Shown here: piece after piece, positions 1 to 64,000 of the stretch
How positions within the stretch are numbered: position 1 is the stretch's first letter
Layout of the letters: each line of letters starts with the position of its first letter
Position numbers and translations under genes: made by a program
Notes under the pieces: model-generated
Databases searched by the model: none
The model's input: only the letters and a program-made list of their open reading frames with translations
What the model was told of the DNA's origin: nothing
From: an uncultured Acidobacteriota bacterium
GTDB lineage: Bacteria > Acidobacteriota > Polarisedimenticolia > J045
NCBI GenBank assembly: GCA_963702425.1
Contig: CAVPCQ010000032.1
Coordinates: 160,001 to 224,000 of the forward strand
Direction of reading: 5' to 3'
Length of the DNA stretch: 64,000 nt

Positions 1-2702
1 GGGACCGGGGGCGACAGCGTCCAGCTCGCCGAGGTCGCCAGCCCGGAGGCCGAGCCGCGATAGACCCGGACGGCGCCCTCCGCCGGGTAGGTGCCGTTGA
101 AGTACGGCGTACTCACGGCCAGGTCGGCAAAGCCGTCGCGGTCGACATCCCCCGCGCCGGCGATGCTCCAGCCGAAGAACGCCCCCGCCTGGTTCCCCTC
201 CGCCGTCCAGTTCGGGGACGGCGAGAGGCCTCCCGGCAGGCCGTGGTAGACGTAGACGGCACCCTCGCTGAGCTCCGGGCCGTCATGATTGATCGCGCTG
301 ATTGCGACATCGACGAACCCGTCGTTGTCGACGTCCCCGACCCCTGCGACGGCGTACCCGAAGTCGGCCAGAGCCTGGTCCCCCTGCGCCGTCCAGGCCG
401 GGCTCGACGCGGGCCCGAAAGCACCCCCCAGGAAGAGATACGCGCGGCCTTCCTGGCCCCCGGCATCGAAGTCCGGCGCGCCGACGAGCAGATCGGCGAA
501 GCCGTCGCCGTTGACGTCACCGGCAATCGCGATGGTGGAGCCGAAGCCGCTCGCGGCCTGGTACCCCGTCTTCGTCCAGCCGGCGGTGGTCGCGAGCCCC
601 ATCGGAGAGCCGAGGAAGACGAACGCCGCCCCCTCGTTCGTCGCATCGCCGTCGAAGTAGGGCGCCCCGACGATCACGTCGCTGTACCCGTTGCCGTCCA
701 CGTCGCCCGCGGTCGCAACGGACATGCCGAATCCCGCACCCGCCTGCTCGATGATCCCGGTCCAGCTCTCCGCCACCGGCAGGCCCGCCGCCGCGCCAAA
801 ATACCCGAGCACGGCGCCCGTGGTGCCATTCGGGTTATCGCGTCCCTCGACGCTGACCACGACGTCGCCGTAGCCGTCGCCGTTGACGTCCCCGGCGGTG
901 GCGACGTGGGCGCCGAGGGAGTCCTGGGCGAAGCCGTCGAGCGTCCACGCCGGCGACGTCGTCAGCCCGGAGGCCGAGCCGAGATAGGCGTAGGCGCGAC
1001 CGGCGAACGGCGCGACCGCACCATGGTTCGGCGCGCCGACCATCACGTCGGCGTAGCTGTCGCCGTTGACGTCGCCAGCCGTCGACACCGAGCTGCCGTA
1101 GTTCGCGCCTCCGTCCTCGCCGGTCGTGACCCACTGCGGGGAACCCGAGAGGCCGGTAGACGAGCCAAGGTAGACGTAGGCTCGCCCCTGGTGGGGCTCG
1201 CTCGCCATGTGATCGGGCGCGCCGACGATCACGTCGGCGAATCCGTCGTAGTTGACGTCCCCGGCGGTGCTGCCCGACGAGCCGAAGTGGTCGAGGCGTG
1301 CCTCGCCAACGACCGCCCACGAGGGGCTGACCGCGAGACCGCCCGACGATCCGTGGTAGACGAGCGCCCGGCCGCGCTCCTCCGTCCCGACCGAGTAGCG
1401 CCGCTCGCCGACGATGACGTCGCTGTAGCCGTCGCCGTTGACGTCGCCCGCGGTGGCGACGGAATACCCCAGCCACCCCTTGTAGAAGGTTCCGTCTGCG
1501 GTCCACGCCGGCGTCACTCCGAGTCCACCCGCCGACCCGAGGTAGACGAACGCACGGCCCTCCTCCTCCTGGCTGAACTCGAAACGAGGGGCTCCGACGA
1601 TGACGTCGCCGTAGCCGTCGCCGTTGACGTCGCCCGCCGTCCCGACCGACGCGCCAAACTGCGCGAACTGGTTGTTGCTCTCCGCGCTCCAGTTCGGCGT
1701 CGGCGACGGCCCGGAGGGGGATCCGAGGTACACGAACGCCCGGCCCTCGTCGACCAGGCCGTGGTCGTAGGCTTCGGCGCCGACGATCACGTCGCTGAAC
1801 CCGTCGCCGTTGACGTCCCCCGCGGTGGCTACCGACCAGCCGAACCACGCATTGGCCTGCCCCCCCTCCGCGGTCCACGCCGGAGTGGTCGCCAGGGGAT
1901 CAACCGTGACGGGGTAGGTCGCGGAGGCGTCGTCGACGACGATGCGGATCCCCCGTTCACCGCCCGAGATGAACCCCTCGAAGCGCGCTGCGAGCGGCCG
2001 GCCGCCCGCGTCGCTGACGTTCAGGCCGGCATAGTGCAGGACGGCCGGCTCGCCGCTCCGCGCGAAATCGATCGCCTGGCCGTCGGCGCTGATCCGCGGC
2101 GAGAGCGACCCTCGAAGCGCGAATTCGAGGACGAGCGGACGGCCGGCTCCGGCTGTCGCGCCGGACGGCATCGCGACGATCAGGCCGTGCTTCACGCCGC
2201 GCGCGGTATTCTCGAACCACTCGCGCGCCGCGTTGTGCTCGTAGTCGGCGCGCGCGCCTCGGATGGAGAGCCGCGGGGGCGCGACCGGCTCCGCTTCCCC
2301 GAGTCGTCCGACGCGCGCGAGGGACAGACCCCAGTCCCACGGCGGCGGATCGGCGGTGCGCGGGACGATGCGGATCCCCTCGGGGAGGAACCAGACGCGC
2401 CATCCGTGCGCGCGGTTCGGGGCCTGCCAAGCCCCGTCGATGCCCGCGAGCGGTGGCTTCTTCTGCCATGAGATGTCGTACTCCGATGCCGCGATCTGGG
2501 CCTCGACGCGGGACAACCAGCCGGCCGAAATCGACGAGTCGGGCCGCGCGGTGGGGACCGTCCCCTCCGCCGCCACGAGCTGTGTGATCCCGGCTGCGGC
2601 CACCAGCGCCAGTGCCACGGCGACTCCGCGCCCGGACGACGACGCGCGACACGAGCGCGACGCGCCCAACGCGCCGCGCGGCAGCAACGCGCTCCTGTTC
2701 AT
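1..2702 (-). CDS. Secreted FG-GAP (integrin-alpha-like beta-propeller) repeat protein; 3' end runs off the window
   Basis: Missing from the ORF track because it has no stop in the window. Translated by hand from ATG 2702 (MNRSALL...VAVALALVAAAG), with the same frame confirmed near position 179. Contains many GDVNGDG[YF][SA]DVIVGA repeats. N-terminal domain (SEYDISWQ...AWQAPNRAHGWR) is paralogous to the next gene. Confidence 0.9.
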   Translation of the reverse strand, partial: MNRSALLPRGALGASRSCRASSSGRGVAVALALVAAAGITQLVAAEGTVPTARPDSSISAGWLSRVEAQIAASEYDISWQKKPPLAGIDGAWQAPNRAHGWRVWFLPEGIRIVPRTADPPPWDWGLSLARVGRLGEAEPVAPPRLSIRGARADYEHNAAREWFENTARGVKHGLIVAMPSGATAGAGRPLVLEFALRGSLSPRISADGQAIDFARSGEPAVLHYAGLNVSDAGGRPLAARFEGFISGGERGIRIVVDDASATYPVTVDPLATTPAWTAEGGQANAWFGWSVATAGDVNGDGFSDVIVGAEAYDHGLVDEGRAFVYLGSPSGPSPTPNWSAESNNQFAQFGASVGTAGDVNGDGYGDVIVGAPRFEFSQEEEGRAFVYLGSAGGLGVTPAWTADGTFYKGWLGYSVATAGDVNGDGYSDVIVGERRYSVGTEERGRALVYHGSSGGLAVSPSWAVVGEARLDHFGSSGSTAGDVNYDGFADVIVGAPDHMASEPHQGRAYVYLGSSTGLSGSPQWVTTGEDGGANYGSSVSTAGDVNGDSYADVMVGAPNHGAVAPFAGRAYAYLGSASGLTTSPAWTLDGFAQDSLGAHVATAGDVNGDGYGDVVVSVEGRDNPNGTTGAVLGYFGAAAGLPVAESWTGIIEQAGAGFGMSVATAGDVDGNGYSDVIVGAPYFDGDATNEGAAFVFLGSPMGLATTAGWTKTGYQAASGFGSTIAIAGDVNGDGFADLLVGAPDFDAGGQEGRAYLFLGGAFGPASSPAWTAQGDQALADFGYAVAGVGDVDNDGFVDVAISAINHDGPELSEGAVYVYHGLPGGLSPSPNWTAEGNQAGAFFGWSIAGAGDVDRDGFADLAVSTPYFNGTYPAEGAVRVYRGSASGLATSASWTLSPPV

Positions 2703-3111
2703 GGGTTCCCCCTGACTCGCCAGCCGTGGCTCGGCGTCGCGCGGGAGTCGCGTCGGGACGATCTCGGCGCGGCCCCCGTCCCCGCGGGGCCGCCCTCCGG
2801 TCGCGCTGTGCTACGGATAGCGCCGTCGGGGCCAGCAACGCAAGGGCGGAACGACGCTTCTTTGCGAAAATGTCCGAGAGTGATGCTCGTTAAGCTCGGT
2901 TCTTCCCAGGAGCGTCTCGAACGAGCGCGCCGAGATGGCCCGAGACCGGGCGCTGCGCCCGGATCGCGGAAGCGCGGAGGGGGCCGCCGGATGGCGGCCC
3001 CCTCCGTCCCGCGAGGCGGCGACGGACAGGCTTGCGCTCCCATCCGCCGCCGCCGCGGGCGCCGCCCCGATGAGGGGAAGGCGTCCGCGCCGAGGGAGAC
3101 TCCTCCGCGGA

Positions 3112-6100
3112 TCAGGGGCAGGTGCGACCGGTGCGGGGCGATCCATCGCTGCGATCGCCGAGTGGGCCCTCGCCGGGGCGGGGGTTGTCCGCGCGGGTCA
3201 GGTAGAACACACCTGGCCGGCGGCGCGCTTGTGCGTCGGGTGTGGCTGGCCATGGCGTCGTCGGATTTCACGCACGTCGCCGCCATGTAGTCGGATGCGG
3301 TCGTCGCGCGCAGCGTGTCGTAGTACGTGAAGCTGCCGCCCGGATCCACCGGAGCATCCCAGTTGAGCGTGGTCCTGTCGCTGGCGAATCGGAGATTGCG
3401 GGTCTCTCCGGGTTGCGACCAGGCGCTGGGGGCGCTCTCGTTGCAGTCCTCGAAGTCGCGATGGCCGTCGCGGTCCGCATCGACGGTCAACGTCCGCAGT
3501 CGCGCCTCCTGCCAGCCGTTCCAGGGGGTCGTCAACCAGCGGCTGCGGGGCTGGAACGGGGTTGTCGCCGGGTTGTAGCGCAGCCGGACGCGCCAGTGAT
3601 AGCCGGCACTCTGGCTGTGCCCGGCGACCAGCTCGTCCAGCGTGACGCCCGAAACCCCGGTGTTCATCCAGGAGGCTTCGACGTGGGTCGCGGTCCCATC
3701 GAACAGCGTCCCGACCGGCTTGTCCTCCCACTCCAGCTTCACCTTGCCTCGCCCGAACGGCGTGCGCCCGATCAGCAGCAGGCGGAAGCCGTAACGATCC
3801 TCCGAGGTCCCGCGCAGGGCGATCTCGCCCAGGTCGTTCGAGCGCCGCTGCCGCGGCCTCAGGGAGATGCCGCCCCCGCCGGGGCCGCCGTTTCCGTAAT
3901 AGATCGCGAGGCGCCCGGCGTCCGTGCTCGCGGTGTCGTACCCGTAGGCACCGACGACGACCTCGGCGTAGCCGTCGCCGTTGAGATCGCCGGCCGACGC
4001 AACGCAGTAGCCGAACCTGTCTCCGAACTGGTTCCCCTCGTAGCTCCGGGTCGGGGAGGCCGGAAGTCCGGCAGCCGAGCCGTTGAACACGTAGGCCCAC
4101 CTGTTCATCTCGATGCCCACCGCGATGTCGGCATACCCGTCGCCGTCGACGTCGCCCGCTCCGGCAACCGAGTGGCCGAGCCTGTGGTAGTAGGACAGGT
4201 AGTTCGTGTAGGTCCAGGCCGGGTGCTCGCTCACACCGGACGAGTTCCCGTAGTACACGAACACCTTCCCCTCCTCGCCGCTCGGGCCCTCGCACCTCGG
4301 CGCGCCGACCACGATGTCGGAGTAGCCGTCGCCGTTCACGTCGCCGGCCGACGCCACGGATTCGCCGAATCCTGTGTCCGCGTTGTCGCAGGTCTCGAAC
4401 CGGGACAGGTCGCCCATGCCGGTGCGCACGCCGGAGGCCGAGCCGAAATACAGCCGCACGGGCACACTCCGCCCGCCGGCGATGAGGTCCGAGTAGCCGT
4501 CGCGGTTCACGTCGCCCGCCGAGGCCACGGAGGTGCCGTACAGATCGTCGTGATAGTTGCTGCAGTGCCAGCGGCCGTCCGCCACCGGGCCGCTCGCCGA
4601 GCCGTGGTAGACCCAGATGCAACCCTGGTCGACGTCCCAGTAGTCGTAGTACGGCGCACCCACCACGATGTCGGCATAGCCGTCGCCGTTGATGTCTCCC
4701 GCCGACGCGACCGACCATCCGTACCGGGCGTCGACATGGTTGCTCTCCGCCGTCCAGCCCGCGCTCCCCGCCAGCCCCGTCGCGGATCCGTAGTACAGGA
4801 GCACCCGGCCTTCGTTGATCTGCCCGTTGTCGTAGTAGGGATCGCCCACGAGCACGTCGCTGAACCCGTCGCCATTGACGTCGCCGGCCGACGCGACGCT
4901 CTCGCCGCCGACGCTGTTGACGGACCAGTCGGCGGTCGAGTCGGCGCCGGACGCCGAGCCGTAGTACGCCTTCGCCCCGTTGCCGCCCGGGCCGCCGGCA
5001 ATGAGATCGGCGTAGCCGTCGCCGTTGACGTCGCCCGCCGAGGCGACCGTGTAGCCCAGCTCCCCCGGGGGGCCGAAGATCTCGGTGGCGTAGAAGCCCG
5101 AGAGCCCGTTCGAGCCGCCGTGGTAGACGAACGCCGCGCCCTCGTCGAACTGCCCGTCGTCGTAGTACTGCGCCCCGACGATCACGTCGGAGATAGCCGT
5201 CACCGTTCACATCGCCGGCCGTGGCGACCGAGCGCCCGAAGAGCGCGGACGCCTGGTTCGACTCCGCCGTCCAGCTGGCGTTGCCCGCCAGCCCCCCCGC
5301 CGAGCCGAGGATCACGCTGGCCCGGCCCTCGTCGGTTTCCCCGTTGTCGTAGTACAGGGCGCTCACGATGACGTCCGCATAGCCGTCGCCGTTCACGTCG
5401 CCGGCGGTCCCCACGGAGCGGCCCAGCTCGGAGTTGGCCTGGTCGTTCTCGTAGGACCACGCCCATACCGGCGAGCCGGCTGCGCCGCCGTGGTAGACGA
5501 ACGCCCGGCCTTCGTTGACCTGGCCGTTGTCGTAGTACATCGCGCCGGCGATGATGTCGGCGTAGCCGTCGCCGTTGACGTCGCCGGCCGTCCCCACGGA
5601 TTCGCCGAGGTGCGCATCGGCCTGGTTGCACTGGCCGATCCAGCTCGCCTTGGTCTCGAGCTTGCTGCCGTCGCTTCGGAACAGGAACACACCGCCTTCG
5701 TCGGCCTCGCCGCTGTCGAAGAGCGGCGCCCCGACCACGACGTCGGAGTGGCCGTCGCCGTTGACGTCCCCCGCCGTGCCGACCGCGAAGCCGAAGAGCG
5801 CCGACGCCTGCCCGCCATAGGCCACCCAGCTCGGGGACACGGGGAAGTATCTGCCGTCGCTGTAATAGGCGAACGCCGCGCCCTCGTTGACGAAGGTGCT
5901 GTCGTAGTAGTGGGCACCGACGATGATGTCGGAGTAGCCGTCGTTCTGGACGTCCCCGGCCGTCGCGACGGTCCAGCCGAAGTAGCTCGAGGCCTGGTTG
6001 CTCTCGCCGGTCCAGCGCGCCGTGGTGCTCAGCCCTCCCGAGCTGCCGCAGTAGACGTAGGCCCGGCCTTCGTCCGTCTGCCCGTTGTCGTAGTTCGGGG

Positions 6101-7161
6101 CGCCGACGATGACGTCGGAGTACCCGTCGCCATCCATGTCCCCGACCGTAGCCACCGCAAACCCGAGGTTCGCATCGGCCTGGTTGGATTCGGTGGACCA
6201 GGCGGCCGTCGTCGCAAGCCCGGCCGCCGAGCCGTGGAACACGAAGGCCCGCCCCTCGTTCGTCTGCCCGTTGTCGTAGTAGGGCGCGCCGACGATGACG
6301 TCGGAGTAGCCGTCGCCGTTGACGTCGCCCGCGGTCGCCACCGCGTAGCCGAAGTTGGCCTGGACCTGGTTCGCCTCGCCGATCCACGACGGGGAGGTCG
6401 CGAGCGGGTCGACGTAGAGCGGGTAGCTCGCGCCGCGGTCGTCGATCAGGATCCGGATCCCGCGCGCGCCGTCCCCGCTCCAGCCCGCGAATCGCGCGGG
6501 AAGCTCGCGGTCCCTCGCGTCCGCGACCTTCAGCTGCGCGAGGTGAACGACCGGCGCCCAGTCTCCCGCCGCGAAGTCGATCGCCTGGCCGTCCTCGCTG
6601 AGCCGGGGCGAGAGCGTCCCGGTGAGCGCGAACTGCAGCACGAGCGGCCGGCCGCCGCCCGCACCGCCGACACCCTCGGGAGGCGCCGGAGATGGTGAGC
6701 CCCTGCTCGAGCCCGCGCGGGGAGTTCGTCGTACCACTCCTGGATCTCGCCGCGATCGTAGGTGATCCGGCCCTCGTGCGGTGCGAGCCGTGCGGGCGGC
6801 GCGGGTGCGAGGCGATCGTCGCGACCGGTGGCAACCAGCTCGAGCCCCCACTCCCAGGAGGGCTCCGGCGCGGTGCGTCGCACCACGCGCACGCCGCGCT
6901 CGGTGAAGTAGATGCGGAAGTCGTGGGCGCGGTTCGGCGCGTGCCACGCCGCGTCGAGGTCGGGCAGCACCGTCCGGTCCTGCCAGGTGACGAAGTACTC
7001 CGACTCACGAATCCCATTCTGGGCCTCGGAGAACCAGTCGTCGGAGGCGCCGGCGAGGGCGGAGTCGATGGTCGGCTCGCAGCGGGGTGATCCATGACGG
7101 TCTGCGCCATAACCGGCGCCGTGGCGAGAAGCACGACAGCGAGTGCGCAAGTGCGATTCAT
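3112..7161 (-). CDS. Secreted FG-GAP repeat protein with a DxDxDG/DCN metal-binding-like motif and C-terminal CP-ending domain (several frameshifts)
   Basis: Stitched from ORFs 5200..7209 (signal peptide MNRTCALAVVLLATAPVMA), 6530..7561, 3198..6947 and 2699..5203. More than 10 FG-GAP repeats. Final frame reads FYLTRADNP..GEGPLGDRSDGSPRTGRTCP with TGA at 3112-3114. Confidence 0.85.
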
Positions 7162-7403
7162 CGTCCACCCCCGTTCCGGGCCCGGCGGACTCACGGGCCG
7201 CGAGCGCAAGATCAGGGCTGCCGGAGACTCGAGAGGACTCCCGTCCGCGGAGCACCTCAGCGATCAATAGACACATAGCTGGCGGCGGCCGTTTCCCCTC
7301 GCTCTCTGAGATTTCCGGTCCGCCACCGTTCGACAGACGGAGAAGGCCGGGAGGGCGTCGTCTTACCTCATCGAGCACCTTTGTTCTCCTGTAAATTGAC
7401 GCC

Positions 7404-7979
7404 GTGGGGTCCGGGGACATTCCGCGCGAGTCCGACGCTGCGGCGGGAGGCGCCGCCGAGGAGGCGTTGGCGCAGGCAGCGATCGAAACCCTCCGGTGGC
7501 GAGTCATCGCCGCCGTGCGCAGGACCTGTCCGGCCTGGCTCGCCGAACGAGCCGAGGACATCGTCCAGAACGTCCTGACGCAACTGGTCGCGCAGGCCCG
7601 GGCCAGTGAGGGGGAGAGGACCTACTCGGCTATCTACTTGGAGAAGGCGGCCTACGGAGCGACCGTGGCGGAGATTCGCCGGCACTGCCGACGGCGGGAG
7701 GAGTCCATGGAGGAACGCGAGACGGTCCTCGAGACTCCGGCGCGCTACGCCGGCCCGGAGCGCGACGCCGCCGCGCACGAGATCGCCCGAGGGATCCAGG
7801 AGTGCCTGGCGCGGCTGCTTCCATCGCGCCGGATGGCGGTCGCGCTGCACCTCTACGGCTGCACGGTTCCGGAGACGGCGCGCCGGCTCGGGTGGACCCC
7901 CAAGAAGACCGAGAACCTCGTTCTCCGGGGTCTGCACGAGCTTCGCTCCTGCCTGGCGGCGAAGGGGCTGAGGCCATGA
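7404..7979 (+). CDS. ECF-type RNA polymerase sigma-70 factor
   Basis: Region 2 AEDIVQNVL and region 4.2 CLARLLPSRRMAVALHLYGCTVPETARRLGWTPKKTENLVLRGLHELRSCL; 191 aa. Start codon uncertain. Confidence 0.85.
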   Translation: MGSGDIPRESDAAAGGAAEEALAQAAIETLRWRVIAAVRRTCPAWLAERAEDIVQNVLTQLVAQARASEGERTYSAIYLEKAAYGATVAEIRRHCRRREESMEERETVLETPARYAGPERDAAAHEIARGIQECLARLLPSRRMAVALHLYGCTVPETARRLGWTPKKTENLVLRGLHELRSCLAAKGLRP

Positions 7980-8641
7980 GCGGCGACACGTACCCGATCC
8001 GCGAACTGAGCGCGGCGCTGGGGCGCGTGACACAGATCGCGGGACAGGGCGAGCGGTGCCCCGCGCCGGATCGGCTCTGGGACTCCGCGCGCGAGCAGTT
8101 GTCGCGGACCGACGACCAGGCGGTGGTCCTGCACCTCGCGGAGTGTTCCGCGTGCGCCGCCGCGTGGCGGCTCGCTCGTGACCTGGCGGGGGCGAGCGTC
8201 GTTCCCGAGACGCTCGCCGAGCGGCCTCGCGAGCGGCGGTGGAACTGGACGCCGCTGGCGGCAGCGGCGGCGCTGCTCGTGGCAATCGCCGGCGGCGGGA
8301 TCTACCTGCTCTCCCAGCGTCCCGCTGCCGCGCCGGCGTACCGGGCGCAGCAGGAGGACTGGCTGCAGCCGGCCGCGGGGATGGAAGCGCCGCTGCCGCG
8401 CGAGCGGTTCGTGCTGCGCTGGACCCCGGGCCCCGAGGGTTCCACCTACGATCTCCGCGTGACGACCGAGCGGCTGGCGTTGCTGGCGCGCGTGCAGCGG
8501 CTCGATCGCGCGACATACCAGGTCCCGCCGGAATCGCTGCAGGACGTGGCCGCTGGCGGACGGGTCCTGTGGCAAGTGACCGCGCACCTGCCGGACGGCC
8601 GCCGGACGGACTCGCAGACGTTCATCGCGCTGCTCGAGTGA
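7976..8641 (+). CDS. Zinc-binding (HxxxCxxC) transmembrane anti-sigma factor with extracytoplasmic domain
   Basis: ATGA overlap with the sigma stop. Has HLAECSAC, a TM helix PLAAAAALLVAIAGGGIYLL, and a beta-rich C-terminal domain (FVLRWTP...YDLRV...VLWQVTA). Confidence 0.85.
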   Translation: MSGDTYPIRELSAALGRVTQIAGQGERCPAPDRLWDSAREQLSRTDDQAVVLHLAECSACAAAWRLARDLAGASVVPETLAERPRERRWNWTPLAAAAALLVAIAGGGIYLLSQRPAAAPAYRAQQEDWLQPAAGMEAPLPRERFVLRWTPGPEGSTYDLRVTTERLALLARVQRLDRATYQVPPESLQDVAAGGRVLWQVTAHLPDGRRTDSQTFIALLE

Positions 8642-8651
8642 CGGGAGCACG

Positions 8652-11523
8652 GTGACGCGGACCGCGCGGGCTCTCTCTTCGGCCGGCGTCGCGCTGGCGC
8701 TGGCGGGGTTCCCTTCCGCGCCGCTGGCGGCCCCTCCCCACCCCTCCGAAGCCATCGCACGCTGCCAGGCCGCCGTGCGCGACCACCCGAGCGACCTCGA
8801 GGCCTACCGCTGCTTCTGGTCGGCGGCGCGCAATCTCCAGTCGTGGGACGACGCGACCCGCGCGCTCGAGGCGATGCTGACGATCGATCCGGCGAACCAC
8901 CGGGCACGGCTGTACCTCGCGGCGATCGAGGCCGACCAGGGCCGGGACCGGGCCGAGTCGCTGTACGTCCAGGCCGCCGACGGCTTTGCAGCGACGAACG
9001 ACGCGACGGGCGAAGCGTACGCCCGGCTCGCCCTGGCCTACTTCCTGCGCGCCAGGAGCCGTCTCGACGCGGCGGGTCCGCAGCTCGAACGGGCGCACCG
9101 CGCAGCCAGCTCGTCCGGTGACCGGGTGCTCCTGGGACGGGTTCTTGCAGCCCGGGCGATGCTGTGCGCGGACCGCGAGGACTACGGCTGCGCGCTCCGC
9201 CTCGAACGCGAGGCCGAGACGGCGGTCTTCCCCGACGGTCCGTCCGACATCCGGTCCGCCGTCCTCTCGGGGCTCGGGCGGGTGCACTGGGCCCTGGGAC
9301 TCTACCGGAAGGCCACGGAGTTCTACGCGCGGGAAGTCGACGTTCTGAGCGCCGCAGGCGACCAGTTCGCGGTGGTCGGCCCCCGCTACAACATCGCGCT
9401 CCTGGCGGGCGAGATGCTCGAGTCGGGGCAGCTCGAGTCCGGCAGAGTACCTGGCGCGGGTCCGGGAGGTCCTGGATGCCGCACTCCGCGTCCATCACCC
9501 GGCGATCGAGATCCGCGCGCGTCTGCTCCTGGGCGAGGCCCTCGAGGGAGCGGCAGCGATCGACCAGGCGACCCGTGCGCTCGACCGCGCGCGCCAGGTC
9601 GGCGACCGGCGCAGCGCTCGCGCGGCACTCAACCTGCTGGCCCTGCGCACCGGGGACGCCGCACCGGACGGGCGCGACGAGGCGCTGTCCTTCGTCGATC
9701 GCTCGCTTGCGGACGCGCGCGCGACGGGAGAGACGGAGGACGTGGCGCGCGGCTTGATCGTTCGCGCCGAACTGCAGTGGAAGGCGGGCGACCACGACGG
9801 GTGGACCTCCACGGCGCAGGAGGCGATGGCCGCGATCGAGAAAGTCCGCGATCTCCAGCCCGAGGGGACCGTCCGCGCCCGCGTCTTCTCGCGCTGGGCT
9901 GAGGCGTATCACCGCTTTTCCGGCTGGCTGCTGGGCGACCTTGCAGGCTCGCCGTCCCCGGCGAGCGACCTCGACCTCGCGATCCGCATCGCGGAGCGGA
10001 TGCGCGCCCGGACACTGCTCGACGAACTCGATGCTGCGCATGTGCAACCATCCGCCGGCCGGGACGGCCCTCTCGGCGGGCGGCGGGCCGATGTACTCCG
10101 GCAAGATCGGCGAGGTCCAGAAGCGTCTGCTGGCGCCGTCCCTGGCCGCCGGAGACCGGCAGTCCGCGCTCGACGAACTCGAGCGCCTGGAAGCCGAGGA
10201 GGAGGACCTCCGGGATGCCCTTGCGCGCCAGGACCCCACCTTCGCGCGGCGGCGGGCGCCGTCGATCCCGTCGCTCGCCGAGCTGCAGGCGCGGCTTGCG
10301 GGCGACCAGGCGCTGCTGCTGTATCAGCTTTCGAGGCACGGGCGCTCCGCGTGGCGGAAACTCGACGCCGGCGGCTCGTGGGTCGTGGTGATGACGCGCG
10401 ACGAGGCGCGCGCGATCGCCCTTCCCGATGAGGACGTCCTCGAAGCGCAGATCGCGGTGTTCGTCGGCCTGTTCCTCCGTCGCGACGGCTCGGAGCGCGC
10501 CGCCGCCGGGGAACTCGGCCACGCGCTGCTGGCGGCGGCACTGAACGAGGCGCCGCCCAGGGTCCGCCGCCTGGTGATCGTTCCGGACGGCGTGCTGCAC
10601 CAGCTTCCGTTCGAGGCCCTCGCCGTGGACGGATCGGGCGCGCCCGTGATCGAGCGCTACGAGGTCGCCTATGCGCCGTCGGCGGCGCTGTGGCTCCGCT
10701 GGCAGCGAGGACGACCGGCCGGCCACGACCGGGGGCGTCCGGTCGCTGGCCGATCCGCTGCTCCCGGTCGCACCAGCCGCGGCAATCCAGCGCACCGCCG
10801 ACGGCTGGCTGGAGGGGTTGCGTCTCGGCCCGCTCGGTTCGCGATGCCGCGAGGGAAGCACCGAGGAGGGCCGGGAGAGGCGGTCGCGCACGCGGTGAGG
10901 CCACGGAGAAGCGCCTGAAGACGACCTCGCTCGGGGACTTCAGCGTGATCCACCTGGCGGCGCACGCCGTGGTGGACGACGACCATCCCGAGCGCTCGGC
11001 GGTCGTCCTTGCCCCGGGGGACGGCGAGGAGGACGGCCTGCTGCAGGCGTCCGAGATCGCCGGCCTGGACCTGCGGGGGAAGGTCGTCATCCTGTCGGCG
11101 TGCCGCACCGCGTCGGGGGCAGTGCTCGAGGGCGAAGGCGTAATGGGCCTGGCGCGCGCCTTCTTCGAGGCGGGAGCCCGGGCCGTCGTCGGCAGCCTGT
11201 GGCCACTTCGGGACGACGACGCGGCGGCCCTGATGGAGCAGCTCTCGCGGGAGCTCGCGCGCGGACAGCCTGTGGCGGCAGCGCTCGCGGACGCACGGCG
11301 GGAACGTCTCGCTGCCGGCGCGCCCACCGCCGCCTGGGCGGGTTTGGTGGTCCTCGGAGACGGCGACGCGGCGCCGCTGGCCGCGCGGCGCGGCGAAGCC
11401 GGTGCAGCGCCGCGCTGGCTCTGGTGGCTGGTTCCGACCGCCGTCCTGGCCGGCGCCGGATTCCTGGCGTACCGCGTCGTGCGCCGCATCCGGAACCCGC
11501 AGGGGTGCAGCGCGACGAGGTGA
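8652..11523 (+). CDS. TPR + CHAT (caspase-like) protease with signal peptide and C-terminal TM anchor (about 4 frameshifts)
   Basis: Stitched from ORFs starting 8652, 9742, 9941, 10671 and 10690. CHAT motifs: LVIVPDGVLHQLPFEAL, IHLAAHA (His), DGLLQASEI, VILSACRT (Cys), GLARAFFEAGARAVVGSLW, WAGLVVLGD. Tail WLWWLVPTAVLAGAGFLAYRVVRR. Confidence 0.85.
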
Positions 11524-11596
11524 GGCGTCGCCCGGCGTCCCGAAGGACTCCGTTGGGCGGCTCGCTGTGGCAACCCGACCGACCCTGGCGGCCCGA

Positions 11597-11626
11597 TTGA
11601 CAAGCGCCGCGGTCCGGCGCGTCTTT
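11597..11626 (+). promoter_or_regulatory. Putative ECF-type promoter GACAA-N16-CGTC, probably autoregulatory
   Basis: ttGACAAgcgccgcggtccggcgCGTCttt lies immediately before the second ECF gene. CGT(C) -10 elements are typical of ECF promoters. Confidence 0.45.
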
Positions 11627-12241
11627 ATGGGTGTGGGCCCGCGGGAACAGGGGAAGTACGGCGCGCCACAGCCGGAGGAGGGTTCCCCCTCCCGGCCCGC
11701 CGTCGATCCGTCCGCCGGGCGCTTCCGCGAGCTGTTCGACGCCCTCGCGAGCGGCAGCGTGGACGCCCTCGCGCCGCTCTACGACCTCTTTGCGGCCGAG
11801 TTGCACGGGCTGGCCCTCTGGCGCACCGGCTCGCGCGAGGACGCGGACGACGTCGTGCAGGAGCTGTTCTGCCGCCTGGCCGAGCAGCGGCATCGCCTGC
11901 GGAAGGTCGAGAACCCGCGCGCGTTTCTCCTCGCGATCGTCCATCGGCTGGCGATCGACCGGCACCGAGCGCGCCGGCGGCGCCCCGAATCGCCGCTCGA
12001 GACTGCACTCCTCGTGGCGGCACCGGAGGTCGACCCCTCCGTCGCCGAGGACGCGCGGCGCGCGTCCCGCGCGCTGGCGCAGCTCCCGGCCCCGCAACGC
12101 GAGGCGCTCTACCTGCACCAGATGTGCGATCTCCCGTACGCCTCGGTGGGACGCATCACCGGCGTCCCGACCTTCACCGCGGCGAGCCGCTGCCGGCTGG
12201 GCCTGCGCGCGCTGCGCCGCCTCCTGGAGCTCGAGCCATGA
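11627..12241 (+). CDS. ECF-type RNA polymerase sigma-70 factor
   Basis: DALAPLYD, EDADDVVQELF, AFLLAIVHRLAIDRHR, ALAQLPAPQREALYL, GVPTFTAASRCRLGLRALR. Start is ATG 11627 or GTG 11633. Confidence 0.9.
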   Translation: MGVGPREQGKYGAPQPEEGSPSRPAVDPSAGRFRELFDALASGSVDALAPLYDLFAAELHGLALWRTGSREDADDVVQELFCRLAEQRHRLRKVENPRAFLLAIVHRLAIDRHRARRRRPESPLETALLVAAPEVDPSVAEDARRASRALAQLPAPQREALYLHQMCDLPYASVGRITGVPTFTAASRCRLGLRALRRLLELEP

Positions 12242-12591
12242 CTGATCCCCGCCCCGAACGGGACCCGCTCGCCGGATTCCGTGCTCCGCCGCCCGACGCG
12301 GTCCTGCGGGCTCGCACCCTGGCCACGGCACGAGTGGCGCTGGAACGGCGCGCGGCGCCGAGCGGCTGGCGTGCCGCGCTCGCCGGCCTGCGTGCGTCCC
12401 CGGCGCTGGCCTCGCTGGTCGCCTTGCTGCTGCTCGCGCACGCGCTGCTCTTCCTGGTCCCACCGTCGCAGCGGAGCGCGATCCCGGACCGTTCCCCCTC
12501 GGCGGTCCAACTGCGGGAACTCGCTGGGGCGGCCCCCGAAGTCGCGCCGCTCCCGCAGGTCCGGCCGCTGGCCGTCCCGATCGAGTCATAG
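12238..12591 (+). CDS. Small single-TM protein, likely anti-sigma factor
   Basis: ATGA overlap with the sigma stop. TM segment ALASLVALLLLAHALLFLV. Confidence 0.65.
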   Translation: MTDPRPERDPLAGFRAPPPDAVLRARTLATARVALERRAAPSGWRAALAGLRASPALASLVALLLLAHALLFLVPPSQRSAIPDRSPSAVQLRELAGAAPEVAPLPQVRPLAVPIES

Positions 12592-12607
12592 AGAAGCGGA
12601 GGCTCCG

Positions 12608-13759
12608 ATGTCGATCCGGTACCGACCCTCCCGCACCTTCAAGGGGGCGCTTGCGACGCTTGCCGCCTTGCTGCTGGTGCTACTGATCGCTCGGGCGATC
12701 GTGCTCTGGGAGGGGTCCGCACCACCTGCGCCGGCGCCTCGCCCGGTCGTCGCGTCCGCCGCGCCGGATCACGCGCCGCCCGCGACGGTGCCCGCGCCGC
12801 GGCGCGTCGGCCTCGCGGACATGCCGGCCCCCTTCCCCTGGACCCGCTCCACCCCGCTTCCGCAGCCGCTCCGCTTCCGGGTCGATCTCGACCTGCTCGC
12901 GCCGCTCGGCACGGGCCCGGCGAACGCGGCGATCTGGTTCCGCGACTTCGCCAAGCTGGACGGCAGCCGCAGCGCGTGGGGGAGCGAGAAGCGCGTGATC
13001 CGTCCCGTGGGCGGGATCGACGAGAGCGTCTTCCCGCCCGACGACCCGGTCCTTCTCGAAGCGGAGCCGTGGGTCGACCAGGCCACCATGCGCTTCTACC
13101 CGGACGTGTGGCCGATGGCCGGACCCGAGACGCAGATCCCGAATCTTCTCTTCGAGATCACGCTCGCGAAGTCCTGGGCGGCACGCGCGGATGCGACGCG
13201 CGACGCCGCGCTGGCAAAGGAGGACTATCGGCGTGCCGTCCGCCTGGGCCGGCTGATCCTGCAGGACGACGTCACGCTGATCTCGAACCTGGTCGGCCTG
13301 GCGTGCGTCCGGATCGGGGCCCGTGGCCTCTACGAGCAGGCGCGCCGCGAGGGGGACGCCGAGACGATGCTCGCCGCCAGCCTCGCGCTGCACGACGCCG
13401 ACTGCATTCGCCAGCTCGCCGCGGAGCGGCTCACGAAAATCACCGTAAGCAATGAGCTGCGCTGGCACTGGTCGCGTCCGCTCAGCCCGACGATCCGCGC
13501 CACGGACGAGCAGTTCGAGGCCGCACTCGCGATGGCGAAGACGGACCCCTCGCACGCCCTGCGGCTCGAGGCGCAGTGGGCGCTCATGGGTTACGTCCTC
13601 GCCGGAACTCGAATGCAGGGACGGCAGGCGCGCGAAGCGCTCGCCGAACTCTCCCACGACCCGGACTCGCTCGTCGCGGCGTCGGCACGCGCGACGCTGG
13701 AAGCGGCGGACCGAACCGGTCTGCGGGAACTGCTGCGGATGCTGAAGGCCGGGCCGTAG
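12608..13759 (+). CDS. Membrane-anchored hypothetical protein with C-terminal HEAT-like helix pair
   Basis: GGAGG RBS before ATG 12608. N-terminal TM, Pro/Ala linker, TLISNLVGLAC, and ALAELSHDPDSLVAASARATL. Confidence 0.7.
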   Translation: MSIRYRPSRTFKGALATLAALLLVLLIARAIVLWEGSAPPAPAPRPVVASAAPDHAPPATVPAPRRVGLADMPAPFPWTRSTPLPQPLRFRVDLDLLAPLGTGPANAAIWFRDFAKLDGSRSAWGSEKRVIRPVGGIDESVFPPDDPVLLEAEPWVDQATMRFYPDVWPMAGPETQIPNLLFEITLAKSWAARADATRDAALAKEDYRRAVRLGRLILQDDVTLISNLVGLACVRIGARGLYEQARREGDAETMLAASLALHDADCIRQLAAERLTKITVSNELRWHWSRPLSPTIRATDEQFEAALAMAKTDPSHALRLEAQWALMGYVLAGTRMQGRQAREALAELSHDPDSLVAASARATLEAADRTGLRELLRMLKAGP

Positions 13760-13767
13760 GAGAGGAT

Positions 13768-13792
13768 CGGGCCGGCACGGAGGCCGGCCCCT
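13768..13792 (-). repeat. REP palindrome copy (GTAG family, 5' end degenerate)
   Basis: Minus strand reads AGGGGCCGGCCTCCGTGCCGGCCCG; lies between convergent genes. Confidence 0.8.
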
Positions 13793-13796
13793 TGGT

Positions 13797-14378
13797 TCAG
13801 CGAGCGAGCGCCTTCTCGAGCGTCGCCGTCAGCTCAGCCGACATCGGCTCCACCGCGGGCTCGAAGCGCGCGATCACGGTGCCGTCCTTCCCCACGAGGA
13901 ACTTGGTGAAGTTCCAGCGCACCTCGCCCTTGATCCCGTCGGGCGTCTTCTCGGTCAGCACCCGGTAGAGCGGCGCGATCTCCGGCCCCTTCGCGTGGAC
14001 CTTGGCCATCATCGGGAAGCTGACTCCGTACTTCTTCCTGCAGAAGGTCGCGATCTCGGTCGCGCTGCCCGGCTCCTGGCCGCCGAAGTCGTTCGAGGGG
14101 AAGCCGACGACGACGAGGCCGCGGTCCTTGTAGGTCTCGTACAGCTTCTCCAGCCCGGCGTACTGCGGGGTGTAGCCGCACTGCGACGCGGTGTTGACGA
14201 TCAGCAGCACCTTGCCGCGGAAAGAAGTCAGGTCGACGGTGGCGCCGTCCAGCGCCTGAACGGTCTGGTCGATCACGGGAGCGCCTCCGGGGGCGGGAGC
14301 CGCGGCGAACGTCGCCGGGGCCGTGGGCAGTGCGAAGCAGGCGATGAGTGCAACAAGGAACGTGCGGCAGGAGGGCAT
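13797..14378 (-). CDS. Glutathione peroxidase family protein (Cys type) with signal peptide
   Basis: GKVLLIVNTASQCGYTPQY, VGFPSNDFGGQEPG, VRWNFTKFLVGKDG. Hydrophobic N-terminus from ATG 14378. Confidence 0.93.
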   Translation of the reverse strand: MPSCRTFLVALIACFALPTAPATFAAAPAPGGAPVIDQTVQALDGATVDLTSFRGKVLLIVNTASQCGYTPQYAGLEKLYETYKDRGLVVVGFPSNDFGGQEPGSATEIATFCRKKYGVSFPMMAKVHAKGPEIAPLYRVLTEKTPDGIKGEVRWNFTKFLVGKDGTVIARFEPAVEPMSAELTATLEKALAR

Positions 14379-14510
14379 CCTGGACTCCGGGCAGTCCCGG
14401 AAGGGGGACCGAGCCGAAGACGATAGCGCGCGGCGTGGGGTACGGCCAATCGCGCCCGGCTGACGGTGCGCGTCGACGGGGTTCGCCCGGCCGGTCCCGC
14501 GCCCGCCCGC

Positions 14511-14519
14511 TGGTATCAT
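14511..14519 (+). promoter_or_regulatory. Extended -10 promoter (TGnTATCAT) for a probably leaderless RDD-MoxR operon transcript
   Basis: TGGTATCAT sits 6 nt before ATG 14526, with no Shine-Dalgarno between. Confidence 0.55.
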
Positions 14520-14525
14520 TCCGCC

Positions 14526-15242
14526 ATGGCTGCCCCGCTTCCCGACGGCGACGGCCGCTTCCTCGCCGACCTCGACGTCACGCTCGACCTGCCCCTGGCA
14601 GGGATCGGGACGCGTGCGCTGGCCCAGGCACTCGACCTGCTTCTACTCGGTGCGCTGGCCGTCGTGACGGCCTTCGCGATCGTCGCGCTTTCAGCCGGGC
14701 TGCAGTGGAGCGGGCCGTGGGTCCTGCTGCCGATCTGCGTTCTCGCGCTCCCGTGGGCCTACTTCATCGCCTTCGAGCTGGCGCTGGGAGGGCAGTCGCC
14801 GGGCAAGCGGGTCCTCGCGCTGCGCGTCGTGCGCGACGATGGCGGGGAGATCGGCCCGCTCGCGTCGATCGTCCGGAATCTCCTGCGGCCGATCGACTTT
14901 CTCCCCGCAGCCTACGGGGTCGGGCTCGTGGTGATGTTCCTGAACCGGCACCAGAAGCGGCTCGGCGACCTCGCCGCGGGGACGGTCGTGGTCCGCGAGG
15001 CACATCGCGGCGCCGTGCTCGAGTCGCACCGCTGGCCGGAGCGGTTCCGCCCGCAGGATGTCGCGCTCGTCGAGGGGTTCCTCGCGCGGGCGGCGACGCT
15101 GCTCCCCGACCGCCGCGAGGAGCTGGCCTCGCAGCTGCTGCTCTGGCTGCAGCGCGACCACGCCGAGTTCGTCGGCGCGGTCCCGCCCGGCGAGGCGGCC
15201 CGGGAGACGATCGAGCGGCTTTTCGTCGGCGGCGCGGACTGA
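14526..15242 (+). CDS. RDD family membrane protein
   Basis: LAGIGTRALAQALD, GQSPGKRVLALRVV, RNLLRPID, QKRLGDLAAGTVVV. Confidence 0.92.
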   Translation: MAAPLPDGDGRFLADLDVTLDLPLAGIGTRALAQALDLLLLGALAVVTAFAIVALSAGLQWSGPWVLLPICVLALPWAYFIAFELALGGQSPGKRVLALRVVRDDGGEIGPLASIVRNLLRPIDFLPAAYGVGLVVMFLNRHQKRLGDLAAGTVVVREAHRGAVLESHRWPERFRPQDVALVEGFLARAATLLPDRREELASQLLLWLQRDHAEFVGAVPPGEAARETIERLFVGGAD

Positions 15243-15249
15243 GGCGCGG

Positions 15250-16209
15250 ATGGACTACCGGACGTTCCTCGAACGCGGGCGCGCGGAGTGGGACGCGGCG
15301 GAGTCGCTGCTCGCCCGCACGCGCCGCGCCGGACTGGCCGGCCTGCGCCACGCCGAGCTGGAGCGGCTCGCGTCGGTCCATCGCCGGGTCGTCTCGGACT
15401 TCGCCTTTGCGCGCAGCCAATTCCCCGGGACCGCGGCCGAGGCGCGGCTGCGCGCCCTCGCCTTCGCCGGCCACCGCACCCTCGGCCGGCGCGAGGAGCC
15501 GGTGCTGCCGCAGCTCCGACACTTCTTCCTCGGCGGAGGCTACGCGCGGGTCTTCCGCGCTGCGTCTGCCGAACTCGGGATCGCGCTCGCGATCTTCCTC
15601 GGAGCCGTCCTGCTGGGCGCGACGATCACGGTCGTGCGGCCGGAGTTCGCCGCCTACTTCCTCGGCCAGGAGACGCTGGAGTCGCTGCGGGACGGGGAGT
15701 TCTGGGTCGATCGCCTCTTCCGGATGGCCCCGCCGGCGTTGCTCTCCTCGGCAATCTTCAGCAACAACATCGGTGTCGCGCTCGTGGCGTGGGCCGGCGG
15801 GGCGCTCGCCGGCCTCCCGACGGTGTACCTCCTGGCGCAGAACGGGATGATGCTCGGCAGCATCTTCGTCGCCGCAGGCCAGTCGGGAATGACGCCGCGG
15901 CTGGCGACCTTCATCGCCGCCCACGGTCCGCTGGAGCTCTCGCTGATCATCGTCGCCAGCGCCGCCGGGCTGCAGCTCGCGCGGGGGGCGATCGAGCCGG
16001 GCCTGCCGAGCCGGGCGGCGGGCTTCGCCGAAGGCGGCCGCCGCTCGGTGAAGCTGATGCTCGGAACGGTCCCGTGGTTCGTCGTGCTCGGCCTGGTCGA
16101 GGCGTTCGTCTCGCCGGCCGCGGAGATTCCCATGGCAGCGAAGTCGGCACTCGGATGGGGCCTGCTCGGACTGTTCCTGGTCTGGGCCCTGGATCGGAGG
16201 GAGAAATGA
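15250..16209 (+). CDS. Stage II sporulation protein M (SpoIIM/DUF95) family membrane protein
   Basis: IFSNNIGVAL, NGMMLG, HGPLELSLI, GLVEAFVSP. Confidence 0.9.
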   Translation: MDYRTFLERGRAEWDAAESLLARTRRAGLAGLRHAELERLASVHRRVVSDFAFARSQFPGTAAEARLRALAFAGHRTLGRREEPVLPQLRHFFLGGGYARVFRAASAELGIALAIFLGAVLLGATITVVRPEFAAYFLGQETLESLRDGEFWVDRLFRMAPPALLSSAIFSNNIGVALVAWAGGALAGLPTVYLLAQNGMMLGSIFVAAGQSGMTPRLATFIAAHGPLELSLIIVASAAGLQLARGAIEPGLPSRAAGFAEGGRRSVKLMLGTVPWFVVLGLVEAFVSPAAEIPMAAKSALGWGLLGLFLVWALDRREK

Positions 16210-17057
16210 GTGAGGCACCCGGGTCACTCTCGTTCGCGGAGGTCGTCGATCGCCCGATCGGGCTGGTACGGCAGCACTTCGGCCGGCTGCTGGCGGTCCC
16301 GCTCGTCGTGGAGCTGCCGCTGGCCGTGGTCACCGCGCTCCTTCAGTCGCGCCTCGGCGGGCTCGTCGCGGATCCCGCGAACCCGACGGCGGTCTTCGAA
16401 GCGCTGGTACCGCTCTACGCGGTCATGCTGCTGACCATGGTGGTCCACATGTTCGTACGGATCGCCGTCTACCACGCCGTTGCGGCGGCGCTCGACGGCC
16501 GGTCGACCTCGATCGGCGTGGCGTACGGCGCGGCCTTCTCGCCGCGCCCCGCGCTGACGGTGATCCTGGGGGCGATCCTGGTCGCGATCGGCATGTTCTG
16601 CTGCCTGGCACCGGGACTGATCCTCTGGATCTACTTCGCCTTCGTGATCCCGATCGTGCTGTCTGAGCGACTCGCCTTCGGGGCCGCGCTGCGCCGGTCG
16701 ATGACGCTCGTCGGCTGGAACCCGACCGGGCGCTTCGCCTACACGACGCAGTTGAAGGTGGTGCTCATCGGGCTGATCTTCGTGCTCGTCACGTACTCCC
16801 TGACCCTGCTCGTCGGGATTCCCGCCTTCGGCTGGGGGATCTTCAACGGCTTCAAGATGGCCTCAGGAGGGGGGACGCTGGAGGCCGCCCCGCTCTGGCT
16901 CCTGCTCCCGGTGTCGCTGGGGCAGGCGCTCGTCACCGCGATCGTCGGCCTCTACCCGGCTGTGGCGCTCACGCTGCTGTACCGCGACACCCGTGAGCGG
17001 ATGGAGGGGTCCGCGCTCGAGGACGCGATCCGCGAGCGGCTCGGTGAGGGGCCGTGA
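16206..17057 (+). CDS. Multi-pass membrane protein typical of the MoxR/DUF58 operon
   Basis: About six TM segments; CCLAPG, ALRRSMTLV, TLLYRDTRERMEG. ATGA overlap. Confidence 0.8.
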   Translation: MSEAPGSLSFAEVVDRPIGLVRQHFGRLLAVPLVVELPLAVVTALLQSRLGGLVADPANPTAVFEALVPLYAVMLLTMVVHMFVRIAVYHAVAAALDGRSTSIGVAYGAAFSPRPALTVILGAILVAIGMFCCLAPGLILWIYFAFVIPIVLSERLAFGAALRRSMTLVGWNPTGRFAYTTQLKVVLIGLIFVLVTYSLTLLVGIPAFGWGIFNGFKMASGGGTLEAAPLWLLLPVSLGQALVTAIVGLYPAVALTLLYRDTRERMEGSALEDAIRERLGEGP

Positions 17058-17692
17058 GGCGTGTCGCCGCGTTCGCGTTCCTCGCGGTGGCCGACCCGGA
17101 CACCGCGCTCCTGCGACAGGTCGCCGTGCAGGAGCGCGTCGCGACCAGCGAGAGCGTGTCGGTCGCCGAGTACCTCGTCCACCTGCGCCAGTGGCTCCTC
17201 GAACGGCTCGCCGGGGGGCTTGCGAAGAGCGGTCTTTTCGGCGTCCTGATCCGCATCCTCCCCTGGATTCTGCTGGCAGTGGTCGTCTTCGGAATCGGCT
17301 GGCAGGTCTACTGCTGGTTCCGCGATGGCGTCCCGTCCCGCGGTACGCGGCGCGACCCGCAGGCCGAAGCGCTGCCTGCGGAGACGGCGGCGACCGACCT
17401 GCGCGCGCGGCTCGACGAGTGCCTCGCGCGGGGTGACGGCCGGGGCGCGTTGGGAGCGCTGTGGCGACTCGTCGCGACCACGCTCGAGACGCGAGGTCTC
17501 GGCCGCTTCGCCGAGGAGCGCACGAATCGCGAGTTCGTGGAGACGGTGCGACAGGCCGATCCCGCCTGGGGCCGGCTGCCGCGGTTGACCGACTTCGCGC
17601 GCGCAACCGATCGCCTGCTCTACGGGCAGCACGAGGTCGGGCCGGCCGCAGTGCGCGCGCTGCTTCCCGCGGCCGAGGAGCTGCTCGCGTGA
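17054..17692 (+). CDS. DUF4129 domain membrane protein
   Basis: TM helix, then GDGRGALGALW...RTNREF...DRLLYG; expected operon position. Confidence 0.8.
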   Translation: MRRVAAFAFLAVADPDTALLRQVAVQERVATSESVSVAEYLVHLRQWLLERLAGGLAKSGLFGVLIRILPWILLAVVVFGIGWQVYCWFRDGVPSRGTRRDPQAEALPAETAATDLRARLDECLARGDGRGALGALWRLVATTLETRGLGRFAEERTNREFVETVRQADPAWGRLPRLTDFARATDRLLYGQHEVGPAAVRALLPAAEELLA

Positions 17693-18810
17693 AGCGACGC
17701 ACCATCGTCCTTTCGCTGCTCGCGCTCTTCGCGCTGGCGATGGCGCTCCTCGCCGAGCGCCCGACCCCGCCGGTCTCGGTGCGGAGCCGCGCGCCGCGGG
17801 GGCTGCGCGCCGCCTTCCACTATCTCGAGCGGCGCGGTCTCGATGTCCGCGCGTGGGAGCACCCCCTCGCCCGCCTCCCCGAGCCGCCGGGGCTGCTGAT
17901 CATCGCCATGCCGCTCGCCGCCCCGCCGCTGCGCGAGGACCTCGAGGCGCTCGAGCGCTGGTCCCAGCGAGGGGGCAACACGCTGCTGCTGGCCGATCCG
18001 TCCGGTGCGGGGGCCTACGACGCGGCGCTGCTCGCCGCCTTCGGCCTGTCTCCGGTGCACGCCCAGGCCGAACCGCCGCTCGGCTGGCCCGGCTGGCGGC
18101 GCTGGCGCACCGCTGAGAGCGGATTGGCTCCCGCTCCCGCGCGCGCCGCCGCAGGGCGGACCGCCCGGCCGGTCATCCTGACGGGCGCCGCCCGCATCGG
18201 CGAACCGCCGAACACCGAGGCCTGGCTCCTCGACGACAAGGGGACGGCCTTCGTATTCGAGATCCCGCGCGGGCGCGGCCGGCTGGTCGTCGTCAACAAC
18301 GCGACGCTGCTCGCGAACGCCTGGCTGGCGCGCGACGGCAACCTCGCCTGGCTCGAGGAGATGCTCGGCGAGCTCGTCCCGGCGGGAGGGGCGGTGCTCT
18401 TCGACGAGTGGCACCAGGGGTACCGCGACGCCAGCGGGGAGACGCAGTCCGGGTCCGGCCTCGCGCTCACGCTGCTGCTCGCGCACCTCGGTTTCCTCTA
18501 CCTCGGGATCGTGTTCGTGCTGGCGCGGCCGTTCGGCCCGCGCCTGGCCGCCGAGGGCACGACCCCCGGCTCGATCGGCCGATCCCTGCTCGCCCTGGCC
18601 TCGTTGCACCGCGTCGGGCGGCACGCCGCCGAGGCCGGTCAGCTTCTGCTCGATCACGCCCGCCGCCTGGTCCCCGCGGAGCCGGGCGACGACCCGCTCC
18701 CCGAGCGCTTCGAAGGGGGAGAGGCGGAGTTCCTCGCGCTGGCCCGCATGGTCGGGGAGCGCCAGCAGCGGCGGGGTCGCCCGCCGCCCGTCCCGGAGGA
18801 TCCACGATGA
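17689..18810 (+). CDS. DUF4350 domain protein
   Basis: GTG 17689. [52 protein letters not shown]. Confidence 0.8.
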
Positions 18811-19793
18811 CGACGTTCGACGATCCATCGCCGCTCACCCCCGCCGAAGCCGCGGCTCGACTCGTCGCGCTGCGCGAGGCGCTCGCCGGCGTCGTGGTCG
18901 GCCAGGGAGCGCCGCTCGACGAGATCATGGCGGCGCTCTTCGTCGGCGGGCACGTCCTGCTCGAGGGGGTCCCCGGCGTGGCCAAGACCCTGCTCGCGCG
19001 CGCACTCGCCGCGGCGCTGGGGCTCGAGTTCCGGCGCGTGCAGTTCACCCCCGATCTGATGCCGGCGGACGTCATCGGGACGAACGTCTTCGACTTCCAG
19101 CGCGGCCTGTTCCACCTGCAGAAGGGGCCGGTCTTCACCGAGGTCCTGCTTGCCGACGAGATCAACCGCACGCCGCCGAAGACCCAGGCGGCCCTGCTCG
19201 AGGCAATGCAGGAGCGGCAGGTGACGATCGACGGGGTGAGCCATCCGCTGGCGCCCTCGTTCTTCGTGATCGCAACCCAGAACCCGCTCGAGCACGAGGG
19301 GACCTATCCGCTCCCGGAAGCCCAGCTCGACCGCTTCCTGATGAAGGTCCTCGTCGGCTACCCGGCCGCGGCGGAAGAGCTGGAGATCTACCGCCGCTTC
19401 CTCGACGGCCGCGTGCGGCTCACGTCGACCGACCTCGGGCTGCCCGCCGTGCTCGCGCCGGGGGAGTTGCCGCGCCTGCGCGCCGCGCTCGGCGGGGTGC
19501 GGGTGGAGGAGCCGCTGCTCGGCTACCTCCACGCGATCGTCGAGGCGACGCGGCGCGCGCCGCAGCTCGCGGCGGGCGCGAGCCCGCGCGCCGGGATCGC
19601 CCTGCTGGCCGCGGCCCGCGCCTGGGCGGCGATGGAAGGGCGCGACTTCGCGATCCCCGACGACTTCAAACGGATGGCCCGTCCGGTCCTGCGCCACCGG
19701 CTGATCGCGACCCCCGAGACGGAGCTCGAGGGGAAAGGGACCGAAGAGATCCTCGGGACGCTGCTCGACCGGATCGAGGTGCCGCGCGGATGA
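18807..19793 (+). CDS. MoxR family AAA+ ATPase
   Basis: [71 protein letters not shown]. Confidence 0.96.
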
Positions 19794-21097
19794 CGTTCTC
19801 CGCGCGCGCCTTCGCGCTCTGGGGCGCGGCGAGCCTGCTGCTCGTCGCCGGCTTCATCGTGGTCGACGCGGCGTACCTGGGGCTGGCGCTCGACGCGCTG
19901 GTGCTCGGGCTCGCGCTGATCGACGGCGCGCGCGCGCGGCGGCTGGCGCTCGCCGTACAGCGCGAGGCCCCTGCGATCTTCCACCAAGGGGAGGAGGCGC
20001 AGCTCGCGCTCGTCGTCGAGAACCGCGAGCCCCGGCCGCTCACGATCCGGGCCCGCGAGGCGCTCTCGACGCTGCTCGTCGAGCGGCCGCTCGACCTCGC
20101 GGCGACGATCCCCGGCCGCTCGCGCGTCCGGCTCCCCTACTCCGTCTGTCCGCTCTGGCGGGGAGCCGGAGAGCTGGCTCCGGCGACGCTCCGCGTGGCC
20201 GGCCCGTGGCGCCTGGCGTGGGGCGAGCGGCGGTTCGCGGAGGGGCAGCCGTTCAAGGTCTACCCGAAGCTGCACCTCGAACGAGACGCGGCGCTCGCGG
20301 TGAAGCGCGCGGTCGAGCACCGGCTCGGTGCGCACGAGACCGCGGTCCGCGGGATCTCGACCGAACTCTACGCGCTGCGCGAGTACCTGCCCGGCGACGA
20401 CTACCGCCGCGTCCACTGGAAGGCGACCGCCCGCCGCAATCGTCCGGTGATCCGCGAGAACACCTGGGAGCAGCACCAGCAGCTCGTCGTGATGGTCGAC
20501 TGCGGACGGCCGATGGCCGCGCTCGACGGCGCACTGGGGAAGCTCGACCACGCGCTTGCCGCAGTGATCGCCCTGCTGCGCGTCGTCGTGGCGCAGGGGG
20601 ACCAGGCGACCCTGGTGCTGTTCTCGAAGGAGATCCGCCAGATCGTGCGGCTCGACCGGAGGACCCGCTCGTTCGGGCCGCTGTTCGAGCGGATCTATCA
20701 CGAGCGGGCGGACCTGGAGGAGCCCGACTACCAGGCGGTCGCCGCGTGGTGCGCACGCCGGGTGCCGCGCCGGTCGCTGGCCGTGCTGCTGACCTCCGTG
20801 CTCGACCTGGCCAACGCCGCGGTGCTCGAGCGAGCGCTGCTCGGCCTGGCGCAGCGGCACCTGCCGCTCCTGGTGAATCTCGAGGACCCGGGGCTGATCG
20901 CCCACGCGGGCGCGGTGCCGAACGACCTCACCGCCGCCTACGCGAAGGTCTCGGCGCTCTCGCTCACCGCCGGCAACCGCGCGCTCGCCGCGCGGCTGGC
21001 CGGTGCGGGGGTCCAGGTCCTGACCACCCCGGCCGACCGGCTGGCCTTCGGCGTCGTGCAGAAGTACCTCGACCTCAAGGCGCGGCGCCGACTCTGA
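19790..21097 (+). CDS. DUF58 (vWA-like) domain protein
   Basis: [21 protein letters not shown] and VDCGRPM; follows MoxR. Confidence 0.92.
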
Positions 21098-21165
21098 GCA
21101 GACGGGCGGCGGCTGTCGGACCGCCGCACCGGCAGAGTCGCGTCCCCGGGGGCAGAGGCGAGAGC

Positions 21166-23514
21166 TCAGCGCCTTCCCGGCGGCAGCAGCACGGACGCCG
21201 CCGCGTACAGCCCCACGCCGGCGAGCGCGACGTCATGGAACCCGGCGAGAATCGCCAGCGCGAGCGAGCAGACGCTGGCGAGCACGCTGGCGACGCCGTT
21301 GATCGCCCAGAACCAGGGCTTGCCGGCGTCGCCGAACCGGATCATCCCGACCGGGAACGCGAATCCCATGAGGTATCCGGGAAGCGCGAGCAGCAGCACG
21401 CTCGTCGCCACACGGGCCGGGAACCCCCAGCCCAGGCTGGCGCGGAACACGGGACCGAGGAGCAGCTCCGCGACGAGCACCGCCAGCGGCAGCAGGAACG
21501 CCCACCCGCGGCCGGCGAGGCGGGCCCGCGCGGCCGTCATGGCCCCGAGGCCGGCGCCCAGCAGCAGCGTTCCCAGGACCACCGCGGTCGCGTAGCTGGG
21601 ATGCCCGAGGTACAGGATGAAGCGCTGGATCCACGGCGCCTCGACGAACATGAACGCCAGTCCGATGGCCGCGAAGTAGGCGGTCCCGCGCCAGATGCCG
21701 GCGTGGCGCGGCAGCGCCCGCGCCAGCACGAGCGGCGCAGAGAAGGCGGCCAGCGCGAGCACGGCCATCCCCACGAGGAGCCGCCGGAGCGTGACCACCG
21801 ACTGGTCGTTGGCCGAGAGCGACGCCAGCGCGTCGCGGTTTACGTCTCCGAGCAGGCCGACGGTCTGGAAGAAGAAGGGCCGGTCGTCGGTCGGCGGCGT
21901 CAGATCGAACCCCTGCTCGCGCATCGACTCCCAGCCCGAGACGAGAACCTGCGCCAGCCGCGACTCGGCCGGCGTCTCGGCGCCCTGCGGCCAGTGCCGC
22001 ACCAGGCCGCGCGACGCGACGACCTCGTCGAGCTGCGACAGCCGTTCCGCGTCGAAGGGGCGACGGGAGACGAGCAGCGTGCCGACGCGCCCGGCCTGGA
22101 CCACCGCAAGGTGGCTCAGCGGATCGGCGACGCCTTCGCGCTCGAGCGCGAACCGGGCGAGCAGCGCGAGCCGCAGACCTTCGAGCTGACGCCGGCCCAT
22201 CATCCAGCGCGAGATCGAAACGACCCCGTCGTCCGAGAGCCGGTTCCAGTAGAGACGCAACGCCTCCTCGGTGTAGAGGTAGTTCTCGGAGAGCGCGAAG
22301 GCGCCGGCGGCCGTCGCCGCCCAGGTATCGATCAGCGAGATCTGGATCAGGTCGTACTTCTTGTCGGTGCGCGTCAGGAACGAGCGCCCCTCGGAGACGA
22401 CGGCGTTGACGTGCGGCAGGTGGTACACGTCCCCGGAGAACTCCCGGAATCGCCCCGAGACCAGGTCGACGATCTGCGGGTTGATCTCGATCGCATCGAT
22501 CTCCTGCGCGCCGGCCTCGCGGGCCGTCAGAATGTCACGACCGCCTCCCGCGCCGATGATGCAGACGGTTCGCGGCACCCGTAGCTGATAGCCCACGCTG
22601 GTCACATCGAAAAGCAGATGCTCCAGCGACTCCGGCCCGCCGCCGAGCCGCGTCACGGGCGTGCCCGCAGAGCCATCCTGTTCGATCCAGAGCTGCTCGA
22701 CCGCGTGGGGCGAAAAGCGCGTGCCGAGGCCCCAGTTGAAGGCCTCCTTCGGGTCCTTCTTCCAGAAGACCGTGTCGAAGACCGTGAGCCGGGCGGTGGC
22801 GGTCCACTTCTCGTAGAGCAGCGGACCGGTTTCCTCGTAGAGCTTGTTGTAGCGCAGCGTGTAGGGCGCCCCCCAGGCGATCGAGGCCGCGAGCGCCGCC
22901 GCGATGACCCCGGCCGCGCGACGTCGGGACGGGAACAGCACGGCCAGCGCCACGAGCGGCAGGAGCGCCGAGGCGGCGAGCAGGACCGGGGTCGCGACGA
23001 CGTTCATCAGCGGAATGACGAGCAGCGCCCCGCCCGTCGCCCCGAGCAGGTCGGCACCGTACATCCGCCCGATGGCGCGCCCGGTGACGCTCATCAGCAG
23101 CAGGCAAACGGCGGTCCCGAGAGCGAGCAGCGGCGGCAGCACGCTGACCAGCACCAGCAGCACGCGCCAACCGGCATCGGGCTGCGCTCCCAGCAGCGGC
23201 GACCGGTCCTCGCCCGCGGGCAGGAGCGCGCCCAGCTTGAAGATCGCGACGATCGAAAGCGGCACGAGAATGGCCGACACCTGGAGCGCGATGCGCAACG
23301 CGCGCGGGCGGGCGGGCCGCAGCGCGAACCAGATGCCGGGAGCGCCGAGCGCGAGCATGGCCAGCGACACCGAGAGAAAGGCGAAATGGTACCAGAGCAC
23401 GACGGAGAGGATCCGCGTGATGGCGATCTCGTAGATCAGGACGGTGCAGGAGACGAGCGCGATCGCGACCAGGAGAGACCGCTCGCCTCCGGAGACCTGT
23501 TCATCCGAGTGCAC
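21166..23514 (-). CDS. Polytopic membrane protein with spermidine-synthase-like class I SAM-binding domain
   Basis: YEIAITRILSVVLWYHFAF, YGADLLGA, CIIGAGGGRD, AIEINP, EGRSFL, ENYLYTEEA, TDDRPFFF. Confidence 0.85.
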   Translation of the reverse strand: MHSDEQVSGGERSLLVAIALVSCTVLIYEIAITRILSVVLWYHFAFLSVSLAMLALGAPGIWFALRPARPRALRIALQVSAILVPLSIVAIFKLGALLPAGEDRSPLLGAQPDAGWRVLLVLVSVLPPLLALGTAVCLLLMSVTGRAIGRMYGADLLGATGGALLVIPLMNVVATPVLLAASALLPLVALAVLFPSRRRAAGVIAAALAASIAWGAPYTLRYNKLYEETGPLLYEKWTATARLTVFDTVFWKKDPKEAFNWGLGTRFSPHAVEQLWIEQDGSAGTPVTRLGGGPESLEHLLFDVTSVGYQLRVPRTVCIIGAGGGRDILTAREAGAQEIDAIEINPQIVDLVSGRFREFSGDVYHLPHVNAVVSEGRSFLTRTDKKYDLIQISLIDTWAATAAGAFALSENYLYTEEALRLYWNRLSDDGVVSISRWMMGRRQLEGLRLALLARFALEREGVADPLSHLAVVQAGRVGTLLVSRRPFDAERLSQLDEVVASRGLVRHWPQGAETPAESRLAQVLVSGWESMREQGFDLTPPTDDRPFFFQTVGLLGDVNRDALASLSANDQSVVTLRRLLVGMAVLALAAFSAPLVLARALPRHAGIWRGTAYFAAIGLAFMFVEAPWIQRFILYLGHPSYATAVVLGTLLLGAGLGAMTAARARLAGRGWAFLLPLAVLVAELLLGPVFRASLGWGFPARVATSVLLLALPGYLMGFAFPVGMIRFGDAGKPWFWAINGVASVLASVCSLALAILAGFHDVALAGVGLYAAASVLLPPGRR

Positions 23515-23575
23515 CGACGCATGGTGAAGGAACGATCTGCCGATGACAAGCGGCGGTTCACGACGGCGCGGCGGA

Positions 23576-23602
23576 CGGGCCGGGACGGAGCCCGGCCCCT
23601 AC
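23576..23602 (-). repeat. REP palindrome copy with a compensatory base-pair change
   Basis: GTAGGGGCCGGGCTCCGTCCCGGCCCG versus consensus GTAGGGGCCGGCCTCCGTGCCGGCCCG. Confidence 0.8.
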
Positions 23603-23757
23603 GGGTCTTCGGGACGATCGACCGGCGGCTTCGGCTCCCGCCCGGGGAGCTCACAGGACTGCGACATTCAGGTGGGGATCCCCATCCAGGGGAGGATCCA
23701 GCGCTGGAGCGCGAACCACGCGCCCAGGATCGCAAGAAAAAGCAGGATGTTGGTCAT
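23599..23757 (-). CDS. Putative small membrane selenoprotein (52 aa, in-frame UGA at codon 30, U-x4-C); 29 aa if UGA is a stop
   Basis: Hand translation MTNILLFLAILGAWFALQRWILPWMGIPT-UGA-MSQSCELPGREPKPPVDRPEDP-TAG. TGATG overlap with the upstream gene. UGA at 23668-23670. Confidence 0.6.
23634..23650 (-). promoter_or_regulatory. Candidate bacterial SECIS hairpin
   Basis: GCTCCC-CGGGC-GGGAGC stem-loop starting 17 nt after the UGA, with a small G-rich apical loop. Confidence 0.5.
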
Positions 23758-24050
23758 CAGACCAGTTGCTCCACGTTGACGACGCTCGCTCTCAGGCACG
23801 GCTGGATCTCGCATTTCCCGGCGAAATCCTGCAGGTCTTTCAGGATCGCCGCAACCGCCGCTTCCGACACCCCGGGGACGACGATCACGATCGCCCCGAA
23901 GGAGACCGTTCGGGGCAGGCTCGCGCGCTCGAGGAACTTGTGGCCCACCGCGCCCGGGATCTTCAGGTAGCCTTCCGCCCCGTGGCGGTCGAGCGCGCCG
24001 ACCACCTCGTGCTCGAGGTCCTCGCTGCAGTAGATGACGAGCTGCTTCAT
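23757..24050 (-). CDS. P-II/GlnB-like transporter-associated small protein with C-x4-C
   Basis: MKQLVIYCSEDLEHEVVGALDRHGAEGYLKIPGAVGH...CEIQPCLRASVVNVEQLV. ATGA overlap with the RND gene. Fold call is from sequence pattern only. Confidence 0.7.
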   Translation of the reverse strand: MKQLVIYCSEDLEHEVVGALDRHGAEGYLKIPGAVGHKFLERASLPRTVSFGAIVIVVPGVSEAAVAAILKDLQDFAGKCEIQPCLRASVVNVEQLV

Positions 24051-27000
24051 TCCGCGTCTCCCGATGCCGGCGTCTCGTGCTTGGCGCGCTCGACCATGTA
24101 GTAGAGCACGGGCACGACGACCAGCGTCAAGACGGTCGAGGCCAGCGAGCCGAACATCAGGGCGATTGCCAGCCCCTGGAAGATCGGGTCGAACAGGATC
24201 ACCACCGCGCCCATGACCACCGCGCCCGCGGTCAGCACGATCGGCCGCGTCCGCACCGCCCCGGCCTCGACCAGCGCCTCGCCCAGCGTCCGCCCCTCGG
24301 CCAGCGCCAGCTCGACGAAATCGATCAAGAGGATCCCGTTGCGGACCATGATCCCGGCCAGCGCGATGAAGCCGATCATCGAAGTCGCGGTGAAGAAGGC
24401 TCCCAGCGCCCAGTGCCCCGGGACCACGCCGATCAGGCCGAGCGGAATCGCGACCATCATCACCAGTGGCACCGTGAACGATCGGAACCAGCCGATGATC
24501 AGCAGGTAGATCAGCACCAGCACGGCGGCGAAGGCGAAGCCGAGGTCGCGGAAGACCTCGTAGGTGATGTGCCACTCGCCGTCCCACTTCATCGCCGGCT
24601 TCTCTTCGGACCCCGGCTCGTCGCGGTAGTACTGCTCGACCACGCCGCCCCCGGGGACTTGCAGCTTGTCGATCTCCTTGGCCATCTTGAGGATCGCGTA
24701 GACTGGGCTCTCCTCGCGGCCGGAGACATCGGCGGTGACGTAGACGACGGGCTTCAGGTTCTTGCGGAACAGGCTGGCGTCCTCCGTCGTGCGGCGGACC
24801 GTCACCAGCTCCGACATCGGGACCATCGCCCCGCTCATCGCCGCGAGCTTGACCGCCGCGAGGGCCGCGACCGACGAACGCTCGGCCCGCGGCAGCTCGA
24901 CGCGGATCGGCACCGGCTCGGCCTCCGCGTCGCGGTGCAGCAGCCCCGCGTCCTCGCCGGCGATCAGCGCCCGCAGCGAGCGGGCAACCATCGCCGCCGG
25001 AACGCCATGGAGGGCAGCCTTCTCGCGGTCGACCTCGAAGACTTCCTTCGGCTGCGGCGCCTCGACCCACCAGTCGACGTCGACCACGGAGGGGGTCGAT
25101 TCGAAGATCCCCTTGATCCGCTCGGCCGTCGCGCGGCGGGCCTTCTCGTCCGGGCCGTAGACCTCCGCGACCAGCGTCGCCAGGACCGGCGGCCCCGGCG
25201 GGACCTCGGCGATCTTCACCGCCGCGCCGTTCTTCCTGGCGATTTCCTCCACCGCCGGGCGGATCCGCTTGGCGATGTCGTGGCTCTGGTCCTTGCGGTC
25301 GTGCTTGGGGGCCAGATTCACTTGAAGATCGGCGACATTGGCGCCGCGCCGCAGGTCGTAGTGCCGAACCAGGCCGTTGAAGTTGACCGGCGCCGACGTC
25401 CCGGCGTACAGCTCGACATCGGTCACCTCCGGCACGCTGCCCAGGTAGATCCCGATCTCGCGCGCCACGCGCGCCGTGTCCTCGAGCGTCGTCCCCTCCG
25501 GCATGTCGACCACGATCTGCAGCTCGCTCTTGTTGTCGAACGGCAGCATCTTCACCGCGACCATCTTGAGCGGGAACATCGCCACGGCGCCCGCCAACAG
25601 CAGCGCGACGCCCCCCAGGAAGCCCCAGCGGAGCGCGGGCTTCTCCATCATCGGCACGAGGATCCGGCGATAGAGGCCGTAGATCCTGGTCCGCTTGACG
25701 TCGTACTCCTCGTCGTGGGCGTGTCCGCCGCGCAGCAGCCGGTAGGCCAGCCAGGGGGCGATCGTCAGCGCGACGACCAGCGAGAAGAGCATCGCCAGCG
25801 ACGCGCCGATCGGCATCGGCGCCATGTAGGGACCCATCAGGCCGCGCACGAAGGCCATCGGCAGCAGGGCCGCGATGACGGTGAAGGTCGCCAGGATCGT
25901 CGGGTTGCCGACCTCGGAGACCGCGGTCACCGCGGCCTGCAGCGCCGGCAGCTTCTTCATCGAGAAGTGCCGGGCGACGTTCTCGACGACGATGATCGAG
26001 TCGTCGACGACGAGCCCGGTGACGAAGATCAGCGCGAAGAGGGTCACGCGGTTCAGGGTGTAGCCGAAGACGTAGTAGATGAAGAGCGTCAGGGCGAAGG
26101 TCACCGGCAGCGAGATGAAGACCACCAGCGAGCCGCGCCACCCGAGCGACAGGGCGATGAAGATCGTCACGATCACGATCGTGAGGAGCAGGTGCAGCTC
26201 CAGCTCGTCGACCTTTTCGCGCGCGGTCTCGCCGTAGTTCCGCGTCACCTCGACTTCGACGCCGCCCGGGACCAGCGTCCCCTTCAGTGCGTTGACCTTG
26301 TCGAGCGCGGCGGCGGTCACGCGGTAGGCGTCCGCCCCCTTGCGCTTGGCGAGCGACAGGGTGACCGCGTCGTAGAGGCCGGCCGGCGCCTCGATGCCGC
26401 GCGTCCGCGCCGCCGGCCCGGGCGAGAAGGCGACGTAGTCGGCCGGCTCCTCCGGGCCGTCGAGCACGGTGGCGACGTCCCGCAGGTAGATCGGCTTTCC
26501 CTCGTGTGCACCGACGACCAGCCCCTCGACGTCCTCGCGGCTCCTCAGGAACCCGCCGGTCTCGACCTTGACCTCGCGGTTCCCCTGCTCGATGCTGCCG
26601 GCCGGGGCGCTCGCGTTCTGGAACTGCAGCGCCTGGACGATCGTCCCCGGGTCGGCGTGCATCGCCGCCATCCGGCCGCCGTCGAGCTGCACCCGCACCG
26701 CGCGCCGCTGGCCGCCGATGATCTTGATCTCCGAGACGTCGTCGAGCCGCGACAGTTCCCTGCCCATCTCGGCCGCCAGCCGCCGCAGCGCGAAGCCGTC
26801 CTGGTCCTTGCGCGCGCTCCAGAGCGTCAGCCCCAGCACCGGCACGTCGTCGATCGCCCGCGTCCTGATCAGCGGCGGAGTCGCGCCGGGCGGCATCCGG
26901 TCCAGCCCCGAGACGAGCTTGTCGTAGATCTTGACCAGGCTGCGCTCCTGGTCCTCGCCCACCTTGAAGCGGACCGTGACCATCGCCACGCTGGGCATCG

Positions 27001-27271
27001 ACCCGGAGTAGACGTACTCGACCCCGGGAATCTCCGCCATCCGCTTTTCCAGCGGGATCGTGACGCGGTTCTCGACGGCCTGGGGCGAGGCGCCCGGCAG
27101 GCCGACGAAGATGTCGACCATCGGGACGACGATCTGCGGCTCCTCCTCGCGCGGCGTGAGCAGCACCGCGAACCCGCCGAGCAGGAGCGACGCCACGATC
27201 AAGAGCGGCGTCAGCTTGGAGTCGATGAAGAAGTGGGCGACCTTGCCGGCCGGCCCGAGGCTGGGGGTCAT
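24047..27271 (-). CDS. RND efflux transporter permease (AcrB/AcrD/AcrF family)
   Basis: 1074 aa. PREEEPQIVVPMVD, GLVVDDSIIVVEN, GEWHITYEVFRDLG, GIMVRNGILLIDF, RTRPIVLT. Confidence 0.96.
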   Translation of the reverse strand: MTPSLGPAGKVAHFFIDSKLTPLLIVASLLLGGFAVLLTPREEEPQIVVPMVDIFVGLPGASPQAVENRVTIPLEKRMAEIPGVEYVYSGSMPSVAMVTVRFKVGEDQERSLVKIYDKLVSGLDRMPPGATPPLIRTRAIDDVPVLGLTLWSARKDQDGFALRRLAAEMGRELSRLDDVSEIKIIGGQRRAVRVQLDGGRMAAMHADPGTIVQALQFQNASAPAGSIEQGNREVKVETGGFLRSREDVEGLVVGAHEGKPIYLRDVATVLDGPEEPADYVAFSPGPAARTRGIEAPAGLYDAVTLSLAKRKGADAYRVTAAALDKVNALKGTLVPGGVEVEVTRNYGETAREKVDELELHLLLTIVIVTIFIALSLGWRGSLVVFISLPVTFALTLFIYYVFGYTLNRVTLFALIFVTGLVVDDSIIVVENVARHFSMKKLPALQAAVTAVSEVGNPTILATFTVIAALLPMAFVRGLMGPYMAPMPIGASLAMLFSLVVALTIAPWLAYRLLRGGHAHDEEYDVKRTRIYGLYRRILVPMMEKPALRWGFLGGVALLLAGAVAMFPLKMVAVKMLPFDNKSELQIVVDMPEGTTLEDTARVAREIGIYLGSVPEVTDVELYAGTSAPVNFNGLVRHYDLRRGANVADLQVNLAPKHDRKDQSHDIAKRIRPAVEEIARKNGAAVKIAEVPPGPPVLATLVAEVYGPDEKARRATAERIKGIFESTPSVVDVDWWVEAPQPKEVFEVDREKAALHGVPAAMVARSLRALIAGEDAGLLHRDAEAEPVPIRVELPRAERSSVAALAAVKLAAMSGAMVPMSELVTVRRTTEDASLFRKNLKPVVYVTADVSGREESPVYAILKMAKEIDKLQVPGGGVVEQYYRDEPGSEEKPAMKWDGEWHITYEVFRDLGFAFAAVLVLIYLLIIGWFRSFTVPLVMMVAIPLGLIGVVPGHWALGAFFTATSMIGFIALAGIMVRNGILLIDFVELALAEGRTLGEALVEAGAVRTRPIVLTAGAVVMGAVVILFDPIFQGLAIALMFGSLASTVLTLVVVPVLYYMVERAKHETPASGDAE

Positions 27272-28431
27272 CGTGTCACCTCAGCGGGCCTTGCGCCGGA
27301 ACTGGAGGGGCCGGGGTCGGACGCGCCGGAGATCGGCGCGCCGTCGGCGATCCCCGCGGGCGGCGCGCTGACGTAGCGCTCGCCGGCGGAGAGGCCCGAG
27401 AGGACCTCGACCCGGTCGCCGAGCAGCGCCCCCGGCCGCACCCAGCGCAGCCGCGCCTTGCCCGCCTCGTCCACGATCCAGACGCCCTGGAGCTGTCCGC
27501 GCTCGACCAGCGCCGCCGCCGGCACGGTCAGCGTTTCCCGCGTCCCCTTCGGGAACCGGATGCGCACGTACATCCCCGGCTTGATCGCGCCGCCGGGGTT
27601 GTCGAGCAGCAGCTTCACCGCGAAGGTCCGGCTCATCGAATCGCCGGCCGGGACGATCCGCTCGACCGTCGCCGGGACCGGCGCGCCCAGCACGTCGATC
27701 GCGACCGTCGCCGGCGCGCCTTCCGCGAGGCCGACGATCTGCGCCTCCGGCACCTGCGCCACGACCCGGACCTTCGACAGGTCGTCCACCGTGAAGAGCG
27801 GCATCCCGGGCGACGCCATGTCGCCGGCTTCGATCCGCTTCGCGGTGACGACGCCGGAGACCGGGGTCGAGACGATGGCGTAGCCGAGCATCACCTGGGC
27901 CGCCGCGAGATTCGCCTGCGCCTGCTGCACGCCGGCCCTGGCCATGTTGTAGCCGGCGGTCGCATCCTCGAGGTTCTTGGCGGTGGCGGAGCCGCGTTCG
28001 ACCAGCGCGGTCATGCGCTTGTACGTCGCCTCGGCGTTCGTCTGCTGCGCCTCGGCCATCGCGACGCCGGCCTTCGCCTGCTCGACCGCCGCCGCCAGGT
28101 CGCGGCTCTCGAGCCGCGCCAGCGCCTGCCCGGCGCGGACGGCGTCCCCCTCGCGGACCATCACGCGCTCGACGCGCCCCATGATCTTCGTGCCGGGGGA
28201 GACGCGCTCGATCGGCTCGACCGCGCCGGACACCTCGACGACATCAGCCGAGGAGGCCAGCTCGGCCACGGCGACCGGCGCCGACACGGCGGCCGGCTCG
28301 GCGGGAGGGGCGACCTCGTGCCGGCCGCCGCAGCCGGCGGAGAGCAGGACCGCGGCCAGCGCGGCGACAACGAGGACGACGGAAGCGGGTCGGGAACTCG
28401 GGCGGCGGATCATCGGCGGTTCTCCCGTCAC
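27268..28431 (-). CDS. RND periplasmic adaptor (membrane fusion protein), lipoprotein
   Basis: Lipobox LLSAGC; GRVERVMVREGDAVRAGQ; PVSGVVT; SRTFAVK; PGMYVR; VEVLSGLSAGE. Confidence 0.93.
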   Translation of the reverse strand: MTGEPPMIRRPSSRPASVVLVVAALAAVLLSAGCGGRHEVAPPAEPAAVSAPVAVAELASSADVVEVSGAVEPIERVSPGTKIMGRVERVMVREGDAVRAGQALARLESRDLAAAVEQAKAGVAMAEAQQTNAEATYKRMTALVERGSATAKNLEDATAGYNMARAGVQQAQANLAAAQVMLGYAIVSTPVSGVVTAKRIEAGDMASPGMPLFTVDDLSKVRVVAQVPEAQIVGLAEGAPATVAIDVLGAPVPATVERIVPAGDSMSRTFAVKLLLDNPGGAIKPGMYVRIRFPKGTRETLTVPAAALVERGQLQGVWIVDEAGKARLRWVRPGALLGDRVEVLSGLSAGERYVSAPPAGIADGAPISGASDPGPSSSGARPAEVTR

Positions 28432-29759
28432 AGGCGGCCGATGGCCAGCTTCAGGCGGGCCTCGGCGAGCAGGACATCGCGGCGTGCGGAGACTTCGCGG
28501 GTGCGGGAGGAGGTCAGCGCGGTCTCGGCGGCCAGCAGCTCGACCAGCGTCGTCAGCCCCTCCTTGTAGCGGTCCTCGACGATCACGAGGCTGGCCTCCG
28601 CGGACTCGATCGCCTTGGCCGCGTGTCCGAGGCTCTCGCGCGAGGCCTTCAGATCGTAGAACGCCTGCCGCACCTCGAGACCGGCCATCTGGCGCAGGTG
28701 GTTCGCGTATTCGGTCGCCTGGCGCTGCTGCTCCTCCGCGCGGCGCACGCGGGAGCGCGTGCCGAAGCCATCGAACGCGTTCCAGGTGACGGTGCCCATC
28801 ACGGTCCAGTTGGTGCCGTCGGCGCCGATGAAGTCCTCCGCGTTCGCCTCGTAGGCCCCACCGACGCCGATTTCGGGCAGGTAGCCGGCGCGCGCCACCT
28901 TGATCATCTTCTCTGCGGCACCGGTCCGCGCGACTGCGGCCTTGAGATCGGGGCGCGCGTCGATCGCCTCCTTCGTCAGCGCGTCGAGATCGCTCTCGGT
29001 GAAGACCGGAACGTCGACGCTCGCCGGCAGCGCGTGGGGCGTGTCGAGCGGCAGCCCCATGGCGAGGTTCAGCCCGGCGCGCGCCACCGCCGCCTGGCTG
29101 TCGGCGCGGGTCAGCATGTCCCTCAGCTCCAGCTCGCGGACCTCCGCCTGGAGCAGGTCGGAGCGGACGACCATCCCGGTCTCGACCATGTCGCGCACGA
29201 GCTTGACGTGGGCTGACGCCGTCTTCAGCCCCTCGCCGGCGACGCCGCGGGTGCTCTCGGCCAGCACGGCGCCGCTGTAGGCCTCGATCACCCGCTGCGT
29301 GACCTGCTGGCGCGCCGTGTCGCGGTCGGCCGCCGCGGCCGCCGCCCCCAGCTCGGCCGCCGCGACCCCGCCGGCGATCTTCCCGCCGCTCCAGATCGGC
29401 TGCATCACGGCCAGCTTGGTGTTCCAGTTGTTGGTGGCGGGCGGCTCGTTGAGGAAGTTCGGATCAAAGTTGGCCGGGCCGAAGCGCTCCTGCGACAGGA
29501 GGTCGCTGAAGACCAGGACCGGGTTGGTGCTGCGCGACGCGAACTCCGAGAGCTGAACCCGGGGGAGGCGCCAGGAGCGGGCCTCGTCGACCTGCGCCTC
29601 GGCCGCACCAACCCCGGCGTCGGCCGCGCGCAGCAGCGGGTTCTGCTCGAGCGCGGTCGCGACGGCCTCGTCGAGCGTCAGCGGGGCGGCCTCGGCCGCA
29701 GCGGCCGGCCGGGCCAAGCCCAGCGCCAGGATTACCAGGCCAAGTACGATGCGCTTCAT
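28428..29759 (-). CDS. TolC family outer-membrane efflux protein
   Basis: Signal peptide MKRIVLGLVILALG; PLTLDEAVATALEQNP; RYKEGLTTLVELLAAE; LKLAIGRL. Confidence 0.93.
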   Translation of the reverse strand: MKRIVLGLVILALGLARPAAAAEAAPLTLDEAVATALEQNPLLRAADAGVGAAEAQVDEARSWRLPRVQLSEFASRSTNPVLVFSDLLSQERFGPANFDPNFLNEPPATNNWNTKLAVMQPIWSGGKIAGGVAAAELGAAAAAADRDTARQQVTQRVIEAYSGAVLAESTRGVAGEGLKTASAHVKLVRDMVETGMVVRSDLLQAEVRELELRDMLTRADSQAAVARAGLNLAMGLPLDTPHALPASVDVPVFTESDLDALTKEAIDARPDLKAAVARTGAAEKMIKVARAGYLPEIGVGGAYEANAEDFIGADGTNWTVMGTVTWNAFDGFGTRSRVRRAEEQQRQATEYANHLRQMAGLEVRQAFYDLKASRESLGHAAKAIESAEASLVIVEDRYKEGLTTLVELLAAETALTSSRTREVSARRDVLLAEARLKLAIGRL

Positions 29760-29836
29760 GGCGATGTCACCCTCGCGGGGCCCGGCGGGACCGCCGGGCC
29801 GGCGGATAGCGCAGAGATGCCGCGGCGGGGGCCGGG

Positions 29837-30914
29837 TTACAGCCAGCGGCGGGTCCGGAACCAGAGGTACATCCCGAGCGCCGCGGCCGCCATCAGGCCG
29901 AGCGCTCCGTACCAGCCCGAGACCTGCTCCTTCCCGGGGAACAGGACGTTCATCCCGCCGACGCTGGCGATGAAGGTCATCGGCATGAAGATCGTGCTGA
30001 TCAGGGTCAGGGCCTTCATCACCTCGTTCAGCTTGAGGCTGACGGCGTTCAGGTAGAGGTCGTGCACGGTGCCGACGACGTCCCGCAGGTTCTCCAGCAT
30101 GTCGATCAGCTGGATCGTGTGATCGTAGATGTCGCGGAAGTAGATTCGGGATTCGGGGCGCAGAAGCGCCGCTCTCGCCCCGCTCGAGCCAGGAGATGAC
30201 CTCGCGCATCGGCCAGACGGTCCGGCGCATCTCGATCAGCGAGCGCTTCATCGCCAGCACGCTCTCGATCGTCTCACGACTTGGATCGGAGAGGACCCGG
30301 TCCTCGAGGTCCTCGAGCTTGACGCCCAACTGCTCCGTGATGACGAAGTAGTTGTCGACGATCGTATCGAGCAGCCGGTACATGAGGTAATCGACGCTTC
30401 TCTGGCGCGCCTGGGCCTGACCCTGCGCGATGCGCGACGCGATCCCGCCGAACAACGTCGGCTGCTGCTCTTCGAAGGTGATCAGCCAGTCCTTCCCGAG
30501 CACGAAGCTGACCTGCTCGGCCACCACCTCGCCCGACTCCGCGTCGAGTGACAGGTTGCGGACCACGACGAAGAGATAGTCGCCGTAGTCGTCGCACTTG
30601 GGGCGCTGGCCGACGTTGACGATATCTTCGACGACCAGCGGGTGCAGGCCGAACATCTCCGCCACCTTCTGGATCTGCGCGACATCGTGCACCCCGTCGA
30701 TGCAGATCCAGCTCGGCCGCCCCGAGTCGCGGAACCGGGGAAGATCGGACGGCTTGACGTCCGCGTGGAGCGATGCCGTCGCGGTGTCGTAGTCGAGGAC
30801 GCTGATCCGGATCGGGCGCGCGACCTCGGCCCCGGTGTAGACGGGGGTGCCGGGGGGGAGTCCGGCCTTCTGCGCGCGGTGGCCCCGGGCAGCTTTGCGA
30901 CGGCGTCGGCTCAC
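29837..30914 (-). CDS. corA: CorA magnesium/cobalt transporter (frameshift near 30150)
   Basis: KAGLPPGTPVYTG, FGLHPLVVEDIVN, QRPKCDDY; second frame LNEVMKALTLISTIFMPMTFIASVGGMN (GMN signature). Confidence 0.9.
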
Positions 30915-31007
30915 GGCCGGATTATCGCCGTGTCCAGTTTGACGGTCCACGGGGGCTCCCGGAGAATGGGGCGGTCCCAGTCCACACGCTCACCGGAGGA
31001 GAGACCG

Positions 31008-31424
31008 ATGGCTCAGCTCAAGGGGTCCAGGACCCACCAGAACCTCAAGGACGCGTTCGCCGGGGAGTCCCAGGCCAACCGCCGCTACCTCTACTTCGCC
31101 AAGCAGGCCGACATCGAGGGCTACCCCGAAGTTTCCGGGCTGTTCCGCGACACCGCGGAGGGCGAGACCGGCCACGCCCACGGCCACCTCGACTACCTGA
31201 GAAAGGTCGGCGATCCCGCGACCGACCTGCCGATCGTCGGCGTCGACGAGATGCTCAAGTCGGCCGTCGCGGGCGAGACCCACGAGTACACCGACATGTA
31301 CCCGGGGATGGCCAAGACCGCCCGCGAGGAAGGCTTCGCCGAGATCGCGGACTGGTTCGAGACGCTGGCCAAGGCCGAGCGCTCGCACGCCGGCAAGTTC
31401 CAGAAGGCCCTCGGTACGATCTGA
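31008..31424 (+). CDS. Rubrerythrin (short type, no rubredoxin domain)
   Basis: [48 protein letters not shown]; GGAGGA RBS. Confidence 0.95.
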
Positions 31425-31450
31425 TCCACCGCACCGCGCACGACGGATCC

Positions 31451-31477
31451 GCGGGGCGGCGCACGGCGCCGCCCCGC
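31451..31477. other. Perfect 12-bp GC hairpin between rubrerythrin and the Fe-S gene
   Basis: GCGGGGCGGCGC-ACG-GCGCCGCCCCGC, with no U-tract. Confidence 0.6.
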
Positions 31478-31509
31478 TCACCCGCCACCCGTCTTTGGGA
31501 GGCCCTCCG

Positions 31510-32889
31510 ATGAGTGACGCGAAGGACCTGGACCCGATCCGCTACGCCCCGACCGACGGCCTGACCTACAACCCGAACGAGGCCCGGTACTGGGACCCGT
31601 CCGCGCTGCAGCAGGAGGTCGACCGGATCTACGACCTCTGCCACGGCTGCCGGATGTGCTTCAAGTTCTGCCAGTCGTTCCCGACGCTCTTCGAGGCGGT
31701 CGACACGCACGGCGACGTGCGACGGCTCCCGGCCGCAACCCACCGCCGGATCGTCGACGAGTGCTTCCAGTGCAAGCTGTGCTACTCGCAGTGCCCCTAC
31801 ACCGAGGCCGAAGGCCACGAATTCAAGGTCGACTTCCCGCGCCTGATGCTGCGCGCCAAGGCGATCCGCGTCCGCAAGGAGGGGCTGGGGCTGCGCGAGA
31901 AGCTGCTCTCCGACCCCGACCGGATCGGGAAGCTGGGCGGTCTCATGCCCGGGCTCGCCAACTGGGGCAACCGCTTCCGGCCCAACCGGATCGCGATGGA
32001 GCTGGTCGGCGGGATCCACCGCGACAAGCTCCTGCCGCCGTTCGAGAGCCCGAGCTTCCCCGAGTGGGTCAAGCGGCAGAAGGGCGGTGCGGCCGAGACC
32101 GCGGGCGGGTCGCACCCGGTCGTGCTCTTCGCGACCTGCTTCGTCAACTGGAACCGCCCTGCCATCGGCAAGGCGGCCCTGGCGGTGCTCGAGCACAACG
32201 ACTGCAAGGTCGCCTGCCCGGACCTTCCGTGCTGCGGCATGCCGGCCCTCGACGCCGGCGACATCGCGCTGGCGAAGAGCAAGGCGAAGCGCAACGTCGA
32301 GGCGCTGCTCCCCTGGGTCCAGCGCGGCTACCGCGTCGCGGTCGTCAACCCGACCTGTTCGCTGATGATGAAGAGCGAGTACCCGGAACTGCTCGACGAC
32401 CCGGCCGACCGGCCGCTGGCCGACGCCGCGAAGCAGGTCGCGGCCGCGACCCGCGACCTGGGCGAGTTCCTGTTCGAGCTGCACAAGGACGGCCAATTCA
32501 GGACCGACTTCAAGTCGACGCCCGGCGGCCCGGTCGCGTACCACGCGCCGTGCCATCTGCGGCAGCAGGCGGTCGGCTTCCGCAGCCGCGACCTGATGCG
32601 CCGCATCCCCGGCGTGCAGCCGCGCCTGGTCCAGGAGTGCTGCGGCCACGACGGGACCTGGGCGATGAAGAAGGAGTGGTTCGAGCTGTCGCTCAAGAAC
32701 GGCCAGAAGGCGTTCGACGGGATGAAGGAGGCGGGCGCCGAGATCTGGACCTCCGACTGCCCGCTGGCCGCGATCCAGTTCGAGCAGGCCTGCGGCCGGG
32801 CGGTGCTCCACCCGGTCGAGGTGCTGGCCCGCGCCTACCGCGAGGACGGGTTCCCCGAGAAGGTCACCCCCGAGAGTCCGGCCCCCTGA
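31510..32889 (+). CDS. Rubrerythrin-associated Fe-S oxidoreductase (GlpC/HdrD-like, CCG domains)
   Basis: CHGCRMCFKFC, CFQCKLCYSQC, CCGMP, YHAPCH, ECCGHDG, SDCPLA. Confidence 0.9.
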   Translation: MSDAKDLDPIRYAPTDGLTYNPNEARYWDPSALQQEVDRIYDLCHGCRMCFKFCQSFPTLFEAVDTHGDVRRLPAATHRRIVDECFQCKLCYSQCPYTEAEGHEFKVDFPRLMLRAKAIRVRKEGLGLREKLLSDPDRIGKLGGLMPGLANWGNRFRPNRIAMELVGGIHRDKLLPPFESPSFPEWVKRQKGGAAETAGGSHPVVLFATCFVNWNRPAIGKAALAVLEHNDCKVACPDLPCCGMPALDAGDIALAKSKAKRNVEALLPWVQRGYRVAVVNPTCSLMMKSEYPELLDDPADRPLADAAKQVAAATRDLGEFLFELHKDGQFRTDFKSTPGGPVAYHAPCHLRQQAVGFRSRDLMRRIPGVQPRLVQECCGHDGTWAMKKEWFELSLKNGQKAFDGMKEAGAEIWTSDCPLAAIQFEQACGRAVLHPVEVLARAYREDGFPEKVTPESPAP

Positions 32890-32899
32890 GGACGTCCCG

Positions 32900-33481
32900 A
32901 TGCCGACGATCGACCGCCGCGAAATCCTCGACCGCGAGAGCTACGAGCAGGCCCGGCCCGACGTGCGTCGCCGCGTCATGATGGCCAAGGACCGGCGCCG
33001 CGTCCTGGTCGGCGAGCACTGCTCGGTCCACTTCGAGAGCCGCGAGACGATGCTCTACCAGGTGCACGAGATGCTGCGCGCGGAGGGCTCCTGGGACCGC
33101 AGCGGAGCGGTAGACGACGAGCTGGAGGCCTACAACCCGCTCGTTCCGGGATCGGGCGAGCTGTCGGCAACCGTGATGTTCGAGTACGAGACGGCCGCGG
33201 AGCGGGCGGTCTTCCTGCCGCGGCTCGTCGGGATCGAGCGCCACCTGGCGCTGAAGATCGGCGACACGCCACCGGTCCTGGCCCGCTTCGACCGCGGCCA
33301 GATCGACGAACACAAGGTCTCGTCGGTGCAGTACGTCCGGTTCCCGCTGACGGACGAACAGCGGCGGCTGCTCAGGGAGGACGGGACGGTCGTGCGGCTC
33401 GTGCTCGACCATCCCGCCCTGCAGGGACAGGCCGTCGTCGGCGAGGCGACGCGGCGCGAAATCATGAACGACCCGGACTGA
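32900..33481 (+). CDS. DUF3501 family protein
   Basis: FESRETMLYQVHEMLRAE, ELEAYNPLVP, SSVQYVRF; canonical position after rubrerythrin and the Fe-S gene. Confidence 0.88.
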   Translation: MPTIDRREILDRESYEQARPDVRRRVMMAKDRRRVLVGEHCSVHFESRETMLYQVHEMLRAEGSWDRSGAVDDELEAYNPLVPGSGELSATVMFEYETAAERAVFLPRLVGIERHLALKIGDTPPVLARFDRGQIDEHKVSSVQYVRFPLTDEQRRLLREDGTVVRLVLDHPALQGQAVVGEATRREIMNDPD

Positions 33482-33500
33482 CGACCGGGCCCACACAACG

Positions 33501-34115
<615 letters not shown>

Positions 34116-34255
34116 GGTCCGGATCCTCCTGTTGCAAGAAAATAGAAACTAGTTAATCGCGCGATGCCTCTTGCGCGCGCGGCGAAGCCGCGAGATTTCA
34201 ACGCTATCGCAGGGTGAGAGGTGCCGCCAGTCAGCGAGTGCGCGTCGCGCGCGGC

Positions 34256-34936
34256 TCAGGCGTGCAACTGCAGGATCTGCGTCTCACCGACACGGGCGCT
34301 TTCGACCGCGGGCTCGCACGGGACGGCGATCACGTCCAGCCGCGAGCACCCGGTATCGGGCCGGTAGTTGCGGCCCGGGTCGGCGATCAGGACTTCGATC
34401 CCCTGCCCCACCAGCGCGCGCAGCCACGGGGTGACACGCGCCGCCATCGGGCCCTCGTAGAGGATGTCGCCGCCGAGCACCAGGTCGATCCCGTGGAGCT
34501 CCCGTCCGATCCAGTCCGCCGTGACGACCTCGATCACCGCCGTCGGCGCGAGCGCGCCGCGCGCGACGTTGAGCTCGACATTCAGCGCCATCGCCGCGCA
34601 CGCGACCGGATCGATGTCGGTCGCGATGACCGACGCCGCGCCGGCACGCGCCGCCGCGATCGCGACGACTCCCGAGCCGGAGCCGAAGTCGAGCACGCGC
34701 CGGCCGCGCACGATCTCGGGTCGATCGAGCAGGTAGCGCGCCATCGCCTGGCCGCCCGCCCACGGCGTCGCCCAGTAGGGGGGCGGCGGCGCCGGCAGCC
34801 CGACCAGCGCGTTGCGGCACAGGCTCTCCCATAGTCCGGTGAAATCGGAAGACTGGTAGACCTCGATCTCCGGCACGATCGGCACCGGCGCCGCGCGGGC
34901 GTTGGCGAGCACGAAGGCGCGGAGGTCTGCGGTCAC
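34256..34936 (-). CDS. Class I SAM-dependent protein-lysine methyltransferase-like (METTL20/Methyltransf_16 type)
   Basis: [43 protein letters not shown]. Confidence 0.85.
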
Positions 34937-35023
34937 GAATCTCCCCGGCGCCGGTCGGGATCGGCGACGCCACGTCTATACTGCCTGAACCTTGGCCGAA
35001 GGCGAACGGAGGCAGGACGGACC

Positions 35024-35843
35024 GTGGCGACCTACGCGATCGGTGACATCCAGGGATGCTGGGACGCGCTGCAGCGCCTGCTGTCCCGGATCGGGTTCGA
35101 TCCATCGCGGGACCGGCTCTGGATCGTGGGCGATCTCGTCAATCGCGGGACCGGATCGATCGAGGTGCTGCGCTGGGCGCGCGACCTCGGCGATCGCGCG
35201 GTCGTCGTGCTCGGCAACCACGACCTGCACCTGCTCGGGCGGGCGCTCGGCGTGACGACGGGCGCGCGCCGTCGACACGCTCGACGAGGTGCTCGCGGCG
35301 CCCGATCGGGGCGACCTGCTGGCGTGGCTCCGGACCCGGCCGCTGGCGCACCGCGAGGGGCGCTTCCTGCTGGTCCACGCGGGGCTGCTGCCGCAGTGGT
35401 CCTCGATCGACGCGCTCGCGGCGGCGCGGGAGCTGGAGACGGTCCTGCGCGGACCGGACGACGCGGCGGCCGCGCTCCTGTCGCGGCTCCACGCGAAGGA
35501 GGCTCCCCTCCCCGGCGCGGCACACGACGACGCGCAGCGCCGCGAGCTGGCACTCGCCGCGCTGGTGCGCATCCGGTGCATCGACCCGCGCACCGGTGCG
35601 CTCGCGCTGCGCTACAAGGGGCCGCCCGACGAGGCGCCCGATGGGCTCGTCGCCTGGTACGACGCGCCGACCCGGCGCGAGCGCGACGTCACGGTGATCT
35701 GCGGCCACTGGTCCGCGCTGGGCCTGCGGATCCGGCCGGACCTGGTCGCCATCGACACCGGTTGCTGGCTGGGGCGGTCGCTGACGGCGTACCGGATCGA
35801 GGATGGGTCGGTGTTCCAGGTGGAGGCGCTGCGCGACCCGTAG
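35024..35843 (+). CDS. apaH: Symmetrical bis(5'-nucleosyl)-tetraphosphatase (frameshift near 35270)
   Basis: [29 protein letters not shown]; second frame [22 protein letters not shown]. Confidence 0.92.
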
Positions 35844-35955
35844 GGGCCGGCCTCCGTGCCGGCCCGAACGATGCGTGGCGGGTTTCGGGCCGGCACGGAG
35901 GCCGGCCCGAACGATGCGTGGCGGGTTTCGGGCCGGCACGGAGGCCGGCCCCTAC
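35840..35955. repeat. REP cluster (REPIN/BIME-like): three palindromes with two identical 19-nt linkers
   Basis: GTAGGGGCCGGCCTCCGTGCCGGCCCG-AACGATGCGTGGCGGGTTT-CGGGCCGGCACGGAGGCCGGCCCG-AACGATGCGTGGCGGGTTT-CGGGCCGGCACGGAGGCCGGCCCCTAC. Confidence 0.9.
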
Positions 35956-36002
35956 ACATCGCTGATAGACGCGAGGAGAATGCGGCAATCTGGAGGGCGG
36001 TC

Positions 36003-39000
36003 ATGGATCGTCAGCAGCCGATCGGAGTGTGCGTTTCCCTGTTCGCAGTCCTTCTCTCCTGCTCCATGGCGTTCGCTGACGAGATCGGCCCCCCCGGAGC
36101 CAAGCTGATGGGCGACCTGCCCGCGGTGCTCGAGGCCGCGGGATCTGGGGACCGGATCCCGGTCTACTTCGTGCTCGCCGACCAGCTCGAGGGGGACGCG
36201 CTGCGCGCGCGGGTCGCCGCCCTCACCGCCGGGGCCGCGCCGCCGGCCGGCGCCGCGGGCAAGGCCGCGCGCCGCCAGGCCACCGTGAGCGCGCTGCGCG
36301 AACACGCCGCGCAGGCGCAGGCCGGACTGCTGGCCGCGCTCCGCGCGCTCGAAGCGCAGGGCGCCGCCGCGCGCGTCCGCCCGCTCTGGATCGGCAACGT
36401 CGTCGGCGCCGACCTGGCGCCGGACGCGGTCCGCGCGCTCGCGGCGCGGCCGGAGGTCGTGCGCGTCAACTGGAATCCCAAGCGCGACGTCTTCCTCGGC
36501 GCCCGCGCGAGTTCCGGACCGAGCCGCCGCGCCGGCCGGCTGGCGCGCCCGCTACGGCCTGTCGCCGCTGGCGCCGGCCGGGACCGATGGTCCGGGCATC
36601 GACGCCCTCGAGTGCGGCGTGGTCAAGATGCGCGCACCCGAGGTCTGGAACGAGCTGGGCAACACCGGGGCCGGGGCCGTGATCGCGGTGATCGACACCG
36701 GCGTCTGCTGGACCCACCCCGACATCGCGAACCAGATCTGGGTCAATCCGGGCGAGGACCTCAATCACAACGGCGTCGTGATGGACGCCGCCGACATGAA
36801 CGGCGTCGATAACGACGGCAACGGCTTCATCGACGACCTGATCGGCTGGAACTTCGACCTCAACACCAACCAGCCGACCGACGAGAACTCGCACGGCTCG
36901 CACTGCGCCGGGACGATCGCGGGCGACGGGACCGGCGGGAGCCAGTCCGGGATGGCGCCGGACGCGAAGATCATGGCGGTGCGGGTCGGGGTCAACTTCT
37001 CGGACGAGGTCGACGTCTGGAACGCGATGCAGTATGCGGCGGCCAACGGCGCCGACGCGATCTCGATGAGCCTGGGCTGGCCGCACGGCCAGAACCCGGA
37101 CCGGCCGGACCTGGCGCACGAACTGCGAGAACACGATCAACGCCGGGACGGCGATGGTGATCGCGGCCGGCAACGAAGGCCAGGGCGCGGAGCCGGACAA
37201 CGTCCGCACACCGGGCGACGTGCCGCGGGTGATCACGGTCGGGGCGACCGACTGCAGCGACGTCGCGGCGGGGTTCTCGTCGCGCGGGCCGGTGACCTGG
37301 CAGGGAATCGCGCCGTGGAACGACTGGCCCTGGCCCCCGGGCCTGGTCAAGCCGGACATCTCGGCGCCGGGCGTGGACACACTGAGCCACAACGTCTGCA
37401 CGGGCTACTCGTACAAGTCGGGGACCTCGATGGCCACCCCGCACGTGGCCGGCGCGGTGGCGCTGATCGTGGCCGCCAACCCCGGCCTCGCGCACGACGA
37501 CATCAAGGCGCTGCTGGAAGACACTTCGGTCGATCTCGGCGAGCCGGGCAAGGACAACACCTACGGCACCGGGCGCGTCGACGCCTACGCGGCCGTCACG
37601 AACGCCGCCAATTCCGACGGCCGCATCGCGATCAAGGAAGCCGCGATCGGCTGCGCGTCCCTGCTCAACCTGACGCTGACCGACAGCGACCTCGCGAGCC
37701 AGGGAACCGCCGGCGTGAAGGTCGCTTCGACCCGCGAGCCGGCCGGCGAGACCGTTGCTCTGACGGAGACGCGCCCGGGATCCGGCGTCTTCAAGGGCGC
37801 GATCGAGGTCGCCTCCGGCGATCCGGTCGCCGACGGCCGGATCCAGGTCCACCCCGCCGACACGATCACCGCGACGTACCTCGACGCCGACGATGGCAAC
37901 GGGGGCGTCAACGTGCCCAAGTCCGATACCGCTGCGGTGGACTGCGTAGCCCCGGCGATCAGCTCGAGCCGGGCCACCGACATCACCGACACGAGAGCCG
38001 TCATCCGCTGGACGACCGACGAGTCGTCCGACAGCCGGGTCCGCTACGGCGCCGTGCCCCCCCCGTCCCAGGAGGCCTCCGGCTCCGCGGGGGTGACCGA
38101 GCACGCGGTGACGCTGACCGGTCTTGCGGCCTGCACCGTCTACTTCTTCGAGGTCGCCAGCGCGGACGGGCTGGGCAACGGCGCCATCGACGACAACGCG
38201 CACAACTGGTTCCGCTTCGAAACCTACGGCAACTTCCCGGACATCGGCGTTGCGCCGTGCCACGCCGGCCAGGTGCGGATCGAACGGCCGACCTACGCGT
38301 GCAGCGGCCCGATGCTCGTCTCGGTGACCGACCTCGACCTCAACCAGGACCGCGATGCCGTCGAGACCGCTCGGGTCCGCGTCTCCTCGACGACCGAACC
38401 GGGCGGCGAGTGGGCCACCGTGACCGAGGTCTCCGCGAACAGCGCGCGGTTCGAGGGACCGGTGACGCTCTCGGGCGCCCCCGCCGCCACCGGCGACGGG
38501 CTGCTCCAGCTCGCCCACGGCGACCTGATCACCGCGACCTACGCCGATGCCGATGACGGGCTCGGGCAGCTCGCTTTCCCATCCTTCACGAGCCGCGCCG
38601 ACTGCGCCGCGACCCGCGCGGTGCAGGTGCGCATCGCCTGGCTGTCCAACACGCGCGCCGTCGTCGCGTGGGACACCGCGGAGCCGGCCAGCTCGCGGGT
38701 GGAGTTCGGCCCCACCGCGGCGCTCGGCCAGGTCGAGCAGGACGCCGCGCTCGTGACGCAGCACGCCGTCGCGATCGCCGGTTTCGCCGAGTGCGCGCGG
38801 ATCCACTTCCGGGTGGGAGGCTCGGACGCCTACGGGAACGGCTTCACGGTCGACGCCGGCGGCGTGCCGTTCGCGCTCAACGCCAACCGGATCCCGGGGG
38901 TCTACTACTACGACGGCTTCGAGACCGACACCGGCTGGGTCCGCGGAAACGAGTGGGAGATCGGCGCGCCGCAGGGCAAGGGCGGCGGCCCCGGGGGCAA

Positions 39001-40028
39001 TCCCGATCCGACCCGCGCATTCAGCGGGGCCGGAGTGCTGGGGACCGACCTGACCGGCCGCGGCGCGAACCCGGGGAACTACGAGCCGGACGCCGGAAAC
39101 GGTGCGGCCTCGCCCTACTTCACCTGCAACCCGTGCCAGCACTCGACGCTGATCGTGCGCCGCTGGCTGAACGTGGAAGGGACGTACGACGACGCGCGGA
39201 TCTCGCTACTCACGCCGGGGAAGAACGACACGATCTGGAGCAACGGCACCGTCTTCGTCCGCGACTCGTCCTGGGTCGAGCAGCGCTACGACATCTCCGC
39301 GTACCTCGACGGCAAGCCGGCGGCGCAACTGCGCTTCACGATCACCGCCAACTCCAGTACGCAGCACAGCGGCTGGAACGTCGACGAGGTGATCATCAAG
39401 GATGGATCTCTCCCCGACTACGCCGCCTGCGGGAGCTGCAGCGGCGCGCCGTCTTTCGCGGGGCTCGAGACGGTGCGGGACGCGGCACCCTGCGCGGGCG
39501 GCGGATTGACGCTGACGTGGCAGCCGGCCGCCGCGTGGGGCTCCGGAGCCGCGGGGCTGTACAACGTCTATCGCGGCACGACGTCCGACTTCGTTCCGGG
39601 TCCGGCCACCCGGATCGCGACCGGCGTCGCGGGGACCTCCTTCGCCGACGACGCCGCGCCGGTCGGGCAGCCCGTCTGGTACGTCGTCCGAGCCGAGAAC
39701 GCGGAGGTCGTGCGGGAGCGGCCCGTCGGGCGGCGTCGAGGAGCAGAACCTCGTGCGGATCTCCGGCACCGAGACCGTCAGCCGGCCCGAGCCGGGCACG
39801 ATCGAGGGCAGCCTCCGCGCGGAGCCGGTCAACCACGCGCACCTGCGCCTGTCCTGGAGCTCCGTACCGGACGCCGTCGGCTACCGCGTGCAGCGCGGCC
39901 AGCGCGCCGACCTGGCGGACGCCATCCTGCTCGGCGAGACGGCGGGGACGATGTTCGAGGACGCGGGGGCGCTGACCGACCTCAAGACCTACTTCTACCG
40001 CGTGACGGCGGTCGGAGCCTGCAACTGA
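36003..40028 (+). CDS. Large secreted S8 (subtilisin-like) serine protease with Ig/FnIII-like modules (frameshifts near 36530, 37110, 39710)
   Basis: Signal peptide; triad VIDTG, HGSHCAG, GTSMATPH; oxyanion AAGNEG. Ends TYFYRVTAVGACN-TGA. Confidence 0.9.
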
Positions 40029-40034
40029 GGAATC

Positions 40035-40103
40035 GGGGGCAGCAAACGTAAGTCGTTCAGTCGCGTGATTCGGGCGACTAACCGACTAACGGTTGCTGTC
40101 CCC
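40035..40103. repeat. Imperfect palindrome of the GGGGACAGCAACCGTAAG family
   Basis: GGGGGCAGCAAACGTAAGTCG...CGACTAACGGTTGCTGTCCCC; homologous to 54934-55028. Confidence 0.8.
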
Positions 40104-40111
40104 GGTACTGC

Positions 40112-40278
40112 CTAGTGTCACGTAACCGAAGTCATGTTAACGCCGGGGCGGCCTGGCAAGCCGATGGCTGCGTTGCTCCTCCTTGCTGTACGGTTCAGTA
40201 CAGCGGCGTCGTCGCGCCTTGCCCTCGGCTTGCCATCCTCGCCCAGTCATTAACCTGACTTCGGTTACGTGACACTAG
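40112..40278. mobile_element. MITE-like element: 159 bp, 25-bp terminal inverted repeats, flanked by CTAG on both sides
   Basis: CTAG-TGTCACGTAACCGAAGTCATGTTAA ... TTAACCTGACTTCGGTTACGTGACA-CTAG (1 mismatch). Interior is also self-complementary. Confidence 0.85.
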
Positions 40279-40682
40279 CGGCCGCCATCCCCGTGGCCGA
40301 CCCCCCAGAAGTTGACCGTGTCCTCGTCGATGTGCTCGCCGTACGACTTCACCTCCTCGTCGGTGATGAAGTAGGTGGCGTGGTGCCCGTAGATGCGGGA
40401 GAAGACGACCGTCCCCTCGTGCCCGGGTCCGGTTGCGTAATGGATCTCGGCCATCGTCCGATCGCGGCGTGAGGTCAGGTCCTTGCCGCACAGCGGGCAG
40501 TGGAAACGGACCATCGACTTCTTCTTCAGCTTGAACCCCTCCGGAATGATGCAGTCGTAGTTCCCCGGCTGGGGACTGAAGAGCATCAGGCCGCGGTGAC
40601 TCTCGTGGTCGGCGCGCAGGATGATCTTGACGTTCGGATTCAGGACCCCGTCGCAGTGCGGGCAACTGTAGTTCCGTCGCAT
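40275..40682 (-). CDS. Hypothetical protein with two CxxC motifs (putative zinc-binding)
   Basis: YSCPHC and FHCPLC; 135 aa with strongly GC-biased third codon positions. Confidence 0.8.
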   Translation of the reverse strand: MRRNYSCPHCDGVLNPNVKIILRADHESHRGLMLFSPQPGNYDCIIPEGFKLKKKSMVRFHCPLCGKDLTSRRDRTMAEIHYATGPGHEGTVVFSRIYGHHATYFITDEEVKSYGEHIDEDTVNFWGVGHGDGGR

Positions 40683-40926
40683 GGCGTCTCCCGGCCCGCG
40701 CTCCGGCCCGCCGGCGGCGGGTCCGGTCGCCCGGCGGAGTCAGAGGTTAGCGCACGCTTCTCTTTCCGGAAAGGAGGGGCGCGGTCCGCGGCGGCGGTCC
40801 GGAGCCTCGGTTCGGCCCCGTCCGTCTCGTTGCGGGGAGGTCCGACCGCGGGACAGCCGCCCCGGCGGACTTACATTCGACGCTGAGATCGTTCCAGCGC
40901 GCCGGGGAGCGCGCGAGGGTGACCTG

Positions 40927-42888
40927 ATGCACCGCCGGGCCGCGCCGTCCTCCTCCCTGGCCCTTCTCCCCGCCGCGATCATGGCGCTCGCCGCACTCGC
41001 CGCGATCGGCGCCTCCACCGCCGCCGTCTCGATCTACGTTCCGCCCGAGCGCCTGGCCGAGACGGCCCCGCTGATCGTCGAGGGGACGGTGACGCGCACC
41101 GCGTCGGGCTTCGATCCGAGGACGGGATCGCTGAACACCTACGTCACGGTGGCGGTGAGCTTCGTGCACCGCGGGCCGTCCGGGCTGACGGAGGTCGTGG
41201 TGCGCGAACTCGGCGGCCACTTCGACGACCTGGTTCACGACGTGGACGCGGTCCCGGTCTATCGGCTCGGCGAACGCGTCCTGCTGTTCCTCGAGCCGGG
41301 GCGCGACGGCGCGCTCCGCACCGCCGGCCTGTTCTTCGGCAAGTTCTCGCTGGTCAATGACAGTGAAGGACTGCGCGTCGCGCGGCGGGAAATGTCGGGC
41401 CTGGGACGACTCGCGCGCACCACGCCCCCCGAGTACGAGGACTTCCCCGCCGGGCAGATCGCGGCGCTCGCGGCGTCGGTCTCGCTGGCTCCCTCGCGGC
41501 AGCCGCAATCGGAGTCCCCGCTGCTCTCCCGGCCTTCCGAGTTTTCGCGCCTGCTGTGGGACGACGTGGCGGAGCCGGCGCCCGGCGGCCCGCGCCGCGA
41601 ACCCGACTTCGAGCCGCTTTCCAGCGCCGAACCGGTCCGCTGGCACGAGGCCGACAGCGGGACGGCGGTCAACGTCAACATCGAGCGCGCACGCGACCCT
41701 CTCGGCAATCCTCAGGGCGCCGTCGACGAGATGAAGCGCGCGATGGCGGCCTGGACCGCGGTGCCGGAGGCGCGGATCGTCCTGCAGGCCAACAACGACA
41801 ACTACGACTTCACCGCGGCCAACGCCAGCGGCCCCGCCGACGCCTATCCGCCCGTCAGCGTGATCCTCTTCGGCGACCCCTACAACGACATCACCGACCC
41901 CTCGGGCTGCAGCGGCACGCTGGCAATCGGCGGCTACTGGCGCTCCGGCAGCAACCAGAAGACGGTGAACAACCGGACCTTCTACCCGGCGCTGCGGCTC
42001 TACGTGATCTTCAACAACGGCTTCGAGTGCTATCTCGGCAACCGCGACAACCTGGCGGAGGTAGCGACGCACGAACTGGGGCACGGCATCGGCTTCGGTC
42101 ATTCGACCGTCGCCGACGCCGCGATGCGCGCCTCGGCCTACGGCGGCCGCGGCCCGCGGCTCGGCAATGACGACAAGGACGGCGCGCACTGCCACTATCC
42201 GCATACGCTGACCCTCAGCACACCCAACGGCGGGAACTCGTGGCCGGCCGGGAGCGCGCAGAGCGTCCTCTGGACCGTGACCAACGAGAACGGCACGGAC
42301 AAGGGGACCGTCAGCCTGGAGTACTCGGTCAACGGCGGGTCGAGCTGGAAGCCGATCGCGAGCGGCGAATCCAACGACGGCAGCTACACCTGGACCATTC
42401 CCAACGACCCCTCGAGCAGCGCCTACGTCCGCGTCATCCGCCCCAACCGCGTCAGCCCGACGCCGGCCCCCTACCCCTCCGCCTGCAGCCAGGACGCGTC
42501 GAACAACCCGTTCACGATCACCGCCGCGACGGCCGGCACGGCCCCCGACGGCAAGAGCGGGTCGACGCCACTGCGCGTCGCGCGGGCCGCCGGGACCCAG
42601 GTCACGCTGACGTGGGGCGCGTCCTGCTCAGCCAACGCGTCCGACTACGCGATCTACGAGGGGACGCTCGACGCGCTGCGCGCGGGGTCGTGGAACCACG
42701 CTTCGAAGACCTGCAGCGCCGGCACCGACCGGACCGAGACGATCACGCCAGGGAGCGGCGCGCGCTACTACCTCGTCGCGCCCGTGACCTCGACCGCGGA
42801 AGGGCGTCTCGGGAAGAGCTCGTCCGGCGTCGACCGACCGGCGGCCGCGGCGCCGTGTAAGCCGCGCGAGGCGTCGTCCTGCCCGTGA
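40927..42888 (+). CDS. Secreted matrixin-like (metzincin) metalloprotease with C-terminal Ig-like domains
   Basis: Signal peptide; HELGHGIGFGH; Met-turn AAMRAS; TPNGGNSW...W...SLEYSVNGG domain; ends EGRLGKSSSGVDR...SSCP. Confidence 0.9.
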   Translation: MHRRAAPSSSLALLPAAIMALAALAAIGASTAAVSIYVPPERLAETAPLIVEGTVTRTASGFDPRTGSLNTYVTVAVSFVHRGPSGLTEVVVRELGGHFDDLVHDVDAVPVYRLGERVLLFLEPGRDGALRTAGLFFGKFSLVNDSEGLRVARREMSGLGRLARTTPPEYEDFPAGQIAALAASVSLAPSRQPQSESPLLSRPSEFSRLLWDDVAEPAPGGPRREPDFEPLSSAEPVRWHEADSGTAVNVNIERARDPLGNPQGAVDEMKRAMAAWTAVPEARIVLQANNDNYDFTAANASGPADAYPPVSVILFGDPYNDITDPSGCSGTLAIGGYWRSGSNQKTVNNRTFYPALRLYVIFNNGFECYLGNRDNLAEVATHELGHGIGFGHSTVADAAMRASAYGGRGPRLGNDDKDGAHCHYPHTLTLSTPNGGNSWPAGSAQSVLWTVTNENGTDKGTVSLEYSVNGGSSWKPIASGESNDGSYTWTIPNDPSSSAYVRVIRPNRVSPTPAPYPSACSQDASNNPFTITAATAGTAPDGKSGSTPLRVARAAGTQVTLTWGASCSANASDYAIYEGTLDALRAGSWNHASKTCSAGTDRTETITPGSGARYYLVAPVTSTAEGRLGKSSSGVDRPAAAAPCKPREASSCP

Positions 42889-43058
42889 TGCCTCGCTGCC
42901 CGGTTGAGGGCACCGATCACCCGTGCGCCCTGCAGGAAGCGCGCCCGCTCGGCAGCGTACGGGAACGGCGGGCCCTGACGCGGGGCCCGTCGACGCTGCT
43001 CGGCCGGCGCAGGGCGGGCGGTTCCTCGACTCGAAGAACGCCGCCGTGGCATCGTGAA

Positions 43059-43225
43059 CCGGGGTCGCGAGGTCGCTCTCAGGGCGGCCAGCTTACGTAC
43101 CGAATAGTGCCGGGACCCTCACGCTCATCAGCCCGAACTCCCGCTCGTTCGGTCCGTGGCGGACTTCGCGGATCCGCTTTCACCGGAGTACCGAGCGGTT
43201 CAGAACCGCGACGCGCGTATCCCGG
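43059..43225. ncRNA. Candidate structured non-coding RNA (~167 nt), family unassigned
   Basis: Ends pair (CCGGGGTCGCG..GTCGC / GCGAC.CGCG..TCCCGG) and enclose two hairpins. Intergenic, with no credible CDS. Confidence 0.45.
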
Positions 43226-43344
43226 GGTCCGAATGGGCGGCGTCGGCGCTATGATCTCCGCACTCGACGCGAGCATCCGGCCGGCCCGATCGCAGTTCCG
43301 CCCGCGGCCAGCCGGGAGTCCGACGCCGAGCAGAGGGAGGACCG

Positions 43345-43716
43345 ATGTCACGCCATTCCGTTTGTGCGGCGCTCGCCGCGCTCGCGCTCGTCGTCACGCC
43401 CGCCATCGCCCAGCAAGGCGCTCCCGAGATGACTCCGGAGCAGAAGGCCGAAATGGACGCGTACATGAAGGCCGGAACCCCGGGAGAACCGCACCGGCTG
43501 CTGGCCGCGTCCGCCGGCACGTACGATGTCAAGGTCCGAAGCTGGCAGGACCCGGGGGCGCCGCCGATGGAGGACACCGGAACCGCCGTGCGGACCGTCG
43601 ATCGAGGGCCACGTCGGATCGAGCGGTTCACTCCGAGATGTGGGAAGGTCACAGCTTCCCCCGAAGCGCCTTCAGGTCGTCGTCGACCTTGGCCTGCGCC
43701 GCCAGCTTGGGGTTGA
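43345..43716 (+). pseudogene. Truncated DUF1579-like secreted protein
   Basis: Signal peptide and [48 protein letters not shown]. Resemblance stops near 43600 and the ORF overlaps the convergent gene. Confidence 0.6.
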
Positions 43717-44611
43717 GCGCGATCGCACGCTTCGCCGCCTCGATCGCCCCCGCCTCGTCGCCGTTGGCGAGGCGGATCACCGCCAGGTCGTAGAGCACCT
43801 CCGGCAGCATCTCGGGGTGCGACTCGGCCCGCGCGGCGGCCTTCTTCTGCCAGGTCAGCGCCTCCGGGAAGCGCTTCTCCGTGAACGCCGTCCAGCCGCG
43901 GTTCCAGTCGTCGTTGACCAGCCCCAGCTCGGTCAGGCGGGCCAGTTCGCCGAAGGGGTCCTTCGAGTCGTCGACGCGCACGTCGATCGCGCGGTCGGTG
44001 AAGCCGCCGTAACCGCCACTGGCGCGGGCCACGATCAGTGCCGCGGACTGCTTTCCGCGCGCGTCGCCGCCCGCGGCGTCCCCCGCGCGGAGCGCGGCGA
44101 GCATCCGCTCGGCCAGCGGCTTGCCCGCACTCTCGAGGAACGCCTTCTCCATCGCGACGACGACCGTCTCGCCGGCGAGGATGTTCCCCTGCACGGCGTA
44201 GCCGGGGCCGCTGCGGCCGCCGGCCCAGGCGTTGCAGCCGGGGCCGGTGAAGGTCGCGGACGCGCCCGACGGCGCGACGATCCCGACCTGCCGCCGATCG
44301 CGCCCGTCGTCGGCGCGCAGCAGCACGTCGAGGACTTCCTTGGGTGCGACGCCGAGCGCCAGTAGCTCGAGGCCGCGCGGGCCGAAGCCCGTGTTGGCGT
44401 AGGCCTGCGTCGCGACCGCCCCGGCGCCTGCCTTTGCCCACGGCACGACGCTGCCGACGGCGAAGAAGCGGCTCGCGACGGCGACGCCGACCTCGCCCGT
44501 GGCCGGATCGGCGGCCGCGATCGAGAAGGTCGCGGGGGGCGGGGGGCCGGCGGCAAGCGCGGGGGCGGCGATTAGGACGGCCAGGGACACCATGCCCAGG
44601 ATGCGTTTCAT
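43649..44611 (-). CDS. DUF1028 (Ntn-hydrolase-like) protein with signal peptide and C-terminal TPR
   Basis: [54 protein letters not shown]. Confidence 0.9.
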
Positions 44612-44623
44612 GAAGCCCTCGTG

Positions 44624-44650
44624 CGGGCCGGCACGGAGGCCGGCCCCTAC
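44624..44650 (-). repeat. REP palindrome copy (complete GTAG type)
   Basis: CGGGCCGGCACGGAGGCCGGCCCCTAC. Confidence 0.88.
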
Positions 44651-44665
44651 AGGTGCGCGAACCGA

Positions 44666-46295
44666 TTAGGGGTGCGCCGGAAGCTGCATGAAGAAGTCGT
44701 TCCCCTTGTCGTCGACCAGGATGAAGGCCGGGAAGTCCTCGACCTCGATCCGGTAGATCGCCTCCATCCCCAGCTCGGGGTATTCGAGCAACTCCACCTT
44801 CTTGATGTTGTCCTGCGCCAGGATCGCCGCCGGTCCGCCGATCGAGCCGAGGTAGAACCCGCCGTGCTTCTGGCAGGCGTCGGTCACGGCCTTGCTGCGG
44901 TTCCCCTTGGCGATCATCACCAGCGACCCGCCCAGCGACTGGAAGAGGTCGACGTAGCTGTCCATCCGCCCCGCGGTCGTCGGCCCAAACGAGCCCGACG
45001 CCATCCCCGGCGGCGTCTTGGCGGGCCCGGCGTAGTAGACCGGGTGATCCTTCAGGTACTGCGGCATCCCCTCGCCGCGGTCGATCCGCTCCTTGATCTT
45101 CGCGTGCGCGATGTCGCGGGCCACGACGATCGTGCCGGTCAGGAGCAGCGGCGTCGAGACCGGGTGCTTCGACAGCTCGGCGCGGATCTCCGCCATCGGC
45201 CGGTTGAGGTCGACCGGGACGCCATGCTTGTGCTTGACCGCGCCGCGGTACTTCTCGGGCAGGAACCGCGCCGGGTCGCGCTCCAGCTCCTCCAGCCAAA
45301 GTCCGCTGCGGTCGATGTACGCCTTCACGTTGCGGTCCGCGGAGCACGAGACGCCGATCCCGACCGGGCACGAGGCCCCGTGGCGCGGCAGCCGCACGAC
45401 GCGCGCGTCGAGCGCGAACCACTTGCCGCCGAACTGCGCGCCGATCCCGGTCTTCGCGGCCAGCTCGACGACCTTCGCTTCCAGCTCGGGGTCGCGGAAG
45501 GCGCGGCCGTTCGTGTCGCCGGTCGTGGGCAGGTGGTCGAGGTAGCCGGCGCTGGCCAGCTTGACCGTCTTGAGGCGTCGCTTCGGCCGAGGTCCCGCCG
45601 ATCACGATCGCCAGGTGGTACGGCGGGCAGGCCGCCGTGCCCAGCGAGCGCAGCTTCTCGACCAGGAACTTCTCGAGGCTCGCCGGGTTCGAGCAGCGCC
45701 TTCGTCTCCTGGAACAGCATCGACTTGTTGGCCGAGCCGCCCCCCTTGGCGATGAAGACGAACTCGTAGCGCTCGCCATCGGTGGCGTAGATGTCGATCT
45801 GCGCGGGGAGGTTGGTGCCGGAGTTCTTCTCCTCGTACATCGTCAGCGGGACCGTCTGCGAGTAGCGCAGGCTCTCTTTCGTGTAGGTCTCGAAGACGCC
45901 GCGCGAGAGCCACTCCTCGTCCTTGACGCCGGTGAAGACGCGCTGCCCCTTCTTGGCGAAGATCGTCGCGGTCCCGGTGTCCTGGCACATCGGGAGCTGC
46001 ATCCGCGCCGCCACCTCGGCGTTCTTGAGCAGCGTCAGTGCGACGCCGCGGTCGTTGGGCGACGACTCCGGGTCGGCGAGGATCGCGGCGACCTTCTCGA
46101 GGTGCGCGGCGCGGTAGAGGAACGACACGTCGCGGAACGCCTCGCGCGCGATCATCGTCAGCGCCTCCGGCGCGACCTTGAGGATCTCGCTGCCCCTCGA
46201 AGCGGCGCGATGGAAACGTGCTCGGCGGTGAGGTGGCGGTACTTCGTGTCGTCCGGACCGAGCGGAATGGGGCTGGTGTAGGCGAAGTCGGGCAT
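44666..46295 (-). CDS. fumA: Class I (Fe-S) fumarate hydratase (frameshifts near 46200, 45690, 45580)
   Basis: [85 protein letters not shown] -10 upstream. Confidence 0.93.
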
Positions 46296-46355
46296 GGTGC
46301 CGCTCCTGGTGTGGGGAGGCGGGATTGTAAACCACCGCTTGCCGCGCCGGGCCCG

Positions 46356-48200
46356 TCAGGGACAGATCCCCGTCCGCTCCTGCCCCGCCCAGTTCTGGCC
46401 CCAGCTCCCGACGCGGGGGAGGATCGGCCGGGTGAGGTAGTAGTAGACCTTCGCCGCGGGCGGCTTGGCGCTGTCGAGGATCTTGAGCGCGGTCGTCTCC
46501 CACTTGGTGCAGGGGGTCGGAGTGCTCGGGAAGGTCGCGCGGTCGGAGCGGACGACGGCGTATCTCGTCGCCCCCGACTGGGCAGTCCAGGAGTACTCCG
46601 TGGGGTCGAGCTTGTTGTGGAATCCCGAGTCGCCGGAGGTCTCGTCGACCACCCCGTATCCGGGGTCGCCCGGGCACTGGTTGTCCAGGCCGTCGTTGGT
46701 CTCGGCCGCCCGGGGGTAGGTCGAGGCCCGCGCGTCGTCGCAGTCCCCCTCGCACTCGGCGTAGCTGTCGGCGTCGTTGTCGCTGTCGACGCGCGCCAGC
46801 GCCGCGCGCAAGTTCGGTCGCGGACCGATGTGGCCGGGGTAGGGCCCCGTCACCTCCGCCGTGCCGGTCTGGACGAGCAGGTCGCGCACCGTGCGCGGCG
46901 CGAGAGCCGCGCCGCCACAACTCTTCTGCACCCCCTGGATCGCGGCCGCGGCGCCCGCCCCCATCGGGCTGGCCGCGCTCGTTCCGCTGAATTCGGAGGT
47001 GTAGTACTGGTTGGGATCGCCGCCGCCGTTGAAGTAGTCGCCGTACCCGGTCGAGCCGACGTCGTCGCCCCAGCCCTGGATGTCGAGGCGCGAGCCGTAG
47101 GTGGAGAAGTCCATCCGCGAGCGGTCGGGGAGCGGGCCATAGGTCGTCGATCCGGCGCCGACGATGATCGCTCCGGAGTCGCGGATCGATCGGTTGAACT
47201 TGCCGCCGAAGACGGCGTGGTCCAGGTCCTCGCCGCCGTTCCCTGCCGGCTCGACGACGACGACACCCGACGCCGTTGCGATCGAGATCGCGTCGTAGTT
47301 CGCCTGGTCCCACTCCACCGGGACGTAGTCGTTGGTGCCGTCGCCATCGTGGTCGCGCGGACCGTAGGTCTGCGCCTCGATCAGCATCACGTCGCCCGGG
47401 TCCATGAATCCGGTGGCGCAGTCGATCGCGGCGGCCACGTTGTAGGAGCCGCCGCTCGGCAGGTCGGTCACGAACCGCGGCGTCGCCTGGTGGACGATGC
47501 CGGTCGTTCCGTAGCCGTTGCGCCCCGCGAACAGCTCCCCCATCACCGCGGTCCCGTGCTCGATCTCCTGGGCCGTCGGCGTTCCGCAGCGCTGCGCGGC
47601 GACCGTGCTGTTGAGGTCCTCGTGGGCCGTGCGCCAGCTATACTCGATGTCTGTGACAACGACGTTCAACCCACCGCCACCCGGGCGGGTCCAGGCGTAC
47701 TCGGCGTCGATGCCGGTCGGGGCCGGGTCGAGGTAGAGGAGATCGGCTTCGCCGTCGGGTGTCGGCGGCGGGATGTCGGCCGGCGGCGGCGGCGGCAGTG
47801 CGGGGCGGTAGACCGTCTCGACCAGCGCCAGGCCGCGCAGCGCGTCCGCCAGGGAATCGCACAGGTCCGGATCGACGGCGAACTCGACGTAGCCGTTGAG
47901 ATCGGGCAGGCGTCGACCGGACCGCGACTCGGCCGCGGCACGCGTGGCGTCCACCGCCGGCTCGTCCCGGAAAAGCGTGCGCGCGGGCAGCGGCCGCCCG
48001 AAACGCGTGAGCACCGCCTCGAGCGACGACATGTCCACGCCACGGAGCGAAACGAGCGCCGTTCCCCGCAGTCGGACCTGCGCGTCGTCCACGAACTTCA
48101 CGACGAGCCGGTCGGCGGCGCGACCGGTCGTGTCGTGCTGGGCCGCCAGCGCGAAGCCGACCGATGCCAGGAGAAGTGCAGCGTAGCCGCGGTGCGCCAT
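46356..48200 (-). CDS. Secreted S8 serine protease with MopE-like DCDD motif and CP-ending C-terminal domain
   Basis: [27 protein letters not shown]; [25 protein letters not shown]; ends YYYLTR...[17 protein letters not shown]. Confidence 0.88.
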
Positions 48201-48424
48201 GCGGGCCCCCATCGCCGGAGTGGATCCCGGGTTCTGGCGCGGGTGCAGCTCGGGGGCGGTCAACGCGTCACGACGACGGGCAGGATGGCCGTCCCCACCG
48301 GCTGCATCCCGTCGAGCGAGTCGATTCTCGCGCCCCGCGCCTGCTTTGATCAAGCCCCGGCGCGGGCCGTCCGGGACCGCCGGGATCCGATAGAATGCCG
48401 GAGTTCTCCAGGAGCGCTCGGAGC

Positions 48425-48886
48425 GTGCCTTTGATCCCCTCGTTTCCGCCCTGCCCCGCTGCCGGCGCGCCGCCGGACCGCCGGCTCGTGCTCGAGCTGC
48501 TCGCCGCCGGCGCCGCCGGGGCCTTGGTCCTCGAGGTCTCGTTCCTCGCGGGGTGCGGCGGCTCGGAGCCGCCCGGGCCATCGGTCGTCACCGTGCCGCT
48601 CGCGGACCTGCCGGAGGGCAAGCGCCTCGTCGTGAAGGTCGGCACCACCCCGGTCGAGCTGCGCCGGACCGGCGAGACGATCGTCGCGCGCTCGCTGCTC
48701 TGCACCCACCAGGGCTGCGTCGTCGCCTGGCAGGAGGAGATCCAGCAGTACAAGTGCCCGTGTCAGGGGGCGTGGTTCGACATCAACGGCCAGGTCATCT
48801 CCGGGCCGACGACGAAGCCGCTCGTCGAGTTCCCGGTGACGATCGTCGAGAACGCCGCCCGCGTCACGGAGCCTGGAAAGTCCTGA
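48425..48886 (+). CDS. Rieske [2Fe-2S] domain protein with Tat-like lipoprotein signal
   Basis: DRRLVL...LAGC; box 1 CTHQGC; box 2 CPCQGAWF (Gln in place of His); GQVISGP..KPL. Start uncertain. Confidence 0.8.
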
Positions 48887-48984
48887 CGTTCCAGGCCGTT
48901 CGCGAGGGCCGCGCTGGCGCCCGGTCGCTCCGCGCGTCATCATCACCGGTCGTTTCCCCCTCTTCCTTCCTCTCCGAGACCGCC

Positions 48985-49707
48985 ATGGGACGCATCTTCG
49001 AAACCCGAAAACACGTCATGTTCGCCCGCTGGGACCGGATGGCGAAACAGTTCACCCGGATCGCCAAGGACATCGCGATGGCCGTCAAGGCCGGCGGAGC
49101 GGACCCGAACAGCAACCCGGCGCTGCGGCGCATCATCCAGAACGCACGCGCGATCAACATGCCCAAGGACAAGGTCGAGGCGGCGATCCGGCGCGCGGCG
49201 GGACAGGAAGCGACCGACTACCAGGAAGTGCTCTACGAAGGCTACGGGCCGCACGGCGTCCCGATCATCGTCGAGGCCGCAACCGACAACCCGAATCGCA
49301 CCGTCGCCAACCTGCGCGTGCACTTCAACAAGGGCGGCGGCACACTCGGCAACTCGGGAAGCGTCGCCTACCAGTTCAAGCGGATGGGCGTCTTCCGGCT
49401 CGACCCGGCCGGGATCGCGCAGGACGAGCTGGAGCTCGACCTGATCGACTTCGGACTCGAGGAGATGGGCGAGGGAACGGGCGAGAAGGGCGAACTGCAG
49501 TTGGTCATCCGCTGCGCGCTGGTCGATCTCGGCACCCTGCAGAAGGCCCTCGAGGAGCGCGGGATCACGCCGATCTCCGCCGAATCGGCGTACGTCGGCT
49601 TGACCCCGACCGAACTTCCCGAAGCGCAGGCCAACGAGGTGCTCGAACTGATCGACCGGCTCGAGCAGGACGACGACGTACAGCGGGTGTTCCACACGCT
49701 GGCGTAG
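48985..49707 (+). CDS. yebC: YebC/PmpR family protein
   Basis: [50 protein letters not shown]. Confidence 0.95.
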
Positions 49708-49761
49708 GGGCCGGTGCGCCCGACGGAGCGGCCGCGGAGCGGCGCGGAGACGGGCCCCTAC
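49704..49761. repeat. Degenerate REP pair spanning two convergent stop codons
   Basis: GTAGGGGCC...GGCCCCTAC; each GTAG end contains the TAG stop of a flanking gene. Confidence 0.65.
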
Positions 49762-50273
49762 TGGGCGGTCGGCTCGTCGACCCAGTCCTCGGGGTCGGGC
49801 TCCTCGCCCGGCGGGAGCTTCGCCAGCTCCGTCTTCACCAGCTCGATGTGGTGGATCTCGTCGCCGCGCAGCTCCTCGAACAGGGCCCGCACATCGGCGT
49901 TCGTGATGCTCGGCAGCGCACGGTCGAAGTAGGCGTAGGCCTTCTCCTCCGAGCGCAGGGCGGTCATCAACGCCGCGCGCGGGCTCATGAAGGCGCGCGC
50001 CTGGTCGTAGTCCGGCGCCTCGACGTCGAGGATCATCGCCGACGACACGGCAGCCGGCGCGTTGCCGAACAGGTGCTTGCGGCGCGCCGCCAGCTCGCTG
50101 CCGTGCTTCTCCTCGTTGACCGCCATGAAGCGGAAGAACTTCTCCGCGTCCGGGGTGTGGTGCGCCGACATCTGGTCGGCGAACTCGAGGTAGCGGTCTT
50201 CGGCTTCCTGCTCGATCAGCACGGCCAGGTCGAGCGCGTCCTTCATGGAGAGGCGGGAAAAGTCGATGTTCAT
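49758..50273 (-). CDS. Ferritin-like / rubrerythrin-family diiron protein
   Basis: LAVLIEQEAEDRY, NEEKH, ALRSEEKAYAYF, DEIHH. Confidence 0.88.
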   Translation of the reverse strand: MNIDFSRLSMKDALDLAVLIEQEAEDRYLEFADQMSAHHTPDAEKFFRFMAVNEEKHGSELAARRKHLFGNAPAAVSSAMILDVEAPDYDQARAFMSPRAALMTALRSEEKAYAYFDRALPSITNADVRALFEELRGDEIHHIELVKTELAKLPPGEEPDPEDWVDEPTAQ

Positions 50274-50303
50274 CGGTCGGTCGCTCCTCGCGTTCGGCTC
50301 GGA

Positions 50304-51188
50304 CTACTTCTGCAGGAAGACTTCCAGGATCCGCTCGCGCGGCGGAGCGGTCGCCATCATCTCCTGCTGCCGCTCGAGCACCAACCTGTCGTAGGTCGGC
50401 GGCGGGTCCGGGTTGCGGTAGAAGATGCCGGTGTAGAGCTCCGTCCCGTAGGCCTGCGCCAGGTCCATCGCGCGGATCCGGTCCTCCGGGTTGTGACCCA
50501 GGCTCTCCAGCGTGGTCATCTTGGCGCGGTGCGCCTTGATCTGCTGATCCTCCTCGCCGTAGGTCACGCACGGGGACTGGATGTTGACCAGCGCGAAGCC
50601 GGGGTAGCGGATTGCCTCCTCGAGCATCGCGGTCAACCCGGCCATGTCGGCCGGCGTCCCCTGCGCGACGAAGTGGCAGCCGTAGCCCAGCACGTAGAGC
50701 AGCGGATTGACCGGGTCCTCGAGGCTGCCGAGGCGCGAGGTGCAGGTCCTGGCGCCGCGCGGCGAGGTCGGCGAGAGCTGGCCCTTGGTCAGGCCGTAGA
50801 TCTGGTTGTCCATCACGATGTAGGCGATGTCCACGTTGCGCCGGATCGCGTGCGCCACGTGACCGCCGCCGATCGAGAAACCGTCGCCGTCACCGCCCGC
50901 CGCCAGCACGAGCAGCTCGGGCCGGGCGATCTTGATCCCCTGCGCGATCGGCAGCGCCCGGCCGTGCACGCTGTTGAAGCCGTAGGCGGTGGTGTAGCCG
51001 GGGATCCGCGACGAACAGCCGATGCCCGACACGAACGCGATCTCGTGCGCCGGCCGGTTGACGGCTGCCAGCGCGCGGTAGACGGCCTGCAGGACGCTGA
51101 AGTCCCCGCAGCCCGGACACCAGATCGGGCGCAGCTCGCTCTTGAAGTCCTTCGGGGTGAGTACTCCACACGGAGGCATCGTCGACAT
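50304..51188 (-). CDS. korB: 2-oxoacid:ferredoxin oxidoreductase beta subunit
   Basis: WCPGCGD, SGIGCSSR, HGRALP, GGDGD, DNQIYGLTKGQ, SPCVTY. Substrate not determined. Confidence 0.93.
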   Translation of the reverse strand: MSTMPPCGVLTPKDFKSELRPIWCPGCGDFSVLQAVYRALAAVNRPAHEIAFVSGIGCSSRIPGYTTAYGFNSVHGRALPIAQGIKIARPELLVLAAGGDGDGFSIGGGHVAHAIRRNVDIAYIVMDNQIYGLTKGQLSPTSPRGARTCTSRLGSLEDPVNPLLYVLGYGCHFVAQGTPADMAGLTAMLEEAIRYPGFALVNIQSPCVTYGEEDQQIKAHRAKMTTLESLGHNPEDRIRAMDLAQAYGTELYTGIFYRNPDPPPTYDRLVLERQQEMMATAPPRERILEVFLQK

Positions 51189-51196
51189 TTCTCACC

Positions 51197-52987
51197 TCAC
51201 TCCTGCGGCTGCATCTTCTCGCCGGACTGGCCGTGAATCCTCTTCAGCACGCCCTTGAGCCGGTCGACGACCTCTGCCGGCTGGTAGGGGTTCGCGCCGC
51301 TGCGGCACTGCGGCTCGATCGACTTCGGGACGTCGATGAACATCCGGAGCAGGCGCCAGAGCTGGCCCTGGTACGACTGCTCGACGATCAGGCCGCCCTT
51401 GAGCGAGGCGAAGAAGTCGCGGTAGACCTCCTCGACCACCGGGTAGAGCAGGTACGGGACCAGCAGCTTGACGTCGAGCCCCGCGGCCTGCGCCAGGTGC
51501 AGCGCCTCGCGGCAGACCCCGGCGCTGCTGCCCCAGCTGATCAGCCCGAGCTGGGCCTTGGGGTTCCCCTCGATCACGAACAGGTCCTTGCGGTGCTTCA
51601 GCGGCCCGAACTTCTTGAACCGCTTCTCGTTCATCTTCTCGTGCATGACGCCGCCGGCCACCGGGCCGCCGACCTCGTTGTGCTCGATGCCGGAGCTGAG
51701 GTAGTTGCCGCCCAGCATCCCGGGGTGGCTGATCGGGCTGATCCCCGACTCGGTGAAGCGGAAGCGGACGTAGTCCTCCAGCTCCGCGGCGTTCGGCTGC
51801 AGCCGCTCGACCAGCTTGAACCGGCTGGTGTCGATCGGGTCGACGATCTCTTTGCGCTGCGCAATCTCCTGGTCGCTGAGCACGATCACCGGCGTCTGAT
51901 ACTGCTCGGCGAGGTTGAACGCCTCGACCGTGACGTCGAAGGTGTCGGCCACCGTCGTCGGTGCCAGCACCGGCCGCATGACGTCGCCGTGCGCCGAGAA
52001 GACCGCCGCGAAGAGGTCGCCCTGCTCGGACTTGGTCGGGAGGCCGGTGGACGGCCCGCCGCGCTGCACGTCGATGATCACCAGCGGCAGCTCGGCGATC
52101 GTCGCCAGGCCGATGATCTCGGTCTTCAGCGAGAGGCCCGGGCCGGAGGTCGCGGTCATCGCCTTCTTACCGGCGAACGAAGCGCCGACCGCGGCGCCGA
52201 TGCCGGCGATCTCGTCCTCGGCCTGAAGCACCGCGCCGCCGTAACTCCAGACGTGACTGGAGAAGAACTGCATCACCTCCGTCGACGGCGTGATCGGGTA
52301 GCCGCCGAAGAACTGGCAGCCGGCGAAGATCGCGGCCGCCGCGCTCATGTCGTTCCCGTCGGTCAGCAGCAGGTGCTTGCGCTCGGTCTCCTGCAGCGCG
52401 ATCGTCATGTCATGGATGAGTGGATGCGTCTTGGCGAACTCGACTCCGGCATCGAAGGCGCGTTCGTTGGCCTCGACCAGCTCGGCTCCCTTCTTCTCCA
52501 GCTTCTTCCGGATCCCGCCCATCAGCGCCTCGCGCCCGAGACCGAACCAGCCGGAGAACAGGCCCAGCACGACGGTGTTCTTGGCCCGCTCGGTGCCGGC
52601 GGCCTTCTTCGCCAGCTCGCCGAACGGCACAGCGATCGCCTGCGCCGGCGTGACGCCGACCAGCGGCAGCTGGTCGGGCGCGGTCCCGGTCTTCTCCTCG
52701 TAGAGGACGATGGTGTTGCCGAGGACCGGCAGCTCTCCACCGAACTTCATGAAGTCTTCCCAGTTCAACGCGACCGCGACGTCCAGCCCTCCGCCGGGGT
52801 TGAGCACCGGCCGCGTCGAGAGCCGCACGCGGCACGACGACTCGCCGCCGCGGATCTGCGAGCCGAAGCTCTTGGTCATGATCCCGTGGTAGCCCTCGCG
52901 GGCCGCTCCCGCGATCAGGAACTCGCCGGCGGAGACGATCCCGTCGCCCCCCGAGCCGGCCATGCCGATGACCAGGTCGTCTCTCAT
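51197..52987 (-). CDS. korA: 2-oxoacid:ferredoxin oxidoreductase alpha subunit (fused gamma domain)
   Basis: AGSGGDG, IRGGES, GYPITPST, QAEDEIAG, ATSGPGLSL, QRGGPSTGLPT. Confidence 0.93.
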   Translation of the reverse strand: MRDDLVIGMAGSGGDGIVSAGEFLIAGAAREGYHGIMTKSFGSQIRGGESSCRVRLSTRPVLNPGGGLDVAVALNWEDFMKFGGELPVLGNTIVLYEEKTGTAPDQLPLVGVTPAQAIAVPFGELAKKAAGTERAKNTVVLGLFSGWFGLGREALMGGIRKKLEKKGAELVEANERAFDAGVEFAKTHPLIHDMTIALQETERKHLLLTDGNDMSAAAAIFAGCQFFGGYPITPSTEVMQFFSSHVWSYGGAVLQAEDEIAGIGAAVGASFAGKKAMTATSGPGLSLKTEIIGLATIAELPLVIIDVQRGGPSTGLPTKSEQGDLFAAVFSAHGDVMRPVLAPTTVADTFDVTVEAFNLAEQYQTPVIVLSDQEIAQRKEIVDPIDTSRFKLVERLQPNAAELEDYVRFRFTESGISPISHPGMLGGNYLSSGIEHNEVGGPVAGGVMHEKMNEKRFKKFGPLKHRKDLFVIEGNPKAQLGLISWGSSAGVCREALHLAQAAGLDVKLLVPYLLYPVVEEVYRDFFASLKGGLIVEQSYQGQLWRLLRMFIDVPKSIEPQCRSGANPYQPAEVVDRLKGVLKRIHGQSGEKMQPQE

Positions 52988-53254
52988 GTCCTACCCCGTG
53001 GATGGCCGCCCCGGCGTTCGGCGCGGAGGAACGCGTCCGGAGACGCGCGCCGCGCCGAGCGAGGCAGCGGAATCGGCAGTTTGCGGGAAGGGGCCCTCAC
53101 GCCGCAAGCGGAAAGGTAAGTCTCCACCCCCGGAAGGGCGGGCAGGCGCGCCGTTCGCTCGTTTACTTGTTGCGTGAATGAAGTTACTTTCACCGCCGCA
53201 GGGTGAAGGCGACCGGCCTTTCCCGGCGCGGGCCGGACTCGGGCCGGACGCGCG

Positions 53255-54580
53255 TCAGCTCCGCTCCAGCCGGACCACGGTCTCGGCGTGCCGCGTCTGC
53301 GGGAACATGTCGACCTGCACGATCTCCGCCGGCCGATAGCCGCCCGACGCGAGCACGGCGAGATCCCGCGCGAGCGACGCGATCGAGCAGGAGACGAGGA
53401 CGATCCGCGCCGGTCCGCCGCCCGCCCGCCCGCCCGCGAGGTCGTGCGCCAGCGGGCCCAGTCCGGTGCGCGGCGGATCGGCGACGAGCACGTCCCACGG
53501 GTCTGCGCGACGGGCCTGCCACGTCGCGCGCGCGTCGCCGGGCGAGAGGCTCAGCGATCCGCGCGAAGCGGGCGGCCGCTCGGGCGGTGCGGGCAGGCCC
53601 GGGAGCCGCGCCGCGGCGCGCACCGCCGCCTCGCTCTCCTCGAAGGCCTCGACGCGAGCCCCCGCGGCGGCCATCGGCCAGCTGAGAAACCCGGAGCCGG
53701 CATACAGCTCGAGCAGGCGCGGCCCGTCCGCAGCGCCTGCCATGCGGGCCACCTCGTCGGCCAGCAGGTCGCCGGCCGCGAGGTTGGATTGCAGGAACCC
53801 GCGCGCCGCGACCGCGATCGGCCGGCCGGCCGGCGTCGCGCCGAGGATCGAGGAGGCGCCGAGCAGCGCGGGCCGCGCGTCGCCGCGCGGCAGGCTGACC
53901 GCGATCCCGGCCAGCCCGCAGGCGTCGTCGCGAAGCAGCGACTCGCCGATCGCCGGCCACGTCGCCGGCGGCAGGTCGCGCGGGTTGAGCGTCAGCAGCG
54001 CGCCGGGCGCGCCGGGCAGGACGGTCAGCTCGAAGCCGGTCAGGTCGGGCGGAGCGAGCCGGAACAGCGCGTCGCGCAGCGCGCGATAGGCGTCGGCGAG
54101 CGGCGGCGCGAGCAGCGGGCACTCCGGCACGTCGACGACGCGCCAGTGGCCCAGCCCGTGGAAGCCGATCGTCGGCGCCTCGTCCTTGAATCCGGACTGG
54201 AAGCGCGCGCGCCAGCGGTAACCCAGCGCGTGCGGCGAGGCGACCCGCCGCACCGGGAGATCGAGCGCGTCGAGGTCCAGGCCGCGCGCTGCCGCCTGCT
54301 CGCCCAGCAGGCGCGCGCGCCAGGCCGACTGGGTCGCTTCTTCGAGGTGCAGCCAGTGGCAGCCGCCGCACTGCTGCGCCAGCGCGCACGGCGGCTCGCG
54401 CCGCCCCGGGCCGCGCTCGAGCGTGGCGACGACCTCGGCCCAGCCCTCGCGTTGCGGTGCGGGCGCCGCCTCGACCCGGTCGCCCGGGGCCGCGCCGTAG
54501 AGGTTCCAGCGCGCGCCGTCGTCGTCGCGCCCCGTGAACCACCCCCCGGCGCCCGGGCGCTCGACGCGGACGCGGATCAG
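53255..54580 (-). CDS. rlmD: RlmD/TrmA family RNA m5U methyltransferase (start uncertain, possibly CTG 54580)
   Basis: CALAQQCGGC...ECPLL Fe-S motif, FLQSN, LELYAGSG, DPPRTGL, VSC...LARD, DMFPQTRHAE. Confidence 0.85.
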   Translation of the reverse strand: MIRVRVERPGAGGWFTGRDDDGARWNLYGAAPGDRVEAAPAPQREGWAEVVATLERGPGRREPPCALAQQCGGCHWLHLEEATQSAWRARLLGEQAAARGLDLDALDLPVRRVASPHALGYRWRARFQSGFKDEAPTIGFHGLGHWRVVDVPECPLLAPPLADAYRALRDALFRLAPPDLTGFELTVLPGAPGALLTLNPRDLPPATWPAIGESLLRDDACGLAGIAVSLPRGDARPALLGASSILGATPAGRPIAVAARGFLQSNLAAGDLLADEVARMAGAADGPRLLELYAGSGFLSWPMAAAGARVEAFEESEAAVRAAARLPGLPAPPERPPASRGSLSLSPGDARATWQARRADPWDVLVADPPRTGLGPLAHDLAGGRAGGGPARIVLVSCSIASLARDLAVLASGGYRPAEIVQVDMFPQTRHAETVVRLERS

Positions 54581-55040
54581 CGGGCGCCTCCCGGCGGCTT
54601 CTCCGCGCCGGGCAGGAACTGCAGGATCGCCGACGCGCGCAGCGTCTTGCCGGACTCCGATGTCGCCTCGGCCTGGACGTTGATCGCCTCGCCGGTCGCC
54701 GCAGTCCGGGACCTTCAGCGTGACCACCGCATCGCGCCGCGCCGGCTTGAGCGCAACGCGCGTCGGCTCCGTGCCGACGAAGCCGATCGCCAGCGCGACG
54801 ATCGGCTCGGCCGCGTTGACCGTGACCGCGATCTCCGCGCCGCGCGCCGCCTTGTCCGGCGAAAGGTGAAGGTGCAGGCCGCGGGAGGCGCTGTGGGCGC
54901 GCGCCGGGACCGAGCGCCGCCACTGCGAGCGCTACGGGGACAGCAACCGTAAGCCAGATAGTCGGCCGCAGGAGCCAGTGGCGATGTGTTCCTTGGCCGA
55001 CTAACTGGCTTACGGTTGCTGTCCCCGTCCCGCGCCGCAC
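54577..55040 (-). CDS. Small secreted hypothetical protein (probable frameshifts near 54900 and 54705)
   Basis: GGAG RBS then GTG 55040. Stitched: ...VALAVAALGPG / AHSASRGLHLHLSPDKAARGAEIAVTVN...VVTLKVP / ATGEAINVQAEATSESGKTLRASAILQFLPG...AR-TGA. Confidence 0.55.
54934..55028. repeat. Long palindrome of the GGGGACAGCAACCGTAAG family
   Basis: ACGGGGACAGCAACCGTAAGCCAG.TAGTCGGCC ... GGCCGACTA.CTGGCTTACGGTTGCTGTCCCCGT. Confidence 0.88.
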
Positions 55041-55044
55041 GGCG

Positions 55045-58000
55045 TCACTCCACCTTGTAGAAGTAGCTCGTGCCGTCGCCGAGAACGGGGTCGTCGTAGC
55101 TCCGCGCGGTCGACCCGTCGAGCAGCGTCGTCACCCCTGCCGTGAACTGCGCGTCCTCCGCGCGGATCAGCCGGAACGGCGCCGCCCCGCCCGTCCACGC
55201 GAGATGCACGGCGCCGGCAGCCGCGTTGCGTGAAACCGCGAGCGCGACGGCTGCGACCGGCAGCGCCGCGCGCACCCGCACGGTGGCCGTCATGTACGGC
55301 GTCAGCTCGACCACCACCGCCCCACCGTCCATCGCCAGCGGCACGCCCCCCTCCTCGTCCTGCTCGACGAGCAGCGGCGCGGAGAGCGCGAAGACATCGG
55401 AGGTGACCCGCGCCGTCGTCGCGGCGCCGGTCAGCTCGGTCATCCGCAGGATGATCCCGTCGCCATCATCGGCGCGCTTGACGGTGTAGAGCAGGACACC
55501 GGGCGCGTCGACGGCGAAGAACGAGGCCTGCTCGGCCGGCAGCGAGCCGGGGCGGGCCGCGACGTGCCGCGCCAGCGGCGCGTTGAGCGCCTCGAAGCCG
55601 AATCGACTCGCCGCCACCGGGTCGAACGCCGGGGGCACGCCGCGCAGGGTGTGCGTGAAGCGGAGCGTCGGTGCGGTGTCCGGCTCCATCACGAAGGAGC
55701 CGATCGTGCCGCCCGAGTACTCGTACTCGTCGGAGCGGTCGAACATCCGCGACAGCACGAGCCCGCTGCCGAGCGACGGCGCCGGCGGCGTGAGCTGCTT
55801 GAACTTCTCCAGGTGGTGCGCGTCGACGCTGTCGATCGCGTAGAGCACGCCGCCGTTGGTGTCGAACAGGCCCAGCGTGTGCTCGACGTTGTGCCAGTCG
55901 AAGTAGTTGTCGCGCGGGAAGCCGTCCTGAGGGTAGCGCAGGAAGCGGGTCGTCGTCTCGCTGTAGACCGAGAGGTTCTTCACGTTGAAGGGCAGCGTCA
56001 CCGTGTACCAGCGGAAGCCGGTGGCGTTGTTGACGTAGGGCGTCGCATTGCGGTTGATGACGTTGTCGAACTCGACCCGATCCTCGCCGCGCCGGAGCCG
56101 GTAGACGCTCGAGACGTGCGGCGTCCCGGTGCGCGTCACCTGCAGCTCGGCCAGGAGGGGCCCGGCGCTGCGGATCGCCACCGTCGCCCCACCGACCGCG
56201 CTCGGCGTCGGCGCCCGGCCGGACTGAACGTCGGCCTTCGTGCTGGAGGCGAGGCGGTTGAAGCGGTAGGTCGTCGCGGGGTCGATCAGCGAGCGTCCCG
56301 TGGCCTTCTCGACGAGCGTGGTCACGGAGCCGTCGGACAGGATCCACGACCAGCCGGTAGAAGTCGTTCTCCAGCGTCGTCGCGGTGACCTGCAGCATCC
56401 CGGAGGGGGTCGCCGTCGGCGCGCCCGGCACGAGATCGTAGACGCGGTAGCCGACGGCCGGAAGGCCGAGCGCGTGGAAGGCGATCTCCGAGGTCGCGTC
56501 GAAGCGCTGGTACGGAAGCTCCTCGCCCGTGGTGCGGTCCACGACGCGGAACGCGGTCGCGTAGAGCGCTGCCGGGAGCGCGACGCGCGCCCAGCCGTCG
56601 CGCGCCCGGCCGAGCGGGTTGCTGACGATCACCGCGTCGCCCGCGGCCGGGACCTGCGCCGTGAACCGCTGGAGCCCTTCGGCCTGCAGCGACGCCGTGG
56701 TCTCGCTGGCCTCGACCGCGTAGGAGAGGTGGATCCGGTTGTTGCGGTCCATCTCCTCCGGCGTGAAGTAGCCGGGCCAGCCGCCGGCGCCGGAGTGTTC
56801 GTCCACCTCGAGCATCCGCCGGTAGGCGTGGTCGACGTCGGCCTGCGGCACCGGGAGCCCGTCCACGAGCGATCCCGCAGCCAGCAGCGCCTCGGCGGCG
56901 CGGGCCTCGCGGTGCGCCTGGCGCACCATCCGCTCGGTGTGCGGCGCGTCCGCGTGGCTCCCCGACCAGGCCGCGCCGAAGTCGCCCGAGAACGACGGGA
57001 AGGCGTCGGCCCCGTACTTCGCCAGCATCAGGTCGAGGAACTCCTCGGGCGTCGCCAGCACGAACTTCGGCGTCTGGTAGGTGGCGTTCCACTGGTTGAC
57101 CAGGTCGCGGACCTTGAACCCCTGGTAGTGGTTGTCGAAGGCCCGCATCAGCATCAGCTCGGGGTACGGGTAGCCCAGCTCCTCCAGCTCGGGCAGCTTC
57201 TTGCCGGTCTTGTTGCGGATGTCCGCGATCGTGTCGAAGAACGAGAAGCCCCAGTCGAAGGCCTCGGCGTAGGCGTCGAAGGTGTGCCAGGTCAGCACGC
57301 GGCTGCCGTCGGGCCCGACCCACCAGAACGGCCGCTCGCCGTGGTGCGGGTGCTGGACCTTGCCGCCGAACGGCGTGTTCATTCCGGCGAGGAAGTACGT
57401 CGATCCCGCTGCGGGCGAGCAGCTCCGGCAGCGCGAAGGTCGAGCCGGGGACGTCGTCGGTGATCCAGGTCCGGAGCGGCACCCCGTGCTCGCGCGCGAA
57501 GCGCGAGGACCAGTAGAGGTTGCGCGTCAGCTCCTCGTGGCCCGCGGTCGTGGTGTGCAGGGAGTCGTAGCCGGCGCCCAGCGACAGGCGTCCGCTGCGG
57601 AGCCAGCTGACCATGGTCTCCTGCTCGGCCGCGGTGGAGCGCTCCCACCAGCGCGCCAGGTACCACGACTCCTCGATCATGAAGCGGTACGCGGGGTCGG
57701 CGGCGAGGTTGGCCAGCACCTGGTCGAGCGAGGTCTTGGCGAAGGTCTCGATGTCGTCGGGCGGCTCGGTGAAGCCGATGTCGAGGTGGCTCCACTCGGC
57801 GAGGTAGATCGTCTTGACGGTCGACGCGACCCCCTCCGACGTGTCGCCGAAGGCGTCGAGGTCGTCGATCCAGGTCTCGTTCCCCTTCGGCCCGTCGGTC
57901 GTCAGCTCGAAGCGGTGCACGCGGGCGAGCGTGTCGTTCTCGTCGGTGAACTCCAGCGTCCAGCCCGCAGGCTCGGAGCCCGCGGAGCCGGACCAGACGC

Positions 58001-58586
58001 GCGCACGGACGAGCGGGTGCGAGGCCCCCGGCTGGATCGCGAGGCGGATCCAGCGCTTCTGGTTGAGCGGGATCACGGCGGTCCCGGTGGCTGCTTTCTG
58101 GACGTATGCGCCGTTCTCGGTCCGCCAGAGCGAGATGGCGCCCGCGCTGTCGACGCGCAGCCGGTACTTTTTCAGCGTCGGCGCGCGCTGTTCGACCTCG
58201 AGGTCGAAGTAGTAGGCGGTCGCCCAGCTCGGTGCGATATTCGAAGGCGATCGAGAAGGTCGTCGCCGTCGCGGGCACGACGTGATGGCGCGCCCAGTGC
58301 TTGGTCGGGGAAGTGGGAGAGGGACCCTTGCCGTCCGCGTAGAGGCTCGTGTCGCCGCCGTCGGCGATCCGCGTCCAGGGCGACGGCTGGCCGAGGCCGT
58401 TCCCCTGCTCCCAGTCGGCGTCCAGCTCGGCCTCGAAGTTGGCGGTGTAGAGCGAGCCGGAGCCGGGGGTGTAGGCGTGGGCCGGACGGGCCGAGGTCCG
58501 GCGAGCAGCGCGGCGGCGGCCAGGCCGGCGAGGAGGCCGGCGCCGGGGCGGAATCGGCTCGCGCGGCGGGCGGGACGGGTGGGCAT
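55045..58586 (-). CDS. Secreted glycoside hydrolase family 38-like protein (frameshifts near 58490, 58245, 57400, 56335)
   Basis: Signal peptide; SHLDIGF, EELTRNL, WITDDVPG, FWWVGPDGSRVLTW, DEHSG, VSNPLG, LENDFY, TVKRADDGDGIILR. Confidence 0.8.
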
Positions 58587-58746
58587 CGCGGAATCCCCGG
58601 GGGCGGCGATGAATGTACCGCGACTGCCGCCTCCGGGGGCCCGGCGCAGGCGTCCGGAGTCGGGCAGGGTCTGACCGCGCGCGACCGCATGCGGACAGTG
58701 ATGCTCCTGTCCTTCGCCACAATCGAGTCCGCGCACTGCTGATAGC

Positions 58747-59912
58747 TCACGCGGCGTGGAATGGCAGGCAGAGACGCCGGCCGAACGCGCCCCTCGGTCT
58801 GCCGGCGACGATCATGCCCACCGGCTGACAGAGATCGCGGCGGTCTGCCTTCCGCAACGGCAGACGCCCTCCACGACGAGACCGCGGCGATGGGCTGGTC
58901 GGGCGGAAGCGCCAGGCCGCGCGGCGCCAAGCGTAGCGATGATGAAGACCGCCGAGGCGAGGCAGAGCGATGATTTCGGCGGCTGGATGCGGCTTCGACT
59001 CCACGGCTCGCACTGCGGGCGCATCCTTCTCCAAAGACAAGTGCGTCCGGTCGTTGGGGTAGTACGAGGCGAAGCAGGCCAGAAGGCGCTGGAGGTGTTT
59101 CTCGTTGAGGACGATGACGTGGTCGAGGAGCTCGCGGCGTGCGGTGCCTACGAACCTCTCGGCGACTCCGTTCTGCCAGGGACTGCGAGCCGTGATCTGC
59201 TTTGGTTCGATGCTCATGTGGCGGATCGCGGTGAGGACCGCGTGGCCGTACTTGGCGTCACGGTCGAGGATCAGGTAGCGCGGTGCCTGGTCGTAGGGGA
59301 ACGCCTCGCGGAGTTGCTGCGTGATCCAGGCCGCCGTCGGATGGGTGGTGACACGGAAGTGCATCAGCTCGCGCCGAGCGTGGTGGACGACGAAGAAGAC
59401 GTAGAGCACGCGGAACGTGGCGGTGGGGACGGTGAAGAAGTCGATCGCGGCGATGCCCTCGCGGTGGTTGGCGAGAAAGGTGCGCCATCGTTGCCGTTCG
59501 TCGGGATGGGCCGAGCGCCGGGGCATGGTGCGCGAAACGGTGCGCTCGGAGACCTCAAGGCCGAGCTTCCGGACCTCGCCGTGGATGCGCGGCGCACCCC
59601 ACGATCGCGGCCAGCAGCGGCGCAGGGTAAGCCAGAAGAACCGATCGGACGCGCGGAGACGAGGTCGAGGGTGCTTCCGTCGGAGTACGGCAAGCTGCTA
59701 TCGGAGCGCGAGGTTTTCCAGGATCAGGTCGGCCCGGTTGGCGAAGATCGCGAGGAGAGCCTGGGCGACTGCCAGAGCGTGGTAGAGCATCCACGCACGA
59801 TGACGGCGGTCGGGACGGAGGGCAACCGGACTCGTCCGCGGGCGCTTCGGGTATCCTGCACAGGAGCGCAACTCGTTCAGGAGCAAGGCGGACGGGGATG
59901 TGGCGAGGCACA
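58747..59912 (-). mobile_element. Decayed IS with an rve (integrase core, DDE) transposase pseudogene
   Basis: LENLALR-TAG-QLAVL (internal stop at 59698), WGAPRIHGE, IAAIDFFTV, YLILDRDAKYG, SPWQNGVAERFVG, LGGLHHRY. Probable TGT end at 59912; other end unclear. Confidence 0.85.
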
Positions 59913-60039
59913 GGTGGCCGCATACGCCGGCGCGTGTCGAGCCACGTCGCTCCGACGATCCACCGTCCCGATTCCCAGCGCAGCTAATGCCCGCGGTGCG
60001 GCGGGAACGTAGTCCCCCGCGTCGTGCTGTTCCATCGCC

Positions 60040-63000
60040 CTATCGCACGCCACGTTCGCACACGCCGGGGCGCAGGCGAAGCGTTCCCGTTGCCCCTCGC
60101 GATGCTGCGCCCGTGTTGCCGCCACAGTCGCCGGCTACGACGCGAAGCTCCGGCGCGTGGACCTCGCTCCAGCCGCAGGGGGCGGTCTCCCGGCACAGCG
60201 TCTCGACCGACAGCAGAAGAACCTCGTCGGAAAGCACTCCGTCCCGGTCGCCGTCCTCGAGCCCGTCGTAGAGCGTGCAGGCTGTCCCGAGCCGGGCGTC
60301 GCGGAGTTCCACCCACTCGTGAACGACCCCGCCCGCGGCCCCGTCGTCGTCGCTGCTCGTGAACGTGAACGGCAAGCCGCCGCTCACGGGCAGGGCAAGG
60401 AGATCGAGCGTCGAGGTGATCGCCACAGAAGGGGCGACGAGGTCGATCGTGAAGCGCACGCCGCTGCGGGCCTCGTTTCCCCGCTCGTCTGTCGCGGCGA
60501 GCGAAACGGCGTAGTCCCCCTGCTCCGAATAGACGCCGACCCCCGGCGTGAATACGCGGCTGACCGCGCCGCCGCAGCGGTCCGTGAAGTCGTCCCTCAC
60601 CACCACGGGAGTCTCGGCCGGGCCGAAGCAGAACCCCTCGCCCGGACTCGTGATGGCACCGTCCGGCGGTAGCGTGTCCTTTACCAGGATCCGGGTCGAG
60701 TCGGTGTCGGTCATGCCCGTTCGGTCGCGCACCGTAAGCTGGACGGTGTGATCGCCGAGCGGGAACGGGAACTGGACGACGTCGCCCGTCCCCAGCGCCT
60801 GCTCCCCCTCGCTCCAGGCGTAGGACGCGATGTCGTCGCGCGTGCCGGGCGTGGAGTCCGAGTCGCTCGATCCCGTGCCGTCGAGCAGCGCGGTGGCCGA
60901 CAGGCCGCCGTCGCACTCGAGCGTCTGGTCGAGCCCTGCGGCAGCGACCGGCCCGGCGTTCTCCCCCCGCGCCACCTCGAATAGCCACACGCCCAACTCC
61001 CCGAGGCCGGTGAAGATCTCGGATCGGCCGTCACCGTCGAGATCGCCGACGATCGGTGCACGGCCGCCCCCGCCCAGGTTTCCCAGCCGGCCGCTGCGCC
61101 AGAGCGGCGCGACCGGATCCTCGCGATCGTAGATGCGCAGTTCGGAGTCGACGGTCAGCACGTACTCGGGCTTCGCGTCGCCGTCGAGATCCGCCACGCG
61201 CGGCGCCAGTCCCGACGCCCAGAAGGTCCCGAACGTGCGCTTTCGTTGACCCGCGGTGTCGTAGACCGCGATCGTTCCGAAGTCCTCCACGACGACGAGG
61301 TCGCGCAGCCCATCGCCGTCTTCATCGACGAGATCGAAGTATGTAGCACCCGGTTGCTCGACCAGGACGGAGGTCGAGTGATCGAGGCCATCGACGCTCA
61401 CGATCCCTCGTCCTCTCGCGGGCGCGAATATCTCGAGCGCGGGATCGTCGTCGAGCTGCGCGATGTGGACGACCGGGATGGCCGCGTAGCGGCCGAAGCC
61501 TTCGCTGTGCCACTCCTCCACCCCGGTCGCCCCGTCGAAGACGCGGAGCCGGCCCTCCACGCCGAATGCATAGCCCCTGGTTCCCGCAACGACCTCGAGC
61601 GAACCGTCACCGTCCACGTCCCCGGTCGCCAGCGCGTGCGCCGCCTCGCCGTCAGACAACTCGCTGCGCCATTGCCGCTCATGCGTCCGTCCATCGAAGC
61701 AATCGAGGACGCCGGTGAACAGGACGCTGGAGTTGACGAAGACCTCGGCCTGCGGATCGTCGTCGACGTTTGCATGAACCAGCGCTTGCGGGGCGAGCCA
61801 GTCGGAATTCGAGGGCGGCGGGCTCTCGAACTCGAGTCGTCTCGAGATGAGGTCCCGGACGAACCAGCGTCCCGCGCCGAAGGTCGACAGCGGGCTGCCG
61901 TAGACGACCTCGGGTGTGCCATCCGCGTCGATGTCGCCAGCATCGAGCTCGAAGAGCCCTGGAAGCGGCTCGCTGCGCCACTCGATCTCCCCGGTCGCGC
62001 AGTCCGCCGTGAAGAGCTGCGAGTTCGCCCAGATCAGTTCGTTCGTTCCATCCCAGTCGGGATCGCCGAGTGCGATGGCGTGACTGCCGTAGCCCGGATT
62101 TTCGACCGAGCACTTCTCGGCGCCGCTGCTTCCTTCAAGAACGTGGACTCTGCCCGGTCCCTCGTCGCTGTACACGATATCCGGCGTCCCGTCCGCCTCG
62201 AGATCTCCGAGCTGCACGGCCGCCAGTCCCTGGGGGACCGGGACTCGGTACTTCTCCCGGCGCAGTGCCCCGCTCCAGACCGTCAGTTCATTGGCCGCCG
62301 TGTCGACGATCTCCGTCCCACCGTCTCCGTCGACGTCGCCCAGACGGATCTGGCTACCGAACCCACCTGGGTTGACCCACTCGATCTCGTGCGTGCGACT
62401 GTCGATCACGAGGCCGTAGTCGTTGCCGGCGACGATCTCGAGCGTGCCGTCGCCGTCCACGTCCCCGATCTCGAAGGGACCGGTCAGTCCGAACCACGCG
62501 ATCCTGGACTCGAACGCGCCGGTCATGAGGTCGTAGATGTTCACGCTGCGGCCCCGCTCGAGCACGACGCCCTCGAGACTGCCGTCTTCGTCGATGTCGA
62601 CTACGTGAAGGTCACCGGGCCATGAGCCGGTCGGGATCGACGTGATCGGTTCCAGGGTCCTGCTGTCGTACGCGGTGATCTTCCAATCGGACAGGACGAC
62701 GACATCCAGCCTACCGTCCCTGTCCACGTCGGCCACACAGAGGGACGTGATCTCGGGGTCGGTCGGCGGGAAAACGAGCGGACGCGAGAGCTGCTGCAGG
62801 AAGCCGGGGCCGCCGGGACGCAGGCTCCACCAGGCGTCCGCCGCGGTGTAGCCGAGGGACGAGGCGCTCGCGACGAGCTCGCTCGAGGCGTCCCCGTCGA
62901 GGTCCGCAAGGAGCAGTGCCACGCCGCCGACGCCTGAGCCGAGGTAGCCGTACTGCCATTCGACAACCGCGCGGATGCCACCGCCCGCGGCCGTCGCTGC

Positions 63001-63075
63001 GGCGGACGGAACCGCGCCCAAGGCGATGATCGACGCGACAGCGCAGGACAGACTCCAGCCCGTGCGGTTTTTCAT
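60040..63075 (-). CDS. Secreted FG-GAP/VCBS-repeat beta-propeller protein with PKD-like domain
   Basis: Signal peptide from ATG 63075; many GD[VL]DGDG..E[IL]V repeats; PVAAAGLDQ...LDGTGSSDSD...YAW...LTVRD. Confidence 0.9.
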   Translation of the reverse strand: MKNRTGWSLSCAVASIIALGAVPSAAATAAGGGIRAVVEWQYGYLGSGVGGVALLLADLDGDASSELVASASSLGYTAADAWWSLRPGGPGFLQQLSRPLVFPPTDPEITSLCVADVDRDGRLDVVVLSDWKITAYDSRTLEPITSIPTGSWPGDLHVVDIDEDGSLEGVVLERGRSVNIYDLMTGAFESRIAWFGLTGPFEIGDVDGDGTLEIVAGNDYGLVIDSRTHEIEWVNPGGFGSQIRLGDVDGDGGTEIVDTAANELTVWSGALRREKYRVPVPQGLAAVQLGDLEADGTPDIVYSDEGPGRVHVLEGSSGAEKCSVENPGYGSHAIALGDPDWDGTNELIWANSQLFTADCATGEIEWRSEPLPGLFELDAGDIDADGTPEVVYGSPLSTFGAGRWFVRDLISRRLEFESPPPSNSDWLAPQALVHANVDDDPQAEVFVNSSVLFTGVLDCFDGRTHERQWRSELSDGEAAHALATGDVDGDGSLEVVAGTRGYAFGVEGRLRVFDGATGVEEWHSEGFGRYAAIPVVHIAQLDDDPALEIFAPARGRGIVSVDGLDHSTSVLVEQPGATYFDLVDEDGDGLRDLVVVEDFGTIAVYDTAGQRKRTFGTFWASGLAPRVADLDGDAKPEYVLTVDSELRIYDREDPVAPLWRSGRLGNLGGGGRAPIVGDLDGDGRSEIFTGLGELGVWLFEVARGENAGPVAAAGLDQTLECDGGLSATALLDGTGSSDSDSTPGTRDDIASYAWSEGEQALGTGDVVQFPFPLGDHTVQLTVRDRTGMTDTDSTRILVKDTLPPDGAITSPGEGFCFGPAETPVVVRDDFTDRCGGAVSRVFTPGVGVYSEQGDYAVSLAATDERGNEARSGVRFTIDLVAPSVAITSTLDLLALPVSGGLPFTFTSSDDDGAAGGVVHEWVELRDARLGTACTLYDGLEDGDRDGVLSDEVLLLSVETLCRETAPCGWSEVHAPELRVVAGDCGGNTGAASRGATGTLRLRPGVCERGVR

Positions 63076-63320
63076 CGGACCTCCCCCCTCGGATGTCCTT
63101 CTGACGGGGATTAGACGGCGGAGAGGGCCCGCGCGCAAGGGGCACTAGTCGACAAGCTTCGGACGCAGGCTACTTGGAGGGCGCGGGTGGTCCCTTTCGC
63201 CTCTCCCTGTGTTCTTACCTGCATAGGGTATCGCTAACAGTTGCCGCACCGCGGCAGCGAGTACGCCAGAAGTGATGCGGCGGGGGCGGAGTGATGGCGT
63301 GGGTCTCCTCAAGGAAGATC

Positions 63321-63749
63321 GTGGCCGAGTTGGGCCCGGCCGCGGTGGCGCACGCGGCTGCGCGACGGCCACCTGCCGGAGGCGACTTTCCTTTGGGAGC
63401 CGCTCGCGCCCGAGGTGTACGCGGCGAGCGGGGCAGCGGCCGGCGGCGCGGGGGAGCGCGGCGCGGCGGGCGCGACCCCGCGGGGCCGGTGCTGGTGCGC
63501 CGGCTCTACGACCGCCCGCTGGCGCTGCCGCCGCGCTCGCGCCACCTGCGCGACGACGGCTGGCTGAGCAACAGCCTGCCGCACGGCGCGGTGACGCGGC
63601 TGGTCGGGCCGTGCGTGATCAGCGGCGGCTGGTGGCGCCGGTCGGTCCACCGGGAATACCACTTCGCGGAGACCGGCCGCGGCGACCTGCTGTGGGTCTC
63701 GTTCGACCGCGAGCGGCGGCGGTGGTTCCTGCAGGGGCACGTGAAGTAG
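63321..63749 (+). pseudogene. 3' remnant of an ImuB (Y-family polymerase accessory)-like gene
   Basis: ELGPAAVAHA / LRDGHLPEATFLWEP in the alternate frame, then GPCVISGGWW...REYHFAET..GDLLWV.FDR.RRRWFLQG. No polymerase-like N-terminal part upstream. Confidence 0.6.
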
Positions 63750-63776
63750 TGCGGCAGCCGGCCGCCCGGCGCGCGG

Positions 63777-64000
63777 TCACGCCGGCCGGACGCCCGCTTT
63801 CCGCGGCTTCTCCCGCTCCCCGTCGCGGGCCCTCTGCCAGGCGAAGTAGAGCATGACCATTCCGAACAACCCGGGGACCCGGAGCAGCTCCGAGGCCTTC
63901 GGGGCCAGCAGCACGACGGCGACCAGGCCGGTGAAGGCCAGGCCCAGCGCCGCCGCGAAGGCTCGCGCCGGCTCGCGCCTCGACCAGAGGGCCAGCCCGG
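63777..64000 (-). CDS. C-terminus of a membrane protein entering from the right edge
   Basis: ...AFAAALGLAFTGLVAVVLLAPKASELLRVPGLFGMVMLYFAWQRAR...RPA-TGA (63777-63779). Confidence 0.7.
   Translation of the reverse strand, partial: GLALWSRREPARAFAAALGLAFTGLVAVVLLAPKASELLRVPGLFGMVMLYFAWQRARDGEREKPRKAGVRPA

Follow-up and report, generated by a model that had tools for sequence, protein, structure and literature searches.

A probable 52-residue membrane selenoprotein encoded at the end of an RND efflux operon in an uncultured Acidobacteriota bacterium

The last gene of an RND efflux operon in the window (the whole 64,000-nucleotide stretch of DNA analyzed here) is best explained, as a whole, as encoding a 52-residue membrane selenoprotein that carries a redox couple and is a product of the pump operon, a reading to which we assign a probability of roughly 0.85. 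Its in-frame UGA, at positions 23670 to 23668 of the minus strand, is very likely to be truly decoded as selenocysteine (Sec). The selenoprotein interpretation was put forward in the original prediction from the DNA sequence of the window, and it is now supported by the identity of the codon among homologs, by homologs that carry Cys in its place, by conservation downstream of it, and by the Sec machinery of the genome. According to the mechanism proposed here, Sec30 would be inserted by the genome's own SelA, SelB, SelC, and SelD, directed by a hairpin 17 nt downstream of the UGA, and would lie together with Cys35 a few residues past a transmembrane helix, where the membrane faces the cytoplasm. 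The two residues could then act as a redox couple, in which the selenol and thiol are converted to a selenenylsulfide that is reduced by thioredoxin. At the membrane surface, the couple may handle oxidants, reactive species of sulfur or selenium, or soft metal(loid)s. The data themselves demonstrate the conservation of the sequence, the Sec/Cys pairing, the association with a hairpin, the Sec machinery, and the neighboring genes, and from these the topology, redox chemistry, and partners are inferred. Insertion of Sec would be canonical, while the protein family appears to be new and to be unusual in its size and membrane anchoring.

Gene layout and operon context

The sequence features described in the original prediction are all present, and they lie on the minus strand. 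The features of the small gene and of the operon to which it belongs are as follows.

23599..23757, minus strand: putative small selenoprotein gene of 52 codons, one of them the Sec UGA, followed by a TAG stop (by translation)
23668..23670, minus strand: in-frame UGA, very probably read as selenocysteine at residue 30 (from codon identity over 125 homologous loci)
23653..23655, minus strand: Cys35 (TGT), partner in the U-x4-C motif, five codons past the TGA (from conservation over homologous loci)
23634..23650, minus strand: SECIS-like hairpin GCUCCC-CGGGC-GGGAGC, with a 6-bp stem, 17 nt from the UGA
23577..23598, minus strand: 8-bp GC hairpin immediately 3' of the TAG, without a T run (from sequence)
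23686..23754, minus strand: predicted single transmembrane helix, residues 2 to 24 (AlphaFold2; pLDDT of about 87)
23757..24050, minus strand: PII-like gene, 97 aa, with weak family matches only, whose stop overlaps the ATG of the small gene
24047..27271, minus strand: RND efflux permease, 1074 aa (Pfam ACR_tran, E = 4e-163)
27268..28431, minus strand: RND periplasmic adaptor, or membrane fusion protein (HlyD_D23, E = 3.5e-34)
28428..29759, minus strand: outer-membrane efflux protein, 443 aa (OEP domains, E = 1e-62), first gene of the operon

The frame of the small gene runs through MTNILLFLAILGAWFALQRWILPWMGIPT to the TGA at 23670-23668, continues with MSQSCELPGREPKPPVDRPEDP, and ends at the TAG at 23601-23599. 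The first base of its ATG (23757-23755) is also the last base of the TGA with which the upstream gene ends (23759-23757), and there is an overlap of 1 to 4 nt at every junction of the five-gene operon, the order of which is outer-membrane protein, adaptor, RND permease, PII-like gene, and small gene. The small gene is indeed the last gene of an RND operon, as had been claimed for it, but the stop codon that it overlaps belongs to the PII-like gene and not to the pump. Its product would thus be made last, by translational coupling, from an OMP-MFP-RND-PII-like efflux operon, and so it probably serves the pump module. The 97-aa gene is named only “PII-like” because its family scores are below threshold: it scores 18.8 bits (E = 0.0012) against NF045581, the PG0541 family, for which the cutoff is 45 bits, and 14.6 bits (E = 0.044) against the Pfam P-II model. 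The 8-bp hairpin that follows the TAG possibly marks the end of the operon transcript; it was not flagged in a terminator scan.

The part of the small protein that follows the helix is predicted by AlphaFold2 to be coil. Among 115 family members, the six residues ahead of the helix hold K+R of 0.27 and D+E of 0.83, and the 13 that separate the helix from the U or C hold K+R of 1.76 and D+E of 0.03. Under the positive-inside rule, this charge bias points to an N-out/C-in orientation, with a tiny N terminus predicted to be outside, the C terminus inside, and U-x4-C at the cytoplasmic membrane face. The tail after the motif is charged and variable among family members and is predicted to be disordered.

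If the TGA were an ordinary stop, the product would be a 29-residue membrane micropeptide, and the hairpin would be a terminator, an attenuator, or an mRNA-stability element. TGA is the commonest stop codon in GC-rich genomes, and the hairpin is unexceptional within the window, where a second GC hairpin follows the TAG. The window is roughly 70% G+C and contains 1050 TGA triplets. A comparable hairpin (similarly placed, at least 6 bp, and with G in the loop) follows 14.3% of these triplets, at least 20 open codons follow 66.4%, and both are found together at 97 of the 1050 (9.2%); hairpin, open frame, and Cys at +5 are combined at five. The folding energy of the 76 nt after the UGA is not better than that of shuffled sequences (z = +0.65). 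Taken alone, the pattern in the window is not beyond chance, and its significance comes from other genomes only.

Codon identity among homologs and the Sec machinery

A six-frame search with the read-through protein located the gene in 18 of 61 related genomes, including that of the window. In each of the 18 copies a single in-frame TGA occupies the same place in the alignment, and similarity extends to residue 39 to 52; an additional row (G018:C18; E = 0.005), which has no stop, is outside these 18 copies. The 18 loci, from 18 genomes, align without gaps from −20 to +12 codons, and W14, L22, P23, G26, T29, U30, C35, and R40 are invariant. The codon for Cys35 is TGT as well as TGC. Column entropies summed over the alignment 3' of the UGA for 14 nonredundant loci are 8.7, 9.5, and 14.5 at codon positions 1, 2, and 3, respectively. 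Third positions are thus the most variable after the UGA, which is the pattern of translated sequence, and the conservation that was sought beyond this codon does continue.

Within the class to which the window belongs, a single copy was found in each of 31 genomes out of 119, and none of these copies lacks the in-frame TGA. A broader sample of the phylum gave a match in 113 of 401 genomes. Eight matches of that sample have no stop in the aligned stretch; one of these carries Cys, and in the other seven the stretch ends with “GVPT” and is followed at once by TGA, which opens a divergent U-AVPNPRG tail. The profile alignment stopped before the TGA in these seven because the sequence diverges there. 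The tallies of 61 and 401 genomes, and presumably that of the class, include an unpublished genome (G034) that does not contain the gene and underlies none of the claims.

The codon was classified at 125 loci (45 in-phylum and 80 cross-collection) representing 116 distinct core sequences from several phyla; three chance matches without the motif (L041, L042, and L100) were dropped. The aligned codon is TGA at 107 loci, TGC at 12, TGT at 6, and TAA or TAG at none, and kinship within lineages means that statistical tests on such loci overstate their independence. The lack of TAA and TAG across several phyla argues against an ordinary stop. So do the 18 loci, and the majority of the inspected relatives, in which a Cys codon takes its place, the frames that go on beyond it, the absence of any indel from the TGA to +12, the high variability of third positions, and the retention of Cys at +5 with synonymous variation. 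This Cys is present in 100 of the 107 UGA forms and in all 18 Cys forms. It is missing from the other 7 UGA forms and from the variant U-AVPNPRG subfamily, as might be expected if the TGA were a stop, so that not every member of the family can have a U/C redox pair.

We also found the Cys forms to be well represented among database proteins. A profile of 18 sequences, searched against 1.84 billion representative proteins, gave 1246 full-length relatives at an E value of ≤1e-3, of which 102 were at ≤1e-10; among the 150 matches listed, lengths were 39 to 208 aa and mostly 45 to 90 aa. In 34 relatives that were inspected, the position of U is occupied by Cys in 33 and by Trp in 1, which may be a UGA form that was translated with a different code, and Cys is at +5 in all of them. 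The Cys forms have a pattern such as ...LPxFG(I/V)PT-C-MSGAC..., i.e., C-x4-C. Homologs with Cys aligned to the UGA, which were to be looked for according to the original prediction, are thus numerous. It had also been anticipated that gene callers would cut the protein to 29 residues, and public protein sets carry the UGA forms only in this state: in a word-index search of 90%-identity clusters, close UGA-form relatives were found only as 29-residue stubs, which are called “hypothetical protein” where their sources name them. Entries of 29 aa from gene callers and in databases are also what an ordinary stop would give.

A total of 441 loci were confirmed among species-representative genomes, of which 80 were kept for study. 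The nearest relatives are from Acidobacteriota, and the family is also found in Planctomycetota, Desulfobacterota (“Deltaproteobacteria”), Myxococcota, Spirochaetota, Verrucomicrobiota, KSB1, and Armatimonadota. The family is thus spread over many bacterial phyla, and, judged by the aligned codon, most of its sampled members are probably Sec proteins and the rest are Cys (C-x4-C) proteins.

The genome, which is 91% complete, has the machinery needed for Sec insertion. Matches to selA (507 bits), selB (313 bits), and selD (340 bits) are all above family cutoffs, and a tRNA-Sec with anticodon UCA scores 70.8 bits, with which ARAGORN agrees; the search for selA, selB, selC, and selD suggested in the original prediction was thus successful. 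The selD gene of this genome has an in-frame TGA of its own, and the hairpin after it is strong and has a loop of the GGUC type. UGA forms had further been expected to be confined to Sec-decoding genomes, and a selA match was found in all 23 that were tested, i.e., 18 of 18 UGA-form genomes of the first search (in G004 the match is split into three adjacent pieces) and 5 of 5 from other phyla. However, this test has little power to discriminate, since selA was found in almost the whole class (58 of 61 related genomes) and in 4 of 5 Cys-form genomes as well.

The hairpin downstream of the UGA

The consensus for a bacterial SECIS is a stem-loop shortly 3' of the UGA, with a G early in a small apical loop. 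The window hairpin, with its 6-bp stem and CGGGC loop 17 nt past the UGA, is a stem-loop of this kind. A hairpin was taken as positioned if its stem has ≥5 bp and its loop center is 16 to 31 nt past the codon. Of the 97 distinct UGA forms, 89 have such a hairpin and 8 do not; of the 18 Cys forms, 8 have one (Fisher P = 1.4e-5). Stems of at least 6 bp are found in 79 of 97 and 5 of 18, respectively. The distance from the UGA to the start of the stem is 15.8 ± 2.6 nt in the UGA forms. Of the 89 positioned UGA-form hairpins, 88 have a G as loop base 1 or 2, and 87 have a loop of 3 to 5 nt (GGA, GUC, CGUGC, GGUC, and CGGGC). The UGA-form hairpins thus fit the bacterial SECIS consensus, to judge from their sequences.

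Pairing between the two arms was assessed by arm-swap covariation in 14 homologs, where native arm pairs average −12.4 kcal/mol and chimeras −9.8 kcal/mol; 3 of 20000 permutations reached the native folding, in a test that is inflated somewhat by relatedness. RNAalifold, applied to the alignment of 18 sequences, gave a 3-pair consensus with no compensatory pairs, and it is this small because the register of the hairpin shifts by 1 to 3 nt between subfamilies. Relative to synonymous recodings that follow the codon usage of the genome, there was no gain in folding energy after the UGA (Fisher P = 0.95; 12 loci), and the energy was better than that of uniform-codon recodings only. This is to be expected, since Leu-Pro-Gly-Arg-Glu is self-complementary via its own codons.

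The hairpin at 23634..23650 is inside the coding sequence, where it codes for part of ELPGRE. ELPGRE-type conservation after Cys35 is absent from the Cys forms, and its restriction to the UGA forms is attributable to the position of the hairpin within the coding sequence. The family may thus offer a natural experiment on SECIS evolution, in which a hairpin and the peptide that it encodes are conserved only with the UGA codon. The association of the hairpin with TGA forms and not with the gene end, the lack of a T run after it, and the negative terminator scan, when taken with the codon data above, make an ordinary stop very improbable.

Related families, gene neighborhoods, and possible roles

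The window protein has no match at an E value of ≤1 in Pfam or NCBIfam (release 20), and the small part of 12 Cys forms gave nothing above any Pfam or NCBIfam cutoff (E ≤ 10). The best hit of a profile search of the PDB, to vasopressin receptor helices (E = 0.47), is due to chance, and no named relative was found in the ESM Atlas, where the nearest cluster is a “hypothetical protein” whose score of 0.85 falls short of the trust mark. A table in a review of May 2026 contains 119 prokaryotic selenoprotein families and subfamilies, all with domain identifiers (PMC13188914). Among these 119 entries there is no U-x4-C motif and no single-helix peptide, in a comparison made by Pfam and NCBIfam models and by Sec motifs, with the CDD and PANTHER identifiers of the table outside it (PMC13188914, Table 1). 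No such family is found in the available text of the BSepDB paper (PMC13326102), of deep-Sep (PMC12013277), or of the Haft and Gwadz preprint; Table S2 of BSepDB and the work of Haft and Tolstoy (2025) could list it. Literature searches on DUF2892 and selenocysteine, on small membrane selenoproteins, and on Acidobacteriota selenoproteins and SECIS gave nothing relevant. The family therefore appears to be uncatalogued. If so, a whole selenoprotein family was overlooked, probably because its members are tiny, have no known domain, and are cut to 29 residues by gene callers; thousands of annotations would be corrected, and the selenoproteomes of soil and sediment bacteria would become larger.

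The closest known systems with respect to decoding are the bacterial selenoproteins with a SECIS within the open reading frame (SelD and the thioredoxin-like and peroxiredoxin-like proteins in PMC13188914, Table 1), in which a UGA is likewise aligned with Cys and another Cys is nearby. They resemble the small gene also in having a hairpin with an early loop G soon after the UGA, in occurring in genomes with selA, selB, selC, and selD, and in being truncated by gene callers. Unlike them, the product of the small gene has no thioredoxin fold or other recognizable domain, consists of 52 residues, and is predicted to be membrane anchored, and its motif is U-x4-C instead of the UxxC or CxxU usual in selenoproteins.

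The neighbors of the small gene were counted by domain-only tblastn with single queries in flanks of 1.5 to 3 kb, and the counts are thus lower bounds.

RND permease near the small gene: 21/45 in-phylum loci, 11/80 cross-collection loci
YgaP-like transmembrane protein with the invariant NWCP Cys: 10/45 in-phylum loci, 16/80 cross-collection loci (12 of them Cys forms)
FmdB zinc ribbon protein: 10/45 in-phylum loci, 7/80 cross-collection loci
PII-like gene directly upstream: 11/45 in-phylum loci, 4/80 cross-collection loci
Thioredoxin, adjacent: 3/45 in-phylum loci, 8/80 cross-collection loci
DUF302 protein: 4/45 in-phylum loci, 4/80 cross-collection loci
ECF sigma factor: 0/45 in-phylum loci, 7/80 cross-collection loci

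At all 21 of the in-phylum loci with an RND pump, the pump is upstream and on the same strand. The link to RND operons is thus real, but it is not universal, and none of the neighbors named above was found at 54 of the 125 loci with these single-sequence queries. The sets of neighbors vary between lineages, and any argument from them to function is therefore indirect. Counts from a clustering of stop-to-stop open reading frames (thioredoxin at 18/80 loci and MBL-rhodanese at 17/80) were set aside in favor of domain-only tblastn; they are overstated because the frame of the small gene and the YgaP-like domain had been merged into the thioredoxin and MBL-rhodanese clusters.

Two loci (L149 and P0074) encode in-frame fusions of the form helix-CxxxxC-linker-canonical thioredoxin, and that of P0074 reaches the TIGR01068 cutoff. 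Together with the adjacency of thioredoxin genes elsewhere, these fusions suggest a thioredoxin-linked selenol/thiol center, and we consider the odds of such a redox role to be about even. A physical association of the small protein with the RND/PII-like module, as might follow from its place in the operon, is a tentative proposal with odds somewhat below even. A more speculative view, and a rather doubtful one, is that the protein is among the smallest known selenoproteins and represents a minimal membrane-anchored selenol catalyst, which is recycled by thioredoxin and either detoxifies lipid-phase oxidants or reactive sulfur or selenium species or redox-gates the pump, with U-AVPNPRG as a Sec form with different chemistry. 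If it is a selenoprotein, the small protein would provide a very small, synthetically accessible model of Sec-versus-Cys chemistry at a membrane surface.

Some transport-linked selenoproteins, including the SO_0444-family Cu/Zn efflux transporter and MerT-like proteins, are described in the available text of the Haft and Gwadz preprint. Like the small protein, they place Sec or Cys motifs in membrane proteins tied to soft-metal efflux or transport; they are multihelix transporters with the motif inside the permease, whereas the small protein is a separate single-helix peptide with its motif outside the membrane, and no homology between them was detected. Several catalogued transporter-linked selenoproteins have been proposed to bind metals (PMC13188914, section 7; Haft and Gwadz preprint). 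The small protein could thus be a selenoprotein in which Sec30 and Cys35 are ligands for soft metals or metalloids [Cu(I), Hg, Ag, As, Te, or Se] that they deliver to, or sense for, the RND pump, and are not cycled by thioredoxin. Its position as the last gene of an RND operon and the presence of RND genes at other loci are in line with such a role, and ArsR-type regulators and DUF302 genes recur near the small gene. The adaptor of the operon, which scores 233.9 bits with TIGR01730 and is over its cutoff, is also similar to the CzcB/NccB and CusB types. For the permease, matches to NCBIfam RND permease subfamily models are every one below the cutoff of the model; a CusA/CzcA model is among them (E = 6e-89), but the best-scoring models are of the multidrug type. 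Heavy-metal RND pumps capture their substrates mostly from the periplasm, whereas the charge bias puts the motif on the cytoplasmic side, and the fusions to thioredoxin and its adjacency favor thiol-disulfide chemistry. On balance, a role of the pair as metal(loid) ligands is unlikely.

The AcrAB-TolC RND pump has a small accessory protein, AcrZ, which consists of about 50 residues with a single N-terminal transmembrane helix and a cytoplasmic tail. No Sec or Cys redox motif is known in AcrZ, and its gene lies outside the pump operon. The small protein is similar to AcrZ in size, in its N-terminal helix and predicted cytoplasmic tail, and in the tie of its gene to an RND pump, and it could in the same manner dock its helix on the membrane domain of the permease and tune it, with Sec and Cys as a redox switch. 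The translational coupling to the pump operon is compatible with this, as is the location of the small gene about 50 nt past an RND gene at four loci (L061, L066, L067, and L069). However, there is no detectable sequence similarity to AcrZ or to any Pfam or NCBIfam family, small pump subunits included, and no RND gene was found by these queries at 93 of the 125 loci, for which flanks of only 1.5 to 3 kb were available. We therefore regard an AcrZ-like subunit as quite unlikely. The metal(loid)-ligand and AcrZ-like roles are both compatible with a redox role.

If the small gene does encode a selenoprotein, the recurrence of RND pumps, YgaP-like proteins, and thioredoxin near it may be used as a handle on the roles of those accessory genes. 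The YgaP-like transmembrane proteins (PF11127; DUF2892) are likewise small membrane proteins with an invariant Cys, and their genes adjoin the small gene and share its strand, alongside genes for thioredoxin, rhodanese, and DUF302 proteins. They differ in being a separate family with two helices and no match to the small protein. There is no YgaP-like gene in the operon of the window, and the two copies in the genome are on other contigs. A prediction of the complex between the Cys form of locus L170 and the adjacent YgaP-like protein, both supplied as alignments, scored 0.00 against a mark of 0.32 and weighs neither way.

In some Planctomycetota the small gene follows an ECF sigma factor gene. 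A role as an anti-sigma factor was considered and rejected: the tail is too short and too variable, and at L170, where the order is ECF sigma, zf-HC2 anti-sigma, small gene, YgaP-like gene, and thioredoxin, a separate zf-HC2 gene stands between the two. At L082, a UGA form, the order is a cysteine-desulfurase-like gene, a YgaP-like gene, the small gene, TrxA, and FmdB.

Residues around the Sec codon

The fifth residue after the Sec codon, usually Cys in the small membrane protein, is instead G, S, D, H, or P in 7 of the 107 UGA forms (L066 to L070 and two other loci), and the pairing of U with C is therefore not universal in this family. A variant subfamily that also lacks this Cys retains the transmembrane helix, the “LPRLGVPT” motif, and the TGA codon, along with a GC hairpin approximately 17 nt past the TGA, and the sequence after the TGA reads either U-AVPNPRG... 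or U-GVRGPAGGG....

Variant subfamily
Loci L091-L099: UGA forms without Cys at the fifth position after the TGA, in genomes G472, G406, G273, G325, G381, G390, G343, G260, and G206

In this subfamily, the TGA may still encode Sec, with a different chemistry, or it may have changed into a genuine stop in this lineage.

Hairpins also persist at the SECIS position in two loci that encode Cys in place of Sec: one of 10 bp in L121, from a record titled “uncultured bacterium,” and one of 8 bp in L171, from a record titled Leptospira. These may be remnants of a recent change from Sec to Cys. In one database protein recovered by the profile search (P0021), Trp occupies the Sec position and the SECIS-type “DLPVRE” comes after it; here a metagenome pipeline probably translated a UGA form under a code in which TGA specifies Trp.

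Genes for Sec synthesis

The selD gene of the window's own genome encodes a predicted selenoprotein itself, and a strong hairpin immediately follows its UGA.

Sec machinery gene
G000:C16:54490-55428 (locus L018): selD, motif NCAG-U-ASKLG

In the closest relative (G004, an assembly of 5 contigs), selA consists of three adjacent pieces in differing frames (G004:C4:1016061-1017406). Because this genome retains the UGA form of the small gene, the split looks like the result of indel errors in the assembly rather than a dead gene.

Genomic surroundings of the small gene

Two genes flank the efflux operon in the window, one of them within a long open reading frame (ORF).

Flanking genes
28428..30950, minus strand: long ORF that spans a CorA-like Mg2+ transporter domain (aa 80-259) and, after it, the outer-membrane efflux protein
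29760-30950, minus strand: CorA-like gene region, with the Mg2+ transporter domain of the long ORF
21166-23514, minus strand: gene downstream of the small gene, for a 782-aa membrane protein in which a spermidine-synthase-like domain is weakly matched (E 1.8e-6)

The outer-membrane efflux protein has its own start at 29759, which makes the CorA-like gene the immediate upstream, same-strand neighbor of the efflux operon. Among the 18 loci compared, the 782-aa membrane protein adjoins the small gene only at the window's own locus.

In relatives L033 and L039, two tandem PII-like genes separate the small gene from the RND permease gene, compared with one in the window. In 10 of the 45 loci from Acidobacteriota, the next gene after the small gene encodes an FmdB-family zinc-ribbon protein (L085, L088, and L073 are among the loci with such a gene), and a 2026 review (PMC13188914) counts the FmdB family itself as one of the predicted selenoproteins (UxxU).
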